From the IMG/VR virus record IMGVR_UViG_3300036406_001149: a stretch of 64,000 nucleotides of DNA; one strand, 5' to 3'. The notes under the pieces are model-generated. The model saw only the letters and a list, made by a program, of their open reading frames with translations, made no database searches and was not told the origin of the DNA. Below, one piece after another: positions 1 to 64,000 of this stretch. Numbering within the stretch: the stretch's first letter is position 1; the number at the start of each line of letters is the position of its first letter. The position numbers were made by a program, and so were the translations under genes. Origin of the DNA: a virus.

Positions 1-376
1 AACTCATGCCCTGACCAGAAAATCCACGATAACCATAAATAGCTTCTGTTGCTCCTTTTGCTATCCAATCCTCTCTCTCGTTATGTATATCTATTTCTAC
101 TGCTCTCGTAACATCACAAGCGTTTCGTGTTCCATGGCTCACACAATCTCCAGTGGTTTGTCTTTCATTGTAAGGATGCTTATCAAACTTTAACACACTC
201 TTGTATGGTGTTGAAAGCTTCCCTTTGCCACTACCGCTAATTCTTTTGCTAGCATCACCAAATAATGGATACTTGGAAGTTTCCATCAAATGATCATATA
301 CATGCTGCTCCCATACGCAGCCACTAAATCCTTTACGATAATTATCATATAATTCTTTTGGAGATAGTCTAGGCAT
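1..376 (-). CDS. Papain-like (C1-type) cysteine peptidase, N-terminal part; runs off the window start
   Basis: Not in ORF track. Manual translation from ATG 376 (TAATG overlap with upstream stop): MPRLSPKELYDNYRKGF...NERQTTGDCVSHGTRNAC..., with the QxxGxC oxyanion/catalytic-Cys motif. Catalytic His lies outside the window. Confidence 0.6.
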   Translation of the reverse strand, partial: MPRLSPKELYDNYRKGFSGCVWEQHVYDHLMETSKYPLFGDASKRISGSGKGKLSTPYKSVLKFDKHPYNERQTTGDCVSHGTRNACDVTRAVEIDIHNEREDWIAKGATEAIYGYRGFSGQGMS

Positions 377-867
377 TATTTTGATCCCATATTACAAGCC
401 CAAGCTAAAGCATTAAGACCTTCTACAGCTTTGGCTCTTAGCTCTTTGGATAAAAGAATTTGATCATCACCAATAGAAGCTACTACTACTTCTTTTGCTT
501 CTTTGGCTAGATCAGGATACTTACCCTTAATATCTAGCCTAAGCATAACACCAGCCAAACTATTGGCTTGACGAATTTCTTCTGTGTTTTTAACTACTTC
601 GTTTTCTCCGTCAAGCTCAACAAGCTTTGCCAAATCCATATACAAATCTCTTAATCTTCTAGCGTCTGCTTTAGCCCCAGCTTCTTTTAGAACTGTAACG
701 ACATCTTCTGCTTCTTTTTTAAGAGCTTCATCTGTTGGTGTCGGTAATTCTAAAACGTCTACTGATACTGGTTTGTTTGGACCAAGAATATTTGAAAACT
801 CTGGCTTGAGCAAACCAACAAAGATTAATAAGATAGCTAATCCTAGTAATATATTTTTTTGGTTCAT
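376..867 (-). CDS. N-terminally membrane-anchored protein, putative lysis cassette
   Basis: Hydrophobic N-terminus ILLGLAILLIFVGLL; translationally coupled to neighbours. Confidence 0.6.
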   Translation of the reverse strand: MNQKNILLGLAILLIFVGLLKPEFSNILGPNKPVSVDVLELPTPTDEALKKEAEDVVTVLKEAGAKADARRLRDLYMDLAKLVELDGENEVVKNTEEIRQANSLAGVMLRLDIKGKYPDLAKEAKEVVVASIGDDQILLSKELRAKAVEGLNALAWACNMGSK

Positions 868-1256
868 GATACCTTATCCTCATTCGGTTTTTGCTTACAT
901 ACATTTGGACTTAAAAATGGAAACATTTGATCAGCAACTTTAACGGCTTCAGAACAACCGCTCTGAACAGCTAAGTCACGAGTTTGTTTCCATGAAACCA
1001 CTAATTTAAAAAAGGTATCTTCAACATCAGTTCCCTTTGGAACAACTACTGGGGATACTGAAGGTACTGTAACCACTGGTAACGCAGACCCACCCGTACC
1101 CTTGAACCTATCGACTAAACCCATAAGGAGTTTTTGTACTGGACTAAGTTTGTCCTTAAACAAAACCCATAGTACAATACCAACACCGGCATAAAGAGCC
1201 AAATCCGTTGTGCTCAGTTTACTACTAAATTCTTGAAAGCTCTCTGTAAAATTCAT
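864..1256 (-). CDS. Single-TM membrane protein, putative lysis cassette
   Basis: Likely start MNFTES at 1256 after an AAGGA RBS; TM LALYAGVGIVLWVLF. Confidence 0.6.
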   Translation of the reverse strand: MNFTESFQEFSSKLSTTDLALYAGVGIVLWVLFKDKLSPVQKLLMGLVDRFKGTGGSALPVVTVPSVSPVVVPKGTDVEDTFFKLVVSWKQTRDLAVQSGCSEAVKVADQMFPFLSPNVCKQKPNEDKVS

Positions 1257-1266
1257 TTTATTTTCC

Positions 1267-1692
1267 TTATTTATCTGACACTTTTGGAGTATTATCAACG
1301 ACAGAATCAACTTTAGCGCTTGGATCAACAAAAATTCCACTATTTCTAAACGTAGTAACTAAAGCATCAATAGTGGCACTAACCAAAAGCATGAGAATCT
1401 GTTTCACATACTTCTGTATAATAGGCTGTAGAATCTGTGGCACAAATGGAAAATTTATTATTGTAAATACTTGATCATAAAAGTTAGAGATCATAGTCAT
1501 AGCCAGTGTTTTTTTATCAGCCCCCTTAAGTGAGGGACTATTGTTCTCTATGCTTTGAATAACTTCTGCTGTAGCTAGTTGCAAAATATTCCATGCTTGT
1601 GGTACTGCTACTGCTTTTGCGCTTTTAAGAATTTCTTTAGCTTTAATTACTAGATCTCCAAGATCATTTACTGACAGGTTTTGGGTTTGCAT
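1267..1692 (-). CDS. Hypothetical protein, putative lysis cassette
   Basis: 141-aa ORF co-directional and packed between membrane-protein genes. Confidence 0.55.
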   Translation of the reverse strand: MQTQNLSVNDLGDLVIKAKEILKSAKAVAVPQAWNILQLATAEVIQSIENNSPSLKGADKKTLAMTMISNFYDQVFTIINFPFVPQILQPIIQKYVKQILMLLVSATIDALVTTFRNSGIFVDPSAKVDSVVDNTPKVSDK

Positions 1693-1990
1693 TTTTCTTT
1701 CTCTTTTTTCTTAATGGTTGACTATTCTTTTTATTAGCTTCTTTTCTTTCTTCTGGGGTTGCTGTATTCCACCAAGTCTTTTTAAGGTCTGTTCTCCCCT
1801 TAACGTATTTGAATAGCACAGTAAGCTGACCAATAATCAAAATTGTAGCTTCTAAGCCTCTACTAGTTTCTTGGATCAAGTCTTCTTTTTGAGTATTGCT
1901 ATCTAATAGTCCTATTAAATATAAGCCACTAAATAAGAAACTCACTAATGTAAACCAAAATTCACTAGTTCTATAACCGGGTTTAACCAT
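1664..1990 (-). CDS. Holin-like membrane protein
   Basis: Start at 1990 after GGAGA RBS; GYRTSEFW followed by TM segments and a basic C-terminal tail, a pattern typical of small phage holins. Confidence 0.5.
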   Translation of the reverse strand: MVKPGYRTSEFWFTLVSFLFSGLYLIGLLDSNTQKEDLIQETSRGLEATILIIGQLTVLFKYVKGRTDLKKTWWNTATPEERKEANKKNSQPLRKKRKKNANPKPVSK

Positions 1991-2024
1991 TTTAGTCTCC
2001 AATTAAAGATAAAATTAGACCAGA

Positions 2025-2036
2025 ATATAATACACC
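2025..2036 (-). promoter_or_regulatory. Class II (no -35) promoter motif GGTGTATTATAT
   Basis: About 35 nt upstream of ATG 1990, separate from the RBS; recurs at many gene starts. Confidence 0.5.
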
Positions 2037-2044
2037 AATTAGTA

Positions 2045-2665
2045 TTATGCGTTTTGATCAACAAATCCGAAACAAACTGTGCAATAGTTTTCACTAACAG
2101 TATAATTGAAAGTCACAGTGGTTACAGTTCCATCTATTCGAATTATATTGTATCCTTCTTCTCCAGTAAACTGAGAATATTGAGTAGCATTTACTGGATT
2201 TTGATATGTTGTAAGTGTTTCCCATATTGGAGTAAATGGTGCTGATACTTGTACAGGAACTGGAGTACCTCCCTGTCCAACGCTAGCAAATGCGACTAAT
2301 GCATTATTAACGGGTTGACTGAAAGTTGCAGTAAAGATACCTGCTTGAGTATTTTTAATTTGAGTTCCACTAAGTGGTACTCCGTAAGCTTCGGGAAAGG
2401 TTGTGCCACCAACCATGCCAGTATGAGCATCCATACCTCCACCAGTTTGTGTGATTGAGATCGTGATATTGTTCTGACCAATTCCAGAAGCAGTACTGGA
2501 AGTAACAGAACCTATATTCATCCACTGAAACCCAGAACTACCAAAACCTGTTTTTTCAAAAACTAAATTATTTCCTAAAAATGCTTTAGAAATATCTATA
2601 TTCCCTAATTTAATAGAAGTTATATTAGAGTCACTTAAAAATATATCACTGTTTACTGTTGGCAT
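2045..2665 (-). CDS. Probable virion structural / tail-fibre-associated protein
   Basis: N-terminal ITSIKLGNIDISKAFLGNNLVF motif; G/S/T-rich, beta-type composition. Confidence 0.5.
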   Translation of the reverse strand: MPTVNSDIFLSDSNITSIKLGNIDISKAFLGNNLVFEKTGFGSSGFQWMNIGSVTSSTASGIGQNNITISITQTGGGMDAHTGMVGGTTFPEAYGVPLSGTQIKNTQAGIFTATFSQPVNNALVAFASVGQGGTPVPVQVSAPFTPIWETLTTYQNPVNATQYSQFTGEEGYNIIRIDGTVTTVTFNYTVSENYCTVCFGFVDQNA

Positions 2666-2673
2666 ACAAACTT

Positions 2674-2934
2674 TTAACCCCTAATGATATATAAGGTATT
2701 AGCGTCTTTTGTAGCGAGATTGTCGTAGTTGCTTTGAGAAATGCTAATCATGTTTGTGATACGAACAGAATTACTAACTAAACTAGTGTTACTTTGAACT
2801 AAACCAGAATGAAGAACAGATACTGAGACCTTTTTTGTCAAAGCAGATCCTGATGGGTCATCCATAATTAAAAATATATCATCGCTAGTTAAACCACTAG
2901 CTGCTGGAAATTCATTAATACGTTGTATACTCAT
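2674..2934 (-). CDS. Probable tail-fibre-associated small structural protein
   Basis: INEFPAASGLTSDDIFLIMD start and SQSNYDNLATKDANTLYII end, both common phage fibre motifs. Confidence 0.5.
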   Translation of the reverse strand: MSIQRINEFPAASGLTSDDIFLIMDDPSGSALTKKVSVSVLHSGLVQSNTSLVSNSVRITNMISISQSNYDNLATKDANTLYIIRG

Positions 2935-3147
2935 TTAACCACCTATTACTGTTTGGTCGCCAACTAATTGAACAAAAATACCATTATAGAATCTATTATC
3001 GTATTTATCTTCAATATCACTAATCGTTGGAGTATTTTTAACATATGTGTCTATTGTGGAATACTCTCCGGCAACTGTTGTTGTAACAACTGTTGTTCCG
3101 TTTTTTATCTGATTACCACTAATTGCTTTATTTATATCGTTTGCCAT
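2935..3147 (-). CDS. Hypothetical protein
   Basis: ORF track; abuts neighbours. Confidence 0.5.
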   Translation of the reverse strand: MANDINKAISGNQIKNGTTVVTTTVAGEYSTIDTYVKNTPTISDIEDKYDNRFYNGIFVQLVGDQTVIGG

Positions 3148-3156
3148 AAAATTAAA

Positions 3157-3474
3157 TTACCTTTCTATTCTATCTTCTAGTGCTTCTAAAGTTTTGCCTA
3201 ACATAGCAATTTGAACCTTTAATTCGTTCATAACTTCTGTATTTCTTTGTAAAGCAGCAGCGAAAGCTGCTTGACTTTCTTTTCCACTATTTAATCTTTC
3301 CATAATAAATTGTCTATCATGAACATATGGAGACTGTGTTTCTATCATCGCTAATACTTCCGACTTGCTTGCCATATTACGTCCTATAGCTACCCAAAAA
3401 CCCATCATGGTTACTACTATACCAATACTTGTTGTAGCAATGTTTTCCCAAAAATGTATAATGGTTTCTTGCAT
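3157..3474 (-). CDS. TM plus coiled-coil protein
   Basis: TM IATTSIGIVVTMMGFWVAIG, then heptad-like C-terminus; GGAGA RBS. Confidence 0.55.
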   Translation of the reverse strand: MQETIIHFWENIATTSIGIVVTMMGFWVAIGRNMASKSEVLAMIETQSPYVHDRQFIMERLNSGKESQAAFAAALQRNTEVMNELKVQIAMLGKTLEALEDRIER

Positions 3475-3562
3475 ATTATGTCTCCGTAAAATTAAAAGCC
3501 AAAGACACTGTTCAGCATCCTTGGCTTCTAATCATATCTATGAAAAGTTAGTTTTAACGATA

Positions 3563-4096
3563 TCAACCGGTTTTGGCTTTATAGTCATTATTACTAACAG
3601 GAACTGGATTGCCTAACTTGTATGTTAGTTGACCAGGGGCTGATCTTGTTGGGTTTGCTGCTGTATCCTCTGATAAAGAATCATTAGATACTTGAGGATA
3701 TTCAGCATCCCATGCTCCGGTAAATCTATTGTACTTGTTAGCTCTAATACCACTTGATGTTTTGGTTGTTCTAAGAGCTTCAATTTTATGAATACTTCTT
3801 AGTAAACCTGGAACATTTGCTCCACTACGAAGAGCATTATTAGTAACACCAGATAAAGTAGTTGTTAATCTTGGGGCTACTGGGCTAGAATTATTGTAAG
3901 CAAACACACCGGCTGAAACTGCTTCGTTAGCCCAAGCATTATCAACTGGAGTAGAAGCAAAAACTCCAACATTGGAAGCTCCTAGTGCTCTAGTCTCTAA
4001 TACTGTAGATGTGTTGCCAACATTTAATCCAGTACCACCATTATTTTTGGTAGATGAAGATGTGGTAGAAGAACCATTTTGTTGGATTGAGGCCAT
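3563..4096 (-). CDS. Probable structural protein
   Basis: Start MASIQQ at 4096 after GGAGA; small-residue-rich. Confidence 0.5.
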   Translation of the reverse strand: MASIQQNGSSTTSSSTKNNGGTGLNVGNTSTVLETRALGASNVGVFASTPVDNAWANEAVSAGVFAYNNSSPVAPRLTTTLSGVTNNALRSGANVPGLLRSIHKIEALRTTKTSSGIRANKYNRFTGAWDAEYPQVSNDSLSEDTAANPTRSAPGQLTYKLGNPVPVSNNDYKAKTG

Positions 4097-4131
4097 TGTA
4101 TTCTCCATTGAAAATAGGGTTAATAGACAAT

Positions 4132-4143
4132 AATGTATACCCC
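4132..4143 (-). promoter_or_regulatory. Class II promoter motif GGGGTATACATT
   Basis: About 35 nt upstream of ATG 4096, separate from RBS. Confidence 0.4.
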
Positions 4144-4155
4144 AAAATTTATGTT

Positions 4156-4824
4156 TTAAGTATTAGTTTGTAATTTTTTGCTAATTTTTTCTAAAGTATA
4201 TATATTATTCGTTTTATATGCATATATTTTTTTATTAGATAACAAAGTGTCTACATGAGAATCTGTCCAAGCGTTACCATTAACTACTATCTTAATGTTG
4301 TCAATTTTTTGATTAATCATGACAGACGCTAGGATATTATCGGCTAAATTATCTAATAAATGATTAGAAGATGGATAAATAGTATCAATTTTGTGTCCAA
4401 CCAAAATTTGACATATTTTATATAACAATTCTAGAGTAAATACCCTATATTCTAGAACATATCTAAGCTCTATATTATTTTCAGAACAAATACTTTTATG
4501 AGTATTAATATCTTCTCTAAATTTATCGTACTTTCTATTACACAGAAGGTGGGCTGGCGTCACAAGCTCTATTATTTCTGCTCCATTTTTTATTGCTAAT
4601 TCAACAGAACTTTGTCTTGATTTAAGATCAGACACACCAAACGGATAATCTATAATAGTAGAAAGTTTGGCCGAATTCTTTGTTATGTGATTTTTAATAC
4701 CTTTGAGATAGTACGGAAAGACAGAAATAACACTAGGATTATATATGAGTGCTTTTTCTATAGTTTGTTTAGTTTCTAGTTCATTACTAGCTATATCATA
4801 GTAACCATACTCAATATGGTGCAT
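4156..4824 (-). CDS. DeoC (deoxyribose-phosphate aldolase)-like TIM barrel lacking catalytic lysines
   Basis: LSTIIDYPFG and AIKNGAEIIELV match DeoC; FxKTSTG is replaced by TIYPSSN and VKASGG by IVVNGN. Confidence 0.65.
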   Translation of the reverse strand: MHHIEYGYYDIASNELETKQTIEKALIYNPSVISVFPYYLKGIKNHITKNSAKLSTIIDYPFGVSDLKSRQSSVELAIKNGAEIIELVTPAHLLCNRKYDKFREDINTHKSICSENNIELRYVLEYRVFTLELLYKICQILVGHKIDTIYPSSNHLLDNLADNILASVMINQKIDNIKIVVNGNAWTDSHVDTLLSNKKIYAYKTNNIYTLEKISKKLQTNT

Positions 4825-4826
4825 AA

Positions 4827-5504
4827 TTATTTTTTCTTAAAAGACTTGATGCTGTCTATAGTTGGAAATCTTTTACTTCCTAATACACCATCGGCAAAAC
4901 CATATGATACCGCATCTTCCGAGTTTAAAATCCAATCATGTCTACTAGCCAATTGAGACACAATATGTTTTTTTGCCATCATTTTTTTCCAATTTTTGTT
5001 TTTAGCCATATCGCTATTCATGCATCTATCAGTAAAAATATCTATCATTTTATCAGATTCTTTTTCGCTCCATTGAACATTACTTAGTACTGCTTTGTGT
5101 TCGTTGTCTACACTCAATGATCCATAATGAATTAGTACGTGAGTATTTGGCATCAGAATTCTTAAGTCTGCTGCTTGTAATAGAACGCTACTTGCTGACT
5201 CTACTTTTGCATATGCTAAAATTGCTATTTTGGACTTGGAGTGTTTAATAGTATCATACATTCCTAAACAATCCTCCCATACTCCTCCCGGCAAATGCAT
5301 ATGCACTAGAATAGGATCGTTAGATATTAAATTGAAATACCTGATATTTTTTTCGAAAGTAACAGCTGATCTATAATCTACTCCTGTCTCTTCTTCTGAG
5401 TCTGTACTACTATGTAGATATAATTCTCTATTTTTTATGTCGATACCTAAATAATGTATGTCGTGCAGATCGTTGTCTGATAGAGGGTGCCTTGGTTCAA
5501 CCAT
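4827..5504 (-). CDS. clpP: ClpP-family serine protease
   Basis: LPGG, VESASSVLLQAA (Ser), MPNTHVLIH (His), RHDWILNSEDAVSYGFAD (Asp). Confidence 0.85.
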   Translation of the reverse strand: MVEPRHPLSDNDLHDIHYLGIDIKNRELYLHSSTDSEEETGVDYRSAVTFEKNIRYFNLISNDPILVHMHLPGGVWEDCLGMYDTIKHSKSKIAILAYAKVESASSVLLQAADLRILMPNTHVLIHYGSLSVDNEHKAVLSNVQWSEKESDKMIDIFTDRCMNSDMAKNKNWKKMMAKKHIVSQLASRHDWILNSEDAVSYGFADGVLGSKRFPTIDSIKSFKKK

Positions 5505-5506
5505 TA

Positions 5507-5941
5507 TTATAGTCCGTTGTTAGTAATTTGTTGTTCGATATTTTTCATAACGTTAATGTCTTTGAAAGCTTTACCTATACCAATTCTAAAACGATATCTA
5601 GTAAAAATATCTAATGTTTCAACTCCGTCTGCTTCTTCAATTAGAACTGCTAAAGAAGGAGAAATATTAAAATTAGTATGTCCAACCCAAAAATTAAATA
5701 TACTACTACTTGCAGTATACTCATTATACGGAACAATACCCATGGGGGTGTAAACCACTCTGACTGGTTTACTTACACTACCAACGCTCTCGTCTGTTTC
5801 ATGGTCTTCTAAATCGTCTTCGTCGTGATAAAAGTTATCAGATATATCGTTATCAATATCTATTTCATTTTCATCGTATCCTAAAAACGGATCTCTCCAT
5901 TTTTCCCATATAATTAAATTATTTTTTTGGTGGTGTTCCAT
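5507..5941 (-). CDS. Hypothetical acidic protein
   Basis: ORF track; in operon with clpP. Confidence 0.6.
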   Translation of the reverse strand: MEHHQKNNLIIWEKWRDPFLGYDENEIDIDNDISDNFYHDEDDLEDHETDESVGSVSKPVRVVYTPMGIVPYNEYTASSSIFNFWVGHTNFNISPSLAVLIEEADGVETLDIFTRYRFRIGIGKAFKDINVMKNIEQQITNNGL

Positions 5942-6371
5942 GATATTTTAGTTTTTCTTCCATAATACCAAATACGGATGATGGGGATATTAATGGATAT
6001 GTTGTGTCTATAGTATTGTGCATCTTGATAAAGTTTTTCCAAAAAAAAGCAACATTATTACAAAATAAATTATGTTGATCAGATATGTCCTGATTTTTTT
6101 CTAAAGCAGTCAATACTAATGACATAAATTGCTGAGGATTGCTGTGTAATTTATATAAACAGTAGGCCAATTTTTCTGCTTGTTTATAATTGTTTTCTTC
6201 TGTAATATTATATTCTGCTATATTAGAAACGCAACTAATATTATTTTGTGTTAAATCAAATATAAGCTTTAATGACGTTTCATCAATGTGATTATCGTCC
6301 TGTACTGCTTGTTTTTTCTTGTGAAAAGCAAATAGGTTTCGTAAATATAAATAAATATTCTTAATATGCAT
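5919..6371 (-). CDS. Hypothetical protein
   Basis: ORF track; overlaps both neighbours. Confidence 0.55.
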   Translation of the reverse strand: MHIKNIYLYLRNLFAFHKKKQAVQDDNHIDETSLKLIFDLTQNNISCVSNIAEYNITEENNYKQAEKLAYCLYKLHSNPQQFMSLVLTALEKNQDISDQHNLFCNNVAFFWKNFIKMHNTIDTTYPLISPSSVFGIMEEKLKYHGTPPKK

Positions 6372-6735
6372 AAATAGCTTTGCGTAAAATTGTACTAGTT
6401 TTTAGTAACTCTGTCGCATCATGCCAATGGCTGTTTTTTAATACAGATTTATACGGGATACTACAACTATAAAATAGCAATAAATATTTTTCTTGACTAT
6501 CTGTTTGTATTAAGTCTATATCTATGAATCTTGGCTTGTTCCAATTTGGGTCCAGAGACACATATTGCTTAAACATATTTCTAACCAAATCATCTATTAA
6601 TAGAGTATTATTATTGATATCTATTTTATTAAGATCCAAGACAGGTAATTGTAGCTCCTCAGAATCTGTTGAAAGTATCAAAAAATTATTAGATGGATCG
6701 ATAGAATGAATAATCAAATGTAAATTATTTTGCAT
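6361..6735 (-). CDS. Hypothetical protein, possibly a degenerate NUDIX-like fold
   Basis: FLILSTDSEELQLP resembles the NUDIX N-terminal strands; no Nudix box. Confidence 0.35.
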   Translation of the reverse strand: MQNNLHLIIHSIDPSNNFLILSTDSEELQLPVLDLNKIDINNNTLLIDDLVRNMFKQYVSLDPNWNKPRFIDIDLIQTDSQEKYLLLFYSCSIPYKSVLKNSHWHDATELLKTSTILRKAIYAY

Positions 6736-7303
6736 GTTCTCTTATCGTATTGAGGCTCTTATTTAGGTTTTGTCTAATAGCTTCTCTGGTGACTCCGTAT
6801 GTTCTTCCTATTTCTGCTAATGTTTTGTTATCATAGTAGTACTGTTTAATAATATCTCTTTGTTTATCTGTGATCGGAGACATATCCAATAACTGGCTCA
6901 TATCATGTTTTAGATTAGTATAGTATTCTTTTTCTTCGATTTCTTTTTGTGTTGGATCAGAGTATATGACCTGATCGCTGTTATAAGTAGATAAATATTT
7001 ATCAATTTGATCTTGATATTTTTTATTGCTCTTATACTGTTTTGTTGCGTACGTTTTAATCGCCCATATAGCGCACTGATTTCTATATGAATATATCGTT
7101 TTCTTCATACCTGTGCTTTTACCAACTCTATTTTCGTCCCATTTCCAATCTGCTATCATGATAGCCTCTGCTATTTCAGATATAACTTCATCGTTATTGA
7201 GCATTTCCTTAACCAAAGATGGATACATTTTCCCAGCAAATTTAGAAATAGTTTTTTTAGCTAGGTTAATATATGTGTCCAATGTGTCGTAAGTCTTTTC
7301 CAT
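6725..7303 (-). CDS. Phage sigma70-family sigma factor
   Basis: C-terminal region-4 HTH: ITDKQRDIIKQYYYDNKTLAEIGRTYGVTREAIRQ; region-2-like IYSYRNQCAIWAI. Confidence 0.75.
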   Translation of the reverse strand: MEKTYDTLDTYINLAKKTISKFAGKMYPSLVKEMLNNDEVISEIAEAIMIADWKWDENRVGKSTGMKKTIYSYRNQCAIWAIKTYATKQYKSNKKYQDQIDKYLSTYNSDQVIYSDPTQKEIEEKEYYTNLKHDMSQLLDMSPITDKQRDIIKQYYYDNKTLAEIGRTYGVTREAIRQNLNKSLNTIREHAK

Positions 7304-7353
7304 AAATAAATAATCCTTAAAATAAAAAGTGTCTTTGAATCAAACTATTAAGA

Positions 7354-7938
7354 TTACTCTGTCAATTTTTTCCACTGTTCCGGGTCTGGCCTATCTTTGT
7401 CTCCTCGTTTAGCTGGACGATAATTTTTCCCTTCTTTCTTTTTTTTCTTTCTGATATTATCCCAGAGGCCCGGCTTTTTTGCTACTGTAGTATCGGCAGC
7501 CTGAGACACATACATGACAAAATCGTGAATAGTACGCATGTAATCTTCCGTTATGGCGATTTTACCTTGTAACCAGCTTTCTGTCAAGTTCTCTGCTACT
7601 TTTGGATTTTCAAGACTGTTCAATATTTCTGTGGCATGGGTTGCTATGGCTCTTAACGAACCTAAACTCATTTCATAAAAATCTTTTTTGTATTCCATCA
7701 TCTCTTGTTCAATAGATTCCAATTCTATGTCTTCAATATTGCGAAAATCACCATCATCTGACTTAGTTTTTTTTAAGTTTTGCAATTTTTGTTTTACTGC
7801 ATAAATCTCTAGTAATTCTTTCATATCGTCAAGAGATAGCAGATCTATTCTATCTGGACTTGTGTTTTCACAATTTTTAGAATATTCTGATGATAGAAAG
7901 TTATTTATATTGTTAAGAATGGCGTTTATACGATCCAT
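7354..7938 (-). CDS. Hypothetical protein with basic C-terminal phage motif
   Basis: KKPGLWDNIRKKKKKEGKNYRPAK...DRP tail. Confidence 0.6.
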   Translation of the reverse strand: MDRINAILNNINNFLSSEYSKNCENTSPDRIDLLSLDDMKELLEIYAVKQKLQNLKKTKSDDGDFRNIEDIELESIEQEMMEYKKDFYEMSLGSLRAIATHATEILNSLENPKVAENLTESWLQGKIAITEDYMRTIHDFVMYVSQAADTTVAKKPGLWDNIRKKKKKEGKNYRPAKRGDKDRPDPEQWKKLTE

Positions 7939-7941
7939 GAT

Positions 7942-8526
7942 TTATACCTGTATACTGAGGAAGTTGTCTAGGCCCATTTGTTCAATTAACTTTAGATAGC
8001 CTTCATATAGCACTATACCATCTTCACTACCTTGTAGTAGTGGTATCATAATATTAGCTGTCATCTCATCACCAACTGATCTAGCTGCGACTATAGTAGC
8101 CCTTTCAGCAGCGGATGCTTCTTGAACCGAAGCTAGATTATATCTAATCATAGCAAGCATATCATGTCTGCTCCAAGCTGGAGGCTGAACTACTAATGGT
8201 TGATAGTCAGCATCAAAAAATTCTAGTCTTAATAGATTAATCATAGCGTGTTTATGTTCTTCTAGAGCGTCTGCTTTTATGACCGCTGCTAGTTTAGAAT
8301 AGCCCCATCTCTCTAGATGTACAGCCTGTGCTGAAAGAACTGTTGTTTGCTGCCAGTGAATATTTAGCGATTTCTTAAGAAGTTCAACAACTTGGTCATT
8401 AGTATAATTTTTAGCTTCTTCATCAGATATCATGTCCTGATGGTCCGGTTCTTCTGCCACAATATTTTCCTTTTCTGCGATGTTTTGAGATTGTTCGCTT
8501 AATAATTCTTCTATATTTTTATTCAT
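7942..8526 (-). CDS. bfr: Bacterioferritin-like protein with altered ferroxidase centre
   Basis: Near gap-free match to recalled E. coli Bfr (ERWGYSKL, EEHKHA, LIEQMGLDNFL); ligand substitutions described in findings. Confidence 0.8.
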   Translation of the reverse strand: MNKNIEELLSEQSQNIAEKENIVAEEPDHQDMISDEEAKNYTNDQVVELLKKSLNIHWQQTTVLSAQAVHLERWGYSKLAAVIKADALEEHKHAMINLLRLEFFDADYQPLVVQPPAWSRHDMLAMIRYNLASVQEASAAERATIVAARSVGDEMTANIMIPLLQGSEDGIVLYEGYLKLIEQMGLDNFLSIQV

Positions 8527-8572
8527 AATTAAAGATCCATTTTCTTGTTAATATATTACCCTGAATACTATT

Positions 8573-9100
8573 TCACCAAGCTTTGCAACTCCAAAATCTG
8601 GCTTTCCACTTTGGACCAGGATTATCGCAATTATGTCTAGCTCTGAAACTTTTCCTTCTTGATGGAATATGCTTCTTAATTTTCATATCTGGATCACCAA
8701 AGTTAACTTTAACAACATTACCTTTATCATTTTTTACATAGACTGAGAATTTTTTGGGACCATCTGGCGTACGAAATGGTTTATTTAAAGTTACTTTTCT
8801 ATTGTTTTTTTCTGCGGCTACCAAAATATCATTATCGTCATATTGTAGAATCTCATTAACTTCAACATCCCAAACAAATTCGTCCCATTCATCGTCCCAT
8901 GTATAATTAGTGGCTAATAATATATTATCTTGTATTTGATCTAATAAGGGATGACTGGTATCATAGCCTTTGGATTGGCCTAAACAAATAGCTACTCTCT
9001 GTTTGGAATCAGGGTATTCTTTCTTCATGGTTTCATTGCCCATACATCGGGCAACAAACTTTTGCTTGTCTTCGTTTTCTTTAGGATTGGGTATGGGCAT
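8573..9100 (-). CDS. Two-domain conserved phage protein of unknown function
   Basis: N-terminal PIPNPKENEDKQKFVARCM domain; C-terminal KVNFGDP...SFRARHNC...KARFWSC domain. Confidence 0.65.
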   Translation of the reverse strand: MPIPNPKENEDKQKFVARCMGNETMKKEYPDSKQRVAICLGQSKGYDTSHPLLDQIQDNILLATNYTWDDEWDEFVWDVEVNEILQYDDNDILVAAEKNNRKVTLNKPFRTPDGPKKFSVYVKNDKGNVVKVNFGDPDMKIKKHIPSRRKSFRARHNCDNPGPKWKARFWSCKAW

Positions 9101-9111
9101 AGTATTTCTCC

Positions 9112-10224
9112 TTATGTTTTATAGATACACCTTATCATATCTTTGGCTACTTTATTCCAAGATAAATTTTGAGCCGTTTTTAATCCAGCTGCATTTGTTC
9201 GAATCTTGTTCTTATAAACATATCTCATATATTCAATAGCTTGGTCTTTTTCTTTTTCTCCAATTTTTGCCCAATTACCCGTTCCATGAAACCATTTTCC
9301 GTCATAAGCCTTTTCTAGTTCTGTAATATCTATCAAAAAAGCATTATCTTTATTACAAAATTCTGTATGGGCACTATAGTTTGTTGTGATAATTGGTTTA
9401 TTTAGAGCCATCATCTCTAACAAATCTAGATTCCATCCTTCTCCCCTAGACATAAAAATTCCACAATCTGCATTAGATGCAATTTTTGCTAAATCCAGTT
9501 GTGTAGGTAATCTTGGTATAATACGTATCTTATCTTTTAATTTAGAAGAACTATAATAACTGTGCCATTCTTCCAATTCTTTAGAAGTAAAGCAGGATTT
9601 ATCTGATGAACCTGCTATCCATAGCTGGACATTATCTGTTTTGTCAAAAGCACTATCAAATAATTCTAATAAAACATCATGTCCTTTTCTAATTTCCCAT
9701 TTACCAATATTCATAAAAATAAATGGATCAGAATCTTCTTTTTCTGTACAGAAGTTGTAATCAAAAATATCTGTATCTACTCCTAGATTTACTATTTCAA
9801 TAGGTCTATCAATGCCATTTGATAACAAAATATCTTTAGCCCATTGACAAGATACTATGAGTTTATCAGGTATGGATAGGTGTTGTTTTTCTAGCGTGCT
9901 TAGAGTATCTAATTCAAAAAATGGATAAGCTATATATTCGCCTGTTCCAATACGTTCTAATAAATCAAACTGATGCCAGATTTTTAGACATTTAGATTCT
10001 TTATTAATGGGTTTATGTAATATTTTTTGTAGAATTTCTTTATCTGTTGGGCGATAAAACTCCACATTTTGTAAACCTGCTATATCACTTTTTTGAGCAA
10101 GTATAGGGTATAGTGCTATGTCTACATCATTCGTGTAAAGATACTTAGAAAAATGCCATCCAGCATTACCGTATCCTGTAAAAAATACAGGACAATGCAT
10201 AATCAATTGTTCTTTGTTGTTCAT
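9112..10224 (-). CDS. GT-B glycosyltransferase (GT4-like)
   Basis: FMNIGKWEIRKGHDVL, SRGEGWNLDLLEMMA (ExxxxxxxE), PIITTNYSA. Confidence 0.85.
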   Translation of the reverse strand: MNNKEQLIMHCPVFFTGYGNAGWHFSKYLYTNDVDIALYPILAQKSDIAGLQNVEFYRPTDKEILQKILHKPINKESKCLKIWHQFDLLERIGTGEYIAYPFFELDTLSTLEKQHLSIPDKLIVSCQWAKDILLSNGIDRPIEIVNLGVDTDIFDYNFCTEKEDSDPFIFMNIGKWEIRKGHDVLLELFDSAFDKTDNVQLWIAGSSDKSCFTSKELEEWHSYYSSSKLKDKIRIIPRLPTQLDLAKIASNADCGIFMSRGEGWNLDLLEMMALNKPIITTNYSAHTEFCNKDNAFLIDITELEKAYDGKWFHGTGNWAKIGEKEKDQAIEYMRYVYKNKIRTNAAGLKTAQNLSWNKVAKDMIRCIYKT

Positions 10225-10228
10225 ATAA

Positions 10229-11281
10229 TTATTTATATAGAGTATTGTGAGTATTGTTAACTAAAATAAACGTTGTTTTTTTACCAAAATCTTTAATTTT
10301 GTTTGCTCCAATATATGTACAAGAACTACGTAATCCTCCGCAAATATCTTGTATAACATCTTTAGCAAACCCTTTATAGTCTACTGTTACACACTTGCCT
10401 TCTGCTGTTCTATAGTCTGCTACCCCATTATGGTGTTTGTTCATAGCATTAACGCTACTCATACCATAGTATTTGAGAGTAATTTTATTTCCAAGTTCAT
10501 AAGTCCATTCTCCTTCGCACTCGTCACATCCAGCAAACATGCTTCCTAGCATGACAAAATCAGCATTACCCCCAAAAGCTTTACATATGTCTCCGACCAC
10601 CTTGCATCCTCCGTCGCTACAAATATGTCCTCCTAAGCCGTGGGCCGCGTCCGAACATTCCATCACAGCACTTAATTGTGGGTATCCCACGCCAGTTTTT
10701 AAACGAGTGGTACATACACTGCCTGAGCCTATACCGACCTTGACTATATCTACGCCTCCATGGATAATAAGTTCTTCAGTCATTTCTGGAGTAACAACAT
10801 TTCCAGCCATAATAATAGCATCAGGAAATAGAGACCTAAGCTGGCGAGCTGTCTTTACAAATTGTTCAGTATATCCATTCGCTACATCTAAACAAATATT
10901 GGGATATGGTGTTGTATTCTGAATTCTAGAGAATACTGATATACTTTTTTGTATGTCTTTATCACTTGTTCCAACAGAGTAAAATACTAGATCCTTATTA
11001 AGAAACTCTTCTTTAAAAAAATCTACATACTGTTGTTCAGAATAGTGTTTATGTAGACATGTTATTGCTCCTTCTTTCGCTAGAGCTTTAGCCATTTCAA
11101 ATGTCCCCACAGTATCCATATTGGCGACCATAATGGGTATCACTGTTAGTTTCCTATTAGAATATTTAAATTTAAATTCTCTTCTAATATTAACTTCTGA
11201 TCTACTGTTTAATGCTGATCTTTTGGGTCTAATTAATACGTCGTCAAAATCTAATTTAGTATCATTAATAATTTTTTGCAT
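10229..11281 (-). CDS. guaC: GMP reductase
   Basis: KLDFDDVLIRPKRS, VKVGIGSGSVCTTR (catalytic Cys), SDGGC, YYGMSS, YRTAEGK; 350 aa with no CBS domains. Confidence 0.92.
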   Translation of the reverse strand: MQKIINDTKLDFDDVLIRPKRSALNSRSEVNIRREFKFKYSNRKLTVIPIMVANMDTVGTFEMAKALAKEGAITCLHKHYSEQQYVDFFKEEFLNKDLVFYSVGTSDKDIQKSISVFSRIQNTTPYPNICLDVANGYTEQFVKTARQLRSLFPDAIIMAGNVVTPEMTEELIIHGGVDIVKVGIGSGSVCTTRLKTGVGYPQLSAVMECSDAAHGLGGHICSDGGCKVVGDICKAFGGNADFVMLGSMFAGCDECEGEWTYELGNKITLKYYGMSSVNAMNKHHNGVADYRTAEGKCVTVDYKGFAKDVIQDICGGLRSSCTYIGANKIKDFGKKTTFILVNNTHNTLYK

Positions 11282-11287
11282 AACTTA

Positions 11288-11536
11288 CTACCTAATGCAC
11301 GGAGCGGTTTGAGTGAAAAGCATACCTCGTAAATAAACATTAAAATCAAATCTCTCTATTGGAATATTGTGATAATTACAATGAAATCTAAGAATTGATT
11401 CGGGATGTAATTTTTGTTCTAATTTTCCTAAATATAGAGGTAAAAAATCAAATAAACTAGCATAGCTCTTCATAACATTATATGAGCCGTAGGCAAACAA
11501 ATCAAGTAAGCCCCATACTGCCCATTGGTGTATCAT
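11288..11536 (-). pseudogene. C-terminal remnant of a glycosyltransferase-like gene
   Basis: DLFAYGSYNVMKSY...HPESILRFH looks like the end of a phage GT-like protein; its 5' end is replaced by the divergent promoter of the plus-strand cassette. Confidence 0.45.
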
Positions 11537-11538
11537 AT
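11527..11538 (+). promoter_or_regulatory. Class II promoter motif GGTGTATCATAT
   Basis: On the plus strand, about 50 nt ahead of the plus-strand GT cassette. Confidence 0.5.
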
Positions 11539-11587
11539 ATTAAGAAATACCCGTTTAACTAAATCTTTTAATGAATGGTTATAATTT

Positions 11588-12229
11588 ATGGTTTTCACTA
11601 TAGCAACTGTTTGTGTGAATTATCTGGATTTCCTAGCTTCGGCCTATAAAGAAAATGCAGAAGCTTTGTCTGGTCATGATTATTGGGTAATTACAGATAG
11701 TAAAGATATTAAAACTCAAGAATTTTGTTCTACCAATAATATTAGCTGTCATGTCACTGATTCTTTTTACAAGAACGGAGATACCTTCAACAAGGGTGCT
11801 GCTATTAATAGCCTTTTTCTGAGTGGTAAAATAGACATAAATAGTATGGAATGGGTGCTGATGTTGGATGCTGATATTGTTGTCAAAAATCTTATACACA
11901 TAGCTTGGCATTTTGATAAAGATAAGGATTGCTTATATGGTTGTGGTAGAAAGATTTATAACACAAGAAACGATTATGCAAACAGAAACTTTGCTCAGGA
12001 TATGTGTCATTTTTTGGGGTATTTTCAGCTATTCCATAAAGACAAAATACTTAAATACTTAAGTGATAATCAGGGTTTTTTGCATGAATTTAGAAATGGA
12101 TCTTATTATGATCTTGAATTTGCTCAAAGGTTTGACTGTCAAAAATGCTTGCCTGGAGACGTTGATCATTTAGGGCCAGTATATTTAAATTGGGATGGTA
12201 GAATATCTCAATTATGGGAAAGCGAATAA
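11588..12229 (+). CDS. GT-A fold glycosyltransferase
   Basis: FNKGAAIN, WVLMLDADIV (DxD), GYFQLF, HLG. Confidence 0.7.
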   Translation: MVFTIATVCVNYLDFLASAYKENAEALSGHDYWVITDSKDIKTQEFCSTNNISCHVTDSFYKNGDTFNKGAAINSLFLSGKIDINSMEWVLMLDADIVVKNLIHIAWHFDKDKDCLYGCGRKIYNTRNDYANRNFAQDMCHFLGYFQLFHKDKILKYLSDNQGFLHEFRNGSYYDLEFAQRFDCQKCLPGDVDHLGPVYLNWDGRISQLWESE

Positions 12230-12891
12230 TGAAAGTTTTAATATACTCTACAGATTTGAACCATGGAAATATAAGACACCTAACTTCTTCATTGGGTGCG
12301 GAAATTTTACCAATTATACTACCATGGACTATGGACTTTTATCCAAAATCATATTCAGTAACCCAATATATCTCTGAGATGGATCCGGAAAATTTGATAT
12401 TAGTTTGTGATGCTTATGACGTATTGTGTTTAAATAATTGTTCTCTAGATAAGCTTGAGGAAAAAATAAGGTTCGATTTTGATTTAGATAAAATAACCTT
12501 TAATGCAGAGACGAGCTGTTACCCTGACTGGAGATTGGCTAAAGATTATCCTGTAGTAGATAGTAAATGGAAATATTTAAATGGTGGAATATATGTTGGT
12601 AAAGTTAAAAATATCATGTTTATGATGGATCAAGTACTACCAAAAATAAAAGGGTCTGATGAACAATTAGAATTTTCTAAATTTTTTATATCTAATCAAC
12701 ATTTACTAGCTCTTGATTATGAATGTAAAATATTTCAAACTCTTTATAATGGTTCTGTTGGTGGTGACATAGACATGTCTGATTTTTTAATTCAAGATAA
12801 TTTAGTCTATAATAAGCATTTTAATACGCTTCCGTTGCTTTTCCACGGAAACGGAAAAGTTAATATGACTAATTTAGTTCAATATTCTTGA
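12214..12891 (+). CDS. PLOD/LH3-type glycosyltransferase domain protein
   Basis: CDAYDV, FNAETSCYPD, KYLNGGIYVG, DEQ, LDYECKIFQTL, PLLFHGNG. Confidence 0.75.
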   Translation: MGKRIMKVLIYSTDLNHGNIRHLTSSLGAEILPIILPWTMDFYPKSYSVTQYISEMDPENLILVCDAYDVLCLNNCSLDKLEEKIRFDFDLDKITFNAETSCYPDWRLAKDYPVVDSKWKYLNGGIYVGKVKNIMFMMDQVLPKIKGSDEQLEFSKFFISNQHLLALDYECKIFQTLYNGSVGGDIDMSDFLIQDNLVYNKHFNTLPLLFHGNGKVNMTNLVQYS

Positions 12892-13507
12892 AGAGAAGAC
12901 CTCTGTTTAAAAAATGAAAATGAAATCTTCCATTGTCTTGTAGCTCTTTATCTTTAACTGCTTCGTTTCTTAATTCGTTTGTTTCTTCCTTAAGGAAAAC
13001 AAGGTTGTTTTTTGACAAAGCATTAATCCAATATTCTTGAGTATTACAATTTACATGATGGTGTCCAGGTTGTCCCAGGTCTGCATATGTCATACATAAA
13101 TATTTGCACTTTTTAAAATCTGTCATAAAATTTATTATGTATTTTTCTTCAATATGTTCTACAAATTCACAAGACCATCCTAAATCAAAGGTTTTATCTA
13201 TATTGGTCATGCCTCTTGAATAATCGTGAGTAATTAAGTTTTCTGGAATTAATGATGATTGAGCAGCATTTACGCTTCCGTCAACTCCCGTTATTTCACA
13301 TCCAATACTCTTGAAGTATAAAGAAGAAAAACCCCTACCACATCCTATATCCAAAACAGTTTTTATATCATATTTATTTACCAGATATGACCACATGTTT
13401 GGATAATAAGTTCCACCATCTCCTTGATCAAAAAATCCTCCTAAATGACCTTCAAGTATCATGTTTCCTAGTTTTTGTGATTTGATATCCCCTAAATTAG
13501 ACATCAT
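12869..13507 (-). CDS. Class I SAM-dependent methyltransferase
   Basis: VLDIGCGRG, FDLGWSCEFVEHI; GGAGA RBS. Confidence 0.85.
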   Translation of the reverse strand: MMSNLGDIKSQKLGNMILEGHLGGFFDQGDGGTYYPNMWSYLVNKYDIKTVLDIGCGRGFSSLYFKSIGCEITGVDGSVNAAQSSLIPENLITHDYSRGMTNIDKTFDLGWSCEFVEHIEEKYIINFMTDFKKCKYLCMTYADLGQPGHHHVNCNTQEYWINALSKNNLVFLKEETNELRNEAVKDKELQDNGRFHFHFLNRGLLFKNIELN

Positions 13508-14133
13508 AGATCTCCTTCATCATGGAATGCTACAACCGAAAAATCATAGTCTGTTTCTTTTACTCTGTCGTATCCTATATCAATACAGTGTTTAAAAATT
13601 CTAAGCAAAGCATCATCGAATTCTTGGTCTGTGCTAAATTGCATAGCATCTGGAGGAGCTTTGCGTTCTGTTACACTTTTTTGTATTGCTCTTTTTCCAA
13701 AACTAATACCTGCATATTTCTCATAGTCCCTTAAAGTCCTTTCTGTTCCAAAACCATAAGGACCAAAATCTATATCTCTTTTTCCTCCGTACATTTCAAA
13801 TAGTTTGCGATTACGAAGATGGCACTCATTGTTAGGATTGCCCCATACAGGATCATCGTCCCATTGTTTTGATCGGCCTTTTCTAGTATATTCATGCCAG
13901 CACACTACCTTGTGCGGGTGATAAATATCATAACCGTGAGTATAAGCTCTAGCTGCTATGCTAATTTCTTCACCGTGGAAATAGTAGTTGGGATCATGTG
14001 TAACTTCTTTACAGAATTGCCCAACAGTAAAAGCAAAATGAGCACTATAAAAACGTCCTAATAAAGGCTTGTCTTTATCATCCCATAGATCGACTAACAC
14101 TCCATCCATATCAAAAATAATTAATTTAATCAT
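13504..14133 (-). pseudogene. Chimera of a HAD-phosphatase N-terminus and an internal fragment of a Skp1-type GlcNAc transferase (Gnt1-like)
   Basis: MIKLIIFDMDGVLVD (HAD motif I) joined to RFYSAHFAFT...YFHGEEISIAARAYTHGYDIYHP...WHEY. Confidence 0.65.
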
Positions 14134-14840
14134 GATAATAAATCATCTGATGTGAATGGAGATCTATGATTATCATAATGCCATCCAGCCGAAGGAACCC
14201 ATGTGCCGTCTTCCGCCCCTATATTTTGTATACGAGATATCATAGGTTTAACCTGATATAATTTATTTGGAATAAAAATATTATCATTAATATGACTATC
14301 CCAAGATATAGAACTATTTTCTTTATTGCAAGTTTGAATCCAATTATCTAATAATATATCTGCTTTATGTTTCCAGAAAGCAGCACCCCAACACGTAAAA
14401 TGATTTTGTTGTTCTATCTTAGAAAAATCTGATTTATTATCTAAGTCTAAGGAGATTGTTCTGTTATATCCTGTAACAGACACTATTGAACTATCATCAT
14501 GAAACATTTTTAACATATCTACAAAGAATTTAATAGCGTCCTTTGACATGACAGTATCATCTTCGATATGTATCACGGAATCTTTGATAGATAGTCCATA
14601 AGATATTGCGTTCCTAGTGTTTTGATTGCATCCTACAGAAGGATTGTTTATTAGCATATGAATTTCGGTCCAATCTATAGATTTCACTAAAGTTGGAATT
14701 TCTTCAGAGTAATAGTCTATAGATATATAAATCGGAAGATAAGTTCTACAATAATCCATACTATTTTTTATAGAATTCAGAACAGTTTTAAAATAGTTCG
14801 TTCTTTTAAAAGCTGTCATTGTTATAGCTGTGTTGGTCAT
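14130..14840 (-). CDS. GT-A fold glycosyltransferase
   Basis: TAFKR, IHIEDD (DxD-like), FTCWG, SRIQNIG. Confidence 0.75.
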   Translation of the reverse strand: MTNTAITMTAFKRTNYFKTVLNSIKNSMDYCRTYLPIYISIDYYSEEIPTLVKSIDWTEIHMLINNPSVGCNQNTRNAISYGLSIKDSVIHIEDDTVMSKDAIKFFVDMLKMFHDDSSIVSVTGYNRTISLDLDNKSDFSKIEQQNHFTCWGAAFWKHKADILLDNWIQTCNKENSSISWDSHINDNIFIPNKLYQVKPMISRIQNIGAEDGTWVPSAGWHYDNHRSPFTSDDLLS

Positions 14841-15370
14841 TGCTGATCTCTAATTACTTTTTTTGTCATACCAGCAAAATATCTAGATCCATAATTAGTA
14901 AAAATTTCTTGATTAGCAGATATATCTACAGAGGCTACAATGTCTACATATAAATCTTTATGATTAAATTTCATTTCGGCATTATTTTGATCCTGATGAT
15001 TATAAATCATTCCGTGACCAAGTACCATATACATAACGAATCCGTGACTCTTACAGTCTGCACAATCACACAATGGTTTGCTATAACAGTATTTCCATAT
15101 AGCTCTGTCCCCTATATATTTAGATCTAAATTCTAGAGGAACAAGTGGGCAACGCTCTATAAGTTCAAACTGTTTAATATTTTCTGTTGCATAGACTCCT
15201 ATTCCTCCAATAGTAGAGTGTCCCAATTTGGTTTTATGGATGTCAATAAACTCATACGGAGGATTTGTAATTAATGTATTTGAGGACACATATTCTATCG
15301 ACGGTGATGAATCTGGGTTCGGGGGCAACTCATAATGATTATCTTGAATATTTTTTTGTGTTTCAGACAT
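14837..15370 (-). CDS. SET-domain lysine methyltransferase
   Basis: IGGIGVYATENI, GMIYNHQ (NH motif), DISANQEIFTNYG. Confidence 0.8.
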   Translation of the reverse strand: MSETQKNIQDNHYELPPNPDSSPSIEYVSSNTLITNPPYEFIDIHKTKLGHSTIGGIGVYATENIKQFELIERCPLVPLEFRSKYIGDRAIWKYCYSKPLCDCADCKSHGFVMYMVLGHGMIYNHQDQNNAEMKFNHKDLYVDIVASVDISANQEIFTNYGSRYFAGMTKKVIRDQQ

Positions 15371-15917
15371 TTTTAAAGAAGTACCATCTATTAAGGGTGT
15401 TTATATTTTGATCACTATTGATATGTTTTAAATACTCATGCAGTTCTGGCCAACTAGAAAAGAATAGACAATGAGGTATGGTTCCAAACAGCCAGTCAGG
15501 GGTAAGCTTTTTACCTTGTTCTATGTGAATTATTATAGGTTTCTTCTGTCTGTTTGCCAAAAAAATTTCTTCTAATGTTCCGCACGGATGTGTGTCTATA
15601 TCAAGATTTACAACTAAAAAATCACAAATATCAACCATTCTAAGATCAACAGATCTAATGGTTTTCATTAATTTAGTCAATTCATCATACTGACCATTTG
15701 ATTTTAATTGTTGTTTATACTGGATAATATCTGGTGTTTCTAGGCCAACATCTGTTGGTTTTTTAAGTGGATTAAATACGGATACTCCAAAATTTTCTAA
15801 AATCGGAGTAATATTATCTCTCCACGTAGCACCCCTATCCTTCACACGATCCATCGCTCCTGCTAAATAACATCTTTGACCATTCAGTCTATTAAGAGTT
15901 GGCTTTATAGAGTCCAT
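15363..15917 (-). CDS. Nucleoside 2-deoxyribosyltransferase-like protein
   Basis: CYLAGAM, VFNP, DLRMVDICDFLVV, GTLEEIFLA. Confidence 0.75.
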   Translation of the reverse strand: MDSIKPTLNRLNGQRCYLAGAMDRVKDRGATWRDNITPILENFGVSVFNPLKKPTDVGLETPDIIQYKQQLKSNGQYDELTKLMKTIRSVDLRMVDICDFLVVNLDIDTHPCGTLEEIFLANRQKKPIIIHIEQGKKLTPDWLFGTIPHCLFFSSWPELHEYLKHINSDQNINTLNRWYFFKNV

Positions 15918-15976
15918 GTAAAAATCCTAAAATAATACTAATTATTAGTGCATAATAATATATGATATTCATGTGA

Positions 15977-16261
15977 TTACAGCTTATAAGCAGGATCCAT
16001 ATATACTACTACTCCGTTATTGTTCATAGGATTTAAAATTTCTACCCTTGTTATATCATCTACTTCGTATAACTCATTAACAATTTTGGGAATGTCTTGT
16101 GGTCCTGGATTTGTAAAACCCTTAACAATATTGTTGATATTATCAAAATATACTCCCATTCCACTAGGATCGTCTGCTGTCGGAGTTTTTTTTGTGTAAA
16201 CCTTTACTGTCATGCTGCCTAGATTAAAATTACTAATCATCTCGTGAGGTAGATCTAACAT
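15977..16261 (-). CDS. Hypothetical protein
   Basis: ORF track. Confidence 0.55.
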   Translation of the reverse strand: MLDLPHEMISNFNLGSMTVKVYTKKTPTADDPSGMGVYFDNINNIVKGFTNPGPQDIPKIVNELYEVDDITRVEILNPMNNNGVVVYMDPAYKL

Positions 16262-16276
16262 AATTATCTTTTTCCT

Positions 16277-16819
16277 TTATGGTTTAATAAAAAAGCGTAA
16301 AGACGTTGTTCCAAAAACGTCATGAAATATATCTTGAATAAATAGCCAGTTGGCACCTGATGATACGGAACCCAATTTGGGACAATATATATCCATACCA
16401 ACACCATCTTTACTAGACACGAATCTGTTACAGTAGTTGCGAATATCTGTTAAGCAAAAAGATAATCCTACATAATGAAACGGTCTTGGGTTTGTCTTAC
16501 TCTTAGATCCATCGTGACATATCATGTTAGCAATAATAATTTTATTATAGTTAACTGATTCTACTTCTACGTATTGTACGTGTCCCAATCTCATCTGGTT
16601 CTTACTCAACATCTGAAAATTTGGTAATAGTTGAGGATATACTGATGATAGAACATTTGAAAATGAGGAACAAACAAAGCTAGTATTACTACAAGGATTA
16701 AGAATCAAAATAGAAGTTTTACTATTTTTAGCAGAAATGGCGGCTCGGGCGCTCTGTAAAATGTCTTCTCTATATAACCTATATAGATTATATGACTTAT
16801 TTGTGTCTTCTTTAAGCAT
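16277..16819 (-). CDS. Degenerate macrodomain protein
   Basis: IIIANMIC and IYCPKLGS...GANWLFIQDI match macrodomain C-terminal motifs; Gly loops are eroded. Confidence 0.55.
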   Translation of the reverse strand: MLKEDTNKSYNLYRLYREDILQSARAAISAKNSKTSILILNPCSNTSFVCSSFSNVLSSVYPQLLPNFQMLSKNQMRLGHVQYVEVESVNYNKIIIANMICHDGSKSKTNPRPFHYVGLSFCLTDIRNYCNRFVSSKDGVGMDIYCPKLGSVSSGANWLFIQDIFHDVFGTTSLRFFIKP

Positions 16820-16878
16820 AATTTTCCTAAAATATAATTTGTCCTAAACTATACCTCTAAAATAAAACCTTAGAGATC

Positions 16879-17061
16879 TTACATATACTGATCCCAATCT
16901 TTTAACATCTCGTCTGTTAATTCTTCCTCGTACAACTCCAATTTTCTCTGCTTAAACTGATTTTTGCTTTTGCGAACATCTTTATCTTCGCCGTGCTTAT
17001 CAGAAAAATGGATTTTTTTCGATTTGATTTTGTGTTGAGGCTTGTTATTGTCTGTGCTCAT
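16879..17061 (-). CDS. Small charged protein
   Basis: First gene after the promoter at 17068-17095. Confidence 0.6.
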   Translation of the reverse strand: MSTDNNKPQHKIKSKKIHFSDKHGEDKDVRKSKNQFKQRKLELYEEELTDEMLKDWDQYM

Positions 17062-17067
17062 ATTCGT

Positions 17068-17095
17068 ATTATACGTTAAAAAATAGTATAGTCAA
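17068..17095 (-). promoter_or_regulatory. Sigma70-type promoter TTGACT-16-TATAAT
   Basis: Direct match upstream of ATG 17061. Confidence 0.65.
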
Positions 17096-17116
17096 GTGGT
17101 CGGGTGTCGTATCTAT

Positions 17117-18118
17117 TTATAATATATTAGCTGCTATCAAACACCCTTTGGCTACCGCATGTAAGGGGTCTGTGGAGTGTCTGACCTCTTTAATTTCCAC
17201 CGGGAAATCATTATTCAGTAGTTGCTTACTTAGTTGTTCTATGTACCCTTTGGCTTGAGAAGTTCCTCCGGCCACAACTATGGTCAATGGGTTTTTAAAT
17301 TTTGGTAAAGCTTTATGATTTTTTAATGCGTGTGCTAAATTTTTAGCAGTATATTCTATAAGTCTTTCATAATATACCGACACAGCTGCTAGAATTGTGT
17401 TTTCGTTTGCAACACCTATTTCAAAATTACCTCCTTCTTTTTCAACTTGAACAACACTGTCTGGTTCTCCTGTTGCTATAGCGCTCATTCGGTCTATCCA
17501 ATCACCAGATTTAGTAGTGCTAAAAACAACTGTTGGTTCTCCATTTAACATAACACATACGTTGGTCATTCCTGCTCCACAACTGATGCCTATTCCAGTA
17601 TAATCATCAGATTCAAGTTCGGCATAACATAGTGCTTCTGCTTCATTAATTGAACGAGGAGAATACCCGCACTCTGCTAAAATATTTTTTACTACATCTT
17701 CATGATACCCTACATCAAAATCATCGTCTTCTTGGTCTACTGGTTGTGCCGGAATACAAAATACTAATTTTTCATTTTCTTCTTGTGCTTGTCCAGCCAC
17801 TTCTTTTAAAATAAAAGCCAAAATTCTTTTTGCGTCTTTTTCTTTGGCAGAAACTACGCCCCTATACATTGGTCTTTTTGCTGTATCATTACGTTCTATA
17901 GCTTTTTCTATAGCGTCTTTACCCAAAAGAATAAAAGCTCCATCAGTATCTTTGATAAAAGTCTTACCAGATAATCCCTTCTCTATCATTTTGGTAGCAA
18001 CTGGGGTTGTTGGCTTGATAATATAAAAAGCGTCTCTAAAGTCTTTATAAACAATATTGTTGTCTATTTCTTTAGACAATACGATATAACTTGTTCCTAC
18101 ATCTAAACCAGCAGCCAT
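17117..18118 (-). CDS. Actin/MreB/ParM-family ATPase
   Basis: Phosphate-1 GLDVGTSYI, connect NEAEA, phosphate-2 SCGAGMTNV, adenosine VAGGTS. Confidence 0.8.
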   Translation of the reverse strand: MAAGLDVGTSYIVLSKEIDNNIVYKDFRDAFYIIKPTTPVATKMIEKGLSGKTFIKDTDGAFILLGKDAIEKAIERNDTAKRPMYRGVVSAKEKDAKRILAFILKEVAGQAQEENEKLVFCIPAQPVDQEDDDFDVGYHEDVVKNILAECGYSPRSINEAEALCYAELESDDYTGIGISCGAGMTNVCVMLNGEPTVVFSTTKSGDWIDRMSAIATGEPDSVVQVEKEGGNFEIGVANENTILAAVSVYYERLIEYTAKNLAHALKNHKALPKFKNPLTIVVAGGTSQAKGYIEQLSKQLLNNDFPVEIKEVRHSTDPLHAVAKGCLIAANIL

Positions 18119-18120
18119 AA

Positions 18121-19269
18121 TTAACCTTTCATATTTTTAAGTTTATTAATAGAGTTGGAAATATTATCTTGTGACTTTTTAATATCTCCTAATTTATTGT
18201 ATTTTTTTTCTAGTCCTTCTGTATTTATATCAACAACTACCTTACTGCTATCTATTGAAATAGGTGTCTGACTAGTTGAACTATGTTGTTTGACATTTTT
18301 TCTGTTATGGACAACATAATTGTTGTCTTCCGACACTCTATGATAATTTTGTAGTTTGCCAAGGCAATAACCAATCGCTATGCAAACCACATTAATCAAA
18401 CATGATATGTATATAATTATATTAATATGATTTGTATTAGATAATTCATTGGCTGTTGTAATCTGTTTAGTTTTACTAAATGAGTTTGTCTCTACTGGTG
18501 TTTTGGGTTTCTCTATGCTGGATATAACTTCGTTGATCCATGAACTAAATTTAGAAACCCTAGTGTGTCCAGCTTCATCTCCATAATTAGAGTTAGGATT
18601 TTTATCTTCTGCTATAACACAAGAATTGATTCCAGCTAATTTTTTATCTATAAATAGACCTCCTCCACTATCTCCATGAGATATGATAAATTCTAAAACT
18701 GTGTGTCTTGTGCTTCCTTTAAATGAAGGTGTACATATTAATAAATCTCTATCTATCTTATCAATATAATTAGACCCCGCTCTTCTGAGGTGATCTGATT
18801 TGACAGATCCTGTATTAAAGGTGCCAGTAATACCAAATCCAGATATGCAACAAATTTTTCCTACTTCATTATTTTCTGTATATAGTTCTGGATAAAAGTC
18901 TAAATTTATATCTTCTTTTATATATCCCAATGCAATATCTGCTGTGCCAAATTGATTATCGTTAAAATCTTTATGAATAAACATTTGATCGACACAATAT
19001 TCTTTATCCTCGACAACAACCTTGACTTTTTCACACGACTCAACAACATGTGCTGCTGTAATAATCCAGTTCTTTTTAATGACAACGGCCGAAGCACAGT
19101 ATGTTTTTTTATCAAAAGTTTGACCACAAATATGCACTACGCATTTAAATTTTTGACCATATGTGACATAAGAAGCATCTGATACCGAAGGATCAATAGT
19201 TCCTGCCTGACTATAACTAAATATAGTAGTAGATAAAATTATTATTAATAAAACACAGACATTTTTCAT
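18121..19269 (-). CDS. Signal-peptide trypsin-like (S1) serine protease with TM anchor and cytoplasmic tail
   Basis: ITAAHV, ADIAL, GDSGGGL triad; TM IIIYISCLINVVCIAIGYCLG; about 75-aa C-tail. Confidence 0.85.
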   Translation of the reverse strand: MKNVCVLLIIILSTTIFSYSQAGTIDPSVSDASYVTYGQKFKCVVHICGQTFDKKTYCASAVVIKKNWIITAAHVVESCEKVKVVVEDKEYCVDQMFIHKDFNDNQFGTADIALGYIKEDINLDFYPELYTENNEVGKICCISGFGITGTFNTGSVKSDHLRRAGSNYIDKIDRDLLICTPSFKGSTRHTVLEFIISHGDSGGGLFIDKKLAGINSCVIAEDKNPNSNYGDEAGHTRVSKFSSWINEVISSIEKPKTPVETNSFSKTKQITTANELSNTNHINIIIYISCLINVVCIAIGYCLGKLQNYHRVSEDNNYVVHNRKNVKQHSSTSQTPISIDSSKVVVDINTEGLEKKYNKLGDIKKSQDNISNSINKLKNMKG

Positions 19270-19294
19270 ATATCACCTTAACAATATTGGTAAT

Positions 19295-19307
19295 ATAATT
19301 ATACACT
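19295..19307 (-). promoter_or_regulatory. Class II promoter motif AGTGTATAATTAT
   Basis: About 26 nt upstream of ATG 19269; separate RBS AAGGTGA. Confidence 0.45.
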
Positions 19308-19320
19308 ATTAACCGATATT

Positions 19321-19632
19321 TTATGGTCTGGTAATAATTTTTTGATTCATATTAGCACAATCATTGACAACATTTTTATTCCAACTTTTAAAATACATTA
19401 GATGTCCAAAAAGAATATGACAATTCTCTGAACATAAAGTAATCAGATTATCTATATCTAGTTCTTTTGATGGATCAATATGAACAGGTACGATGTGATG
19501 TACTTCAAGATTTTTAGAAGATCCACAAGCTGTGCATGTCGGATACTTTTTAAGGTGTTCCTTACGAATAGTACTCCATTTTGGAGACCTAATCGCATAT
19601 CTAAGTTTTCTTGATGAAAAAAAATTTAACAT
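19321..19632 (-). CDS. HNH endonuclease
   Basis: CTAC...EVHHIVP...DNLITLCSENCH. Confidence 0.85.
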   Translation of the reverse strand: MLNFFSSRKLRYAIRSPKWSTIRKEHLKKYPTCTACGSSKNLEVHHIVPVHIDPSKELDIDNLITLCSENCHILFGHLMYFKSWNKNVVNDCANMNQKIITRP

Positions 19633-20034
19633 TTATGGTTTAGACTTTATCCATTCTTTCAACTCTGTTTTGTTTTTATTGTATCCTACTCTTCTTTTTA
19701 TTTCTTTGTTTTTATGAAACAAAATTTGATCAGGTATTGCTTTTACTTTATACTCTTGTGTAAGATCTTTTCTTTTGTCATAATCTATATAGCATATGAT
19801 GCTGTTCTCTATTAAAGTTAAATCATTATGAATATCTTGTTTCAAAATATTACAGGCTCCGCACCAATCTGCTGTAAAAATCCACAACAAAGGTAATTCT
19901 GTATCTATTGCTAAAAGGATACTATCTTCTGCTGTTTTTACAAAAATAGGAGGGGCCGCAAATAAAGTCTGACTACTTAATAGTAATATACAGAATATAA
20001 TAATGCTATGTACTAGATATTTGAGATTTGACAT
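19633..20034 (-). CDS. Exported thioredoxin-like protein
   Basis: Signal peptide; FTADWCGAC (CxxC); KAIP cis-Pro; RRVG. Confidence 0.75.
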   Translation of the reverse strand: MSNLKYLVHSIIIFCILLLSSQTLFAAPPIFVKTAEDSILLAIDTELPLLWIFTADWCGACNILKQDIHNDLTLIENSIICYIDYDKRKDLTQEYKVKAIPDQILFHKNKEIKRRVGYNKNKTELKEWIKSKP

Positions 20035-20923
20035 TGCCTAGTATTCTTCCTTTTTGGGTCTTAATAACATACCCCATTCTGACCATAAAAGGCTCAATAC
20101 TATTTTCGATAGTCTCTATCGCAATACCTGTTAGAGAAGACATACTCTTTAATCCAATTGGATTTAGTTTGTTTTTAGATAATATATCTAAATATAACCT
20201 ATCATACACATCTAGTCCTCGATGATCTATGCCTTGTGTATTAAAAATCTCATCCACAGATGGCTTATTATTAATATGGTATGTTACATAGCTCTTATAC
20301 CATTGTAGGCGGGCATTTAAAATACGAGGAGTACCTTTACTTCGTTTTGCAATCTCTAAAAGATCATCATCAGAGATGATAATACCTAGTTTATTCGCAT
20401 TCAATCTTGCTAGTTTAGCTAGATCACTGTCACTATAAAATGACAAATGTTCTTTCATAGTAAATCTATCATAGAATGGTTGACTCAGACTACCTCCACT
20501 CGTAGTTGCTCCAATAATAGTAAACATTGGAAGATCAATAGTTTCTGGTTTATTTTCGATAACTAAAGATAATACAAAATCTTCCATAATAGGATATAGA
20601 AATTCTTCAACAATTTTTGGCAATCTATGAATTTCATCTATAAACAATACTGATCTTGGAGCTATCCCCATTAAATATGGTAATAGATTTTTAATGCTTC
20701 TAATATTAGCCCCATTGACTGTGTAAAGATTTACATTTAGTTCTGTTGCTATAGCACTCGCTATGGTTGTTTTACCAAGACCTGGAGGCCCATCTATTAA
20801 AACATGAGGCATAACCCCACTAGCATCAGATCCTTTAAATGCACTAGAAACTATTTTTAGTCTACTGATAACATCGTCCTGACCAATAATATCTTCAAAA
20901 CGAGAAGGTCTAATAGTATTCAT
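20006..20923 (-). CDS. ruvB: Holliday junction branch-migration ATPase RuvB
   Basis: RPSRFEDIIGQ, GPPGLGKTT, FIDEIHRL, GATT, DRF, GTPRI, TQKGR. Confidence 0.93.
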   Translation of the reverse strand: MNTIRPSRFEDIIGQDDVISRLKIVSSAFKGSDASGVMPHVLIDGPPGLGKTTIASAIATELNVNLYTVNGANIRSIKNLLPYLMGIAPRSVLFIDEIHRLPKIVEEFLYPIMEDFVLSLVIENKPETIDLPMFTIIGATTSGGSLSQPFYDRFTMKEHLSFYSDSDLAKLARLNANKLGIIISDDDLLEIAKRSKGTPRILNARLQWYKSYVTYHINNKPSVDEIFNTQGIDHRGLDVYDRLYLDILSKNKLNPIGLKSMSSLTGIAIETIENSIEPFMVRMGYVIKTQKGRILGNVKSQISST

Positions 20924-21324
20924 ATAGCAGCACTTCCAAAGTTAGATAAACAATGTTTAATAAGTTTGACGCAATCAATTTCCTGTGTTTCTTCAAAACT
21001 TTTTTCTATCAGAGATATCGCTTCTGATTCTGAGAAACCGTATTGAGATAGTATATGAACAGCATTTGTTTTTAAGTTCGTAGGAATACTCTTCTTAGAG
21101 GATACTTTCTGTGTGGGGTGTTTATTTTGTAGCTGTACATAGATGATTTTTATACCCTCAATAGGTTTGGGTTTGTAAATACTCCCACAATCACACACAA
21201 TTTTAAAATTTGGAGTTTGACTTTCTTTTAATGAAAGCCAGTGTTTAATTTGACATTCTGTACATTCATATATAAAGTGTACATCATAATCAATCGGTTT
21301 CAGGTTTTTCTTGCGATGTTTCAT
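20920..21324 (-). CDS. Zinc-ribbon protein fused to a RuvA C-terminal (domain III) module
   Basis: CTEC...CDCG; NAVHILSQYGFSESEAISLIEK...LIKHCL matches RuvA AVxALxxLGYxxxEA...LIRxAL; 4-bp overlap with ruvB. Confidence 0.65.
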   Translation of the reverse strand: MKHRKKNLKPIDYDVHFIYECTECQIKHWLSLKESQTPNFKIVCDCGSIYKPKPIEGIKIIYVQLQNKHPTQKVSSKKSIPTNLKTNAVHILSQYGFSESEAISLIEKSFEETQEIDCVKLIKHCLSNFGSAAI

Positions 21325-21721
21325 TATTTTTTACCCAAAATATAAAGTCGTTCGATTCGTTATCATAAGCTGTTTCCAATAAGCCTTTATTTACTAATGT
21401 ATTTAGCATATTGCTAATCATTCTACTATTAAAACATTCTATCATCTCCATATATTTCTTGTTAGATAATATGTATCTATATTTTTTTGTTTTCTTATTA
21501 ACTTCTGTCGTAATAAAATCTTTAGCTAACACCTCACATTCTTGTTGACTCAATACTGTGTCTATTTCTTGCTTTTCTTCTTCAGATAAGTCTGATAGTA
21601 AAAGAGATAATTCGTCTATATCTTGTTGATTTGTATTTCCAAAAATATCAAAAACTAATACTCTGGTTGACTCTATAAACTTTTTTAAATCATCTATGAT
21701 ATACCATTCATCTTTTTGCAT
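21290..21721 (-). CDS. Hypothetical protein, paralogue of 38068-38436
   Basis: Shared motifs YxIxDLxxF/YxxSxR and LxExAxDxxSNxxIFW. Confidence 0.65.
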   Translation of the reverse strand: MQKDEWYIIDDLKKFIESTRVLVFDIFGNTNQQDIDELSLLLSDLSEEEKQEIDTVLSQQECEVLAKDFITTEVNKKTKKYRYILSNKKYMEMIECFNSRMISNMLNTLVNKGLLETAYDNESNDFIFWVKNNETSQEKPETD

Positions 21722-21725
21722 AAAT

Positions 21726-22139
21726 TTAGTTCAGTATATCGAACAATCCTTTGTAATAGTGAGGTTGTTGTAAAAAGTATACTGGATGACTTTCTATATG
21801 TTTTCTATATATCATATTAACAGGATCTGATACAAAGTATTTATTTTTCCATATAGGTTGACCCTGATAGTTATTCCCCAAATACTGGAAGGTATCACCC
21901 TTACCAGTATTGGAGAAGTAACTATTCACAGGAACCGATTTGTATGGAAAACCGTACACATCCGGCATAGTATACCATGTGTTTGGCGAAGAATCAACTA
22001 TTTCGTTTAACGCATCGTATAGCCATTTTCCCCAAACATCCCACGCTGCTGGATCAAACTTAAAGTAATATTTATAGTTTTTTGGTACATCGTCATAATC
22101 ATGTTCATCGTCATCATTATAGCTATAATCTTCATGCAT
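21726..22139 (-). CDS. Hypothetical aromatic-rich protein
   Basis: ORF track. Confidence 0.55.
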   Translation of the reverse strand: MHEDYSYNDDDEHDYDDVPKNYKYYFKFDPAAWDVWGKWLYDALNEIVDSSPNTWYTMPDVYGFPYKSVPVNSYFSNTGKGDTFQYLGNNYQGQPIWKNKYFVSDPVNMIYRKHIESHPVYFLQQPHYYKGLFDILN

Positions 22140-22143
22140 AGTA

Positions 22144-23301
22144 TTATCCTATACAAAACTTGTCACTGATTTGTGAGGCTAGGTCTTTAGCAGCATTAGA
22201 CAAGAATCTGTTATTGCTAAAGTAGAGAGGCGTTGAGACTTGATTAAGGAACTCCACGACCGTTTTTAAAAGCTTGGTCTGGGAACCGTCAAGATCTAAA
22301 TCTTCGCCCCCAGCGTCAATAGGAAGAGACTCAAGAGTGTCCGTATCGTCCTGCGTTACAGGGGATACTGGAGTAGGATCACCATAAGCCTTCTGAAAAC
22401 CCCCACAGAAAGGATGACCATAAACAGGCTTGATATTATCAGTACTGTTAGTATATGTTTCAAGACTTAAAGACTTCATCTGATTTGCAATATTTGTGGC
22501 AATATTAACTGCTACTGGAACTCCAGTAATATCAGACCTTTTATAAGCCTTGGCATATTCTTTAAACCATTCGTCGCTAGTCTTATTTGCAACAATATTA
22601 ACAACAGCAGACACTCCATCAAGAGCTTCTTTAAGCTGTTCAATATTTACCGGATTACCAGTTGATCCCGACAGAATACTGGTAAAATAAGGTTGCTTTC
22701 CTTCCCAACCCTTCCTCCACCAAGTATAAGGGATTCTATAAATCTGATTGATTTTTATAGCTCGGGCATCACCACCAAAGTGATTTACAAGCTTCTTTTG
22801 AATACCATTCCAATAAGTCTTGTGAGGATTAATATTGTTTTGGTTGAGAATCCAATAGCACTGATAACCATTACGAGTATCAACAACCCAACTTGGCTTT
22901 ACTGGAAAGTTATTAATCTGGTTCAAGAATTCCTTTTTCTTTTGCATGACAATACTAGGCTTAAAATAACGACCTTGATCATCTCGCCCAGCGTCCATAT
23001 CAACAAAACAAGCACGAATTCTACTAATAGCATACTGCTTACGTCCACCATTAACATAGAAGTAAGCATCAGCACCTTGACTATCGTTGGCAATAGCAAC
23101 AGTGGTAAGATGATCTGTATGATTCATACTACTGATCTTCTTACGAGGATCACCATTGTAGCAGAAAATCTGCTGACCACCAAAAGAATCAAAAAACTTA
23201 TTTCGCAAAGTAATCTGATCTCTTGTTCCAATAGCACTATGAGTCTTATCGAACGGATTAAAAGCCAAAGTATCACTAAACATTTGTTTTCCTTTTTCCA
23301 C
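22144..23301 (-). CDS. RepB-like (archaeo-eukaryotic superfamily) primase
   Basis: ACFVDMD (DxD), PSWVVDTRNGYQCYWIL, GGD...IYRIP. Confidence 0.7.
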   Translation of the reverse strand: MEKGKQMFSDTLAFNPFDKTHSAIGTRDQITLRNKFFDSFGGQQIFCYNGDPRKKISSMNHTDHLTTVAIANDSQGADAYFYVNGGRKQYAISRIRACFVDMDAGRDDQGRYFKPSIVMQKKKEFLNQINNFPVKPSWVVDTRNGYQCYWILNQNNINPHKTYWNGIQKKLVNHFGGDARAIKINQIYRIPYTWWRKGWEGKQPYFTSILSGSTGNPVNIEQLKEALDGVSAVVNIVANKTSDEWFKEYAKAYKRSDITGVPVAVNIATNIANQMKSLSLETYTNSTDNIKPVYGHPFCGGFQKAYGDPTPVSPVTQDDTDTLESLPIDAGGEDLDLDGSQTKLLKTVVEFLNQVSTPLYFSNNRFLSNAAKDLASQISDKFCIG

Positions 23302-23361
23302 TTCCTACCTACAATTTTGATATTGGGACAGTAAACACTACCGTCAAAAGCAATATCTTAA

Positions 23362-23443
23362 AAGATGGTAACGGAATCGAACCGTTATTGTACGATAGCA
23401 GAAACTATATAGGTGCTATCTTACAAGTTACCAAACACCACCT
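23362..23443 (-). ncRNA. tRNA-like / tmRNA-TLD-like RNA, 82 nt
   Basis: Acceptor AGGTGGT/ACCATCT with G3:U70; T-arm AACGG-TTCGATT-CCGTT; 12-bp central helix with a 13-nt loop in place of an anticodon arm. Confidence 0.6.
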
Positions 23444-23456
23444 TGACTATCAAGAA

Positions 23457-24326
23457 TCAATACTGATCATCCTCATCGTCATAATCTTCATCCTCATCCT
23501 CGTCATCATCTTCTTCGTCAAACTGATCCCAATAACTCTCGTCATAATCATTCAGATAATCTTCCTCATCGTCCTCGTAATCATCCTGACTAAAATCAGC
23601 CTTGTAAAGAGGCTTGAGCAATTCGCCCTCATACTCACCAACTACTTCGTAGCGACAAGTGCGAAGCTTTTCATAGTTGCAATCACTAGGGACACTGACA
23701 ACATCCTTGGGATTAATCTTGACGATCACAATGCGGTCGCCAGCCTCAAGACTACCATAACCAGCAACATAATTCAATGCTCCAGCATGAAGCCCATTAG
23801 AACAACCACGACCACGATCATCGTCTACCTTTGCTCGTTGCATTTGGCAGACCTGACCAACCCTGTTATCAAAAACTCCCCTATACTTATCCTTAAAGTC
23901 TGAACGAACAGCCTTATAAGCGAGGAAGAAACCATCCTCAGTGATAGGCAGATGCTCATGCTCCAAGAAATCATACAGTTCCTTCTGACTCTGCATACTT
24001 GGATTTTCCATGAGATTATTCAGGAAATTAACAAGGGGCTGAAACGGCAATCCCTTGCTCATAAACTCCAGAATACGCTTACTAATACTACCATGAACTT
24101 CCTCACCCTCGTAGAGAACCTGTCCATTCTTGATCTCTACAAGACCATCACTAAAAGTAGCAACAGCCTTTTGAATATCAACAACTTCCAACAGTTCCTC
24201 TGCCGTAGCAGTAGGAAGTCTTTCCAGAATCAACTTATAGTTGATATGATCCGGCAAAACCTGATAACTCTGGTTATTAAGAACCAGCGTCAAATTACCA
24301 TCCACAAACATAAACGGAACAGCCAT
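23457..24326 (-). CDS. rIIB: rIIB-like protein
   Basis: LYDFLEH..LPITEDG.FLAYKAV, CSNGLH, VKINPKDVVSVPSD, KLRTCRYEVV; follows rIIA. Confidence 0.8.
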   Translation of the reverse strand: MAVPFMFVDGNLTLVLNNQSYQVLPDHINYKLILERLPTATAEELLEVVDIQKAVATFSDGLVEIKNGQVLYEGEEVHGSISKRILEFMSKGLPFQPLVNFLNNLMENPSMQSQKELYDFLEHEHLPITEDGFFLAYKAVRSDFKDKYRGVFDNRVGQVCQMQRAKVDDDRGRGCSNGLHAGALNYVAGYGSLEAGDRIVIVKINPKDVVSVPSDCNYEKLRTCRYEVVGEYEGELLKPLYKADFSQDDYEDDEEDYLNDYDESYWDQFDEEDDDEDEDEDYDDEDDQY

Positions 24327-24373
24327 AATCCAAACTCCTAATACTTTGTAGTTACGATACCTGTGATACTGTC

Positions 24374-24401
24374 ATTTTACACTAATCGACAAGCTTGTCA
24401 A
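24374..24401 (-). promoter_or_regulatory. Sigma70-type promoter TTGACA-16-TAAAAT
   Basis: Spacer contains GTCGAT. Confidence 0.7.
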
Positions 24402-24422
24402 GGGGTCTTGAGAAATTTCTGA

Positions 24423-27098
24423 CTACTTGATCAAACTACTCAACTGAATCTTAAATAGGTCAATATTCTCCTGACTCATCTGCTCAACCCAATCCCTGCT
24501 CTGCTTTCCATAATATGAGCGATCTTCAATAATAGGATTCTGATTAGATTTAAGGTCTACCAGATTACCAGAGACTTGATGATTTCCCATAATAACCTTG
24601 AGCATAGGATTCTTGTCTACCTCAGTTTTAATCTTTTCCCTAATCTCAGAGATTCTCCATCTCTTCAAATCTTCCGTAGAAGTTCCACGGATAATCTTTA
24701 GATAAGCATCTGACTTACTATCACCAGCATACAAGTAATTAACAATCATTTTTGTCAAGGTGTTGTAGGCCAAATTAGCATTACGAATCTCCTTGCCATC
24801 AACATTATCAATACCAACCTCTTTCATAAGCTTAGAGATATGGGAAAGATATTCTGTTTGATTAAACCTTGGAATATTAAAAGGACTCACATGAACAGTA
24901 TTAGCAAAGAACTCTGTGAGCATGGTCTTATTCAAGCAATCCACAAGAGTTTTGTTATTAATAAACTTATCATAATCCAGACCAAAGATATTCAGAATAT
25001 GAAACATAAACTGCTTATCTGTTGTTCCGTGTTGATAATATCTGTATCCTCCGGTACTCCTCTCCTCTTCTGCGTAATCCTTCTTGCAATATTCAACAAG
25101 CTTGTTAATAGAAGCAAGATTCTTAAAGTGTTTTTGTGCTACAACTTTGAGTTGACGCTTCAGAAAAACATTGAAGTTAATAAGATTGTAGTTATCTTTC
25201 TCAAGCTTTTTAACGAAAGCTGTTTTGATAGCATAAATCTTACTATTGCCAATCAAGTCCTTGACTATGCTCTTTAACGTATCCTCTTGAAGAGTTCTAC
25301 TAATACTATTGATTTCTGGACAACCAGACTCAGGTTCAGTTCCATACCTCAACATGGGAACATAAATAATCTCATCTTGTTCCAGAAAGTTTTCTAGTTG
25401 TTCTTCTGAAAGAATTCTTAGATGCGTAGCATCATTATAAGGATTAGTAATCTGCTTACTATCCTTATCATAGCCGTGAATAAAGAATACGTCTTGGTCG
25501 CTGACACTACCGTTAGAATTTCTATTGTAAGACTTTCTTGGGCCAGAACTTTGTGTCAGATGCTTATAGTCTGAAACCTTGAGCAAATTTTCAGCCCCAA
25601 CATCTTCGATCAGTTGATCAAAACCTTCATTGCTTTTTGTATGATCCTTAGTGTCGATCATCAGATAAGCAAAGCAATCGTTAGCATTGCAATATCTTGT
25701 GAGAATTTTCTTGGCACTTTCTTCACTAGCAACGTCGCACACAAAGAAAGCCATTGTACCCTTTTTCTTCTGGTTATTCCAATAATAGGAACCTTTACCA
25801 GTAAGAGTTTCGTGATGGATTCTATCTGTCAGAGCAACTTGGCGACGAGAACGATAGCCAGCAGTCTTGTAATTAAAAACGTACAGACTCTTACCGGCAG
25901 GAATTTTATATTCCAAGTCATTGCCAGAGTTGATAGGATGATCTTTACCCTTGGGATCAGTCCAAGTTGCACCAACACCCCAGCCGCCAGCCAATTCATT
26001 CATAGTATAATATGAAGTAATTGCTTCTACTTTGTTCTTGGACGCTTGAATTTTCTTGGAGAATTCTTCCTTCATCTCCATATAAATTTCTTGGGTCTTT
26101 TTACGCAGAGTCTTAATTACGTCCTTAGTATACTGCAAACCTTCACGGGAAACATCCATTTCCAGTTCACCGATACCAAAATCAAGCTCAAGATATAGGC
26201 CAGAATTAAGAATCTCTCCCACAAAGCTCTTCCAAGAATCAATATCTGCTTTCTGGAAAGCTCTATTCCACTTCTGAATATGATCGGGCATTTCTTCCTT
26301 TTCTTGACCAACAATCTGTGCGGTCTGAACAGGATAGGCAATATTACCCATGATAGCTACGATACCACTATCAATTCGATGATAATTGCTGGGGAAATAA
26401 CTGTTGTCATTATTAAGACGGCAAACTCTCCAACCTTCACCACTGATAATGATATTGGTGTTGCTGTACTTATGATCTTGCAGATTATTCCCGATACCAC
26501 CTTCAAGGATGGGTTTCATGCGAAAATAATGGAAGATTCTCTTAGCCTTATCAGTAAACTCTTGAAAGTCATGCTGCTTAACAGCAAAACTAATCTCAAG
26601 ACCATTAGGCTCAGATGTAGTAGAAGTATTAAAAAGATTCAGAGTAGGAACACCACTCTCGTCAATCGCTGCAATGTAAGTATACTTCTTTCCGTTGAAG
26701 TATGATGCAGTAGTAAAACTCTTGGTATATGCGAAGGGACTCTTAGACCCTAGACCAAGACAACCAACAAAATCATTGCTATCATTCTTGTTGGATGCTC
26801 CGTAGGTTGTATACAAGTCCTCCATATCTTCCTGACTAAGACCAGTACCATAATCTCTCACAACAAAAGTGGGATTAGCAGCAGTGGGCAAAGTAACCTT
26901 GAAGGGATTCTTATTCCCGGCAGAGATATGACTATCATAAGCATTAGTAGAAAGCTCACGAATCGCAGCCATAACCTTATCAGAATAAAGGGAGTCTGAA
27001 AGGATTTTAAACATTTTGCTCGTCTGAGCAATATTAAACTGATTCCTGCTTGCAACGCCAACGCTGTGAGTCTCAATCGTCCTATCTGCCAACTTCAT
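24423..27098 (-). CDS. rIIA: rIIA-like protein with N-terminal GHKL ATPase domain
   Basis: ILSDSLYSDK, IRELSTNAYDS, VRDYGTGLS, GCLGLGSKSPFAY, NGLEISF, MDVSREGL. Confidence 0.85.
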   Translation of the reverse strand: MKLADRTIETHSVGVASRNQFNIAQTSKMFKILSDSLYSDKVMAAIRELSTNAYDSHISAGNKNPFKVTLPTAANPTFVVRDYGTGLSQEDMEDLYTTYGASNKNDSNDFVGCLGLGSKSPFAYTKSFTTASYFNGKKYTYIAAIDESGVPTLNLFNTSTTSEPNGLEISFAVKQHDFQEFTDKAKRIFHYFRMKPILEGGIGNNLQDHKYSNTNIIISGEGWRVCRLNNDNSYFPSNYHRIDSGIVAIMGNIAYPVQTAQIVGQEKEEMPDHIQKWNRAFQKADIDSWKSFVGEILNSGLYLELDFGIGELEMDVSREGLQYTKDVIKTLRKKTQEIYMEMKEEFSKKIQASKNKVEAITSYYTMNELAGGWGVGATWTDPKGKDHPINSGNDLEYKIPAGKSLYVFNYKTAGYRSRRQVALTDRIHHETLTGKGSYYWNNQKKKGTMAFFVCDVASEESAKKILTRYCNANDCFAYLMIDTKDHTKSNEGFDQLIEDVGAENLLKVSDYKHLTQSSGPRKSYNRNSNGSVSDQDVFFIHGYDKDSKQITNPYNDATHLRILSEEQLENFLEQDEIIYVPMLRYGTEPESGCPEINSISRTLQEDTLKSIVKDLIGNSKIYAIKTAFVKKLEKDNYNLINFNVFLKRQLKVVAQKHFKNLASINKLVEYCKKDYAEEERSTGGYRYYQHGTTDKQFMFHILNIFGLDYDKFINNKTLVDCLNKTMLTEFFANTVHVSPFNIPRFNQTEYLSHISKLMKEVGIDNVDGKEIRNANLAYNTLTKMIVNYLYAGDSKSDAYLKIIRGTSTEDLKRWRISEIREKIKTEVDKNPMLKVIMGNHQVSGNLVDLKSNQNPIIEDRSYYGKQSRDWVEQMSQENIDLFKIQLSSLIK

Positions 27099-27138
27099 CT
27101 TATTTCTCCAAAAGTGTTATCGTTCCTGTGATGGCTCA

Positions 27139-27167
27139 AGTATATCATCGGCAAACCGTCTTGTCAA
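27139..27167 (-). promoter_or_regulatory. Sigma70-type promoter TTGACA-17-TATACT
   Basis: Spacer contains GCCGATGA (extended -10 TGn). Confidence 0.75.
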
Positions 27168-27415
27168 GCATCACTTTTCTTTTGTTGTCTGTCTGAGATT
27201 ATTTTAAAGCCGATGGCTATGTCTATCAGACCCATAACTTTTAAAAAGACCACAGGCAAAGTGAATGTCAAACCACCAACCAATATACAGAGAAGTCCCA
27301 TTATCCATATAACAATCTTTGGCATCCAATCAAATAAAGATAAGATATAACTTAATGGCCCAATAATGAGCACAGAGAAAAAAATTATTGTTACTAGTAG
27401 AACTAAACTAGCCAC
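27164..27415 (-). CDS. Small multi-TM membrane protein
   Basis: Three hydrophobic segments. Confidence 0.6.
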   Translation of the reverse strand: MASLVLLVTIIFFSVLIIGPLSYILSLFDWMPKIVIWIMGLLCILVGGLTFTLPVVFLKVMGLIDIAIGFKIISDRQQKKSDA

Positions 27416-27726
27416 TAGCTTTCATCCTCCTCTATGTCATTATCGTATCCTTCGTAATCCTCTGGTTCATGATCATCGTCGTATGGACTCCACTCTGTGT
27501 TATATTTGTCTTCTTCTTCTTGTATATGATCCTCAAGAATTTCCGCAGCATCCATAATAATTTCAAATTCTTGAATCTTATCTAAGACAGTTAGTATCTT
27601 GCTATTGATCTGTTTAATATATTTCTTAACGTCTTGTAATTCTTTACTAATACGATTATCTAAACTGTCTACAGTTTTAGAGATTTTATGAATTTCTTTA
27701 AGTATGTCGTTGTAGTCTTTATTCAT
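27415..27726 (-). CDS. Coiled-coil protein with acidic tail
   Basis: ORF track. Confidence 0.55.
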   Translation of the reverse strand: MNKDYNDILKEIHKISKTVDSLDNRISKELQDVKKYIKQINSKILTVLDKIQEFEIIMDAAEILEDHIQEEEDKYNTEWSPYDDDHEPEDYEGYDNDIEEDES

Positions 27727-27751
27727 AAGAATTATTTGCCGTATTATGGGT

Positions 27752-28075
27752 TTAGTTTTTATACTCCTTTATATCGCCATTTTCAATAATTTTTAAGTCT
27801 TCGTATGGTGTTGCTATTCGACGATAAAATTCTTGCTTAATATTCTCTAATACACCAGTAATCATAGCAATTTTAGAATACGAAACCTCTCCCATAATAC
27901 CGCCTAAAATACGAGAAAAAACATAGTTAATATCTCCACAAATTTGTAAAAATTCTTGGTTAGAAATACTTCTATTTTGAGGATTGGAGTTTGGTATATT
28001 CGTTTTTAAACAAGTCACCATACTGTCAATACAACTATCTAAATTAGTTCTGTTTTCTTCTTTAATATATGGCAT
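27752..28075 (-). CDS. Conserved phage hypothetical protein
   Basis: MPYIKEENR...GDINY...GVLENIKQEFYRR...PYEDLKI..NGD. Confidence 0.65.
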   Translation of the reverse strand: MPYIKEENRTNLDSCIDSMVTCLKTNIPNSNPQNRSISNQEFLQICGDINYVFSRILGGIMGEVSYSKIAMITGVLENIKQEFYRRIATPYEDLKIIENGDIKEYKN

Positions 28076-28087
28076 AATTTTTAAATC

Positions 28088-28636
28088 CTAGCAATGACAA
28101 TAATAGTCTAAACAATATGAACATAATGGGCCTGGGTCTGGATTTCCCCAAGCATTTGCATAACCATCAAAACTTTCTTTTCCAGTGTCTATACAAACCA
28201 ACTTCTTTTTCCCTTGTCTATTAACTAATCCTATATTAGAAAAATGACAATCCCAAAACTTTAATTGGGTTTTAGTAAATATCTCATCTACTAAATCTTG
28301 TATCCGTTTAGGAGAGACGATGCCTTTCTTATCTATTGGTCTAGCTATCTCTGTTAAATACCCCCAGCCGCTTGTCTGATTAGGAAATAATTCATGATAT
28401 TTTAGTCTACATATTACAGAATATATCCTTGGGGCTAGATTAAGTCTGCTTAATTTTAACTGAATTTTTCTAGAATATTTAGCTCTAGGTTTTGATATAA
28501 ATTCTTTGAAACCCAAAAGCGGCTCATCTCTAATCTTAAAGAGAGCACAATAACCACCATCATTCATCCCAAGAGAAAGATCAATTAGATATTTAGAATT
28601 TATCATATTAGTAAGAAATAATCTGGGGAACTTCAC
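28088..28636 (-). CDS. Protein-kinase-like fold protein
   Basis: Gly loop NDGGY, GFKEF, LAPRIY, catalytic-loop DCHFSN, IDTG (DFG-like). Confidence 0.6.
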   Translation of the reverse strand: MKFPRLFLTNMINSKYLIDLSLGMNDGGYCALFKIRDEPLLGFKEFISKPRAKYSRKIQLKLSRLNLAPRIYSVICRLKYHELFPNQTSGWGYLTEIARPIDKKGIVSPKRIQDLVDEIFTKTQLKFWDCHFSNIGLVNRQGKKKLVCIDTGKESFDGYANAWGNPDPGPLCSYCLDYYCHC

Positions 28637-28928
28637 CCGTAAGATGATACAAAAAGGTTTTTGCTTTATCTATAGAGTAAAACTCACCAAGAAAAACTGT
28701 TCCTGGTACTCCATTTGGATCATATATTATTGATCCATATATCTGATAGAATGGATCGTCATAAGCATCTTTTTCTTTTTCTAAGAATTCTGCGGCAGTT
28801 CTGACTTCATCTATATAAGTACCTCCCTCATAATCACTATACTCTCTTACTGTTACAAGTAAGAAATATTCTATAGGAGACTTGGGGTTGTTGTTCTTAA
28901 TTCTACCATTACATAAGGTATTACCCAT
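28608..28928 (-). CDS. Hypothetical protein
   Basis: ORF track. Confidence 0.5.
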   Translation of the reverse strand: MGNTLCNGRIKNNNPKSPIEYFLLVTVREYSDYEGGTYIDEVRTAAEFLEKEKDAYDDPFYQIYGSIIYDPNGVPGTVFLGEFYSIDKAKTFLYHLTGEVPQIISY

Positions 28929-29241
28929 GATTTTTCCTATAAAGAGGGACTACAGTATTTTGATCAATATAGGGATTGTTTTGAGTTCTCAAGTCAAACA
29001 AATCGCCACGATCATTAGTTCTAGCCCAAGCAACAGGACTTTCAAGAGAATCTTTTAAAGATTGCATCTTTAGCCTTTTAAGTTCATCCTTAGCGTTTTG
29101 AACGAAGAAAAGATCAGCCCCACTTGCCCAAGCAAAATCAATAATACTTTCAAGAGGATTAGCGTGTTTTTCCATATAAGTTGCCAGTTCTATAAAAGTC
29201 CTTCTTATACCATCTTCCCAGTTTTCATGTTCTTCTATCAT
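28921..29241 (-). CDS. Hypothetical protein
   Basis: ORF track. Confidence 0.5.
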   Translation of the reverse strand: MIEEHENWEDGIRRTFIELATYMEKHANPLESIIDFAWASGADLFFVQNAKDELKRLKMQSLKDSLESPVAWARTNDRGDLFDLRTQNNPYIDQNTVVPLYRKNHG

Positions 29242-29462
29242 GCAAATCCGATACGAACCTTATCCACAACTGTTGATTCTATCTGATCAGGATTAAAGTG
29301 ATCTTTGGTATATGAACGACCACTCCACCAACCACACTCATAAATAACAGTATTATTAGAACCAATATTTATTCCAACTATTGTTCCAAACACATCTTCC
29401 GCCAACTTTACTTGGCTACCAATCTTATATAATTCTATAGTATTCTTACTCATATTACTCAT
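29238..29462 (-). CDS. Hypothetical SH3-like small protein
   Basis: YKIGSQVKL...GTIVGINI...YECGWW. Confidence 0.5.
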   Translation of the reverse strand: MSNMSKNTIELYKIGSQVKLAEDVFGTIVGINIGSNNTVIYECGWWSGRSYTKDHFNPDQIESTVVDKVRIGFA

Positions 29463-29479
29463 ATGTCTCCTTTGTATTT

Positions 29480-29779
29480 CTAGCGATATCTAACACAAGC
29501 ATACCATCCTCTAGCTCCTCTGGCAACCCCAATTTCTACTGGAGTCTTTTGTCCCCAATAACAACAATTTTTAATAGCATGATCCGCACTAATAGAAGAA
29601 AAACCCACCCCTTCATAGCCTCTATTTCCACCACAATGACCCATAGAATTTCTTTGAGACTGAATATTTGCAACCCCTTGTGCTGATGATGTTGTATATG
29701 TATATGTTTTATTTACATTTTGAGCATTAGCAACTACGGGACAGATCAAGAATAGACCAATAATAAAAACCTTCTTCAT
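29480..29779 (-). CDS. Secreted Cys-containing protein of planctomycete style
   Basis: Start MKKVF at 29779; signal peptide; MGHCGG..YEGVGFS...NCCYWG...GWYACVRY. Confidence 0.6.
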   Translation of the reverse strand: MKKVFIIGLFLICPVVANAQNVNKTYTYTTSSAQGVANIQSQRNSMGHCGGNRGYEGVGFSSISADHAIKNCCYWGQKTPVEIGVARGARGWYACVRYR

Positions 29780-29868
29780 AATTTCCTCCTTGAAAGTTAT
29801 AGATGGGATAAAAGATCCCCCGAAGTGTGCATTATTAAGAGGCATCGGGGGTTTCTTTCATAAAAAAA

Positions 29869-30087
29869 TTATCGGATAACAGTTACATTACGGGTGCGAC
29901 AAACACCATTAGCACAAGCGGAAACAATTCTCCTTGGAAAAACAACTGTCTCACGAACAATATTCTTTGTAACAGTTACAACTTTTCGACCGCGAACAAC
30001 CGCACAATTACCTGACGAGCAATCTCCAGCAAAAGATGTTACCGGAATCGAAAGAGCAATAACTAGCAACAGAACAATATTTTTCAT
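29869..30087 (-). CDS. Secreted peptide with CxxGxC motifs
   Basis: Start MKNIV at 30087; signal peptide; GDCSSGNC and CANGVC. Confidence 0.6.
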   Translation of the reverse strand: MKNIVLLLVIALSIPVTSFAGDCSSGNCAVVRGRKVVTVTKNIVRETVVFPRRIVSACANGVCRTRNVTVIR

Positions 30088-30151
30088 CTTAAAATCTCCT
30101 TGGTGTTTAAAAAAATAAAAGGTCAAATCCATTCGACTCAGTTACCTGAGT

Positions 30152-30180
30152 ATCATAGTCCGGTCAGTATCAACTGTCAA
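30152..30180 (-). promoter_or_regulatory. Sigma70-type promoter TTGACA-17-TATGAT
   Basis: Starts 20 nt downstream of tRNA-Leu. Confidence 0.7.
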
Positions 30181-30199
30181 CATACAAAATTGTATGCAG

Positions 30200-30272
30200 T
30201 AGGAGCGGTGAGAATCGAACTCACACTGGATGGATTTTAAGTCCACTGTCTCTGCCTTTGGACTACGCTCCC
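30200..30272 (-). tRNA. tRNA-Leu(UAA), short variable loop, CCA not encoded
   Basis: GGGAGCG/CGCTCCT acceptor with A73; anticodon arm GTGGA-CTTAAAA-TCCAT; T-arm GTGAG-TTCGATT-CTCAC. Confidence 0.9.
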
Positions 30273-30352
30273 ATAAATCATTACATTAAGCAATATTGAT
30301 TTTTATGTCTTTTTGTAGATCTCTATTGTAATTAATGTAATGATTATTTAAA

Positions 30353-30634
30353 TCAACTATGAGCCTTTTCCTTCAGTCTACGAACTGTCGCTGCCATAGC
30401 CTCAAGATTATCTACTGTCCTAACAGGCTTTGCTCTTTCCATAGCTGGGAGATCAATACCCTTCTTAGCAAGACCTGCCTTAGTACGGGCATAACGAGCC
30501 ATAGTGCTGGCAATCTTCTGTCCAGTCTTAGCGGCAATCTCCGCATAAGTCTTGGAAGAAAAAACTGCCTCTAGAAACTTATCGTCAGAGCAACGAACAC
30601 GACTCTGCTTCTCACTAGTAATAACTTCAGTCAT
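30353..30634 (-). CDS. Small basic HTH-like DNA-binding protein
   Basis: Start MTEV at 30634 after GGAGG; SKTYAEIAAKTG; follows a strong promoter. Confidence 0.55.
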   Translation of the reverse strand: MTEVITSEKQSRVRCSDDKFLEAVFSSKTYAEIAAKTGQKIASTMARYARTKAGLAKKGIDLPAMERAKPVRTVDNLEAMAATVRRLKEKAHS

Positions 30635-30716
30635 AATCAACCTCCAAATCTTAAACCAAACTGTCTCAATTTGAAGCTCAGTCACTCGACTGATGTTACC
30701 TCGCATTGATTACCTT

Positions 30717-30745
30717 ATTCTACAACTTGTTATCGGCGTTGTCAA
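30717..30745 (-). promoter_or_regulatory. Sigma70-type promoter TTGACA-17-TAGAAT
   Basis: Spacer ACGCCGATAACAAGTTG. Confidence 0.75.
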
Positions 30746-30921
30746 TGGGCGACCTTGAAAAATTTTTCGTTCTTGCAAGAAATTGCTGTTGAACGTGTTT
30801 AAAGCCTCAAGGAGTCGGTAGCCCACTCACTTTATTATCAACGCTCACATCAAGCGTAAAACTACTAGAAACAACGTCCTCACGATGAAGTTTCCTGTGA
30901 ACGTGTACGCTATCCGTTAGA

Positions 30922-31107
30922 TTAATCCTCTGTTGGTAAAACCAGTGCCATGAGTAAATATGCCCAGAAAAGAATACTTCCGGTAAAAATTGCACCAGCA
31001 ACAAAGCCTAATCTTACTACAGAAACATCTAATCCTAGACTTTCTGCTAGTCCTCCACAAACACCAAAGAAAACTCTATTCTTATTGCTTTTGTGGAAAT
31101 GATTCAT
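30922..31107 (-). CDS. pspC: PspC-domain membrane protein
   Basis: KSNKNRVFFGVCGGLAESLGLDVSVVRL...WAYLLMALVLP. Confidence 0.85.
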   Translation of the reverse strand: MNHFHKSNKNRVFFGVCGGLAESLGLDVSVVRLGFVAGAIFTGSILFWAYLLMALVLPTED

Positions 31108-31203
31108 GGCTAGACCCCTTAATTATTTGTTGAATCTGGTAGTCTGAATAACCAGATATTAGCATTGCTTGATAATATCCTACAACTGGAATAAGTTCTG
31201 ATA

Positions 31204-31497
31204 TCATGATTTTTCCTTTGGTGAGTATAGAGTAACCTTAATTATTATATACCCATCTCTCCCACTGTCAATATTTTGTATTGAGGATATTTTGCCTTTA
31301 CCCAAAAAAGAATCACCCACCAATAAAAATGGGCCACCGTCTAAATTAGCTGAAGTTATTATTGAAATATCTGACTGACAACCAAATTTTGCCCAATCGC
31401 TTGCTCCCTCAATTAGATATTCATGCTCACCAATTTGTGTTATTATTCTTTTGTTCTTGTTCTTAGACTGTAAGCACTGGCTCATTAAAAGCCTCAC
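31204..31497 (-). CDS. Hypothetical protein
   Basis: ORF track. Confidence 0.5.
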   Translation of the reverse strand: MRLLMSQCLQSKNKNKRIITQIGEHEYLIEGASDWAKFGCQSDISIITSANLDGGPFLLVGDSFLGKGKISSIQNIDSGRDGYIIIKVTLYSPKEKS

Positions 31498-31678
31498 TAT
31501 CGAGTATATAACCTTGATTATTTTCTGACGTTAGGTTAGCAAGAACGTCTTTTAGTCTTTGATTTTCTTTCTCAAGGGTATTCATTATTTTTTCAGCTTG
31601 ATTTAAAGCTTTCTGAAGAGACTTAACTCTATTAGCTAATTGATCGTTCATGTACTCTGTTGCTGTTCTGACAACCAT
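31463..31678 (-). CDS. Coiled-coil (leucine-zipper-like) protein
   Basis: LANRVKSLQKAL...LEKENQRLKDVL; AAGGAGG RBS. Confidence 0.6.
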   Translation of the reverse strand: MVVRTATEYMNDQLANRVKSLQKALNQAEKIMNTLEKENQRLKDVLANLTSENNQGYILDSEAFNEPVLTV

Positions 31679-31711
31679 GATTAGCCTCCTTGATATGAGT
31701 TTGATAACCCT

Positions 31712-31723
31712 ATATTATACACC
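31712..31723 (-). promoter_or_regulatory. Class II promoter motif GGTGTATAATAT
   Basis: 34 nt upstream of ATG 31678, distinct from RBS; no TTGACA. Confidence 0.5.
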
Positions 31724-32002
31724 TTACAGGTTAAGTCCATTTAGGAATTTTTGCAAATCTTTAAGCTGTTTATTGTCAAGCACCATCTGATCGGCATATG
31801 GCTTTTTTTCAAACAATACCTTAAAACAATACCTTAATCTCTGCCATAATGACATCTTATGACTATAGTTTGTGTAATGTTCAAATATTGCCAAATCAGC
31901 CAATTGAATTTCATGATCATATTCGATCACTAAAATTTCGCTCTTGCAAGAACAAGGGATGAATAATGTTTTATTTTCCTTTAGATTTGTTACATTTCCC
32001 AT
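31724..32002 (-). CDS. Hypothetical protein
   Basis: ORF track. Confidence 0.55.
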   Translation of the reverse strand: MGNVTNLKENKTLFIPCSCKSEILVIEYDHEIQLADLAIFEHYTNYSHKMSLWQRLRYCFKVLFEKKPYADQMVLDNKQLKDLQKFLNGLNL

Positions 32003-32095
32003 CTTTTTTCTTTCTAAAAATTCTTTCGTAGTTTTTATCCCAAGTCTCTTGAGAAACTAAACTAATTCTTCTTTTAGATCCCTTCCCATTTTGTA

Positions 32096-32683
32096 TCATT
32101 GTTTGATAATAACTCCAATACCTAAATGCTCTTTAATTTTTGCAGCATACTTGATATTGTCTTTGTGGTTCTCCACAAACTCATCAAAACACTGTTCTAG
32201 ATATAGATGGGCGTGATGAATTATGTCATGAAATAGTATGAACCCTCCAGACTTGCATAATGGAAGCACATTAACTAGGTCAATCATACCTCCTTCATAA
32301 GAATGATCTCCGTCAACCAAAATCAGATCAAAGAAATCCTTATGACTATCTGAAAGTGGAGGTATAGTTTCTTTACTATCTCCATCTAGAAATGTCACTG
32401 AGTTATTATAACCAAGATATTGCAGTAGGCTATTGATATGATTATTGGAGTTTCTTGCTGTTCCACCATAAAGACCTCCCCACATATCAGCAACAAAAAC
32501 ATCTGTAAGATTAGGATTATTGAAAACTACCCTTCTTAAAGAATCTCCTTCTCTAGTTCCTATCTCTAGATACTTTTGGACATTATACTGTTGAACGTGT
32601 TTTTCTAAAAATGAATGTAGTAAATCTTCCATAAATATTTTTCCTTTTGAATTATTTTGAATCGGATTCCGTTTCTCTAACAT
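32096..32683 (-). CDS. SAM-dependent methyltransferase (small-molecule/surface type)
   Basis: YLEIGTREGDS, DGDS, FDLILVDGDHSYEG..IDL, GGFILFHD. Confidence 0.85.
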   Translation of the reverse strand: MLEKRNPIQNNSKGKIFMEDLLHSFLEKHVQQYNVQKYLEIGTREGDSLRRVVFNNPNLTDVFVADMWGGLYGGTARNSNNHINSLLQYLGYNNSVTFLDGDSKETIPPLSDSHKDFFDLILVDGDHSYEGGMIDLVNVLPLCKSGGFILFHDIIHHAHLYLEQCFDEFVENHKDNIKYAAKIKEHLGIGVIIKQ

Positions 32684-32846
32684 ATAAAAACTCTTCTCCT
32701 TTTAGGAGATAAGTCCTTGCAGAATCCCCATAAATTTCATACAAATACGACCCATCATTTTGAGGCATATCTTTATTGAGATATCCATATTCTATAATCT
32801 CACTATCTTTCAGAATAGCAACTCTAGGAAATCTTATAGGACTCAT
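32652..32846 (-). CDS. Hypothetical protein
   Basis: ORF track. Confidence 0.45.
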   Translation of the reverse strand: MSPIRFPRVAILKDSEIIEYGYLNKDMPQNDGSYLYEIYGDSARTYLLKGEEFLYVRETESDSK

Positions 32847-33565
32847 GATTCTAGTACATAGCTCCAGTAGCGACTATCTTCTTTCTTTTGCAAATCATCC
32901 CAATAGATCGACCTTGCTACATAAGATGGGACTTTCAATTTACCACAGTTAACCATCCAGTGACGCTCCATCTTTTTATAAATCTGTGACCCAACCTTAC
33001 TCTTATTGTATTTAAGAGCCTCAACATCGTAAAGCCTCAGTTGATGAATATCTCCGCAGAGTACCCTAGCCTCATTAGGATGAATCATCTCCAGAGCAAA
33101 GCTAATCTTAGCCAGTCCAATACCACTAATCTTATTCAGAATACTATCTCGTTTCTTAACGTGGTACTTCTTTGTTGTCAGATAAAAATCTTTAGGATTA
33201 GCCCAAAACTTGGTGCTAAAATCCCAAATATAAGTGGTACGATTATTGTGCAAACCAACGCCGCTCTTGTGGAGTTTTTCCAAAAGAACTTCCTTACTAT
33301 CTACCCATTCGCTAAAATTCTTGATAGCGTTATATCCCTTGACATTGCCCTGCCAAGTTGTGTGAACACTGCAATACGCAAAGAGATAGCGACGAAAAAT
33401 ATCTTCGTCAGTCTTGGGTCGAACAGTTTCCCAATAGTCCTTGTAGGCTACTACTTTATCCTTTGGAAAATTCTTAAAAAACTCGTCGGCCTTACTGGTA
33501 CTCATCACAACTGGCTTTTTCTCAACAACAATGTCTGTCATAATGTCCTCAAAAGTTAGTTCCAA
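32843..33565 (-). CDS. HhH-GPD-superfamily DNA glycosylase-like protein
   Basis: HhH ISGIGLAKISFAL followed by VLCGDIHQ (catalytic Asp position). Confidence 0.6.
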   Translation of the reverse strand: MELTFEDIMTDIVVEKKPVVMSTSKADEFFKNFPKDKVVAYKDYWETVRPKTDEDIFRRYLFAYCSVHTTWQGNVKGYNAIKNFSEWVDSKEVLLEKLHKSGVGLHNNRTTYIWDFSTKFWANPKDFYLTTKKYHVKKRDSILNKISGIGLAKISFALEMIHPNEARVLCGDIHQLRLYDVEALKYNKSKVGSQIYKKMERHWMVNCGKLKVPSYVARSIYWDDLQKKEDSRYWSYVLES

Positions 33566-33578
33566 AGTGTATACTGAG

Positions 33579-33607
33579 ATTCTACACTAGTCCTATCGGC
33601 TTGTCAA
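33579..33607 (-). promoter_or_regulatory. Sigma70-type promoter TTGACA-17-TAGAAT
   Basis: Spacer AGCCGATAGGACTAGTG. Confidence 0.75.
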
Positions 33608-33627
33608 GTCACGATTCTTGAGTTCGC

Positions 33628-34026
33628 TTATTTCTTTTTTTCTCCTAAAATTTCATCAAGCTTGTAGTAATATTCCCAGGTTTTCCATTTTACTCTGGTG
33701 CTTCGTATGGTTTTTATGATTTTACCATTTTTGTCTTTGTATTGACATATTGCCCAATAAAATTCTTCTCCTTTTACTACATCTTCAAGAATTTCAAATT
33801 CTGATGGACACTCTAATTCTGACCATACTCTCATAGCTCCAATTTGTTTTATGTGACCCTCTATTTCTGGATTATATTCCAAAGGAAAAAAGATGTTCCT
33901 GATAGATCTTTCTACAATAACATATTTTGTTCCTACCCATTCAGAATTACATATAAAACCTATAGAGAATCCTGTGAATAATATAAACCATGGATATATG
34001 AGAGAGCGAAGAACAACTTTAATCAT
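33628..34026 (-). CDS. N-terminal TM hypothetical protein
   Basis: Hydrophobic residues about 9-27; GGAGA RBS. Confidence 0.55.
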   Translation of the reverse strand: MIKVVLRSLIYPWFILFTGFSIGFICNSEWVGTKYVIVERSIRNIFFPLEYNPEIEGHIKQIGAMRVWSELECPSEFEILEDVVKGEEFYWAICQYKDKNGKIIKTIRSTRVKWKTWEYYYKLDEILGEKKK

Positions 34027-34053
34027 TTAATGTCTCCAGTAAGGTGGGATATT

Positions 34054-34081
34054 TTTATACACCATACCGGAAACTGGTCAA
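34054..34081 (-). promoter_or_regulatory. Promoter TTGACC-16-TATAAA with a GGTG extension
   Basis: Hybrid of both promoter classes. Confidence 0.5.
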
Positions 34082-35073
34082 TTAGTTTTATCCTTTACTT
34101 CCTTGACATATTTCATTAATGGATTTTTTTGTTCGGGTATGATAGTCTTATGATTTCCTTCCCATAATGGTAGTTTACCAAACAAAGCTACTCTTTTTTT
34201 CTTTGATTTTTGTTTTTGGTATTCTTGTTGGTGAAGAATCTGAACAATTTCTTCCTGTTCTATTTGTTTTTTCTTTCGATATTCTTCGTCTCTGCGTTGT
34301 CTTTTTTGTTCCTCTGTGTCATTATTTTTTCTTGATTCTTTAATGAAATATGGATGTTCAGCAATAGTTTTTTTTAGCTTATCACTTGCCTCAGGATGAT
34401 TAAACAGTAATTCTATTAGCGGTCTATGATTATCTAAATATCTCCTAATATTTTTTTTGCTTTTTCTACTGTATTTGCGAACAGTATTGGTAATAAATTC
34501 TTTCTTGCTTTCTTCAGTAGCAGGACGAAGGGTTTTATGATGTTCTTCTCTCTTTTGTTTTTTCTTTTTATGACCTTTAATAAATTGGTCGATTTCATCT
34601 CTGAGGTTTAATGCTATTGGTTTTGTTTCAATAACTTTTGGTTGTTGTTCTTGTTTTTTTGTTTTATGTTTTTTGTATTTCTCTTTTTTACGTTTTGATT
34701 CAAATAGTCTGTTTTTATCGTACCCTATGTCTGTATTAAATTGTTCAGCCCATACTTGCCATCCGTCTAATGTTGTACTACTATTTTCTGTAAATAATTT
34801 ATTGAGAAGATATCTTTTTTGCAAGAGATTCTTATCTTGTTCTACAAAAACATGACAAGGTTCACATAAAGTAATTAGCTGATGCTGATCTCCTTGTCCA
34901 AGCATCACTGTCTTAGTATAGTCTATATGATGAATGGTTTTAGAAGGAGTACCACAAACCTGACAACATCTACCATCTCGTTCTAAGACTAGTTGCCTTA
35001 TATTCCACCAGAGCCTAGACTTTATATAGGCATCATAAGTTCTAAAACCTAGCTCTTTCCATGCTGGTGGCAT
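34078..35073 (-). CDS. HNH-domain protein with long charged C-terminus
   Basis: Likely start MPPAW at 35073; VLERDGRCCQVCG...IHHIDY...LITLCEPCH. Confidence 0.7.
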   Translation of the reverse strand: MPPAWKELGFRTYDAYIKSRLWWNIRQLVLERDGRCCQVCGTPSKTIHHIDYTKTVMLGQGDQHQLITLCEPCHVFVEQDKNLLQKRYLLNKLFTENSSTTLDGWQVWAEQFNTDIGYDKNRLFESKRKKEKYKKHKTKKQEQQPKVIETKPIALNLRDEIDQFIKGHKKKKQKREEHHKTLRPATEESKKEFITNTVRKYSRKSKKNIRRYLDNHRPLIELLFNHPEASDKLKKTIAEHPYFIKESRKNNDTEEQKRQRRDEEYRKKKQIEQEEIVQILHQQEYQKQKSKKKRVALFGKLPLWEGNHKTIIPEQKNPLMKYVKEVKDKTN

Positions 35074-35077
35074 AATT

Positions 35078-36379
35078 CTATATGTCTCTTTCTTCTCCAT
35101 GAAGAATCTTAAAAGTAGGGAATCGTAGACTAATACCGCCCTTTTCATTCTCTGTCTCTTCAAAATACTGGACAGTTATTTGCTTTCCAAGAATCTTCTT
35201 TGGATTCTTATAAAACTCTTGTCTTTGTTCAATACTAAAACCAGACCCTACTCTTACAGTATGACCCTTATGCTGAATCATAACACAACTCAACATAGTC
35301 TCCTCACATTCTGCACCATCCTTAACATAACGGAATGGCCCCATTTCGGTATCTAGAACTTCGTATTCGTCATCTGAGAACGCTTTATACTTCAATAGGT
35401 CTTTGGATCGTTTACCTTTATATGGAGCGTCAGATCGAAGCATAAGCCCCTCATATCCATTCTGATTGGATTCGGTCACAAACTCTTGAAAGTGACTCTC
35501 ATCCTTCACCAAAGATTGTTCCAACAGTGTCAAGCAAGGACATTCATTCTTTTTCATTACTTCTGTAAGATTCTTGAGTCTGATACTAAATGGTCTATTC
35601 TTCTCTCCCTTCTGGCTATAAAACTCATCATGAGTAATCATATCAAAAATCTTATAGGAAGGATTAGGAATAGTATGATCTTTCTTGCGAAGTTCTTTCA
35701 TTACTCCTTGAAAATCCTCATTACCATCTTCATCAACCAGACAAAGCTCTCCATCAAGAACTACATTAGTAAGTCCCAAAGCTTTAATCCCACCGCTAAC
35801 AATATCAAGAGTATCAAAGATTTTTCCCGTGCGGGAATAAAAGGTAGTATTGCCATTACTATCAACAATAGCAATACATCTAGCACCGTCGATCTTCCTG
35901 CTAACATACCATCCATCCTTCCAGTCTACAATTTTAGGAACATACTTGTCCGCTAGAGCAACACTAAATGTTGGGATATGATCTGGAATAGCCTTGTTAA
36001 TTAGCTTATCTCCAGCACGGGTTTTCAAATCCTTGTCAATGATGCAATGAACAAGTTCTTCGTATTCTCTTTGGTTGTCAATAAAGCTATTAACTGCTCC
36101 AATGGCATCATGACCTGTAATTTCTCTATTCTTCAAAGCATCCAATAGGTCAAATATAGACTTGTATACTTTACCACGCAGATGACTTTTCTTTTTAAGA
36201 TTATCACTAGTCACATTATACTGCCAAAGAGGATGATAAGTATAGAGCAGAATCTTTTTAAGAAAATTTGCTCCACTCTCATTAGAGGAAGTATAATCCT
36301 CAATAATGCCAACCTTATCAAGTGTACTACTAGTTGCTTTCAGATCACGAACAAAACCATTAAGATGCTCAAACGACAT
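35078..36379 (-). CDS. lig: ATP-dependent DNA ligase
   Basis: Start MSFEH at 36379; motif I SRKIDGAR, LDGEL, YKIFD, YEGLML, LLKYK, VGSGFS, SLRFP. Confidence 0.92.
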   Translation of the reverse strand: MSFEHLNGFVRDLKATSSTLDKVGIIEDYTSSNESGANFLKKILLYTYHPLWQYNVTSDNLKKKSHLRGKVYKSIFDLLDALKNREITGHDAIGAVNSFIDNQREYEELVHCIIDKDLKTRAGDKLINKAIPDHIPTFSVALADKYVPKIVDWKDGWYVSRKIDGARCIAIVDSNGNTTFYSRTGKIFDTLDIVSGGIKALGLTNVVLDGELCLVDEDGNEDFQGVMKELRKKDHTIPNPSYKIFDMITHDEFYSQKGEKNRPFSIRLKNLTEVMKKNECPCLTLLEQSLVKDESHFQEFVTESNQNGYEGLMLRSDAPYKGKRSKDLLKYKAFSDDEYEVLDTEMGPFRYVKDGAECEETMLSCVMIQHKGHTVRVGSGFSIEQRQEFYKNPKKILGKQITVQYFEETENEKGGISLRFPTFKILHGEERDI

Positions 36380-36404
36380 TTTTATTTTCTCCTGTGTTGT
36401 TCCA

Positions 36405-36433
36405 ATTCTACCATACGGAAGTCCTCTTGTCAA
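36405..36433 (-). promoter_or_regulatory. Sigma70-type promoter TTGACA-17-TAGAAT
   Basis: CGATAC immediately 5' of the -35; extended -10 TGG. Confidence 0.75.
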
Positions 36434-36440
36434 GTATCGT

Positions 36441-36785
36441 CTATTTGCGATTTGGTCTTGAAAGAAAATAATTCATAGCATTGGTAATTCCAGCTATATC
36501 ATCACCAAGTTTTCCTATTCCAGTATTGCATGGCTCACATAACCATCCTCTAAAACTATTATCATCATGATCATGATCTAAGCACCATTTGTAAGGAATT
36601 TTTTTACAGCACTCACAAACGTCTGGTTTTGGTGGAGCTTTTTTATGAAGCTTGACTCTAATTTTAGAATGTTTCTTAACACATTTTCTACACCTACTAT
36701 CTAAATTATCTTTGTACATACTGTGTTTAGGAAAGCTTCCTTTATTTTTACGCTTACCACAGTATGAACAAATTTTTCTAGACAT
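36441..36785 (-). CDS. Endonuclease VII-type His-Me nuclease
   Basis: CECC...CLDHDH...FRGWLCEPCNTGIGKLGD; N-terminal CxxC...CxxC. Confidence 0.8.
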   Translation of the reverse strand: MSRKICSYCGKRKNKGSFPKHSMYKDNLDSRCRKCVKKHSKIRVKLHKKAPPKPDVCECCKKIPYKWCLDHDHDDNSFRGWLCEPCNTGIGKLGDDIAGITNAMNYFLSRPNRK

Positions 36786-36787
36786 AA

Positions 36788-37345
36788 TTATATTTGAAGA
36801 GAAATTAATTCTTCAATTTTCCTTAAATTTTTAGCCTCAATAACATATGCCCCATGTAAAGATATTATTTCTCCATCATAAGGTTTTGATGGCAGATCAT
36901 TATCATTGGCCCAGCCAACAAGATATGTTTTATATGGTCTTTCTTTTGGAACTAATGCCAATACATAAATCCAATTTTTGTGTCTTTCTTTTGGTCGAAC
37001 TAATAATCTATAGTTAAGAGGATTATTAGAATATCTCATCAGACTACCTTTAATATCCACATTAGGTAATCCAACTATATCTACTCCATTGTCTCCAGTG
37101 AGAGGATTAGCATTTGCTTTTTCTCTTGCTTGAATATATCCCTCTGAAGAACCAGTAAGGATCATCGACGCACAATAGGTCGATATTTGTCCAACCAATT
37201 GATCTTCTGCTAAATTAGATGCTCTTTTATTAGAGTCTCTAATTTGAGACTTTCCTCCAATCTCTGCTTTTTTAGCATTAGATATTATCAACTGTGTAAA
37301 TTCTGTATTTACAGTATGTGAAATTACGTCATTAGAATTTATCAT
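36788..37345 (-). CDS. Hypothetical protein, possible PD-(D/E)xK fold
   Basis: DNGVD...VDIKGS. Confidence 0.4.
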   Translation of the reverse strand: MINSNDVISHTVNTEFTQLIISNAKKAEIGGKSQIRDSNKRASNLAEDQLVGQISTYCASMILTGSSEGYIQAREKANANPLTGDNGVDIVGLPNVDIKGSLMRYSNNPLNYRLLVRPKERHKNWIYVLALVPKERPYKTYLVGWANDNDLPSKPYDGEIISLHGAYVIEAKNLRKIEELISLQI

Positions 37346-37353
37346 AATATAAG

Positions 37354-37699
37354 TGGACTAGGCGAGAGTCGAACTCGCGTCCAGAATAAACATCAATATA
37401 AATTTCTACATCGTTAGTTGGTTGTTATCACACTACCAACAAAGCTATCAGAATTATCTGTGTCAGATTGAGTACAATCATCATTCCCATTTATGTCTGG
37501 TAGGACTACCATATCCGATTATCGGAGTCAGCATGATTTGGTAATAAGGCTCATGCCGCCCCACTCGTCACCTAATTAGGCAGCGAGGGCAAGAGTTGTC
37601 TTGCCAATTAACAAATTTAATCGACTTTTAAACTGGCCGGTCGATTAACCAGTCGATGCTATCTATACCTATTTTACCTGTCGATACCTTTACTAGCCC
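37354..37699 (-). ncRNA. ssrA: tmRNA, tag peptide (A)GKTTLALAA
   Basis: GGGCTAG/CTAGTCC-A acceptor with G3:U70; T-arm GCGAG-TTCGACT-CTCGC; pk1 ACTGGT/GCCAGT plus AATCGAC/GTCGATT; tag frame 37605-37576. Confidence 0.93.
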
Positions 37700-37707
37700 G
37701 TAAATAT

Positions 37708-37950
37708 TTACACCGTTCGTTCTTTGGTAAATTTTTTAATAATCTGTTTCATTAACTCGTTTAGCTCCTCATCAGAGATTTTAGGTTTGGGAACATTTGG
37801 TTCTAAAAACAAACCCCTTGCCGGTCCTGCTTCCATTTTTTGTATTTGATAAATCAGTCTTTGGTTGTCTTTGTGATATACTATATTAAATCCCAGAGAG
37901 CATAAGAAAAGACCTAAAAAAATGATTGTAAGAGGTTGTATGTTTTTCAT
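37708..37950 (-). CDS. N-terminal TM hypothetical protein
   Basis: LTIIFLGLFLCSLGFNIVY. Confidence 0.55.
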   Translation of the reverse strand: MKNIQPLTIIFLGLFLCSLGFNIVYHKDNQRLIYQIQKMEAGPARGLFLEPNVPKPKISDEELNELMKQIIKKFTKERTV

Positions 37951-38067
37951 TGATTTTGTAATATTTTTTCTAGTAATATTTCACACTCATTAAGTTTTAG
38001 AGACATTTCTTCGCATTTTTTACAAACCTCTGTTTGTAGATATTCTTTGATGTGATCTATTTCTAGT

Positions 38068-38436
38068 TTAATTTCTGTTATCTGATGGTTTTGGTTGTTT
38101 TTCATCTTTATTTAACCAGAAAATCATTTCATTTGAATTATCGTCCCACGCACATTCGATTAAATCTTTTGCTGCTAATTTTGACAATCCTGTATGAAAA
38201 ATCCAATCTCTAATATCTTCAAAAGTATCATTAAATACTTCTTCATTAACCAAATAATTTCCTTCTTCGTCTTGTCCCAAACTATAACCAACAATAATAT
38301 TAATTGTTTGATTAATGGTTATATAGTCATTCAAATTGTCGTTATCATTATAATCAACAAAAGATTCTGCGGCAGCCTTTCTTATAGAATCAGCATACCC
38401 TTGCAAATCCATTATCGAATATGTATCTTCAGACAT
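38068..38436 (-). CDS. Hypothetical protein, paralogue of 21290-21721
   Basis: Shared N- and C-terminal motifs. Confidence 0.65.
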   Translation of the reverse strand: MSEDTYSIMDLQGYADSIRKAAAESFVDYNDNDNLNDYITINQTINIIVGYSLGQDEEGNYLVNEEVFNDTFEDIRDWIFHTGLSKLAAKDLIECAWDDNSNEMIFWLNKDEKQPKPSDNRN

Positions 38437-38456
38437 AATATGTAATACCCCAAAAT

Positions 38457-38750
38457 TTAAAAAAACTTTTTTACTCCAGTATCTTGTTCAGAGTTTCTCG
38501 ACAGTTCCAGTAGTTTATCAATGGTGTTCTGTAAACTATACTCTCCTCTACTTAGCAACTTTTTATGCTCATAAAGAGCAGTAATAATTTGAGGTAGATA
38601 AAACTGGTTGGCTAGTTCAAATTCTTTTGGAAAATAAGCCTTCAGAATATTTTCAATTTCCAATACTTTGTTAGTAATTTGATCTCGACAATTCACGAGA
38701 TTATTAACTTGATCTTTTTGTTCTTGAGTAAGAATCATACTAAGCCTCAA
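38457..38750 (-). CDS. Hypothetical protein
   Basis: ORF track. Confidence 0.5.
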   Translation of the reverse strand: MRLSMILTQEQKDQVNNLVNCRDQITNKVLEIENILKAYFPKEFELANQFYLPQIITALYEHKKLLSRGEYSLQNTIDKLLELSRNSEQDTGVKKFF

Positions 38751-39144
38751 CCTTCGGTTTGAGTTTCATAAGCTTATGCTTAATTTTCCAAACATGGGTT
38801 TCTTTGTTCTGAATGTCTGGCCCCATATAGATGTGACAAAAGCCTTGGTGTTTGTCCAGCCCCCATGCTTTAATTCCATGCTGATCAATTCCTTCCACAA
38901 CAAAACGACCCCTATATCCCATAGGGATGAAGTCTGCACCTCTCACAAAGTATGGGCCTCCACCCACTCTGATTCTATCTCCTTTTACAAGTTCTTTCCA
39001 ATTAAAGTCACGAATGATCTTTGTGTTCTTTGCTTCTTTGCTCTTTGCCTTAAAAACGAAAGGAGCATTGCACTTAGGACACATATAAGCTCGCGGGCCT
39101 GTGGTAGCTCCACATTTTTCACAAGTTTTTTGACCCTTACCCAT
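38740..39144 (-). CDS. Zinc-finger protein
   Basis: CEKCG...CPKC; first gene after promoter; GGAGA RBS. Confidence 0.65.
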   Translation of the reverse strand: MGKGQKTCEKCGATTGPRAYMCPKCNAPFVFKAKSKEAKNTKIIRDFNWKELVKGDRIRVGGGPYFVRGADFIPMGYRGRFVVEGIDQHGIKAWGLDKHQGFCHIYMGPDIQNKETHVWKIKHKLMKLKPKVEA

Positions 39145-39181
39145 TTTCTTTTTCTCCTGTGTTTGTTGACGTTACACCCTA

Positions 39182-39209
39182 AGTATAACTCAATTATCGG
39201 CACTGTCAA
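39182..39209 (-). promoter_or_regulatory. Sigma70-type promoter TTGACA-16-TATACT
   Basis: Spacer GTGCCGATAATTGAGT. Confidence 0.75.
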
Positions 39210-39257
39210 GAGAGAATCTTTAGAATGTTCACGAATTTTTCTTTTTAGTCACTAATT

Positions 39258-39665
39258 TTAGACGATATAGCCCTCTTTTTCTGCTTCACTATCACAAAGG
39301 GTTTTTATCCATGCCATAACCGGCTCTCCTTCATCGTCTCTTCTTTGTTTACGAAGCTTTCCTCTTTCTCCAGTAACTTCACAAGTTATATAGCTCATAC
39401 TTTCTGCCATTTCTATTGCTCCTCTAATAAACTCATCAGCACCATAAGCATAGGCTCTTAGCCCGCCAAACTTTTCTTTAATCTGACTCCAATAAAAAAA
39501 ATCTAGAGGCTCATTAATCTTTTGCTTGTAATGAAGACGATTATCTACAATATAACATAGCCTGGATAGGATATTAAACCAACCATCCCCACATTCTATC
39601 CATGTAAGATTTTTAAACTGTTCAGGATAGGCTGAAATTAATTTAGCTGTTAGTTCAGGACTCAT
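39258..39665 (-). CDS. Conserved phage hypothetical protein
   Basis: ECGDGWFNIL...QIKEKFGGLRAY...AESMSYITCEVTG. Confidence 0.65.
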   Translation of the reverse strand: MSPELTAKLISAYPEQFKNLTWIECGDGWFNILSRLCYIVDNRLHYKQKINEPLDFFYWSQIKEKFGGLRAYAYGADEFIRGAIEMAESMSYITCEVTGERGKLRKQRRDDEGEPVMAWIKTLCDSEAEKEGYIV

Positions 39666-39927
39666 TATAGTCTACCTTGTGTATAATTCGTGTTCCAAGA
39701 TGAGCATTACTCAATTCTGTACTATCGTTAAGAGATTCATCGCAAAGTCTTTCAAATTCTTTTCGACCAATCTTTCGACCATCAAGAATAGTTTCTTCAA
39801 GATGTTTTTGGGTCAATTCTTCTGGCTTATCAATCAATACAGTATCATATGCGTGTTCAAGACTCTTAGCCTCAATAACATACTTATGACGAAACAAAGA
39901 AACGGTATTAACTTCAAATAGTGGCAT
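39655..39927 (-). CDS. Hypothetical protein
   Basis: ORF track. Confidence 0.55.
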   Translation of the reverse strand: MPLFEVNTVSLFRHKYVIEAKSLEHAYDTVLIDKPEELTQKHLEETILDGRKIGRKEFERLCDESLNDSTELSNAHLGTRIIHKVDYNES

Positions 39928-39937
39928 AATAATCTCC

Positions 39938-40159
39938 TTAGTCTATGTTGATATTATATTCTGTAACTAATCTGTGAAATTCTGATCTAATCTTGTCAAG
40001 AGCATCGCCCGCGTCGGTAAAATCATTGCTGTATTTCTGCCAAGATCGTAGTTGTTGAGAAAAATCCCACAACATTCTTTTAGCATCACCAGCTTGAATA
40101 GCAGTATCAAACTCGTATTGTTCTTCTGGTAGTTTAAATTTTAAAGTTGCTATCGGCAT
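39938..40159 (-). CDS. Hypothetical protein
   Basis: ATLKFKLPEEQYEFDTAI, common small phage protein style. Confidence 0.55.
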   Translation of the reverse strand: MPIATLKFKLPEEQYEFDTAIQAGDAKRMLWDFSQQLRSWQKYSNDFTDAGDALDKIRSEFHRLVTEYNINID

Positions 40160-40162
40160 AAC

Positions 40163-40405
40163 TCACCTTTTCTTTTTAAGATCATCTGGCTTTTTATCTG
40201 GATCAGGAATAATAGTTAGGGTGTTATTCCTAAAGGTAGTCATATAACTTTGTGCAATCTTTTTCTTTAACAAACCTTCTTCTTCAATCTGGGTGTAAAC
40301 ATTGATACGATAATAATCATGAAATACATTAATAATTTTGGTCATTAAATGATATTTAGGTTTTTCTACTTGCCTAAATAGTAGTCTTTCGATCTCAAAA
40401 TCCAT
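40163..40405 (-). CDS. Hypothetical protein
   Basis: ORF track. Confidence 0.55.
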   Translation of the reverse strand: MDFEIERLLFRQVEKPKYHLMTKIINVFHDYYRINVYTQIEEEGLLKKKIAQSYMTTFRNNTLTIIPDPDKKPDDLKKKR

Positions 40406-40638
40406 TAAAACCTACCCTTCTTGTTTTCAGTAAAAATACTATCCATATTTATTGAGAGAACAGGATACTCTCTATTGTTATCGTCACTAATAAAATATGT
40501 ATCACATGAATGTTCTTCTCCAGTAGAAGCGTCGTGAATAATTACTGGATCATTCCAATTAAACTTACCAAGATTATCGAGATCATGAGTTTGTTTATAG
40601 AGGAAATTGTATAGATCAAGCCAAGTTATATTATTCAT
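40405..40638 (-). CDS. Hypothetical protein
   Basis: ORF track. Confidence 0.5.
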   Translation of the reverse strand: MNNITWLDLYNFLYKQTHDLDNLGKFNWNDPVIIHDASTGEEHSCDTYFISDDNNREYPVLSINMDSIFTENKKGRF

Positions 40639-40853
40639 CTAGCTCTCCTGTTTGCTCTATCAAGAATACGAATAGTTTCTTTAGCGTTACTAGGAACCAT
40701 AACCAAACTTGGTGCAGTCTTATGTCCCCAGTCCATAAATCCTACAGCTTTCTTTTCTGCTGAACATTCTTTACAAACAATATTTCTATTAGTTTCGATA
40801 AGGAATTCATATCGTTCAATACCAACACAATTTTTACAGTATATGCAGTTCAT
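40635..40853 (-). CDS. DksA/TraR-type C4 zinc-finger protein
   Basis: CIYC...ERYEFL......CKECS. Confidence 0.6.
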   Translation of the reverse strand: MNCIYCKNCVGIERYEFLIETNRNIVCKECSAEKKAVGFMDWGHKTAPSLVMVPSNAKETIRILDRANRRAR

Positions 40854-40888
40854 AATTTCTCCAAAACTCTGGTAGCGATAACGCTTCT

Positions 40889-40916
40889 TTTATACCATAG
40901 GTATCGGAGTTGTCAA
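40889..40916 (-). promoter_or_regulatory. Sigma70-type promoter TTGACA-16-TATAAA
   Basis: Spacer ACTCCGATACCTATGG. Confidence 0.7.
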
Positions 40917-40933
40917 CTGTCAGACTTGAAAAA

Positions 40934-41236
40934 CTATTTGTGTTTCTTTTTCTTTTTTATATTTCTATCTAGATGATCTAAATATAGGTTTTGATGAAGC
41001 TGTTCCTGCTTCTCTTTTTCTTTGCGTAACTTTTTATGTTTTTTATCTTCTACCAATTTAATTTTTATGGCTTTTGTGCCAGAGTATACCATAAAGATAG
41101 GAACAACCATAAATAATATTAGTATTAGATAAGAAAAATACCATAGAATTCTTACTAAGAACGAAAGGAATATTATACAGTAATATGAAAACGGAGCTTC
41201 TCTTTGAAAATATTCCATCCATTCTGGTTCAAACAT
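40934..41236 (-). CDS. Membrane protein with basic tail
   Basis: Two hydrophobic segments. Confidence 0.5.
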   Translation of the reverse strand: MFEPEWMEYFQREAPFSYYCIIFLSFLVRILWYFSYLILILFMVVPIFMVYSGTKAIKIKLVEDKKHKKLRKEKEKQEQLHQNLYLDHLDRNIKKKKKHK

Positions 41237-41239
41237 ATA

Positions 41240-42025
41240 TTATGTCCATAAATGCCTACGGAGTTTAATAAGTTCAACCATCATATCTTCATCTTCTTGA
41301 TCATATGCCTCTTCTATTTTGACAAGTTTCATATAGTTTCTGTGGGCATTTTTAGGAGCTTTATCTTTAAAATTATTTAACTCCATAGTATCATATATTT
41401 TATTCCAACCGCTTTTTTCCATTGGGCTAAGTCTATTGGGTCTTTGATATTTCCACCATTCATAAAGTTTTTTAATTTTACGACTAGCTTTTGCTTGGTC
41501 ACTCAAAACTCTTTTACCTGTTTCGCTTTTTACCTTCAAGTTATTTGCCCACTTAAAATAATCATAAGCAGCATCAACGCAACGACTGTTTGTGAATTTG
41601 TATTTATTTTTATTTTGCCAAGTCATACTATGGGCCAGTTCAATCTCTACAAAATCAACCAGTTCATTAAAAAGACCATGTATCAAACGATAATCAAATT
41701 CATAGTAATGTCCAGGATTTAAGCCTGTTTTGAGATAGTGGGTTTTATCTATATAGCGATTACAAATATAGTACCTGATTTCTTTGTAAACGTCTAATGG
41801 AAAATTAATAGTATTTTGTAAACTGCGTAAAAATTTTTCTGTAAACCAATACCTAAATGGTTTTCTCTTTTTTAGATCATTATAATATTTATCCCATTCT
41901 CCCCATTCTAGAGCAAATGGTTTTTTTTCACCCCTAATCCAGTCAGCGAACTTACTAGATGACCAGTAATGAACTCTTGTTCTTAGCATAGAACTTACCC
42001 TTAGCGTATTTAAAAAAGTAATCAC
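41240..42025 (-). CDS. Hypothetical protein
   Basis: ORF track; true start may be MLRTRV at about 41989. Confidence 0.6.
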   Translation of the reverse strand: MITFLNTLRVSSMLRTRVHYWSSSKFADWIRGEKKPFALEWGEWDKYYNDLKKRKPFRYWFTEKFLRSLQNTINFPLDVYKEIRYYICNRYIDKTHYLKTGLNPGHYYEFDYRLIHGLFNELVDFVEIELAHSMTWQNKNKYKFTNSRCVDAAYDYFKWANNLKVKSETGKRVLSDQAKASRKIKKLYEWWKYQRPNRLSPMEKSGWNKIYDTMELNNFKDKAPKNAHRNYMKLVKIEEAYDQEDEDMMVELIKLRRHLWT

Positions 42026-42455
42026 TATCTATAGTAATTTGAGTATCGTCACTGTCTTCAAAATGATTATCTCCAATACTCCAATAAACATCATTTAAAC
42101 CAACAGCGCCCAATATCTTTGCACAATTCTCGCAAGGCTTACTTAATCTCATTCTTCCATCTCTGCCAATTCGCACAACAACAATTGACCAATTAGGATC
42201 AATGGAATTATACCTATCAAGTAATTGAGAAACAAGATGAGACTCAGCATGGCTATATGGGAACTCCTTGTATGTTTGAATATTAAACTTTTGTCCCATT
42301 CTAAAAGCCTTAGCATTAACCTTTATCGGGTTGTTTTGGCTGAGACAAAAGGGTTTATTTCCATCGAAAGCTATAGCAAAATGATATCGTCTTTGAAAGG
42401 TGTTAGGTATAAACCTCTCATAAGATAATTTAATTGCTGTTTTCAAAATCTTCAT
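41955..42455 (-). CDS. Zinc-dependent cytidine-deaminase-fold protein
   Basis: HAE and SKPCENC. Confidence 0.75.
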   Translation of the reverse strand: MKILKTAIKLSYERFIPNTFQRRYHFAIAFDGNKPFCLSQNNPIKVNAKAFRMGQKFNIQTYKEFPYSHAESHLVSQLLDRYNSIDPNWSIVVVRIGRDGRMRLSKPCENCAKILGAVGLNDVYWSIGDNHFEDSDDTQITIDSDYFFKYAKGKFYAKNKSSLLVI

Positions 42456-42612
42456 TTGCAGCGTTATCCAAAGTTTCGTTTATTTTTCTCAAGTCAATAG
42501 GAGTATAAATATCATCATTATCTTGACCAGAAGATGGCTCTAGTCTATATTTAGTTATTTCTTTGGATACTGGAGTTTCTGGATTAAGTTTAATTCTTTT
42601 GGGTTCTTTCAT
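42430..42612 (-). CDS. Hypothetical protein
   Basis: ORF track. Confidence 0.45.
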   Translation of the reverse strand: MKEPKRIKLNPETPVSKEITKYRLEPSSGQDNDDIYTPIDLRKINETLDNAANEDFENSN

Positions 42613-42931
42613 AAATATATCTTTATTTTGAAGCTAACATATATAATCCAACATTAGCTGCTGCATAACCAAGATAAGCTATAAACATACCATAGTTATT
42701 GTGTAGATAACCTTGTTCCACGGCTATATAAAGATAAATCAAGCCAGTGATAAGAATAAGGTTAGCTGACATTTTAATTTTTCTCTATTGGAATATATTT
42801 AGTACCATCAGCAGCAGTCTGTTCCTGACCAATAGTAATCTTCTTATCTTCTTTAAGCAAGCTGATCATTGCTTGAGTATTAACATTTGGACTAATAGAA
42901 ATTGCACCGATTTGGGCCATCTTGTATCTCC

Positions 42932-43846
42932 TTATTTATAAAGTGTAGTTAAAGTTTCATTATATTCGGCAATAGCTAAATCTTTACCTTTGACCTCAAA
43001 ATCAACGTCAAATTCTAGACCATAAGTATCAAAAGGCTGAGTAGGAACATCACAATGTGCTCGTGGATTATTACCTGGGCGACTCTCACTGTAATGAAAT
43101 AGAGGAGTGGTTTGCCAAGTATCCCAGCACATATTAATAGCTTCACATTCTGTCAAATTATTAGAATGACATTTGTGATGAAGATAATCGAAGCAGATTG
43201 GGATTCTTGTAATTGGATGAAAAATATCTACCAATTCTTTAACGCTCCAGCAATTAAGTTTGTCGTCATTTTCGATTGTGATACGGGCTTGGCAGTTTTC
43301 GTCCAGTTTTTTAAAGTTTTCATAAAATCTGTGAGCAATTTCTTCTCTAGTTCCATTATTATTGTGAACATGAAAATTCATGGGCGATCTACGATCTGCC
43401 GGAAGTCCAATTCTGTCAAAGAAACTACTGTAGAAGTTGAGTTCCGTAATTGTTTTTTCGACAACTTGTGGATTGAGGCTTGATAAACTATTAAATTCAC
43501 TAGGATGACAAGAAACACGAACATTAGTATTGGTAATAGTTTGTGCAATATTATCAAACTCGTCTTGAATAAGGTCGTGATTGGGTAAATCTTCAAGAGA
43601 TACATTGGCTTCATCATAAGTAATTAGTGGAAAAATATCGCTACTAACACGATAAACATAATTATTTTCTGCACAAAACTGAATAGTCTTATCAGTAACC
43701 ATCAAATTGTTTTGGATTCGTGATCCAAGAATTTCTAGTGCTTCTTCTCGCGGCAAAGAGTTAAAACGCTTGAATGTCATGGTCTGATGACCAAAACCTT
43801 GTTCTTTAAGTTTGAGAGAGATACAACAAAGGCCAATTTTACCCAT
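42932..43846 (-). CDS. uvsE: UV-damage endonuclease
   Basis: IGLCC, YRVSSDIFP, VSCHPSEFNSLSS, ITIENDDK, CFDYLHH, FHYSE, HCD, EVKGKD. Confidence 0.9.
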   Translation of the reverse strand: MGKIGLCCISLKLKEQGFGHQTMTFKRFNSLPREEALEILGSRIQNNLMVTDKTIQFCAENNYVYRVSSDIFPLITYDEANVSLEDLPNHDLIQDEFDNIAQTITNTNVRVSCHPSEFNSLSSLNPQVVEKTITELNFYSSFFDRIGLPADRRSPMNFHVHNNNGTREEIAHRFYENFKKLDENCQARITIENDDKLNCWSVKELVDIFHPITRIPICFDYLHHKCHSNNLTECEAINMCWDTWQTTPLFHYSESRPGNNPRAHCDVPTQPFDTYGLEFDVDFEVKGKDLAIAEYNETLTTLYK

Positions 43847-43873
43847 TCACATAACTCCTTGTTTGATGCTCGT

Positions 43874-43902
43874 ATTGTATCATCGACAAACCTGCGTGTC
43901 AA
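43874..43902 (-). promoter_or_regulatory. Sigma70-type promoter TTGACA-17-TACAAT
   Basis: Spacer CGCAGGTTTGTCGATGA. Confidence 0.75.
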
Positions 43903-43931
43903 TCTTTATTTTTTCTCTATCGTGGACGATT

Positions 43932-43943
43932 GGTGTAATAATG
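43932..43943 (+). promoter_or_regulatory. Class II promoter motif GGTGTAATAATG
   Basis: On the plus strand, about 28 nt before ATG 43971; separate AGGAGA RBS. Confidence 0.45.
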
Positions 43944-43970
43944 AGTATCGGACTGTGTTAGGAGAATAAT

Positions 43971-44561
43971 ATGACTAAAACACAAATATGTAGTAAATGC
44001 AATATAAGAAAACCAGTAAGTCAATATCATGCTGATCATAGACCAAACAGTAAAAAAGGGATTATAGCTAAATGCAAATCTTGCTGTAGAAAAATAAGTC
44101 AAGAATGGAGAGCGACTCATAAAGATACTAGAGATAGGACAGAATATAGAAAAACATATTATGAAAAAAATAAAGACAAGTTTCAACAATGGAATAAAGA
44201 TTGGAGAAAAATTAATGATCGTTCTCAGTATCATAGAGAATATAGAGATAAAAACCCATCAGCAAGAATAGCCTGCTATTGTAGAAATAGAATTAGAAAT
44301 GCAATTAAAAATGGATATAAGGCTAGTAGTTCTTTAAGTCTAACTGGATGCAATAACTGGAATGAATTAAAAATATATTTGGAATCTAAATTTACAGATG
44401 GAATGACATGGGAAAATATGGGACAATGGCATATTGATCATGTTAAACCTTGTTCTAGTTTTGATTTAACTGATTTAGAACGACAAAAAGAATGTTTTCA
44501 TTATACAAATTTGCAACCTTTATGGGCTAAAGAGAATCTCTCTAAGAGTAATAAATACTAA
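43971..44561 (+). CDS. Free-standing HNH (homing-type) endonuclease
   Basis: CxxC...CxxC N-terminus; MTWENMGQWHIDHVKPCSSFDL...FHYTNLQPLWAKENLSK; opposite strand to neighbours. Confidence 0.8.
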   Translation: MTKTQICSKCNIRKPVSQYHADHRPNSKKGIIAKCKSCCRKISQEWRATHKDTRDRTEYRKTYYEKNKDKFQQWNKDWRKINDRSQYHREYRDKNPSARIACYCRNRIRNAIKNGYKASSSLSLTGCNNWNELKIYLESKFTDGMTWENMGQWHIDHVKPCSSFDLTDLERQKECFHYTNLQPLWAKENLSKSNKY

Positions 44562-44566
44562 TTATT

Positions 44567-45208
44567 TTATTCGTATTCAGCCAGCAATGCTTGACGAATA
44601 GTATCTGTAAGATTATAACGATCTAGATAAAAAGATAGATCGGAATTAAAAGTATTCGGCATATGCTCCAGCACTCTTTCTGAATAAATAGGATTCTTAG
44701 GTCTCATTCTTAATTCTCTATTTAAATGATAAGACCACAAATAAGCATTGGCAGCACGAATATACTTATCAGTATCAAAATCCTCAATAGGACAATTCTT
44801 AACTAATTTCAGAACTCTTTTTTCACAATCATGTTCTATCTCTAGAATATCATGCAAACTTTGATCTAGTTCTTGTTGAGTAAACTTATTATCCTTAATA
44901 AAAGCATTATGAACCAGTGAGGGGAAACTAATCCAGTCAAAAAGAATATCATAAGTAGACATACTTTTATCCCATAATTTACGATCAGTTTTCCATTGTA
45001 AGAAATGACAATATTCATGAATCAGAATCTCAAAGCCCATGTGATGCTTCATAGCCACCACAAATTCTCTCTCATTTTCATCAATAGAACACCATCCACC
45101 ACAAGCATCTGGTAGTTGTTCTACGTTATATAATAGTACAGAGAATCCATGATCAAGTAATTCTCTAACAATTTTAAGAGTTAAGTTAGGTTTGGTTTCC
45201 ATATTCAA
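44567..45208 (-). CDS. HExxH zinc-metallopeptidase-like protein
   Basis: LIHEYCHFLQ and a downstream EHDCE. Confidence 0.55.
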   Translation of the reverse strand: MNMETKPNLTLKIVRELLDHGFSVLLYNVEQLPDACGGWCSIDENEREFVVAMKHHMGFEILIHEYCHFLQWKTDRKLWDKSMSTYDILFDWISFPSLVHNAFIKDNKFTQQELDQSLHDILEIEHDCEKRVLKLVKNCPIEDFDTDKYIRAANAYLWSYHLNRELRMRPKNPIYSERVLEHMPNTFNSDLSFYLDRYNLTDTIRQALLAEYE

Positions 45209-45380
45209 ACTGTTCTACTGAATGGATTTTAACTACCTGAAATTTAATACGATATTGATTCTTAAATTGAAAAATAGCATCCTCTTCTGAATCAGCATCT
45301 ATAACTTGATTAATTAAAAGATGTTGCTTAGAAGTGTCATGTAATTCATACACCTGTGCTGTGATATTATACATTTCCAT
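45186..45380 (-). CDS. Hypothetical protein
   Basis: ORF track. Confidence 0.5.
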
Positions 45381-46014
45381 TATTCCATCCTAGTGCTTCT
45401 GAAACTGTGGGGAATTGTTCTGAAAAAACTTTCTTGATTTCTTCTACAATAAGTCTATGTTCTTTTTGAGTTCCATTTGAGGATCGTAATTCAATATAGT
45501 GAATCCAACTACGAATAGAACCACTCATATAAAGTCTAGTGGGAGTTGCTAATGGCAAAACAAATCTAGCACATTCTTTAGCTATGCCGTCAGCTATCAT
45601 ACCATCATAGATAGACTTAGCTTTTGCAAAATGTTCACGAATTTTAGTATTCCATTTTACTTTAGTCTCATCAGATATATCATCAATACTATTCTGTCTA
45701 TTTTTATTGTCTTGTCTTCGCAATTCAAAAGTTGGAATATCTTCAGCTAGTAATGTAGTATCAGCATATCTTTGACTAAATTCCTGAAAAGTAAAACTTC
45801 TATGTCTGAGAATTTGAGCAGCTAATCCTCTTGTGGTGTTGATTTCAACGGTCATAAAAGCTTGTTCAAAAATACTCCAGTGCTGATGCTTAATGCAATA
45901 AGCCAATAGCTTTGAATAATTGTCGTTGTCTTGATTACTTGGATTACTTACTCTGGCACAATATGCCATTAACTTTTCTGCGTCTGGAGTCACTGAAATT
46001 AGTTTTACACTCAT
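45367..46014 (-). CDS. thyX: Flavin-dependent thymidylate synthase
   Basis: [24 protein letters not shown] (RHRx7SxR), [14 protein letters not shown]. Confidence 0.93.
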
Positions 46015-46244
46015 ACTTGATCCTCTGTATATGATATTTCAAACTCTTCTAATGGACAAAGTTCCTCATCCCAAAATCCATTCTTTAGTCCTCTACCAAG
46101 AATATGTCCAGCTTTTAGCCAAACGGCATAGTCATCAACAGCCATTCTCTTTAAAGTTCTTCCCCAATCGCATATTGTAGCATCAAAAACTTCTGTTCCA
46201 GTATCAAACCATTCGTCTGATTTAGACACAAATTTGACATACAT
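46011..46244 (-). CDS. Hypothetical protein
   Basis: ORF track. Confidence 0.5.
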
Positions 46245-46894
46245 TATTCTTTTGCCTCTTTAAATTCATAAAAGTATTCTTCTTCTTCTGATTTACTTAC
46301 CCACCTACTACCAGTATGCTCACAACTAAATTCTTTACTAAAAACTTTCCAATCTGGTTTCTTGTCAAATGTTTTTGCTATCCAACTTCCGCCATCCATC
46401 CATAATACCCTATTATTTGGTTGAATAAAATATTGACCATTTCCTTCAAATACATGACCGCATTTATGACCAGCAGCCATTTCTCCATAACCCAATTCAT
46501 ACTGCGACCCTAAACACCAATCAATAGTAAAGAGATATTTTACTTTTTCAAAAGCCTGATCTTTTAACATAATTTTAGCAGCCCTGTTCTTCGTATAAGA
46601 ATTTATACTCATAGAGCAATAGTAACTAATACTATCCCATAGTTGAATCCAGTCCAGAGGATAATCAGTTCCTCCAACATTTTTTGTTCTTAAATAATGA
46701 ATAGGAACTCTGGCATGTTGACTGCCATATTCTGTCATTATAGAAAATAAACCACACCTTTGAGGAATACTTGTAAAAGAAAAAACCTCTACAGGAATTC
46801 TACTGGCATTGATATCTGGTAATTTATCATATAGAAATGAAGTATCTAGGTATGAGCAGAATGTTGGGATATCAATATTAAGATAATTGCTCAT
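46244..46894 (-). CDS. Conserved phage hypothetical protein
   Basis: ARVPIH, IQLWD, YLFTIDW, HKCGH, QPNNR. Confidence 0.6.
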   Translation of the reverse strand: MSNYLNIDIPTFCSYLDTSFLYDKLPDINASRIPVEVFSFTSIPQRCGLFSIMTEYGSQHARVPIHYLRTKNVGGTDYPLDWIQLWDSISYYCSMSINSYTKNRAAKIMLKDQAFEKVKYLFTIDWCLGSQYELGYGEMAAGHKCGHVFEGNGQYFIQPNNRVLWMDGGSWIAKTFDKKPDWKVFSKEFSCEHTGSRWVSKSEEEEYFYEFKEAKE

Positions 46895-47142
46895 GAGTAA
46901 TCCGATATTGTTATTTGTTTAGTTTCTTGTTTATTGTCTTGAAATTCTTTTTGATGATCTGTCCATTTATTATCCGTAATATGATTAAAGATGGCAGTAG
47001 CTACTTTACTAACGCTTTTAGCCACTCCACTAGCATCTGGCCCAGCATCTAACTTAGCCCAATAATAAAGACCATCTTCTTTGTCTTTAATTACTTCATA
47101 GCCTTTTGTTTTAGCCCACTTTTTAATTTCAGAGATCATCAT
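46891..47142 (-). CDS. Hypothetical protein
   Basis: ORF track. Confidence 0.55.
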   Translation of the reverse strand: MMISEIKKWAKTKGYEVIKDKEDGLYYWAKLDAGPDASGVAKSVSKVATAIFNHITDNKWTDHQKEFQDNKQETKQITISDYS

Positions 47143-47143
47143 G

Positions 47144-47422
47144 TTAGCAACTCATATTACCAGATTTGGGTGGTTTGTCAACAAACTTACGAATAGAAGA
47201 ATCATAATTCTCAAAAGGTTTGTCGTAATGTTTCCAAGCTTCGCTATGTTTAATAGCAACCAGTTGTTTTTCTTGTTCTGACAATCTTTGTCTTTGATAT
47301 TCGATAAGTTTATACAGCTCGATAATGTAGTCTAATACCGGCTGGCCTTTGTATTGAGTCAATATATTATTAACTTTAGAAATATCTACAGGATCATATT
47401 TGAAGGTTCCGTCCCAACTCAT
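47144..47422 (-). CDS. Hypothetical protein
   Basis: ORF track. Confidence 0.55.
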   Translation of the reverse strand: MSWDGTFKYDPVDISKVNNILTQYKGQPVLDYIIELYKLIEYQRQRLSEQEKQLVAIKHSEAWKHYDKPFENYDSSIRKFVDKPPKSGNMSC

Positions 47423-47772
47423 TTCTGCATCATCTCCTCATAGGTTATTTTGTTTTTGTGTTCAAACCCTTTGCAAAATGCCGTCTTGTAAATTTCTTTT
47501 ACGGTTTCAATATGGTCAAAATCATATAAAAAATCTCTGTTGTTCTTAGCCCATTCTACCCAAGATTTTTCATCATCACTCTCTCCGTATAAATCTTCAA
47601 AATAAACATCAGTAGGATCGTAGCTGGCTTTATTCAGCCTAGTGTCTATAGTTCCAAAAACTATACGATTATTCTCAATATCTTTAAAAATTGATGAGAC
47701 AACTAAGTTATCCAAAAAACAATTGTATATTGTATCTCCTACTTTAATACTTTCAACCAGATCTATTCTCAT
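47419..47772 (-). CDS. Hypothetical protein
   Basis: ORF track. Confidence 0.55.
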   Translation of the reverse strand: MRIDLVESIKVGDTIYNCFLDNLVVSSIFKDIENNRIVFGTIDTRLNKASYDPTDVYFEDLYGESDDEKSWVEWAKNNRDFLYDFDHIETVKEIYKTAFCKGFEHKNKITYEEMMQK

Positions 47773-48388
47773 AATGATTTTCTCCGTACTGATGATAATG
47801 TTCTATTACGCTTAAGATTATATTAGAATTAGTAATTAAATTAGTAACATCTGTATCTTTATCCAGAATATACGCCTGAAGTTCGTCGTACAACATATAA
47901 GTATGATAGTCTTTATTGATTAGGTACTGCATAGCATACTTTATGTGTTCTAGTTGAGAGTCAAATAATTTAGTTATAGCAGTTTTGTAAGGTTTACTAT
48001 AATCGAATAGAGCATGATTTAGTTCATGATGTAGAACGTCGTCACTATTTGCTCCTATAATATAGAAAGGATCAGTTTTAGGAGAATAACGAAAAAATTC
48101 TATTAATTCTTGCTCTAGTGTTGTAAGAGGATCAAACAGTCCATTTATAAATGGGGTTATGATCCTACTTGGTATATTAAATCCAGTCCAATCAGAATAG
48201 TATGTAAATGCTCCACGCCTTTGAGTGTACCATTGTTGATACTCTCCTCTTGTAAATGGTCTGCATCTAAAATCATTATTTGGACTTTCATAATGCTCTT
48301 GTAGTCTTAGAAAAGCAGATGCTAGTTCTACATTGGATACTGCTTGTATTCTAAAAGAATTATATGGTGCTGATTCGATAGTAAGCAT
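47753..48388 (-). CDS. Hypothetical protein with HExxH motif
   Basis: LHHELNHALF. Confidence 0.5.
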   Translation of the reverse strand: MLTIESAPYNSFRIQAVSNVELASAFLRLQEHYESPNNDFRCRPFTRGEYQQWYTQRRGAFTYYSDWTGFNIPSRIITPFINGLFDPLTTLEQELIEFFRYSPKTDPFYIIGANSDDVLHHELNHALFDYSKPYKTAITKLFDSQLEHIKYAMQYLINKDYHTYMLYDELQAYILDKDTDVTNLITNSNIILSVIEHYHQYGENHYENRSG

Positions 48389-48477
48389 TAAACTAAATAC
48401 CAGTAAACAAGCAGATATACAATTAATACCATACAGATATCAATAATCCATGAAAAATCAAATGTTTGTTGAGACAT
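48388..48477 (-). CDS. 29-aa hydrophobic peptide
   Basis: Below ORF-track cutoff: MSQQTFDFSWIIDICMVLIVYLLVYWYLV; its stop overlaps the next ATG. Confidence 0.4.
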   Translation of the reverse strand: MSQQTFDFSWIIDICMVLIVYLLVYWYLV

Positions 48478-48486
48478 ACTACCGTA

Positions 48487-48515
48487 ATCATACCATATCG
48501 ACCATGCGTTGTCAA
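48487..48515 (-). promoter_or_regulatory. Sigma70-type promoter TTGACA-17-TATGAT
   Basis: Spacer ACGCATGGTCGATATGG; 15 nt downstream of tRNA-Gly. Confidence 0.75.
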
Positions 48516-48529
48516 CCTCTTTAACTAAA

Positions 48530-48601
48530 AGCGAGAGAAGGGACTTGAACCCTCAACATTTAGGTTGGAAACCTAACGCTCTGCCATTGAGCTACTCTCG
48601 C
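48530..48601 (-). tRNA. tRNA-Gly(UCC), CCA not encoded
   Basis: GCGAGAG/CTCTCGC acceptor with U73; GCTC/GAGC D-stem; TTAGG-TTTCCAA-CCTAA; GAGGG-TTCAAGT-CCCTT. Confidence 0.93.
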
Positions 48602-48606
48602 ATTTT

Positions 48607-48876
48607 TCATTCATTATCTTCGCAACTCAATTTTCCTATTGGGTGATTTGGGTTAGCAAATAAAGATATTCTGCCATCATTATATTTGATTTTGTATAGA
48701 TAGATTTTATCTATCGTAGGGTCTTGTTGCAATCTTTCTATTAATCTCTCTGCTTCATATTCGCTGAGTCTGGTTTTGTACTTAGGGATATATTCTTTTT
48801 GTTCTTTACCCATGCTTTTGTAGGTATAGTACATTCTGTCTTCGCAATCACTATCTATATTAGTGCGGATAATCAT
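48607..48876 (-). CDS. Hypothetical protein
   Basis: ORF track; GAGG RBS. Confidence 0.5.
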   Translation of the reverse strand: MIIRTNIDSDCEDRMYYTYKSMGKEQKEYIPKYKTRLSEYEAERLIERLQQDPTIDKIYLYKIKYNDGRISLFANPNHPIGKLSCEDNE

Positions 48877-48902
48877 AACAACCTCATTGATAAGAGTCTA
48901 TT

Positions 48903-48915
48903 ATAATAATACCCC
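48903..48915 (-). promoter_or_regulatory. Class II promoter motif GGGGTATTATTAT
   Basis: About 27 nt upstream of ATG 48876. Confidence 0.4.
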
Positions 48916-49482
48916 TTACGATTGGGTTTTGATCTTTTGAGTAAATAGTTTTTGTAGTTCTTTGAAACTCCACGGTTGCCCAAAGGGCTTGTTGTAGTTG
49001 ACCGTATTATCTACTCCAACATCTAGTGTTAATCTTTCAGAAGTCTTATCTTCATTGTTTAAGCGAGAGTGTACATGACCGTAAAGCATCCAAGACCCCT
49101 TATGACTAGCGGGCCATGAACGATGAGGATAATGACTTAAATATATTCTTTGATTACAGTAAATTATTTCTTTAACATCATATGTTGAGGTAAAGCCGTT
49201 CATATCTTTGGTGATTTCGTCTAAATAATAGTCTGTGTTTTTATCATGATTACCAAAAATTAAATGAACATCCCTACAGTTTATACGCAATCTGTAGTCT
49301 ATTGGTTTCTTTCCTTTAAAACAAAAATCTCCTAGTATATACAAAGTATCATCATGTCCAACAACTTCATTTATATTGTCGAAAATTATTTGATCCATTA
49401 TATGGACATTATCAAATGGACGATCACAATGTTTGATTATGTTGGAATGCCCGAAATGAGTATCACTAGTAAAATAAATCAT
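48916..49482 (-). CDS. Calcineurin-like metallophosphoesterase
   Basis: YFTSDTHFGH, LGDF, GNHD, LSHYP, GHVH. Confidence 0.88.
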   Translation of the reverse strand: MIYFTSDTHFGHSNIIKHCDRPFDNVHIMDQIIFDNINEVVGHDDTLYILGDFCFKGKKPIDYRLRINCRDVHLIFGNHDKNTDYYLDEITKDMNGFTSTYDVKEIIYCNQRIYLSHYPHRSWPASHKGSWMLYGHVHSRLNNEDKTSERLTLDVGVDNTVNYNKPFGQPWSFKELQKLFTQKIKTQS

Positions 49483-49832
49483 TGTAGTATCTCGTTCAAT
49501 ATGATATCCTGTTTATCTTTGTTTAAGTATAAAGCTTCAAACTCTGCATCAGAAATACCTTCCAATAAACTTTGCTTCACGCTATAATTCATATTAGACA
49601 GAGTGATGTGTTGCTTAATAAAGCTTATACCTTTATCTTTAGCGATTTTGCCAATAAAATTCCTACCCCATCCATTGGTTACATTACGAACGTCCTTGAA
49701 ATCAATATCTACATTAAAGCCTAATTCAATTTCTTCAAGTACAGACTTACGCAATTCTGTAGCAAGTTTAGTGCTACTCAGGTCACTACCGTACATATCT
49801 TTAATTTCGTAATAAATCAATGGGCCTTTCAT
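49479..49832 (-). CDS. Stand-alone STAS-like (DUF4325-type) protein
   Basis: GSDLSSTKLATELR...VDIDFKDVRNVT..WGRNFIGKI. Confidence 0.65.
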   Translation of the reverse strand: MKGPLIYYEIKDMYGSDLSSTKLATELRKSVLEEIELGFNVDIDFKDVRNVTNGWGRNFIGKIAKDKGISFIKQHITLSNMNYSVKQSLLEGISDAEFEALYLNKDKQDIILNEILQ

Positions 49833-50044
49833 GGTTCCTCTTTGTCAAAGTCTAATAGGTTTGGATTAAGTAGATCAATCATATAGTCTTTTGTTATAGC
49901 AATCTTTAGTTCATCTCTCCATTTTTCGTTCTTTTCTTGTTTTGCTGTTATCCAAATATCTGTTATAATTTTGTCTACCAAATCACAAACCTTAATAAAA
50001 TCACTTTTATCTAAATTTGCCAATTCTTTTTTAATGTCAATCAT
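49829..50044 (-). CDS. Small protein, paralogue of 59766-60068
   Basis: IKxELxxLDxxDFxxVxDLVDKI and KDYMIDLxNPxLLDFD. Confidence 0.65.
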   Translation of the reverse strand: MIDIKKELANLDKSDFIKVCDLVDKIITDIWITAKQEKNEKWRDELKIAITKDYMIDLLNPNLLDFDKEEP

Positions 50045-50250
50045 AACTTATTTTTCCAATCCTCTTGTAGTTTCTTTAGGGTTTTGGAAACATTATCTTC
50101 TATATAATATGGATCATGATCTGATTCTACAATCTCTCTATATTTTTCAGGATGGATTCCGTGAAGGACATTCATTAAAGCTTGACCATATCTCCAATTA
50201 AAGTTAGTGCTTGTACTATCAACTAACTTAATAAATTCTTCATAACTCAT
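50041..50250 (-). CDS. Hypothetical protein
   Basis: WRYGQALMNVL...DPYY, common small phage protein style. Confidence 0.55.
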   Translation of the reverse strand: MSYEEFIKLVDSTSTNFNWRYGQALMNVLHGIHPEKYREIVESDHDPYYIEDNVSKTLKKLQEDWKNKL

Positions 50251-50458
50251 TTGTTATACTTTCATTTAGATTGTTTAATGCATCAATTATATCTAACAAT
50301 AAGCTAGTATCAAATTCATGCTCAAATGGTAAAAATACCCAATTTTGGTTTTCTTTCATCAAGAAATATCCATATTGACACTTATAATGTATATCGCTCA
50401 TCCATTCCAAATGAAGAGGGTCGAATTTTGACGAGGTAATAGAATTTGGATATGTCAT
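50240..50458 (-). CDS. Hypothetical protein
   Basis: ORF track. Confidence 0.5.
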   Translation of the reverse strand: MTYPNSITSSKFDPLHLEWMSDIHYKCQYGYFLMKENQNWVFLPFEHEFDTSLLLDIIDALNNLNESITNEL

Positions 50459-50655
50459 TATTTCAAACTTTCTCTTATCGCAACCTTGGCATCATCCCAG
50501 CCTTGATGGTATGCTGCCTCAAGCCATGTTTTAATTTCTTGCCAGTTGTCTACAGGGTCTTTTGGGTTTTTAACTAGGTCATCGTATGCTCTTTCAGAGC
50601 GTAACGAGAATCCTTCTATTGTATTTAGCCAATCTTCAAAAGTTGTCATTATCAT
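50458..50655 (-). CDS. Hypothetical protein
   Basis: ORF track; follows structured leader. Confidence 0.55.
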   Translation of the reverse strand: MIMTTFEDWLNTIEGFSLRSERAYDDLVKNPKDPVDNWQEIKTWLEAAYHQGWDDAKVAIRESLK

Positions 50656-50659
50656 TCTC

Positions 50660-50763
50660 GTTTAATAATAGAGCGGTATTTCTCAGTATTACACAGAATC
50701 CCGCTAAGAGTCTACGGAAGTTGATTGTGGGGATACCCGCGACCCCTACCTTTCGGCATCAAC
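50660..50763 (-). ncRNA. Structured 5' leader / candidate cis-regulatory RNA
   Basis: Begins at the predicted TSS; GTTGAT/ATCAAC closes a three-way junction with a GCC-GAAA-GGT hairpin and a GGGG/CCCC hairpin. Confidence 0.45.
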
Positions 50764-50769
50764 ATTTTA

Positions 50770-50797
50770 ATTATACTACCCGATACTAGACTGTCAA
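50770..50797 (-). promoter_or_regulatory. Sigma70-type promoter TTGACA-16-TATAAT
   Basis: Direct match. Confidence 0.75.
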
Positions 50798-51403
50798 TAG
50801 TTCCGTTTCCAATTCATTTAAACATCTAAAGTCAGTGCCACTTATATTCATATTCCAACTCTTATGATAATGACCGAATCGCCACTTCTTAGGTTGATGA
50901 ATATTAAATAGCTCTTGCAAAGCCCACCCTGTTAGGTTCTCATATTTTCTTTGGTTAGCATCTAATATCTTTAAACTAACCTCGTCTGGACAATCATGAG
51001 TTAAAACAATATCAGGCTTGATCTGTCTATAAAGCTCTCTGGCCTTCATGAATTGATCAATAGTAACCTGTTCTTGCTCCCACCAATCTATCCCAACTGT
51101 TCTATACTGACGATCAATACTATAAGCACCACGATAAAAAAAGAATGATATTCCATTCAATGTGGTGAAACCATAATCTCCCAAGTAATGAGGAATATGA
51201 ATAATCCTATCATAATGGTCATGATTACCCCCTATGATCTTGTGTTTCTGATCGTCCACATTAAATACTGTACCATAGTCGAACCCGAAATCTCCTAATT
51301 GGATAGTATATGGATGACGATCTTTTTCTCTGATAATTTCATGGTATCTTTTGTATTTACCGTGGACATCACCAATTAGAGTTATTGAATTATTCATATC
51401 CAT
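50786..51403 (-). CDS. Calcineurin-like metallophosphoesterase (second copy)
   Basis: IGDVHG, QLGDFG, GNHD, THDCP, FGHYH. Confidence 0.88.
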   Translation of the reverse strand: MDMNNSITLIGDVHGKYKRYHEIIREKDRHPYTIQLGDFGFDYGTVFNVDDQKHKIIGGNHDHYDRIIHIPHYLGDYGFTTLNGISFFFYRGAYSIDRQYRTVGIDWWEQEQVTIDQFMKARELYRQIKPDIVLTHDCPDEVSLKILDANQRKYENLTGWALQELFNIHQPKKWRFGHYHKSWNMNISGTDFRCLNELETELLTV

Positions 51404-51674
51404 TTAAAGGATCGTTTTCATAAGGATAACTAAACGGCCCCAAGATTCTCTTTCTTGTTTCTTTCAGTAAATCAATTACATCATTAAAACAAGACTCGCA
51501 CAGATCAACCTCAAATCTTGATCCATCATTTTTTGAGCCATATCCCCAACAAGATTCAAGAGTGGCATAATCTGGCCCGACATCTGGATAGTTAGTGGTA
51601 CTTTTTCCACAAATATCACAGTTTACATCATCAAGGACTTTTCTTATTTCTTCTTTATATGTTCTCATCACCAT
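51390..51674 (-). CDS. Small Zn-binding-type hypothetical protein
   Basis: CDICG...DLCESC. Confidence 0.55.
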   Translation of the reverse strand: MVMRTYKEEIRKVLDDVNCDICGKSTTNYPDVGPDYATLESCWGYGSKNDGSRFEVDLCESCFNDVIDLLKETRKRILGPFSYPYENDPLNGYE

Positions 51675-51868
51675 CTTCGTGACGGGTCACGCCTCTTGAA
51701 TTGTTTCCCTTTAATTCTAAGCGTTGAAAAATCATCTGGCAATACATTGGCTTGTTTGGGGGACATCCCAATATATTCTGCAAAATAATTCATCGTTTTC
51801 TTATATCCATCAATAATAACATCTTTGGAACAAGTTTTCTTCAACAAATCTTCAAAACTCTTAGCCAT
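51668..51868 (-). CDS. Hypothetical protein
   Basis: ORF track. Confidence 0.5.
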   Translation of the reverse strand: MAKSFEDLLKKTCSKDVIIDGYKKTMNYFAEYIGMSPKQANVLPDDFSTLRIKGKQFKRRDPSRRW

Positions 51869-51940
51869 TATTGATAATCTCCAGAATAGTTTCTGCTAGT
51901 GTTGAATGTCCAACTTTATATAGTTTTTCTTTGTGTGTTT

Positions 51941-52315
51941 TCATATTTGTTTAAAAATCTCATATTCTGGGTATGGTTTAATAATCCATCCTAAATTTAG
52001 AAGATCGTTTTCTATTTCCGAAGTAACACAGCTTTCTGCTACATATCCTTTGCAGTTATCTGCACCAATACCAGAACAATACCAATCCATGTAATCCATA
52101 GAATCTCTGACGGTATTGATATTATCATTATTACGAATAAGTTCAGCAACTAATCCTCCTGCGTATCTCCATGAGCAAGTCCATTCTTCGTCGTATTTAA
52201 AAAAACGATTATTACATAGGGCTGCATATAAGTTTTGAGCATAGGCATCTCTTTCCCTACATTTTGTACGAATATATTCTGTCTTTAATAGATCGTGTTC
52301 TAGTGAAATTTTCAT
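51941..52315 (-). CDS. Conserved phage hypothetical protein
   Basis: YAQNLYAALCNN...WTCSWRYAGGLVA...YMDWYCSG. Confidence 0.6.
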   Translation of the reverse strand: MKISLEHDLLKTEYIRTKCRERDAYAQNLYAALCNNRFFKYDEEWTCSWRYAGGLVAELIRNNDNINTVRDSMDYMDWYCSGIGADNCKGYVAESCVTSEIENDLLNLGWIIKPYPEYEIFKQI

Positions 52316-52548
52316 TTTCCATATTTACTTTTCAGTAAATCTACGATTTGTCCAGCGGTAAAAGGTACGCTATTGCCACCAAAATAATATTGTCCTGTTA
52401 GGTAGATCATATCATTTAATATCTGATCACTATTATAGATTTTAGGCCACTTGGGATTATATTCCTGTTTCATGTACTCCCAAACGCTATTATAGAAATC
52501 ACATACCAGTTCATTGGCTTTTTCGTTCATGTGTAACCTCTTTCGCAT
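52312..52548 (-). CDS. Hypothetical protein
   Basis: ORF track. Confidence 0.5.
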   Translation of the reverse strand: MRKRLHMNEKANELVCDFYNSVWEYMKQEYNPKWPKIYNSDQILNDMIYLTGQYYFGGNSVPFTAGQIVDLLKSKYGK

Positions 52549-52581
52549 TTAATTATAGATAAATCTTTAAGATGATTAGTG

Positions 52582-52764
52582 TTACTTAGACTTTTTTGCC
52601 AAAGTTTTCAGAATAGACAAATACTTCTCAGCATCTTCTTTGGAATCAAATTCTGTGACAATTCCTTGATTACTATTAGAAGATAGTGTAATAGGCTCGT
52701 TGTTTTTGGTCACAACAAACTTATTATTTAATTGCTTAACGTGATATTCAATTTGAGTATTCAT
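52582..52764 (-). CDS. Hypothetical protein
   Basis: First gene after promoter 52821-52849. Confidence 0.55.
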   Translation of the reverse strand: MNTQIEYHVKQLNNKFVVTKNNEPITLSSNSNQGIVTEFDSKEDAEKYLSILKTLAKKSK

Positions 52765-52820
52765 TTTTCTTTCTTAAAAAATAGAGAGTAAATATAAGAT
52801 GCTAAACCCTAACGACACTC

Positions 52821-52849
52821 AGTATATCATGTCTGTATCGTCTTGTCAA
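52821..52849 (-). promoter_or_regulatory. Sigma70-type promoter TTGACA-17-TATACT
   Basis: Spacer AGACGATACAGACATGA. Confidence 0.75.
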
Positions 52850-52884
52850 ACACGAAAACTTGAATTTATTCCAAATCAGACTGT

Positions 52885-53073
52885 TTATTGGCTACTAATT
52901 TCTACAAAATTATCAGATAATTCAAATCTGACAATTTCAGACAAGGATTCTTGAAATCTAAATTTATAAAGAAAATATTTTTGAATTTTAGTCAATATAA
53001 TTGAAATAAAATTTTTGGTTAAATTATCACCTTCTATGGTAATAGTAGCCATAACTATAATTTTCTTTTTCAT
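52885..53073 (-). CDS. Hypothetical protein
   Basis: ORF track. Confidence 0.4.
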   Translation of the reverse strand: MKKKIIVMATITIEGDNLTKNFISIILTKIQKYFLYKFRFQESLSEIVRFELSDNFVEISSQ

Positions 53074-53076
53074 ATT

Positions 53077-53529
53077 TTATTCCCATGGAAAATGAATCCA
53101 TTCTGTATTAACAGATCTCTTCAATTTTCTAGTAAAATAATCAACAGTAAAATTCTGTTCGCTATTATAGAATATAGCACAAGTTTTTAAACTATTTATA
53201 TCAAATCCATTGGCTATAAATTTAAGTATAATCTGTGATAAAGTGATCCCACTGTCGCATATATCATCTACAATGAGAATATTTTTGTCTTTGGATATTT
53301 CTTCCACTTCATAGAGTCTAACTTCATTATCTTGACTGTCTCTTAGTTGACAGCTCATCATAATCATGGGCTTATTAAGAGAATGACTTAATTTTATTGC
53401 TGGAATTAAACCTCCTCGTTTAACTCCAACTATATAATCGGGAATCCATTCACTGAAATGGATTTGGTCAATAATACTTTTAATATCTTGATCAAATAGA
53501 TCCCATGTGTATTTTATATTTGAATTCAT
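53077..53529 (-). CDS. Type I phosphoribosyltransferase (purine-salvage-like)
   Basis: IVGVKRGGLIPA; PRPP loop ILIVDDICDSGITL; WIHFPWE. Confidence 0.85.
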   Translation of the reverse strand: MNSNIKYTWDLFDQDIKSIIDQIHFSEWIPDYIVGVKRGGLIPAIKLSHSLNKPMIMMSCQLRDSQDNEVRLYEVEEISKDKNILIVDDICDSGITLSQIILKFIANGFDINSLKTCAIFYNSEQNFTVDYFTRKLKRSVNTEWIHFPWE

Positions 53530-53828
53530 CTATAAATAGTATATGGTTGATATAGCCATTGTACCACTGGTTCAGAAACAATCCTTTGTGTTTTATGAAA
53601 TAAGCATCTTTGCTCTACTACATAGTTATTGTACCAGACATAAGGAACAGCACGATATACGATTATTGGTTGCTGTAAAACAACATACGTTGGAGTAACT
53701 GGTTGAGATATAGTAGTTGTTTGTGTTTGGATAATAGTATTATTCTGTCCTTGATATGGTATCCAGTTATCTGCAAATGCTAGATTATTAACAAAGAAAA
53801 TACAAAATAGTAAGATATATTTATACAT
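53526..53828 (-). CDS. Secreted hypothetical protein
   Basis: Signal peptide ending AFA; P/V/Y-rich. Confidence 0.55.
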   Translation of the reverse strand: MYKYILLFCIFFVNNLAFADNWIPYQGQNNTIIQTQTTTISQPVTPTYVVLQQPIIVYRAVPYVWYNNYVVEQRCLFHKTQRIVSEPVVQWLYQPYTIYR

Positions 53829-53930
53829 AATTACATCCCTGTGGGGTAAGTTTGTCGATCTTTTATAATTATAAGGATTTCATTGTGTTTGTCACAACAT
53901 TCTATTCTATCAGATAAAACATAAACTAAC

Positions 53931-54086
53931 CTAGTTAGTAATTTCTAGAATAGTTTCTGCTAATACTGATCTTCCTACTATCTTGCCTCCTTCATAGGGA
54001 TCGTTTTCAATAATTCCTGTTGTCCATTGAAATATAATAGAGTTGCAAAGTTTTTTTATTTGTTCTAGTTTTTCTTCATCAGTCAT
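53931..54086 (-). CDS. 51-aa protein resembling 57239-57472
   Basis: Below cutoff: MTDEEKLEQIKKLC...YEGGKIVGRSVLAETILEI; ATGA-coupled. Confidence 0.45.
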   Translation of the reverse strand: MTDEEKLEQIKKLCNSIIFQWTTGIIENDPYEGGKIVGRSVLAETILEITN

Positions 54087-54417
54087 TTTCTACCTCTACT
54101 GGAATATATGCTGGTTGTTTAATATTGCAACGTCCAAGAGCAATTCTAACGCCCAGCTTTTTATTATAGTTCTCTTTTTTACTGCAAATAGCGAGTCCCT
54201 CGTAATGATCACCAGATGGACTATCAATTACAATTTGAGTTGATCCACCTTTAGTATCTGGATCAATAGGCCCATAACCACGATCACCACTGGGCTTGCT
54301 GCCTACTTGCCATTTATAGTAGCCGTTGTAAAGTCGATTATGAAGAACCCTGACCTTATATCCATCATTACGAAGCTGTTGAACTGTCATATTTTCTCCA
54401 ATATTAGTGTAAACCAC
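54079..54417 (-). CDS. Conserved phage hypothetical protein
   Basis: GYKVRVLH...KGGST...AICSKKENYNKKLGVRIALGR. Confidence 0.6.
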   Translation of the reverse strand: MVYTNIGENMTVQQLRNDGYKVRVLHNRLYNGYYKWQVGSKPSGDRGYGPIDPDTKGGSTQIVIDSPSGDHYEGLAICSKKENYNKKLGVRIALGRCNIKQPAYIPVEVEND

Positions 54418-54568
54418 AAACTTCCACTGTACGACTGATAATAATAGTATTGTATTCTGACAAAAAACTATTCAGATGATCTTGCTTAATTACCAACTCA
54501 CCATTACTCTGACCAATAAAATACTTGTCAAGTAAATCTTGAACTTTTTGTTGAACTGTTGGACTCAT
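54404..54568 (-). CDS. Hypothetical protein
   Basis: Start MSPTV at 54568 after GGAGA; first gene after promoter. Confidence 0.5.
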   Translation of the reverse strand: MSPTVQQKVQDLLDKYFIGQSNGELVIKQDHLNSFLSEYNTIIISRTVEVCGLH

Positions 54569-54591
54569 AAACTTTCTCCAAAGGATACCCA

Positions 54592-54619
54592 AGTATACTA
54601 CAGTATCGGCATTTGTCAA
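54592..54619 (-). promoter_or_regulatory. Sigma70-type promoter TTGACA-16-TATACT
   Basis: Spacer AATGCCGATACTGTAG. Confidence 0.75.
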
Positions 54620-54632
54620 TAGTAGCCTTGAG

Positions 54633-54662
54633 AAAAAAGACACGGGGGCAGTTACGCCCCCG
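54633..54662 (-). terminator. Rho-independent terminator after hsp20
   Basis: CGGGGGC-GTAACT-GCCCCCG followed by TGTCTTTTTT. Confidence 0.8.
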
Positions 54663-54685
54663 CTCTCGTTTAGATACAAAAAAGA

Positions 54686-55180
54686 TCAACCTTCTGTAAT
54701 TTTCAACTTTTTAGTTTTAGTATTAGTTTCTGAAGTAGATTTAATCAAATCAAAACTTAGTGTCAAAATACCATCTTTCAAGTTCGCTAATGGTTCTTTT
54801 TCACTCAAGTCTGAAGGTAATCGTATAACTCTCCTAAATTCTTGACTGCTCAATTCTTTAATCTGATATTGTTCGTTTTTTGCCAAATAATCCTCATGCA
54901 AAAATCCACCAACAGTCAACAATCTTCCTTCACCATCCTCAGACAATTCTACTATTAGATCATCCAACTTAACTCCTGGCACAGTATATTGCAAGATTAA
55001 TTTATTTTCTGTGCGTATAGCGTCCATCAACGGATAACCTCTCCCCTTTTTACTCAATCCAGTAAAAAAGTCATGACCAAAAATATTATTCATAGCTTGG
55101 TCTAACTCTTTACTAACCTCAGAAAATAGATCAACTCTGCGAGGGGCTAAATAGCCGTTTCTAGAAATAGAAAGATTCAT
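54686..55180 (-). CDS. hsp20: Small heat-shock protein (Hsp20/alpha-crystallin)
   Basis: YPLMD, YTVPGV, FRRVIRLP, ANLKDGILTL; GGAGG RBS. Confidence 0.88.
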   Translation of the reverse strand: MNLSISRNGYLAPRRVDLFSEVSKELDQAMNNIFGHDFFTGLSKKGRGYPLMDAIRTENKLILQYTVPGVKLDDLIVELSEDGEGRLLTVGGFLHEDYLAKNEQYQIKELSSQEFRRVIRLPSDLSEKEPLANLKDGILTLSFDLIKSTSETNTKTKKLKITEG

Positions 55181-55267
55181 AATAAACCTCCATTACAAAC
55201 TATAGTCATAGTTTAATAGTAAAAATTAGTCCATAAATGGCACTAATCGTTAATCAACACGATTAAC
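55181..55267 (-). promoter_or_regulatory. Three-hairpin 5' UTR, candidate RNA thermometer
   Basis: GTTAATC/GATTAAC; TTAGT-G-CCA/TGG-ACTAA; third hairpin pairs a U-rich tract with the GGAGG RBS. Confidence 0.5.
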
Positions 55268-55273
55268 ACCATA

Positions 55274-55302
55274 ATAATATTATGTCTGCTATATTATGTC
55301 AA
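55274..55302 (-). promoter_or_regulatory. Sigma70-type promoter TTGACA-17-TATTAT for hsp20
   Basis: Direct match. Confidence 0.65.
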
Positions 55303-55318
55303 GCTGGAGGATTGAGTT

Positions 55319-55540
55319 TTAAGTATTGTCCTTATAAAGACCAATACTCACTCCAGAATCAGCACTTTGATAATACTCTCCCTTACGATATTCTGGGAAA
55401 TCAACTTCATTAACCCCGAATTCTATTCTAAGATATTCATTAGCATAAACCTCTCCAACAAAATAGTCATCAAAGACTTTAACTTTCTCTATGGTGCTGT
55501 TTCTTGCTATAATAAAAACCCATCTCATTTTTTTCTCCAA
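55319..55540 (-). CDS. Hypothetical protein
   Basis: ORF track. Confidence 0.5.
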   Translation of the reverse strand: MEKKMRWVFIIARNSTIEKVKVFDDYFVGEVYANEYLRIEFGVNEVDFPEYRKGEYYQSADSGVSIGLYKDNT

Positions 55541-55614
55541 AAGACAGTTCTTTGTGTAAATTATACCACGTTTAGCTGAAAGGCCAACACGATTTTCGTG
55601 AGAGATATTAGAAA

Positions 55615-56550
55615 TTAAAACACTGGATTAATAATTCCATAACCCTGATATTTTCTTATTCCTTTATACTTAGGATTGTTTAAAGATATAGCGTGTAGTT
55701 TGAACACTTCTATATAATCTTCAAATGTTTTTAGTCTATATTTTTTATTTTTATTATTATAGCTTAATAGCAACGAAGCACAACCAACAACAAAAGGATT
55801 ACTCATGCTCGTTCCACTCATACTAGCGTATTTATTTCCTGGAACACATCCAATAATATTATGTCCAGGAGCTAAAAAGTCTAAATCGTCTCCACTACAA
55901 GTAAATGAGGTTCTATTCATGTTTTCGTCTATTGCTCCTATAGATATGGTATTTTTATACCTAGCAGGATACATTATTTCAGAATCTTCACCACTATTAC
56001 CGGCCGCACAAAAAACGATACATCCTTTACTATTAGCATAAGTTATGGCCTCTTCTATAAGCTTTGAGGGGGCTGGCGAACCAAGACTCATGGTAATAAA
56101 ATCCACAGATTGATTTGCGGCCCAGTGTATTCCGTCTGCTACAGCAGTCATTGATCCTGTTCCATTGTCTCCGAGAGATTTAACCGGAACAATCTTAGTC
56201 ATAGGAGCTACTCCAACCATTCCAAATCCATTGTCTGACGCTGCTATTGTTGATGATACATGCGTTCCATGACCAGCACCATCTACAGGGTCTTTATTTT
56301 GATCAATAAAATTTTTACCGGGTAATAGATTATCTACTAGGTCTTTGTGGTTCAGGTCACAGCCCGTATCTATTACAGCAACTACTACTCCTTCTCCTTT
56401 AGATTCCTTCCATAAATTGGGAATATTAAATTTTCTAAGTTCCCATCCTTGAGATTGTGGATCATCTACAGATAATCCGTATACATCCTCTCTTACATAT
56501 GGTAATAGTGATATATTATTTTTCTTTTTAAAAAAACCTTTAGCCATCAT
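55615..56550 (-). CDS. Subtilisin-like (S8) serine protease
   Basis: VAVIDTG (Asp), HGTHV (His), AAGN (oxyanion Asn), SGTSMSNP (Ser). Confidence 0.92.
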   Translation of the reverse strand: MMAKGFFKKKNNISLLPYVREDVYGLSVDDPQSQGWELRKFNIPNLWKESKGEGVVVAVIDTGCDLNHKDLVDNLLPGKNFIDQNKDPVDGAGHGTHVSSTIAASDNGFGMVGVAPMTKIVPVKSLGDNGTGSMTAVADGIHWAANQSVDFITMSLGSPAPSKLIEEAITYANSKGCIVFCAAGNSGEDSEIMYPARYKNTISIGAIDENMNRTSFTCSGDDLDFLAPGHNIIGCVPGNKYASMSGTSMSNPFVVGCASLLLSYNNKNKKYRLKTFEDYIEVFKLHAISLNNPKYKGIRKYQGYGIINPVF

Positions 56551-56552
56551 GA

Positions 56553-56810
56553 CTACTCCTTAAAAATCTCAAAATTTACAGTAAACAGCTTACCATCTGT
56601 ATTTCGATAAAATAATTCTGGCCCATCTTTCTTTGCCCACCAAATAAATGTATTCTTAATTTTGTTATTTATGTTCGGATTCCAACTAGCTGACCAAACA
56701 TCTGGCCCCATATCATCATGTGTTGATCGTGCAAATATGATCTTATATGGACTGCTAGTTCCATTATAAATCTGTATAGTTCCATCAAATCCAACTTCAA
56801 TGGGTTTCAT
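56553..56810 (-). CDS. Hypothetical protein
   Basis: ORF track. Confidence 0.5.
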   Translation of the reverse strand: MKPIEVGFDGTIQIYNGTSSPYKIIFARSTHDDMGPDVWSASWNPNINNKIKNTFIWWAKKDGPELFYRNTDGKLFTVNFEIFKE

Positions 56811-57252
56811 TATATTCTTCCTGAGTCATATAAGACCCATCTTTTTTTCTGGAAGTAAATTGGCCCATTCCCATACATTTTTCACAAGCTGCCATATCTA
56901 TTTTCGGCCCAGCAGCACCATATTCTTGAAGCAAAATCTTGTATTTGTTCTGAACAATGTCGCAATAATCGTAACCATCACCATAGGGTAGTCTAACACA
57001 CTTTTCACACTTGTCAACCATAAGATGATGATTTATGAATAATGCCAAACTAGCATCCATCATAAGCTTATTAACATCTGTTGGATATTCTCCAGAGCCT
57101 TTACATTGATTACAAGTTATCAGCGGTGGCTCTGATAGTTTTTGTACTTTCTTTTTATGGATAGGATTAAGAACAAAAATAGAGAATAATAGCCCTATAA
57201 CTGTTCCTAATACTATTATTGTTGGTTTAATATCAAAATTAGTTTCGTTCAT
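56797..57252 (-). CDS. TM-anchored protein with DnaJ-type zinc-finger repeats
   Basis: TM residues about 11-30; CNQCKGSG and CEKCMGMG (CxxCxGxG). Confidence 0.6.
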   Translation of the reverse strand: MNETNFDIKPTIIVLGTVIGLLFSIFVLNPIHKKKVQKLSEPPLITCNQCKGSGEYPTDVNKLMMDASLALFINHHLMVDKCEKCVRLPYGDGYDYCDIVQNKYKILLQEYGAAGPKIDMAACEKCMGMGQFTSRKKDGSYMTQEEYNETH

Positions 57253-57472
57253 AAAGAATCCTTAATATTTTACTTGCCATATGAGATATTCCCGCCTCTA
57301 ATCCTTCTGAATATGTTAATTTTTTACTACCTTCAAGCACCTTCATAAAGTCTATAGTATCAACATAAGGCCCGAATGGTTCAGCAGCCTCTTCTTTGCA
57401 TAAATCTTCTATCTTTTCTATTTTAGTGATAAGATATAGTAATTGTTTTTGAAAATCTTTAGTCGTTGTCAT
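57239..57472 (-). CDS. Hypothetical protein
   Basis: ORF track. Confidence 0.5.
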   Translation of the reverse strand: MTTTKDFQKQLLYLITKIEKIEDLCKEEAAEPFGPYVDTIDFMKVLEGSKKLTYSEGLEAGISHMASKILRILYERN

Positions 57473-57650
57473 TTTCCTTGTAGTAAATTACTACTTTGGT
57501 TCCATAATCACTAGTTATTCTAATCTTGTAAGGATCATAAGAAACTTTTAAGTGATGACACAAATCCTCACCAGCTCTTAATACTTCTTTTAGAGTTGGG
57601 GATTGTAGATAAATATCATTATCTTTCGATATATTAAATTGATTTGTCAT
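57459..57650 (-). CDS. Hypothetical protein
   Basis: ORF track. Confidence 0.5.
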   Translation of the reverse strand: MTNQFNISKDNDIYLQSPTLKEVLRAGEDLCHHLKVSYDPYKIRITSDYGTKVVIYYKENDND

Positions 57651-58084
57651 TCAAACTCCTTAAATAGCCATCGTTTAACTTCGTCTGGATGCTTATCTCT
57701 CATATATGGAGTAGCACTAATGTAACCAATAGCATAATCTATTTTACTTTTAAGGGCAGTAATAGACATTTCTAATGCTTTAATTCTATCTTTTTGAGAT
57801 TCACTAGATTTGTATGCTGATTCTAGTTGTATCTTTTTATCTTTAACTTCATTTTGTAATGGAGTAATTCGTGTTTCCCATAATTCGTCAATATCTTTTT
57901 GTCTTTTTTCTTCTGTCTCTGCAAGTTTTTGTTCTAGTTCTTTATAGCTTTTGTTGGGAGAATAAACTCTTGCTGTACATTTTTCATATTCTTCTTTTTC
58001 TTTTTTAAGATTAGCTATTATATATCTTAGCTCATCATTTATTTGAAATAATTCATCATAACTTAACTTATTATAGTCGTTCAT
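57647..58084 (-). CDS. Coiled-coil protein
   Basis: Charged heptad pattern. Confidence 0.55.
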   Translation of the reverse strand: MNDYNKLSYDELFQINDELRYIIANLKKEKEEYEKCTARVYSPNKSYKELEQKLAETEEKRQKDIDELWETRITPLQNEVKDKKIQLESAYKSSESQKDRIKALEMSITALKSKIDYAIGYISATPYMRDKHPDEVKRWLFKEFE

Positions 58085-58682
58085 TTAACATCCTTTTCAA
58101 TTTCTTAACAGCCATAGTTCTACTATTTTTCATAAGCTCATCAATAAGATCATCTAGCTTCTCATCAAGCGTCAAATCCGCTGGTTTAGGTTGGACGGGC
58201 GGGTTTATCAAGTCTTTAAATAAATCTTGCAAATTAGTTGCTATGCCTCCTAACGAGTCATTAGCAAACAAACCTATTGTATAGTGATGAGCATTACATT
58301 CATGCCCATTTGCCACAAAATAATTCATTCTTTCAAAAATATTATTCTCGTCGTTATTTGTGGTATGGTCTGTTTTATGAACCATGATAAAGTTCTTAAA
58401 AATAGTAATCTCATGATTAAGATTTAATGATAGATAATTGGGATACTTATCTTTTTTATCATTAGATAAATTGTATCTATTTAACTTGATATAGTCGCAT
58501 AGTTGATTGTCATGATGAAAAAAACTAAAATATGGATCATCATAATGATTACACAGAGATTGTGTTGGGCTATATCTCTCTAGGGAATCAATGCTATACA
58601 TTAGACCGCTTATAAGCCAATAGTATTTACTTGTATAGCTGGAAGAATCTAAACAATATGGTACTATGTCTTTAAGTTTCAT
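58071..58682 (-). CDS. Hypothetical protein
   Basis: ORF track. Confidence 0.55.
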   Translation of the reverse strand: MKLKDIVPYCLDSSSYTSKYYWLISGLMYSIDSLERYSPTQSLCNHYDDPYFSFFHHDNQLCDYIKLNRYNLSNDKKDKYPNYLSLNLNHEITIFKNFIMVHKTDHTTNNDENNIFERMNYFVANGHECNAHHYTIGLFANDSLGGIATNLQDLFKDLINPPVQPKPADLTLDEKLDDLIDELMKNSRTMAVKKLKRMLNERL

Positions 58683-58864
58683 GTGGGTTCTCCGCTTCCT
58701 AATCTATATAGCATCATTTTAATTTGATCAGTATTTTGTTCTATAATCATTTGTCGTGGGGTTTTATTATTAAATGCCGGATTAGGAGCATCTAACCAAG
58801 AGTTAATAAATTCTTCTTGTATTATTGTTTTTAATCTTTCTTTAAGTTCATCCGATGTTTTCAT
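58679..58864 (-). CDS. Stand-alone MbcA/ParS/Xre antitoxin C-terminal (DUF2384-type) domain
   Basis: INSWLDAPNPAFNNKTPRQMI matches WLxxPNxxLxxxxPxxLL. Confidence 0.7.
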   Translation of the reverse strand: MKTSDELKERLKTIIQEEFINSWLDAPNPAFNNKTPRQMIIEQNTDQIKMMLYRLGSGEPT

Positions 58865-59084
58865 TTGTGTATACTTTCATTATCGACAAAAATTGTTCTA
58901 TACTTTTTTGTGTAGTTTCTTTTGTGTCTCCATAATCTATAAATAGCCATCCATTCAATTCTGACCATATAAATAATTTAGTTGGACAATCAGAAATCTT
59001 AAACAATTTACCATTATATTCTAATATACAAGATATTAGGGTATTGCCATCTATTTGAGATCGTCTTTCGTTAATGATTCTCAT
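58848..59084 (-). CDS. Hypothetical protein
   Basis: ORF track. Confidence 0.5.
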   Translation of the reverse strand: MRIINERRSQIDGNTLISCILEYNGKLFKISDCPTKLFIWSELNGWLFIDYGDTKETTQKSIEQFLSIMKVYTNENIG

Positions 59085-59105
59085 ACTACTTGTAATATTC
59101 CTATA

Positions 59106-59190
59106 GTTAACCCCGCCCCGCCTACTCTGTCGGCAATTAGCCTAGTTGATCTACGCACTAAGCGTAAACATTCGACGGGAACAGGGTTAA
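59106..59190 (-). ncRNA. 85-nt GC-rich structured intergenic RNA candidate
   Basis: 45 of 85 nt are G+C; long closing stem GTTAACCCTG.../...CGGGGTTAAC; internal TTTACGC-TAGT-GCGTAGA hairpin. Confidence 0.5.
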
Positions 59191-59200
59191 CATTTTTATG

Positions 59201-59410
59201 TTAATCTAGTCCTAGTTCTTGATCAAGTTGGCTCAATTTATTTAGTGCTTGTAGTCGCTGATAGTTCAAACCCGCCGCAAATCCACATTGGAAATAATAA
59301 AAATCATTAGTATTTCCCTCATGATCTCCATCATCCCAAACTTCTTTAGCTAGAGCTTTAGCTTTTTCATATTGTTCTTTAATTTTGTTTAAAACTTCTT
59401 GATCAATCAT
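59201..59410 (-). CDS. Hypothetical protein
   Basis: ORF track. Confidence 0.5.
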   Translation of the reverse strand: MIDQEVLNKIKEQYEKAKALAKEVWDDGDHEGNTNDFYYFQCGFAAGLNYQRLQALNKLSQLDQELGLD

Positions 59411-59609
59411 GAGTCACCACAATCTTTACCCCATCAAATTCATGACGATCACAAGAATCATGAATACCACTACGAAATGGTTTATTGACAACAACAAAAT
59501 CAAAATTAAAGTCCCCGTTCAAACTATGCTCTTTGGTCAAATGGTCAAAAAGAATATCTTGAACATCTTGGACGCTGAGTACGATTTCTTTCTTATTTTG
59601 AATTTTCAT
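59403..59609 (-). CDS. Hypothetical protein
   Basis: ORF track. Confidence 0.5.
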   Translation of the reverse strand: MKIQNKKEIVLSVQDVQDILFDHLTKEHSLNGDFNFDFVVVNKPFRSGIHDSCDRHEFDGVKIVVTHD

Positions 59610-59797
59610 AATAGGTAGTATTCTTTAAGAGTTTGATACAAATTATTCACCTGTTCCTCATCCAATCTTAGTTCAGTAGGATCACTATTATTATAACTAA
59701 AAACCCTGATCAAGTAAGGTTTGTTCTTTAAAAGTTTATTGTAATGAATCTCAACAATATCATATTCAAGATTCAGAGTTCTTAGTAAGGTCATCAT
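59606..59797 (-). CDS. Small protein, family member with 60157-60336 and 61314-61499
   Basis: DIVEIHYNKLLKNKPYLIRV. Confidence 0.55.
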   Translation of the reverse strand: MMTLLRTLNLEYDIVEIHYNKLLKNKPYLIRVFSYNNSDPTELRLDEEQVNNLYQTLKEYYLL

Positions 59798-60068
59798 TAT
59801 TTTTACTTAAATTCCTAAGACACTCAATATCTTGTTTCATAACCTCTCTAGCAATTTCCATTTGCTCTGATTGTTCATTATCAAAATCCAATAGGGCAGG
59901 ATTAATAAGATCAATCATATAGTCTTTTGCAGCGGCCAACATAATTTCATCACCCACATCAATAAGAAGATCGCTAAGATCATATACTATCTTATCAACC
60001 AGATCAACAACTGCCATAAAATCATTACGATCAAGTTTAGATAGTTCTTGTTTGATATTAACTTCCAT
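59766..60068 (-). CDS. Small protein, paralogue of 49829-50044
   Basis: Likely start MEVNIKQ at 60068; 22-bp exact DNA repeat with the paralogue. Confidence 0.65.
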   Translation of the reverse strand: MEVNIKQELSKLDRNDFMAVVDLVDKIVYDLSDLLIDVGDEIMLAAAKDYMIDLINPALLDFDNEQSEQMEIAREVMKQDIECLRNLSKNNDDLTKNSES

Positions 60069-60156
60069 TAAAATAACTCTCCATATCCATTCCACCAATC
60101 ATAAATTCGTACACAAGCCATATATCCTAGTATACCAAATAATACAAGTCCAGCCA

Positions 60157-60336
60157 TTAGTTATTCTCCACAAATTCATTAATAAAATCAGCCATGTCTT
60201 TTAGTTCATCTTTACTAAGATTAGGCCAAACATATTGACTACTCAATACTATTTGATAAGGATGATCTGGGTGTGTTGATCTTCCTTTACAAATATGCAA
60301 GATAAAGTCTTTACCCTTGAGAGATTCAGTTTTCAT
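60157..60336 (-). CDS. 59-aa protein, family member with 61314-61499
   Basis: Below cutoff: MKTESLKGKDFILH...PYQIVL...SKDELKDMADFINEFVENN; TAATG-coupled at both ends. Confidence 0.55.
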   Translation of the reverse strand: MKTESLKGKDFILHICKGRSTHPDHPYQIVLSSQYVWPNLSKDELKDMADFINEFVENN

Positions 60337-60545
60337 TATTTGTTCTCCTTATCTCTCCACAAAGGATAATCATTTTCATTTTTAGCCAATTTGTTCGCTA
60401 AATTCACTATCTCTCTTTCGCTCCAACCACTAAAATACCCCCTCATATGTATTTGGGTCAATTCATTACTACGAGTATTCTCATAATACTTCTGAACTGC
60501 TTCTATCCAATTTTTAGTTGCTAGTTGTAGCGGATTTTCGGTCAT
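60336..60545 (-). CDS. Hypothetical protein
   Basis: ORF track. Confidence 0.5.
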   Translation of the reverse strand: MTENPLQLATKNWIEAVQKYYENTRSNELTQIHMRGYFSGWSEREIVNLANKLAKNENDYPLWRDKENK

Positions 60546-60732
60546 CAGTTATGCTCTCCAAAAATGTCTTAGGTTTGAATCCATACTCATCTGCAACACT
60601 CTCTCTCAATAATGTAATTGTCATATCCATAATTTTACAATAATCCCACAGAGAGAATTCATATCCGTCAGGAGTATTATTATCCCAATTTTTTAAAAAC
60701 TTGATTATGTTTTTCTTAAGTTTCTTGGTCAT
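60514..60732 (-). CDS. Hypothetical protein
   Basis: ORF track. Confidence 0.5.
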   Translation of the reverse strand: MTKKLKKNIIKFLKNWDNNTPDGYEFSLWDYCKIMDMTITLLRESVADEYGFKPKTFLESITDDRKSATTSN

Positions 60733-61131
60733 TATTGATTATCCAAAACTTCCCTTAAAAGATTAACGGCAGTCTCAAGCCACAAATCATAATCGGTTAT
60801 ATTAAAATCATTCTCAGTATTATCATAATCCACAATAAAGTTCTTGATATTACTTTGTAGTTTATCGCTCATGGGTTATCCTCCACAAATTGGTTAAGAA
60901 AATTGGCTAATCCCCGAATTTCATCCCTAGTTAACTTCATCTTAGTCCATTCCCAACTGATCACATTATTAATAGTCAGATTATATAGTTCAGCTCATTT
61001 AGTACAAGGCCCGTCCTTAACTGTTCCATCTTCATTAAACAGTATCTCATTAGGAATTTCTTGTTTCCAACATTCCATATCGAAATTGAAAACATCAGCC
61101 TTATAACTATCTTTGATTACAACGCTACTCA

Positions 61132-61314
61132 TTATTTATCTCCAATGTTTTGTTGCTTATAAAATTCTATTCCTGCCTCAAATCCAGAAGAGAAATAGTT
61201 AAAAGAATTAGGAGTACCCTTGTACCATCCTTCACCAATCCATACTGGCTGAATATTCTTTTGAGCTTTCTCATATTCACTAACAATAGCCGCTAGTCTG
61301 GTCTTATCATCCAT
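61132..61314 (-). CDS. Hypothetical protein
   Basis: ORF track. Confidence 0.5.
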   Translation of the reverse strand: MDDKTRLAAIVSEYEKAQKNIQPVWIGEGWYKGTPNSFNYFSSGFEAGIEFYKQQNIGDK

Positions 61315-61499
61315 TAATTATTCTCCATAAAGCTATTGATTAGATTAGCCAGTTTCCCCAAATCTTCTTTATTCACCATCATTGTATATCGTTCATTAGC
61401 ATAATTAGTTAATCTCACCATATAACACTTATTCTTCAAATGAGGATTGTGAAGAATCTCAACAAAATCATCATGCAAATTGGCAAAATCTGATTTCAT
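61314..61499 (-). CDS. Small protein, family member with 59606-59797 and 60157-60336
   Basis: DFVEILHNPHLKNKCYMVRL...KEDLGKLANLINSFMENN. Confidence 0.55.
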   Translation of the reverse strand: MKSDFANLHDDFVEILHNPHLKNKCYMVRLTNYANERYTMMVNKEDLGKLANLINSFMENN

Positions 61500-61523
61500 T
61501 TGATTTCTTTTTCATTTATGGGT

Positions 61524-61709
61524 TCATTTCCCACTGATTACTATTTGATTAGACCCTTTGCGGGACTTTATCCCACAGATATGACGAAGCAGAATGTGGG
61601 AGTTATTGATTTCAAAGCCCGGTTTATCCTTCTTTTGGTCAATATAATACTGGATCATAGAGGCTAAAAGTTCTAGTTCCTTATCAGTCAATTGAATCGT
61701 CTTATACAT
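61524..61709 (-). CDS. Hypothetical protein
   Basis: First gene after promoter 61767-61795; GAGG RBS. Confidence 0.55.
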   Translation of the reverse strand: MYKTIQLTDKELELLASMIQYYIDQKKDKPGFEINNSHILLRHICGIKSRKGSNQIVISGK

Positions 61710-61766
61710 CCTAAAACCTCAAATTTCCCCTGTATTATTACTTTTACTACCAGTATCCATCATAGC

Positions 61767-61795
61767 AGTATACAACAAAGAATCGTTCTCGTCAA
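61767..61795 (-). promoter_or_regulatory. Sigma70-type promoter TTGACG-17-TATACT
   Basis: CGAT in the spacer and CGATAC just upstream of the -35. Confidence 0.65.
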
Positions 61796-61812
61796 GTATC
61801 GACAAAGGGGTA

Positions 61813-61841
61813 TTGACAACTTTAATCAGAAGTGCTACAAT
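61813..61841 (+). promoter_or_regulatory. Divergent plus-strand promoter TTGACA-17-TACAAT
   Basis: Near-consensus; no plus-strand ORF of 60 aa or more follows. Confidence 0.65.
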
Positions 61842-61937
61842 TAGCCTGTTATCCCATCAATTCCATCACGGGCTAAGATAATAAGTGAATTAATATACAA
61901 TTAGCCAGTAAATAGAGCGTATTAGCTAAACAAAGTC

Positions 61938-62132
61938 CTATTTGGACTCATACTGGGATTCTTGAGAGGTATAAGTGGGGGTTTTTGATATGGGTGATAA
62001 TGGTTTTTTAAGATAATAATGTACAGAAACCATAGATGCTACCGTTACTACAGCAACAAATAGTAAGCTTTTGATAAAAGGAACGTGAAATTCTTTAAAT
62101 TTTGATTTACTCATCATAATTATCATCCTCAT
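61938..62132 (-). CDS. Small single-TM protein
   Basis: FIKSLLFVAVVTVASMVSVHYYL. Confidence 0.5.
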   Translation of the reverse strand: MRMIIMMSKSKFKEFHVPFIKSLLFVAVVTVASMVSVHYYLKKPLSPISKTPTYTSQESQYESK

Positions 62133-62478
62133 ATAAGTATTCTTCTAAATATGCTACTAAAGCCCCGTGTGCGATGATGCAGAAGAAAATAATAAGGTGT
62201 CCATATTTGATCAAGGGGTCATTATGTGTCATTAAAATATCTCAAGATTTTGGCCGTTATGGCTAACAGGAGTAATAGTCCTATGAGGAGGATGAATATT
62301 CTTGTGGGATCATCATGTATAAAGGTTGGACAAATTGGTTTACTAACTGTGGAAATTATTTGAACTATCATTGTCGTCTTTCCTAGAAAGATAAGAGACA
62401 AAATATAAACCTCCAACATATACTACTGATTCTACTAGAATCAATCCCAACATGAAGAATCCTAAGTTACTAAATATT

Positions 62479-62646
62479 TCATTCATAACCAAAAACTTTT
62501 TTAATCAAGCCCAGAAAATATCCTGATTTGGTTACAATTTTTGGTTCAACCTGCTCAACTTTGTCACAACTTTCAGTAACACAATTCTTCTTACAAACTT
62601 TCTTGGAACAAGTTTTCTTTTTGGGAGTAGCTTTCTTTTTTGACAT
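62479..62646 (-). CDS. 55-aa Lys/Cys-rich basic protein
   Basis: Below cutoff: MSKKKATPKKKTCSKKVCKKNC...; AAGGA RBS. Confidence 0.5.
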   Translation of the reverse strand: MSKKKATPKKKTCSKKVCKKNCVTESCDKVEQVEPKIVTKSGYFLGLIKKVFGYE

Positions 62647-62664
62647 TGTTTTTATCCTTATGAT

Positions 62665-62984
62665 CGGCTGACTGTTACCATAAAAACCAAATCCAGATGA
62701 TTAGGTGAGACTATTAGTTATAGTAAAATTTTTTATAGATATGTCAATATCATTTTTTAAATTCTAATTTTGGTAATAAACATTCTATAGAATCATTGAT
62801 AGGAACTACTTCTATTCGTAACAAAGTATCATGAGATTGGGGATTTTGTTTGGAATAACTATTAATGAGATTTTGAATTTTCCCACACAAATCATTACAA
62901 TCCAAATTCTTATTCAAAGAAATGGATACCATATTCCGACTGACTATAGCCATAAAAACCAACCCTATATATTTAGGTGAGACA
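62665..62984 (-). repeat. Two diverged copies (62665-62711, 62937-62984) of a 47-48 nt leader element
   Basis: GTCTCACCTAA-N9/10-TTTGGTTTTTATGG-N4-AGTCAGYCG. Confidence 0.75.
62750..62932 (-). CDS. Hypothetical protein
   Basis: Likely start MVSIS at 62932, just after the repeat copy. Confidence 0.5.
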   Translation of the reverse strand: MVSISLNKNLDCNDLCGKIQNLINSYSKQNPQSHDTLLRIEVVPINDSIECLLPKLEFKK

Positions 62985-63001
62985 GACCCACCAATTTAAA
63001 T

Positions 63002-63041
63002 AAAAATAGGAGACCAATCATTCCTGACTGATCCCCTATTT
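63002..63041 (-). terminator. Long hairpin terminator
   Basis: 17-bp stem AAATAGGGGATCAGTCA/TGATTGGTCTCCTATTT (3 G:U), GGAA loop, U-rich tail. Confidence 0.7.
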
Positions 63042-63195
63042 ATAGTATACCTGGGGCTTTGATCCTCAAGTAGAACTTATTATTTAATCGCTGGAGGAGA
63101 ACAATGACATGAGTAATAATATAACGATACTAATGCTAACAATGTCACGATTGTTCCAACACTCCAATAAACTAATGTATAATTCATAAAGCACC

Positions 63196-63483
63196 TCATT
63201 GGTTAATTGTAAAAGTTTCTGTATCTGCCTTATCGGTTTTACTAATCTTATTCTTTCGAATAACTTTAGTAATACGTCCACGACGATCATCATGAGAAGA
63301 TTCTAAGAAGCATTTGTCTTCATGGTTATCATGAAAACCCTTAAAATGCCAGTCATAACTTTTTAGAATATCTTCTGGAGTAGTAGAATGATCATAAATT
63401 TCACCCTCTACTTCAAAAGAAATTATTCTGTGAAATTTCTTAGGCATGATGATGCTCCTCTTCTGTGAGAGTAGCAGGACCAT
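63196..63483 (-). CDS. Hypothetical protein
   Basis: ORF track; likely start MPKKF after AGGAG. Confidence 0.5.
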   Translation of the reverse strand: MVLLLSQKRSIIMPKKFHRIISFEVEGEIYDHSTTPEDILKSYDWHFKGFHDNHEDKCFLESSHDDRRGRITKVIRKNKISKTDKADTETFTINQ

Positions 63484-63706
63484 TAAAATCTTCCCAATTT
63501 TCTACCAAAACATCTGGTGCTTCTTTCCGTATCTCAGCTTCTAAGGCATAATTAGATTCTTTATCTTTTTCATGCTCAAGGTAGTCTCTTAGTCTATCCT
63601 TAATCTGCATGAAATCTAATTCTCCTAATATCTGATCAATATACTTTCTCTGAATTTCCTTACGATTAATCTGACTAACATATCTAGCACGCATAATACA
63701 CCTCAT
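63440..63706 (-). CDS. Hypothetical protein
   Basis: Likely start at the second ATG (63694) after GAGGTG RBS. Confidence 0.55.
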   Translation of the reverse strand: MRCIMRARYVSQINRKEIQRKYIDQILGELDFMQIKDRLRDYLEHEKDKESNYALEAEIRKEAPDVLVENWEDFNGPATLTEEEHHHA

Positions 63707-64000
63707 GGTTAAAAGTTAAAAAACAACTCTTTGCCCATGATTCCATCAGTCCCGCATTTGTCTCACCAAGTGCTTGACCATTGGCTCCGTTGACTCTGGT
63801 TATTATACCGAAAGCGGCCTAATAGCACAAAGAGATTTTATTAATCTTTTTTTATCTGGAATCTCTTAACTTCAGCGTTCGCTGATTCGTCTTGAGATAC
63901 TAATGGTATATTGTAAGATTAATTTATCCTTGGGCCTCGCAGAATCAATTAAAGGATGGTGTTGCTCTCGTTTCACATGCTATTAAAAAATGACGGCCAC

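Follow-up and report, generated by a model that had tools for sequence, protein, structure and literature searches.

A predicted non-decoding tRNA mimic conserved behind the rIIB gene in a large freshwater phage family

Introduction

In the window analysed here, the whole 64,000-nucleotide stretch of DNA from IMG/VR virus record IMGVR_UViG_3300036406_001149, the phage gene rIIB is followed by a short tRNA-like RNA, and the question raised by this locus is what an RNA of this shape could be doing at the end of a phage message. The window comes from a phage contig of 126 kb on which 12 tRNAs and one tmRNA were called. The element occupies 82 nt of the minus strand (23362..23443), directly behind rIIA and rIIB, which are regarded as anti-defence genes (PMC13716836). 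A first-pass annotation made from the letters of the sequence had placed it between rIIB and a primase gene and had likened it to the tRNA-like domain of a tmRNA without its message, in a genome that also encodes a full tmRNA. The latter was indeed found, at 37351-37699.

Results

The transcript expected to carry the element is that of rIIB (23457..24326, minus strand; phrog_609, E 9e-72; PF26926), whose product has a D/E/Y-rich tail. A sigma70-type promoter lies ahead of rIIB (24374..24401, minus strand; 11/12 match) and another, with an extended -10, ahead of rIIA (27139..27167, minus strand; 11/12), both being consensus matches only. The rIIA gene itself spans 24423..27098 on the same strand (phrog_612, E 3e-113). 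The earlier placement of the element holds on the rIIB side, where 13 nt (23444..23456, minus strand) separate it from the stop codon, whereas the gene on the other side (22144..23301, minus strand) is only weakly primase/polymerase-like (E 9e-5). Between the element and this gene, and starting 4 nt after U73, is a second hairpin with an asymmetric internal loop (23319..23357, minus strand). It belongs to the leader of the primase-like gene rather than to the element: its motif occurs in 156 loci, all of which (156/156) have the primase-like gene next, and in none of the 74 loci with another next gene. This leader hairpin is a candidate translational operator or 5′ stabiliser. A scan of 50 element types found no sigma70-type promoter between the element and the downstream gene. 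In a distant relative, a CsrA gene was observed between rIIA and rIIB (L502:1192-1389).

The minus-strand sequence and fold are as previously described, and RNAfold agrees with them, predicting a four-way junction for the 82 nt (nt 1-81 plus U73; z = -2.74; 2 of 200 shuffles equally stable). The 5′ strand of a 7-bp acceptor-like closing stem (A1-U7; 23437..23443, minus strand) pairs with positions 66-72 (23363..23369, minus strand), including a G3:U70 pair. A D-like 3-bp hairpin (23427..23436, minus strand) begins at nt 8 without a linker and holds an invariant GG (23431-23432) in its 4-nt loop. In place of an anticodon arm there is a variable middle arm (23388..23426, minus strand), which in the window copy is a 12-bp helix with one A.G mismatch (1x1) and a 13-nt loop. 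One linker nucleotide and a canonical T arm of 5 bp with the loop UUCGAUU (23370..23386, minus strand) follow, and the 3′ end is a U-run, U72-U75 (23360..23363, minus strand), that includes the discriminator U73 (23362) and is not followed by an encoded CCA. In the minimum free energy structure of a 160-nt region, the 5′ strand forms a competing helix with the middle arm, one that is weakened or lost in variants such as that of L001.

As had been anticipated, standard searches did not recognise this RNA: ARAGORN and Rfam (gathering score, E<=10) were both empty, ARAGORN with introns and a lowered threshold returned 243 noise calls of which none was usable for the element, and blastn against cultured phages gave no match. 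The element has no 5-bp anticodon stem with a 7-nt loop, and positions 8-9 (the U8/A9 linker of tRNAs) are deleted in all types.

Relatives of rIIB (74-99% identity) were gathered from viral, metagenome and genome collections and supplemented with pattern hits. The matches in metagenome-assembled genomes come from mixed taxa and appear to be binned phage contigs. The element is present in 246 of the 247 related rIIB loci that have enough downstream DNA, while a T arm of any kind follows only 3 of the 172 ORFs of this genome, which puts its occurrence far beyond chance. Many of the 246 loci are redundant records, and they collapse to 123 sequences and to 50 types at 90% identity; these types are mutually related, such that p values overstate their independence. 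In the sole locus lacking the element (L275), the beginning of the primase gene is missing too, and both were apparently lost at once. The element follows rIIB whichever gene is next, a primase-like gene in 172 loci and another gene in 74, and it sits behind the inserted gene where an HNH gene separates it from rIIB. Such an HNH-type endonuclease insertion was observed in 12 loci (e.g. L068:3870-4515, L092:336-968, L318); the start of the insert is buried in a hairpin holding a late-promoter-like word, and the L092 ORF runs into the D hairpin of the element. A covariance model search of 19 genomes or fragments gave one strong or moderate match each in 18 of them, further weak matches being tRNA-length, and the single one missed carries an allele of 45 nt, to which the model gives no score. 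In complete genomes the element is single-copy and never found away from the 3′ end of rIIB.

The pattern of substitutions points to an RNA whose fold is maintained. The T stem keeps 248 of 250 pairs over the 50 types although four of its five pairs change identity, and the loop reads UUCGA(U/C)(U/C) in 50/50 types (UUCGAUU in 42, one-base variants in 8). The D region, which had earlier been taken for a stemless loop, is in fact a true, covarying hairpin whose stem measures 2-5 bp and whose loop carries GG in every one of the 50 types (96.6% of cells paired), with stem sequences such as AGUC/GACU, CCGC/GCGG and GUU/AAC. In the closing stem, inner pairs 3-6 are formed in 88-100% of types, and the outer pairs in 39/50 (1:72) and 38/50. 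A MAFFT alignment of 30 types had 90.4% of cells paired, compared with 73.1% in shuffled and 44-57% in slid controls, and showed double changes in 13 of 16 pairs. The 5′ ends of the types had been set by the D-hairpin anchor, with five rows corrected by eye. A swap control gave values of 0.89 (own) and 0.56 (foreign); it is partly circular because the anchor uses pairing, and the MAFFT count serves as the independent check. Mismatch types in the T stem were G.U in 9 cases and A.C in 2, and it is therefore the sense-strand RNA on which selection appears to act. This bias, together with the 74 loci that have no primase-like gene next, ruled out a DNA-level origin or primase signal, which had been considered as a candidate.

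Judged from this covariation, we regard the element as real, under selection, and best described as a conserved non-decoding tRNA mimic. What the alignments show to be kept is the T arm, the D hairpin with its GG but no linker, and the inner pairs of the acceptor, the rest being dispensable. From the invariant bases we infer that the D-loop GG docks on the T loop to form a tRNA elbow.

The middle arm is the most variable part, ranging from 2 to 71 nt among the 50 types, and the element as a whole measures 45-115 nt. In the subtype of the window copy its helix is maintained (239 of 240 cells paired over 20 variants), while a long middle helix is absent in at least 7 types and several lack the arm altogether. 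A short motif that recurs in the middle loop is missing from many types and was hence judged non-essential. A second elbow, consisting of a T arm and then a GG hairpin, was found at the tip of the middle helix in 4 of 50 types (7/246 loci), with a few more by pattern. In L235, a loop-closed acceptor hairpin lies between the inner T arm and the inner D hairpin, whereas in the L206, L291 and L327 types the inner elbow has no acceptor, just a short A-rich linker. Over nine sequences the T stem of the inner elbow is 100% paired, with double changes at 2 of 4 pairs and an invariant inner loop. The two-elbow form probably arose through tandem duplication; an alternative description of L206 and L235 as permuted single elements was ruled out, since both are nested doubles.

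Element types are scattered over a tree of 61 rIIB proteins: no fewer than five changes on well-supported branches are needed for the double form, and rIIB genes that are nearly identical can be followed by different types (L259 and L261; L213, L291 and L327). The scatter suggests that alleles are exchanged in one slot, with recombination hitch-hiking or assembly chimeras as possible contributors.

The ends of the element were compared with those of 65 real tRNAs from ten genomes of the same phage family. A pyrimidine at -1 is present in 7 of the 50 element types and in 55/65 tRNAs, while A occupies this position in 40/50 and 6/65, respectively, and can pair with U73; since position -2 is unbiased, A-1 looks selected. 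G+1 is found in 12/50 types versus 49/65 tRNAs, and the outer five acceptor pairs are all formed in 24/50 versus 62/65. At the 3′ side, U73 is present in 46/50 types compared with 9/65 tRNAs (the discriminator is C in the other 4 types and a purine in none), and a U-run of at least four through position 73 in 38/50 compared with 2/65. The 8 nt after the last G:C pair contain a median of 5 U in the element types and 3 in the tRNAs (p 1e-9). The U-run is mostly of 4-5 nt, reaching at least 5 in 16/50 types and being absent in 4, and a terminator-feature scan flagged only the T arm. The missing CCA had been listed as a peculiarity of the element, and its absence stands, but it is uninformative, since 0/65 of the real tRNAs of these phages encode CCA.

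In 37/50 types the element starts 4-13 nt beyond the rIIB stop codon; in roughly one type in four the spacer is longer and often contains an extra hairpin. Intrinsic terminators consist of an A-rich flank, a G+C core and a U-run, and lie close to a stop codon. At the level of sequence, the ends of the element show a similar arrangement, 4-13 nt past the stop, and look like those of an intrinsic terminator. Behind distant rIIB genes (about 30-55% identity), about 16 of 22 slots, as judged by eye from the folds, hold a plain terminator-like hairpin, most with a U tract.

Other tRNA-like RNAs

Several further RNAs with tRNA features were observed. At G000:C1, about 9974-10057 and thus outside the window, is an anticodon-less tRNA-like RNA of the same layout with a longer D stem and a pyrimidine-rich middle. 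It lies in a tRNA region, 4 nt behind a 60-aa D/E/Y-rich early gene with a sigma70-type promoter and before a U-rich run. A homologue at L492, about 3144-3240, has the same setting and a D stem that differs compensatorily.

A multi-elbow phage RNA contains a pair of T arms, both with a GG-bearing D-like word behind them; it often lies beside tRNAs and is followed by a small GAAA hairpin. It was seen in at least L437:7430-7530, L438, L439, L442:4545-4640, L449, L451-L453, L458, L460 and L466, and also in at least L410, L416, L429, L357, L363-L365, L370, L391, L392, L402 and L405; Rfam gave no match in the 12 loci tested. Behind a distant rIIB (52% identity), after about 9 nt, L482:3306-3462 carries a tRNA-framed RNA, about 155 nt long, that contains a large insert, a variant T loop and U73 with a U-run; it likewise has no Rfam hit and was seen in one sequence only. 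L501:1300-1345, also a single sequence, is a minihelix of about 45 nt with a T arm that lies after a terminator, between rIIB and a rIIA-like gene, and has G3:U70 and A73; it is the one case here that carries alanine identity. Because model R1 fails to detect the L482, L501 and multi-elbow RNAs, they are treated as analogues of the element.

After another distant rIIB, L481:1690-1870 contains two copies of a hairpin-plus-possible-pseudoknot motif, with no Rfam hit. In the window, 59107-59190 (minus strand) matches the DUF3800-VIII RNA (40.7 against a gathering score of 40.2) with a 17-nt insertion; it was considered as a paralogue of the element and ruled out by its different fold. A conserved serine-type tRNA with a long variable arm (ARAGORN anticodon ACT; G000:C1 9040-9127; L486, L489-L492) adjoins tRNA-Asn in six genomes and has an unusual A34 or an 8-nt loop. 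G000:C1 3752-3826 is a tRNA-like gene with an altered, shortened anticodon loop and U73, called Ile(TAT) by ARAGORN. A conserved sequence element with a perfect T arm, a GG hairpin and no clear acceptor is shared by L110:10520-10590 and about 70 comparable prophage-like records (L112-L192), which are AT-rich isolate-derived contigs. L086:12659-12738 (minus strand), L088, L089, L106 and L107 have a tRNA-like element with the same D word, a T arm, an encoded ACCA and a poorly paired acceptor, away from rIIB, which the model scores weakly (24 bits). A search for close viral relatives of P0124 or P0125 for covariation found none.

Discussion

We tentatively favour, at somewhat less than even probability, the reading that the elbow mimic remains part of the early rIIB (and rIIA-rIIB) mRNA and provides its 3′ terminus. 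Host RNA polymerase would transcribe the element from the sigma70-type promoters ahead of rIIA and rIIB. The closing stem, with its A-rich flank, G+C core and U-run, could act as a leaky terminator, or as a stop to 3′ trimming after a cut in the U/A-rich trailer. As the scan picked up no sigma70 promoter behind the element in any of the 50 types, termination, if any, must leak, and a leaky end would leave rIIB mRNA in excess of mRNA for the downstream replication genes. The element would mostly stay on the mRNA because its 5′ side lacks what marks RNase P substrates in this phage family. The elbow would be the working surface, bound by host or phage factors that read tRNA shape; such binding would shield the mRNA end and may also titrate these factors, a second elbow providing a second site. 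The element would be neither aminoacylated nor used in decoding.

Ranked first, this retained 3′ end accounts for the position behind rIIB, for the end features and for the tolerance of almost any middle arm. It is also supported by the conservation of the elbow itself, by the inner elbows, which have no free ends and yet are maintained through compensatory changes, and by the second element of the same layout after another early acidic gene, in this genome and one relative. Against it, the U-run is short, a four-way junction is atypical for a terminator, and termination by itself needs no elbow. Furthermore, RNase P accepts A-1 in some bacteria (PMC11143913), the mascRNA discriminator is also U, and the extra hairpin in the types with longer spacers would protect an RNase P-cut end. 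The end features thus suggest that efficient RNase P cleavage at the 5′ side is disfavoured, and some cleavage by RNase P may still occur.

A somewhat less probable explanation is tRNA punctuation, in which host RNase P would cut at +1 and RNase Z (or RNase E with trimming) after U73. These cuts would detach rIIB from the mRNA that follows and set free a by-product like mascRNA, while the second hairpin would protect the new 5′ end of the primase-like mRNA. The layout is that of mascRNA and menRNA, which are RNase P/Z products, and t-elements operate in this way (PMC1920247). The conserved T-arm/acceptor stack and elbow are the parts that RNase P measures (PMC4919913), the U74/U75 trailers resemble those of phage tRNAs, the second hairpin starts only 4 nt past U73, and some types have a protective upstream hairpin. 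However, the 5′ features are opposite to those of the same phages' tRNAs, -1 pairs with 73 in 40/50 types, and the outer acceptor is frayed in half of the types. An RNase P cut at +1 would also mean that most rIIB mRNAs end in a bare, unstructured tail of 4-13 nt, at the place where a protective stem is retained in other phages. Finally, the acceptor-less inner elbow of L206, L291 and L327 cannot mark a tRNA-type cut and is nevertheless conserved, which counts against a cutting signal. Punctuation, ranked second, would account for the elbow while leaving the end features and the inner elbow unexplained.

We consider it unlikely, though not negligibly so, that the element is chiefly a trans-acting decoy, an early, high-copy small RNA derived from the 3′ UTR that would soak up a host defence effector or sensor reading the elbow or top half of tRNAs, alongside or bound to rIIA/rIIB. 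The anti-defence role of the rII genes (PMC13716836) is in keeping with this, as are the two-elbow alleles, the scatter of types over the rIIB tree as for exchanged alleles, the tRNA-shaped RNAs directly behind rIIB in two unrelated lineages (L482, L501), and the many other phages with multi-elbow RNAs absent from Rfam. On the other hand, the element never occurs away from the rIIB 3′ end, is single-copy in complete genomes and has no promoter of its own; no partner gene was found, Ro60/TROVE being absent from the five complete genomes; and plain recombination or assembly chimeras could explain the tree scatter. The version of a decoy in the first-pass annotation, aimed at anticodon nucleases, does not survive, because some alleles lack any loop at the anticodon position, the middle arm being as short as 2 nt and without a conserved loop. 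A decoy for elbow-binding factors is possible. The readings as a 3′ end, as punctuation and as a decoy are partly compatible and not fully exclusive.

A more speculative proposal, which we rate as doubtful, is that this is a slot for interchangeable elbow-display RNAs, from a 45-nt minimal to a 115-nt two-elbow form, fused to the rII anti-defence message. These would be non-chargeable and resistant to tRNA maturation and would serve as ligands of, or decoys for, an elbow-reading immune factor or rIIA/rIIB.

The original reading, a message-less tmRNA tRNA-like domain that is alanylated via G3:U70, bound by SmpB/EF-Tu and active as a ribosome-rescue RNA or a sponge for AlaRS, SmpB or EF-Tu, now seems very improbable. 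A tmRNA requires G3:U70, A73 and a stemless D loop (PMC3968760). The window copy does have G3:U70 and a long helix beside the T arm. However, pair 3:70 changes even in its own subtype (G:U in 24, A:U in 3 and G:C in 1), and over the whole set G3:U70 occurs in only 6/50 types (29/123 sequences), A73 in 0/50, both together in 0/123 and G1:C72 in 7/50; the D stem covaries, the helix is missing in at least 7 types, and the phage already encodes its own tmRNA. Equally improbable is that the element is an ordinary tRNA gene in decay or interrupted by an intron, or what is left of an attP site: real phage tRNAs carry similar D-arm words, making tRNA descent probable, and the acceptor is frayed, but conservation in 246/247 loci with compensatory changes in every helix, including both acceptor strands, no anticodon loop or splice motif, a middle of down to 2 nt and the deletion of positions 8-9 throughout speak against this reading.

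The element is an uncatalogued, near-universal RNA in a large freshwater phage family, in which the mascRNA design appears to have been reached independently, and its natural deletion series defines the smallest tRNA elbow, of about 45 nt. Should the element end or cut the rIIB message, it would represent phage mRNA end formation without counterpart in the literature searched. Should its elbow instead act as a decoy or pair up with rIIA/rIIB, it would bear on the long-open question of rII protein action and on anticodon-less phage RNAs such as T4 RNAC. If the proposed slot for display RNAs is real, rII function would include an RNA arm, and the element would exemplify a broader group of phage elbow RNAs that is not yet catalogued. 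In each case, the natural alleles are ready-made test constructs.

Comparison with known systems

A literature search, chiefly of freely accessible papers, found no description of an elbow element behind rIIB. Intrinsic terminators behind the rIIB genes of Paride, Xoo-sp13, XacN1, SJ3, PA15 and others share its slot, A-rich 5′ flank, G+C core, U-run and short stop-to-stem distance, but in the element the place of the “loop” is taken by a tRNA body of 40-100 nt whose elbow is invariant, and the U-run is shorter. The tmRNA tRNA-like domain (RF00023) has a T arm and a reduced D region in common with it, as well as the G3:U70 of the window's subtype; in the element, G3:U70/A73 are unconserved, a D stem is present, the P2-equivalent helix is dispensable and there is no message domain.

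Among phage RNAs, T4 RNAC (species 1 RNA, rnaC), whose role is unknown (PMC3014915), also combines a T arm and a closing stem with the lack of an anticodon arm. Unlike the element, it is 139 nt long, late and located in a tRNA cluster (PMC9697503) rather than at the rIIB end, has no D hairpin of this kind and shows no sequence match. YrlA and other bacterial and phage Y RNAs (PMC4201824) resemble the inner module of the two-elbow alleles in its permuted T-(closed acceptor)-D order, which is fullest in L235. The window copy, in contrast, is unpermuted and without an Rfam hit, and most inner modules have no acceptor hairpin. A Ro60 (TROVE) gene was found in 0/5 complete genomes, with positive controls.

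In plant mitochondria, the t-elements of mRNAs (Forner et al., 2007; PMC1920247) are likewise non-decoding tRNA-like folds with a perfect T arm at an mRNA junction and are involved in mRNA end formation. Their ends are mapped cut sites, however, whereas the end features of the phage element argue against efficient 5′ cleavage, and the D-loop GG is far more strongly conserved in the element. The closest likeness is to mascRNA and menRNA, the tRNA-like RNAs from the 3′ ends of MALAT1 and NEAT1, which share the acceptor at 1-7, the linker-less D hairpin from nt 8, a variable helix in place of the anticodon arm, the T arm, the D-loop GG, the U discriminator and a location at the 3′ end of a longer transcript. 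In the mascRNA structure, the T arm and two Gs rebuild the tRNA elbow without linker residues (PMC11693755). The phage element differs in having no Rfam match (E<=10) and no upstream triple helix, in its A+1, A-1, frayed stem and U-run, and in a middle arm of 2-71 nt that sometimes holds a second elbow; it belongs to a phage with a bacterial host rather than to an animal lncRNA. Nor do its ends generally resemble those of the RNase P substrates of its own phages (pyrimidine at -1, G+1, intact 1:72 pair), a suggestive difference. By the features tested, the element is therefore best described as like mascRNA or a t-element in its predicted design, yet a member of neither group.

Follow-up and report, generated by a model that had tools for sequence, protein, structure and literature searches.

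Genes for small heat-shock proteins are widespread in phages. In 5'UTR stabilizers of the ompA type, the mRNA carries a hairpin at its 5' terminus. RNA thermometers have been described from phages as well: the earliest phage case is the set of alternative structures of the lambda cIII mRNA (PMC4166951), and blyA of the SPbeta prophage has a published fourU element (PMC10586365), so that a preliminary description of the locus considered here, which was aware of no phage example, was out of date on this point. In Escherichia coli, the small heat-shock protein IbpA represses its own translation by binding to the structured 5'UTR of its mRNA, which is the sole documented precedent of this kind for a small heat-shock gene (PMC10474464). 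The locus that we compare with these systems is the hsp20 gene of a lake phage, together with the leader of that gene. It lies in a stretch of 64,000 nucleotides, hereafter the window, which is part of a 126-kb IMG/VR virus record with an estimated completeness of 91%.

The hsp20 gene is encoded on the minus strand (54686–55180) and specifies a protein of 164 aa that matches the HSP20 family (Pfam: PF00011, E = 1.7e-10) and carries an L-K-I motif at its C-terminus. Its AUG, at 55180, follows a GGAGG Shine–Dalgarno (SD) sequence (55187–55191, minus strand); a longer protein with an N-terminal extension was considered and rejected, since a UAA located 12 nt before the start codon closes the frame in the window. 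A promoter scan identified a −35 hexamer, TTGACA (55297–55302, minus strand), and a −10 hexamer, TATTAT (55274–55279, minus strand), separated by a spacer of 17. This arrangement (55302–55274) is of the sigma-70 type, as the preliminary description had read it, with 11 of 12 consensus positions matched, and the −35 hexamer is kept as TTGACA or TTGACT across 19 A+T-rich relatives. A sigma-32 promoter within the leader was also considered and rejected on the grounds of unfit spacing. The predicted +1, at about 55267, defines the 5' end of an 87-nt leader (55267–55181, minus strand). The window contains 31 sigma-70-like promoters scoring 10–12 of 12, of which 25 are on the minus strand and many have the form TTGACA-16/17-TAnnnT, and the phage seems to depend heavily on the sigma-70 RNA polymerase of its host. 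On the 3' side of hsp20, a terminator scan identified a G+C-rich hairpin with a U run that resembles an intrinsic terminator (54632–54663, minus strand; hairpin 54663–54642). Because this hairpin comes after hsp20, the promoter, leader, gene, and terminator-like hairpin form a self-contained cassette, that is, an autonomous one-gene unit. Upstream of hsp20 (within 55615–57252, minus strand) lies a gene for a 311-aa subtilase of the S8 family (Pfam E = 2.4e-52), and also upstream is a gene for a 151-aa protein with two CxxCxGxG motifs, for which matches to the DnaJ zinc finger were sub-threshold only; together with Hsp20, these proteins look like a small proteostasis cluster.

The preliminary description proposed that the 87 nt from the predicted +1 fold into three consecutive hairpins, and this fold stands: its minimum free energy is −22.5 kcal/mol (z = −2.65), a value reached by 1 of 200 shuffled sequences, and the hairpins are conserved and covary among related phages. 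The first, HP1 (55249–55267, minus strand; supported by folding and covariation), is a 5'-terminal hairpin composed of GUUAAUC and GAUUAAC around a 5-nt loop. Its sequence and length vary freely among relatives, with all six consensus pairs changed on both sides, and it begins 4–7 nt past the conserved −10 hexamer, the start site being a predicted one. HP1 has been lost in L016, where its 5' arm is deleted, and is absent in L041. The relative L016 is the closest of all, with 98% amino-acid identity in Hsp20; the loss of the HP1 5' arm (L016:1411–1440), which leaves HP2 and HP3 intact, is apparently the result of a deletion between two GTGTT repeats.

The second hairpin, HP2 (55225–55247, minus strand; supported by folding, RNAalifold, and covariation), is the most conserved and is found in all family members. 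In the window, it consists of a lower stem, AUUAG/CUAAU, the pair U55242-A55230, a bulged G55241, an upper stem, CCA/UGG, and the loop UUUA. The core that is shared by the family comprises a Y·G pair, the bulged G, and two C-G pairs. The first of these elements is a U·G wobble in 23 of 29 leaders and a U-A pair solely in this window, the C-G pair at alignment columns 65–96 is present in 29/29, and the bulged G occurs in every row that is legibly aligned. The lower stem and loop are variable, with compensation, and 8 of the 10 HP2 pairs have changed on both sides. The HP2 of the window (55225–55247) has the shortest upper stem and is the weakest of the 29, at −5.6 kcal/mol. HP2 is followed by an A/U-rich single-stranded linker, UUUUACU (55218–55224, minus strand), which had been proposed as an anti-SD; its sequence is not conserved, and in G+C-rich members it is A/U-rich but not U-rich.

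The third hairpin, HP3 (55192–55217, core 55214–55197, minus strand; supported by RNAalifold, covariation, and folding), reaches further than the preliminary description had seen. Beneath the core (AACUAU/AUAGUU with the loop GACU) there is a (U)G bulge, which is UG in the window (55197–55196), and a base helix, here AUUA/UAAU, that abuts the SD. Most relatives have GUUA/UAAC in the base helix, so that the window differs from them by a change on both sides; this helix stays AU-rich even where the other stems are G+C-rich. The upper part of HP3 is missing in five divergent members, and the spacer between HP3 and the SD ranges from 0 to 5 nt across the family. Relatives do not conserve either of two possible upstream reading frames, AUG-GAC-UAA within HP2 and a 10-codon frame whose start is in the loop of HP3, and inspection by eye for loop–loop kissing interactions found no conserved complementarity.

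Scans of IMG/VR and JGI metagenomes recovered Hsp20 loci with 53–98% amino-acid identity, nearly all of which carry the same promoter and three-hairpin leader, and metagenome protein sets contained 299 Hsp20 relatives. Within this Hsp20 clade, about 30 uncultured phages, apparently from freshwater samples, thus have the conserved leader, while its G+C content ranges from 27% in the window to 57–59% in the G+C-rich relatives. DNA and protein searches of GenBank phages returned no close Hsp20 relative at E ≤ 1e-5, and a scan of bacterial and archaeal genomes with an Hsp20 profile returned none; therefore, there is no host gene or host copy of the leader for comparison. We aligned 29 distinct leaders through two rounds of covariance modeling (R1 and R2). 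In this alignment, 97.1% of the cells form standard pairs (75.2% in shuffled controls and at most 48% in slid controls), 21 of 25 pairs have changed on both sides (14.4 in shuffles, with 0 of 500 reaching 21, and at most 8 in slid controls), and the covariation score is 0.589 (at most 0.105 in slid controls); the alignment was fitted to the structure of the model, so the pair counts are somewhat inflated. Two results that agree with these counts are the structure-blind fold calculated by RNAalifold from a plain MAFFT alignment of 16 leaders, which recovers HP2 and the extended HP3 with the SD unpaired, and a match (E = 5e-7) to the L064 leader, which lay outside model building, directly upstream of its hsp20 gene.

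The motif is present once per record, and always at hsp20, in five phage records of 126, 151, 197, 223, and 224 kb, the 151-kb record being only 28% complete. We rejected the idea that the leader is a repeated early-gene module, as it occurs in single copy per genome; a pattern match in L012 lies inside a coding region and is attributable to chance. No family in Rfam 15 matches the leader. The invariants, namely the bulged G, the C-G pair, and GUUA/UAAC, are kept while the remaining stems drift from A+T-rich to G+C-rich. We conclude that the leader is a real, selected, hsp20-specific RNA structure. Given that HP2 stability spans −5.6 to −18.7 kcal/mol, what the family conserves is shape rather than marginal stability; the corresponding range for HP3 is 0 to −11.9 kcal/mol.

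The relatives also differ in what surrounds hsp20. Directly 3' of the gene, the G+C-rich relatives L033 and L035 carry a DUF3800-VIII RNA (Rfam: RF03075), at L033:993–1058 with 46.3 bits (gathering score 40.2) and at L035:967–1020 with 38.3 bits; there is no RF03075 match after hsp20 in the window. In L021, hsp20 and its leader are flanked by two tRNA genes on one side and, on the other, by a full-length tmRNA of 106.9 bits (L021:42–197, L021:1116–1469), which looks like a phage-borne tmRNA adjoining a chaperone gene. In L030 (1471 onward), an intact leader precedes an hsp20 frame that closes after 44 codons, for which a frameshift, a pseudogene, or an error of assembly could account.

The inverted repeats sit between the promoter and the start codon, and HP2 is similar to the ends of CIRCE in its outer bases (TTAG...GCTAA); the repeats could in principle act in DNA, as operators for a CIRCE/HrcA-like repressor that overlap the transcription start. 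We assign this reading a negligible likelihood. The half-sites are asymmetric, and the stems covary instead of being kept in sequence. The U·G wobble of HP2 (23/29) would be a C-A mismatch in RNA of the opposite strand, and the fold is therefore specific to the sense strand of hsp20; U·G pairs and a bulge are sensible only in RNA of that strand. In agreement with the preliminary description, no CIRCE (TTAGCACTC-N9-GAGTGCTAA) was found with three or fewer mismatches in 64 kb (0 matches). A CIRCE-like DNA operator is excluded by this negative pattern search together with the strand-specific pairing. Based on the sigma-70-type promoter and the absence of CIRCE, from which the preliminary description had suggested translational control, post-transcriptional control is plausible.

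We also considered whether HP2 and the U run that follows it form an intrinsic terminator, acting either as an attenuator before hsp20 or as the end of a small RNA of ~50 nt composed of HP1 and HP2. The window has UUUUU after HP2, and most A+T-rich relatives have three to five U there; however, HP2 was not called in the terminator scan, the stem in the window is weak at −5.6 kcal/mol, and the U run is missing from the G+C-rich members and from L020, L028, L029, and L040, all of which keep HP2. Because so many HP2-keeping members are devoid of the U run, an attenuator or small RNA that ends there is unlikely, and we give it very little weight.

A further alternative is that the leader is purely an element of mRNA stabilization or processing, in which the 5' hairpins would block 5'-end-dependent RNases in the manner of ompA with no gene-specific regulation. 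HP1 is located at the predicted +1 in all members with a recognizable promoter, and the sequence of a hairpin, an A/U-rich single strand, and a hairpin adjoining the SD is in favor of such a function. Nonetheless, we regard this explanation as improbable: it leaves the invariant bulged G, the U·G wobble, and GUUA/UAAC unexplained, and HP1, which should be its most important element, is the one that is lost in L016 and L041. In addition, 5' hairpins are missing at the other promoters of the phage. HP1 is the strongest promoter-proximal hairpin (−8.6 kcal/mol) among the 31 sigma-70-like promoters of the window, and as a set these 31 promoters do not exceed random segments in structure (p = 0.48), which argues against promoter-proximal hairpins as a general feature of this phage.

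The preliminary description interpreted the leader as an RNA thermometer with the layout of ROSE and fourU elements, in which the last hairpin is extended so that the U-tract covers the ribosome-binding site (RBS). When the window is folded without coding sequence, HP3 is extended by AUUA/UAAU and by the pairs C55219-G55190 and U55218·G55191, and this extension does cover the first two G of GGAGG; the remaining A, G, and G are ~75% unpaired, and the extension is not conserved in relatives, so the proposed occlusion of the RBS by the last hairpin was correct for these two bases only. The comparison with hsp20 leaders of related phages that had been suggested as a check went against the thermometer reading: the hairpins are conserved in 29 leaders, and pairing between linker and SD occurs at the level of chance. 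Across the 29 leaders, 40.7% of the linker:SD cells are paired, which equals the shuffled control and falls within the 35–48% of slid controls, and no pair has changed on both sides. With 75 nt of coding sequence included, the SD:linker pairing probability in the window is 0.00–0.01. The leader of the window matched none of the ROSE, ROSE_2, ROSE_3, and FourU models even at E ≤ 10 in a search of 131 bases; 12 relatives were negative with the ROSE models at E ≤ 1, and ROSE_3 run over the whole phage gave a lone match of 11.4 bits, which is noise and located elsewhere. No U(U/C)GCU motif pairs with GGAGG in the 3'-proximal hairpin, and the SD is unpaired in the consensus. Where a fourU element has four U paired with AGGA, only C55219 and U55218 pair here, with the first two G, and the U-tract is missing from G+C-rich members. 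Because the SD lies outside all conserved pairs, the leader is not a zipper of the ROSE or fourU type on the RBS, and the reading of the hsp20 leader as a thermometer of either class is not supported.

A thermometer of another architecture is the main rival to the explanation that we favor, and we consider it doubtful. It would have the base of HP3, the extension onto GG, and a hairpin formed by the SD and AUG with codons 2–5 hinder the 30S subunit when cold and melt when warm. Small heat-shock genes are the commonest targets of thermometers, so the prior favors temperature sensing (PMC4166951). The folding of the window is in part compatible with this model. When 15–33 nt of coding sequence are included, codons 2–5 take up the SD bases that HP3 leaves free, and with 15 nt no base of the SD is more than 12% unpaired at 37 °C; weak AU/GU helices, the HP3 extension and a 7-bp hairpin with codons 2–3, then pair the entire SD of the window. 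The latter is a weak, window-specific hairpin (AGGUUUA:UGAAUCU; 55173–55189, minus strand) that comprises the start codon and codons 2–3 and thereby holds the AUG. Furthermore, the base of HP3 is AU-rich (GUUA/UAAC) even in G+C-rich relatives, and the core of HP2 (Y·G, bulged G, C-G) shares its local geometry with the anti-SD:SD core of ROSE, judging from the "perfect pairing" mutant ΔG39/U38C (PMC3669281).

Set against this, the SD is in no conserved pair. With coding sequence included, it pairs mostly with the early codons, and the share of the leader in this pairing has a median of 0.02 in the family; the partners in the AGGUUUA/UGAAUCU hairpin vary among relatives, and this hairpin shows no enrichment relative to synonymous variants. 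Opening the SD at 37 °C costs 3.7 kcal/mol, an ordinary value for this phage: the median for 40 SD-bearing genes of the window is 2.1, and 8 of the 39 others have a higher cost. Among 28 family members, the opening cost of the native sequences is 2.96 kcal/mol versus 2.74 kcal/mol for variants with synonymous codons (Wilcoxon p = 0.47); since the native cost does not differ from that of the variants, there is no sign of selection for RBS occlusion. SD accessibility and pairing are predicted to be nearly insensitive to temperature from 15 to 45 °C. In addition, hairpin stability varies more than three-fold in the family, the HP3–SD spacer varies from 0 to 5 nt, and the ROSE and FourU models are without a match. 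We rejected two further structures that involve the SD: pairing with the Ala-Pro-Arg codons (CCUC) has a median probability of 0.04, and a UAAC-GGAG-GUUA mini-hairpin with the SD in its loop, which can be drawn in many relatives but not in all, is too weak to matter.

The explanation that we favor, with a probability of roughly 0.45 and with its functional part reasoned from conservation and precedent, is that the leader is an undescribed, hsp20-specific, cis-acting RNA motif that serves as a post-transcriptional operator for a trans-acting factor and in which HP1 is 5'-protective. In the order of its elements, the unit comprises a sigma-70 promoter, HP1, HP2, the A/U-rich linker, HP3, and the SD, and the leader would act after transcription. 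HP2, and perhaps the base of HP3, may constitute a structure-specific operator to which the factor binds. A recognition element for a trans-acting factor is suggested because the motif is single-copy and gene-specific, has a bulge and a wobble as invariants, and is indifferent to helix stability. By the precedent of E. coli IbpA, the candidate factor is the phage Hsp20 itself. Counting against direct carry-over of the IbpA mechanism, a BLASTP comparison with E. coli IbpA aligns Arg93 of its alpha-crystallin domain, a residue required for binding of the 5'UTR, with Gln113 of the phage protein, and this glutamine is nearly invariant in the clade; Tyr34 and Arg97 of IbpA have equivalents in Y49 and R117. 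HP1, for its part, may protect the mRNA terminus against 5'-end-dependent decay. Its position at the predicted 5' end fits such a protective role, and its loss in L016 and L041 counts against 5' protection being essential everywhere. We propose more tentatively, as a possibility, that the leader defines a new class in which a bulged-G hairpin resembling the ROSE core has become uncoupled from the SD and works either as a feedback operator for Hsp20 or a host factor or as a thermosensor that acts on a ribosome standby region in place of the SD itself.

That a precise fold has been kept despite Hsp20 identity as low as about 54% and leader G+C content between 27% and 59% points to strong selection other than for RBS masking. 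Should the leader prove to be a protein operator, autoregulation of a chaperone by RNA binding would extend from enterobacterial IbpA to phages; should it prove to be a temperature sensor, its mechanism would fall outside the current thermometer classes. In either case, the leader is a compact, well-defined orphan RNA motif that is ready for mutational analysis and a candidate entry for RNA family databases.

Compared with the described systems, the leader shares individual features with each. The ROSE elements (Rfam: RF00435, RF01832, RF02523; Krajewski et al. 2013, PMC3669281) are likewise found in the 5'UTR of small heat-shock genes and have two to four hairpins, of which the phage leader has three, all covarying; the Y·G wobble, bulged G, and C-G pair of HP2 reproduce the local geometry of the ROSE core. 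However, in ROSE the motif U(U/C)GCU and the SD are paired with each other within the 3'-proximal hairpin, whereas the bulged G is here located in the middle hairpin, whose 3' strand (UGGG) does not constitute the SD of the gene, and the SD is located outside the conserved pairs. ROSE genes also usually have sigma-32 promoters, unlike the sigma-70-type promoter of this hsp20 gene. The fourU elements (Salmonella agsA, Rfam: RF01795; blyA of the SPbeta prophage, PMC10586365) resemble the leader of the window and of most A+T-rich relatives in having a U run upstream of the SD, and a small heat-shock protein is encoded downstream; in the phage family, by contrast, this run is unpaired with AGGA in the consensus and is absent in G+C-rich members, and the fourU model has no match. 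Lambda cIII provides a phage mRNA in which leader structure is proposed to set translation, but it does so through two mutually exclusive folds over the start region, and we found no conserved alternative fold and no Rfam match for the hsp20 leader. The ompA leader is similar in having a 5'-end hairpin, an A/U-rich single strand, and a second hairpin adjoining the SD; the phage leader differs by its additional sequence invariants, its specificity to one gene, and the loss of the 5' hairpin in some members. The likeness to ibpA (Miwa and Taguchi; Cheng et al. 2023, PMC10474464) consists of a small heat-shock gene with a conserved structured leader, for which the mechanism of autoregulation requires the shape of the RNA and not masking of the SD by the leader alone. 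The two systems differ in that the ibpA leader is itself a thermometer of the ROSE type, which the phage leader is not, and in that the position of Arg93 is occupied by Gln113 in the phage protein.
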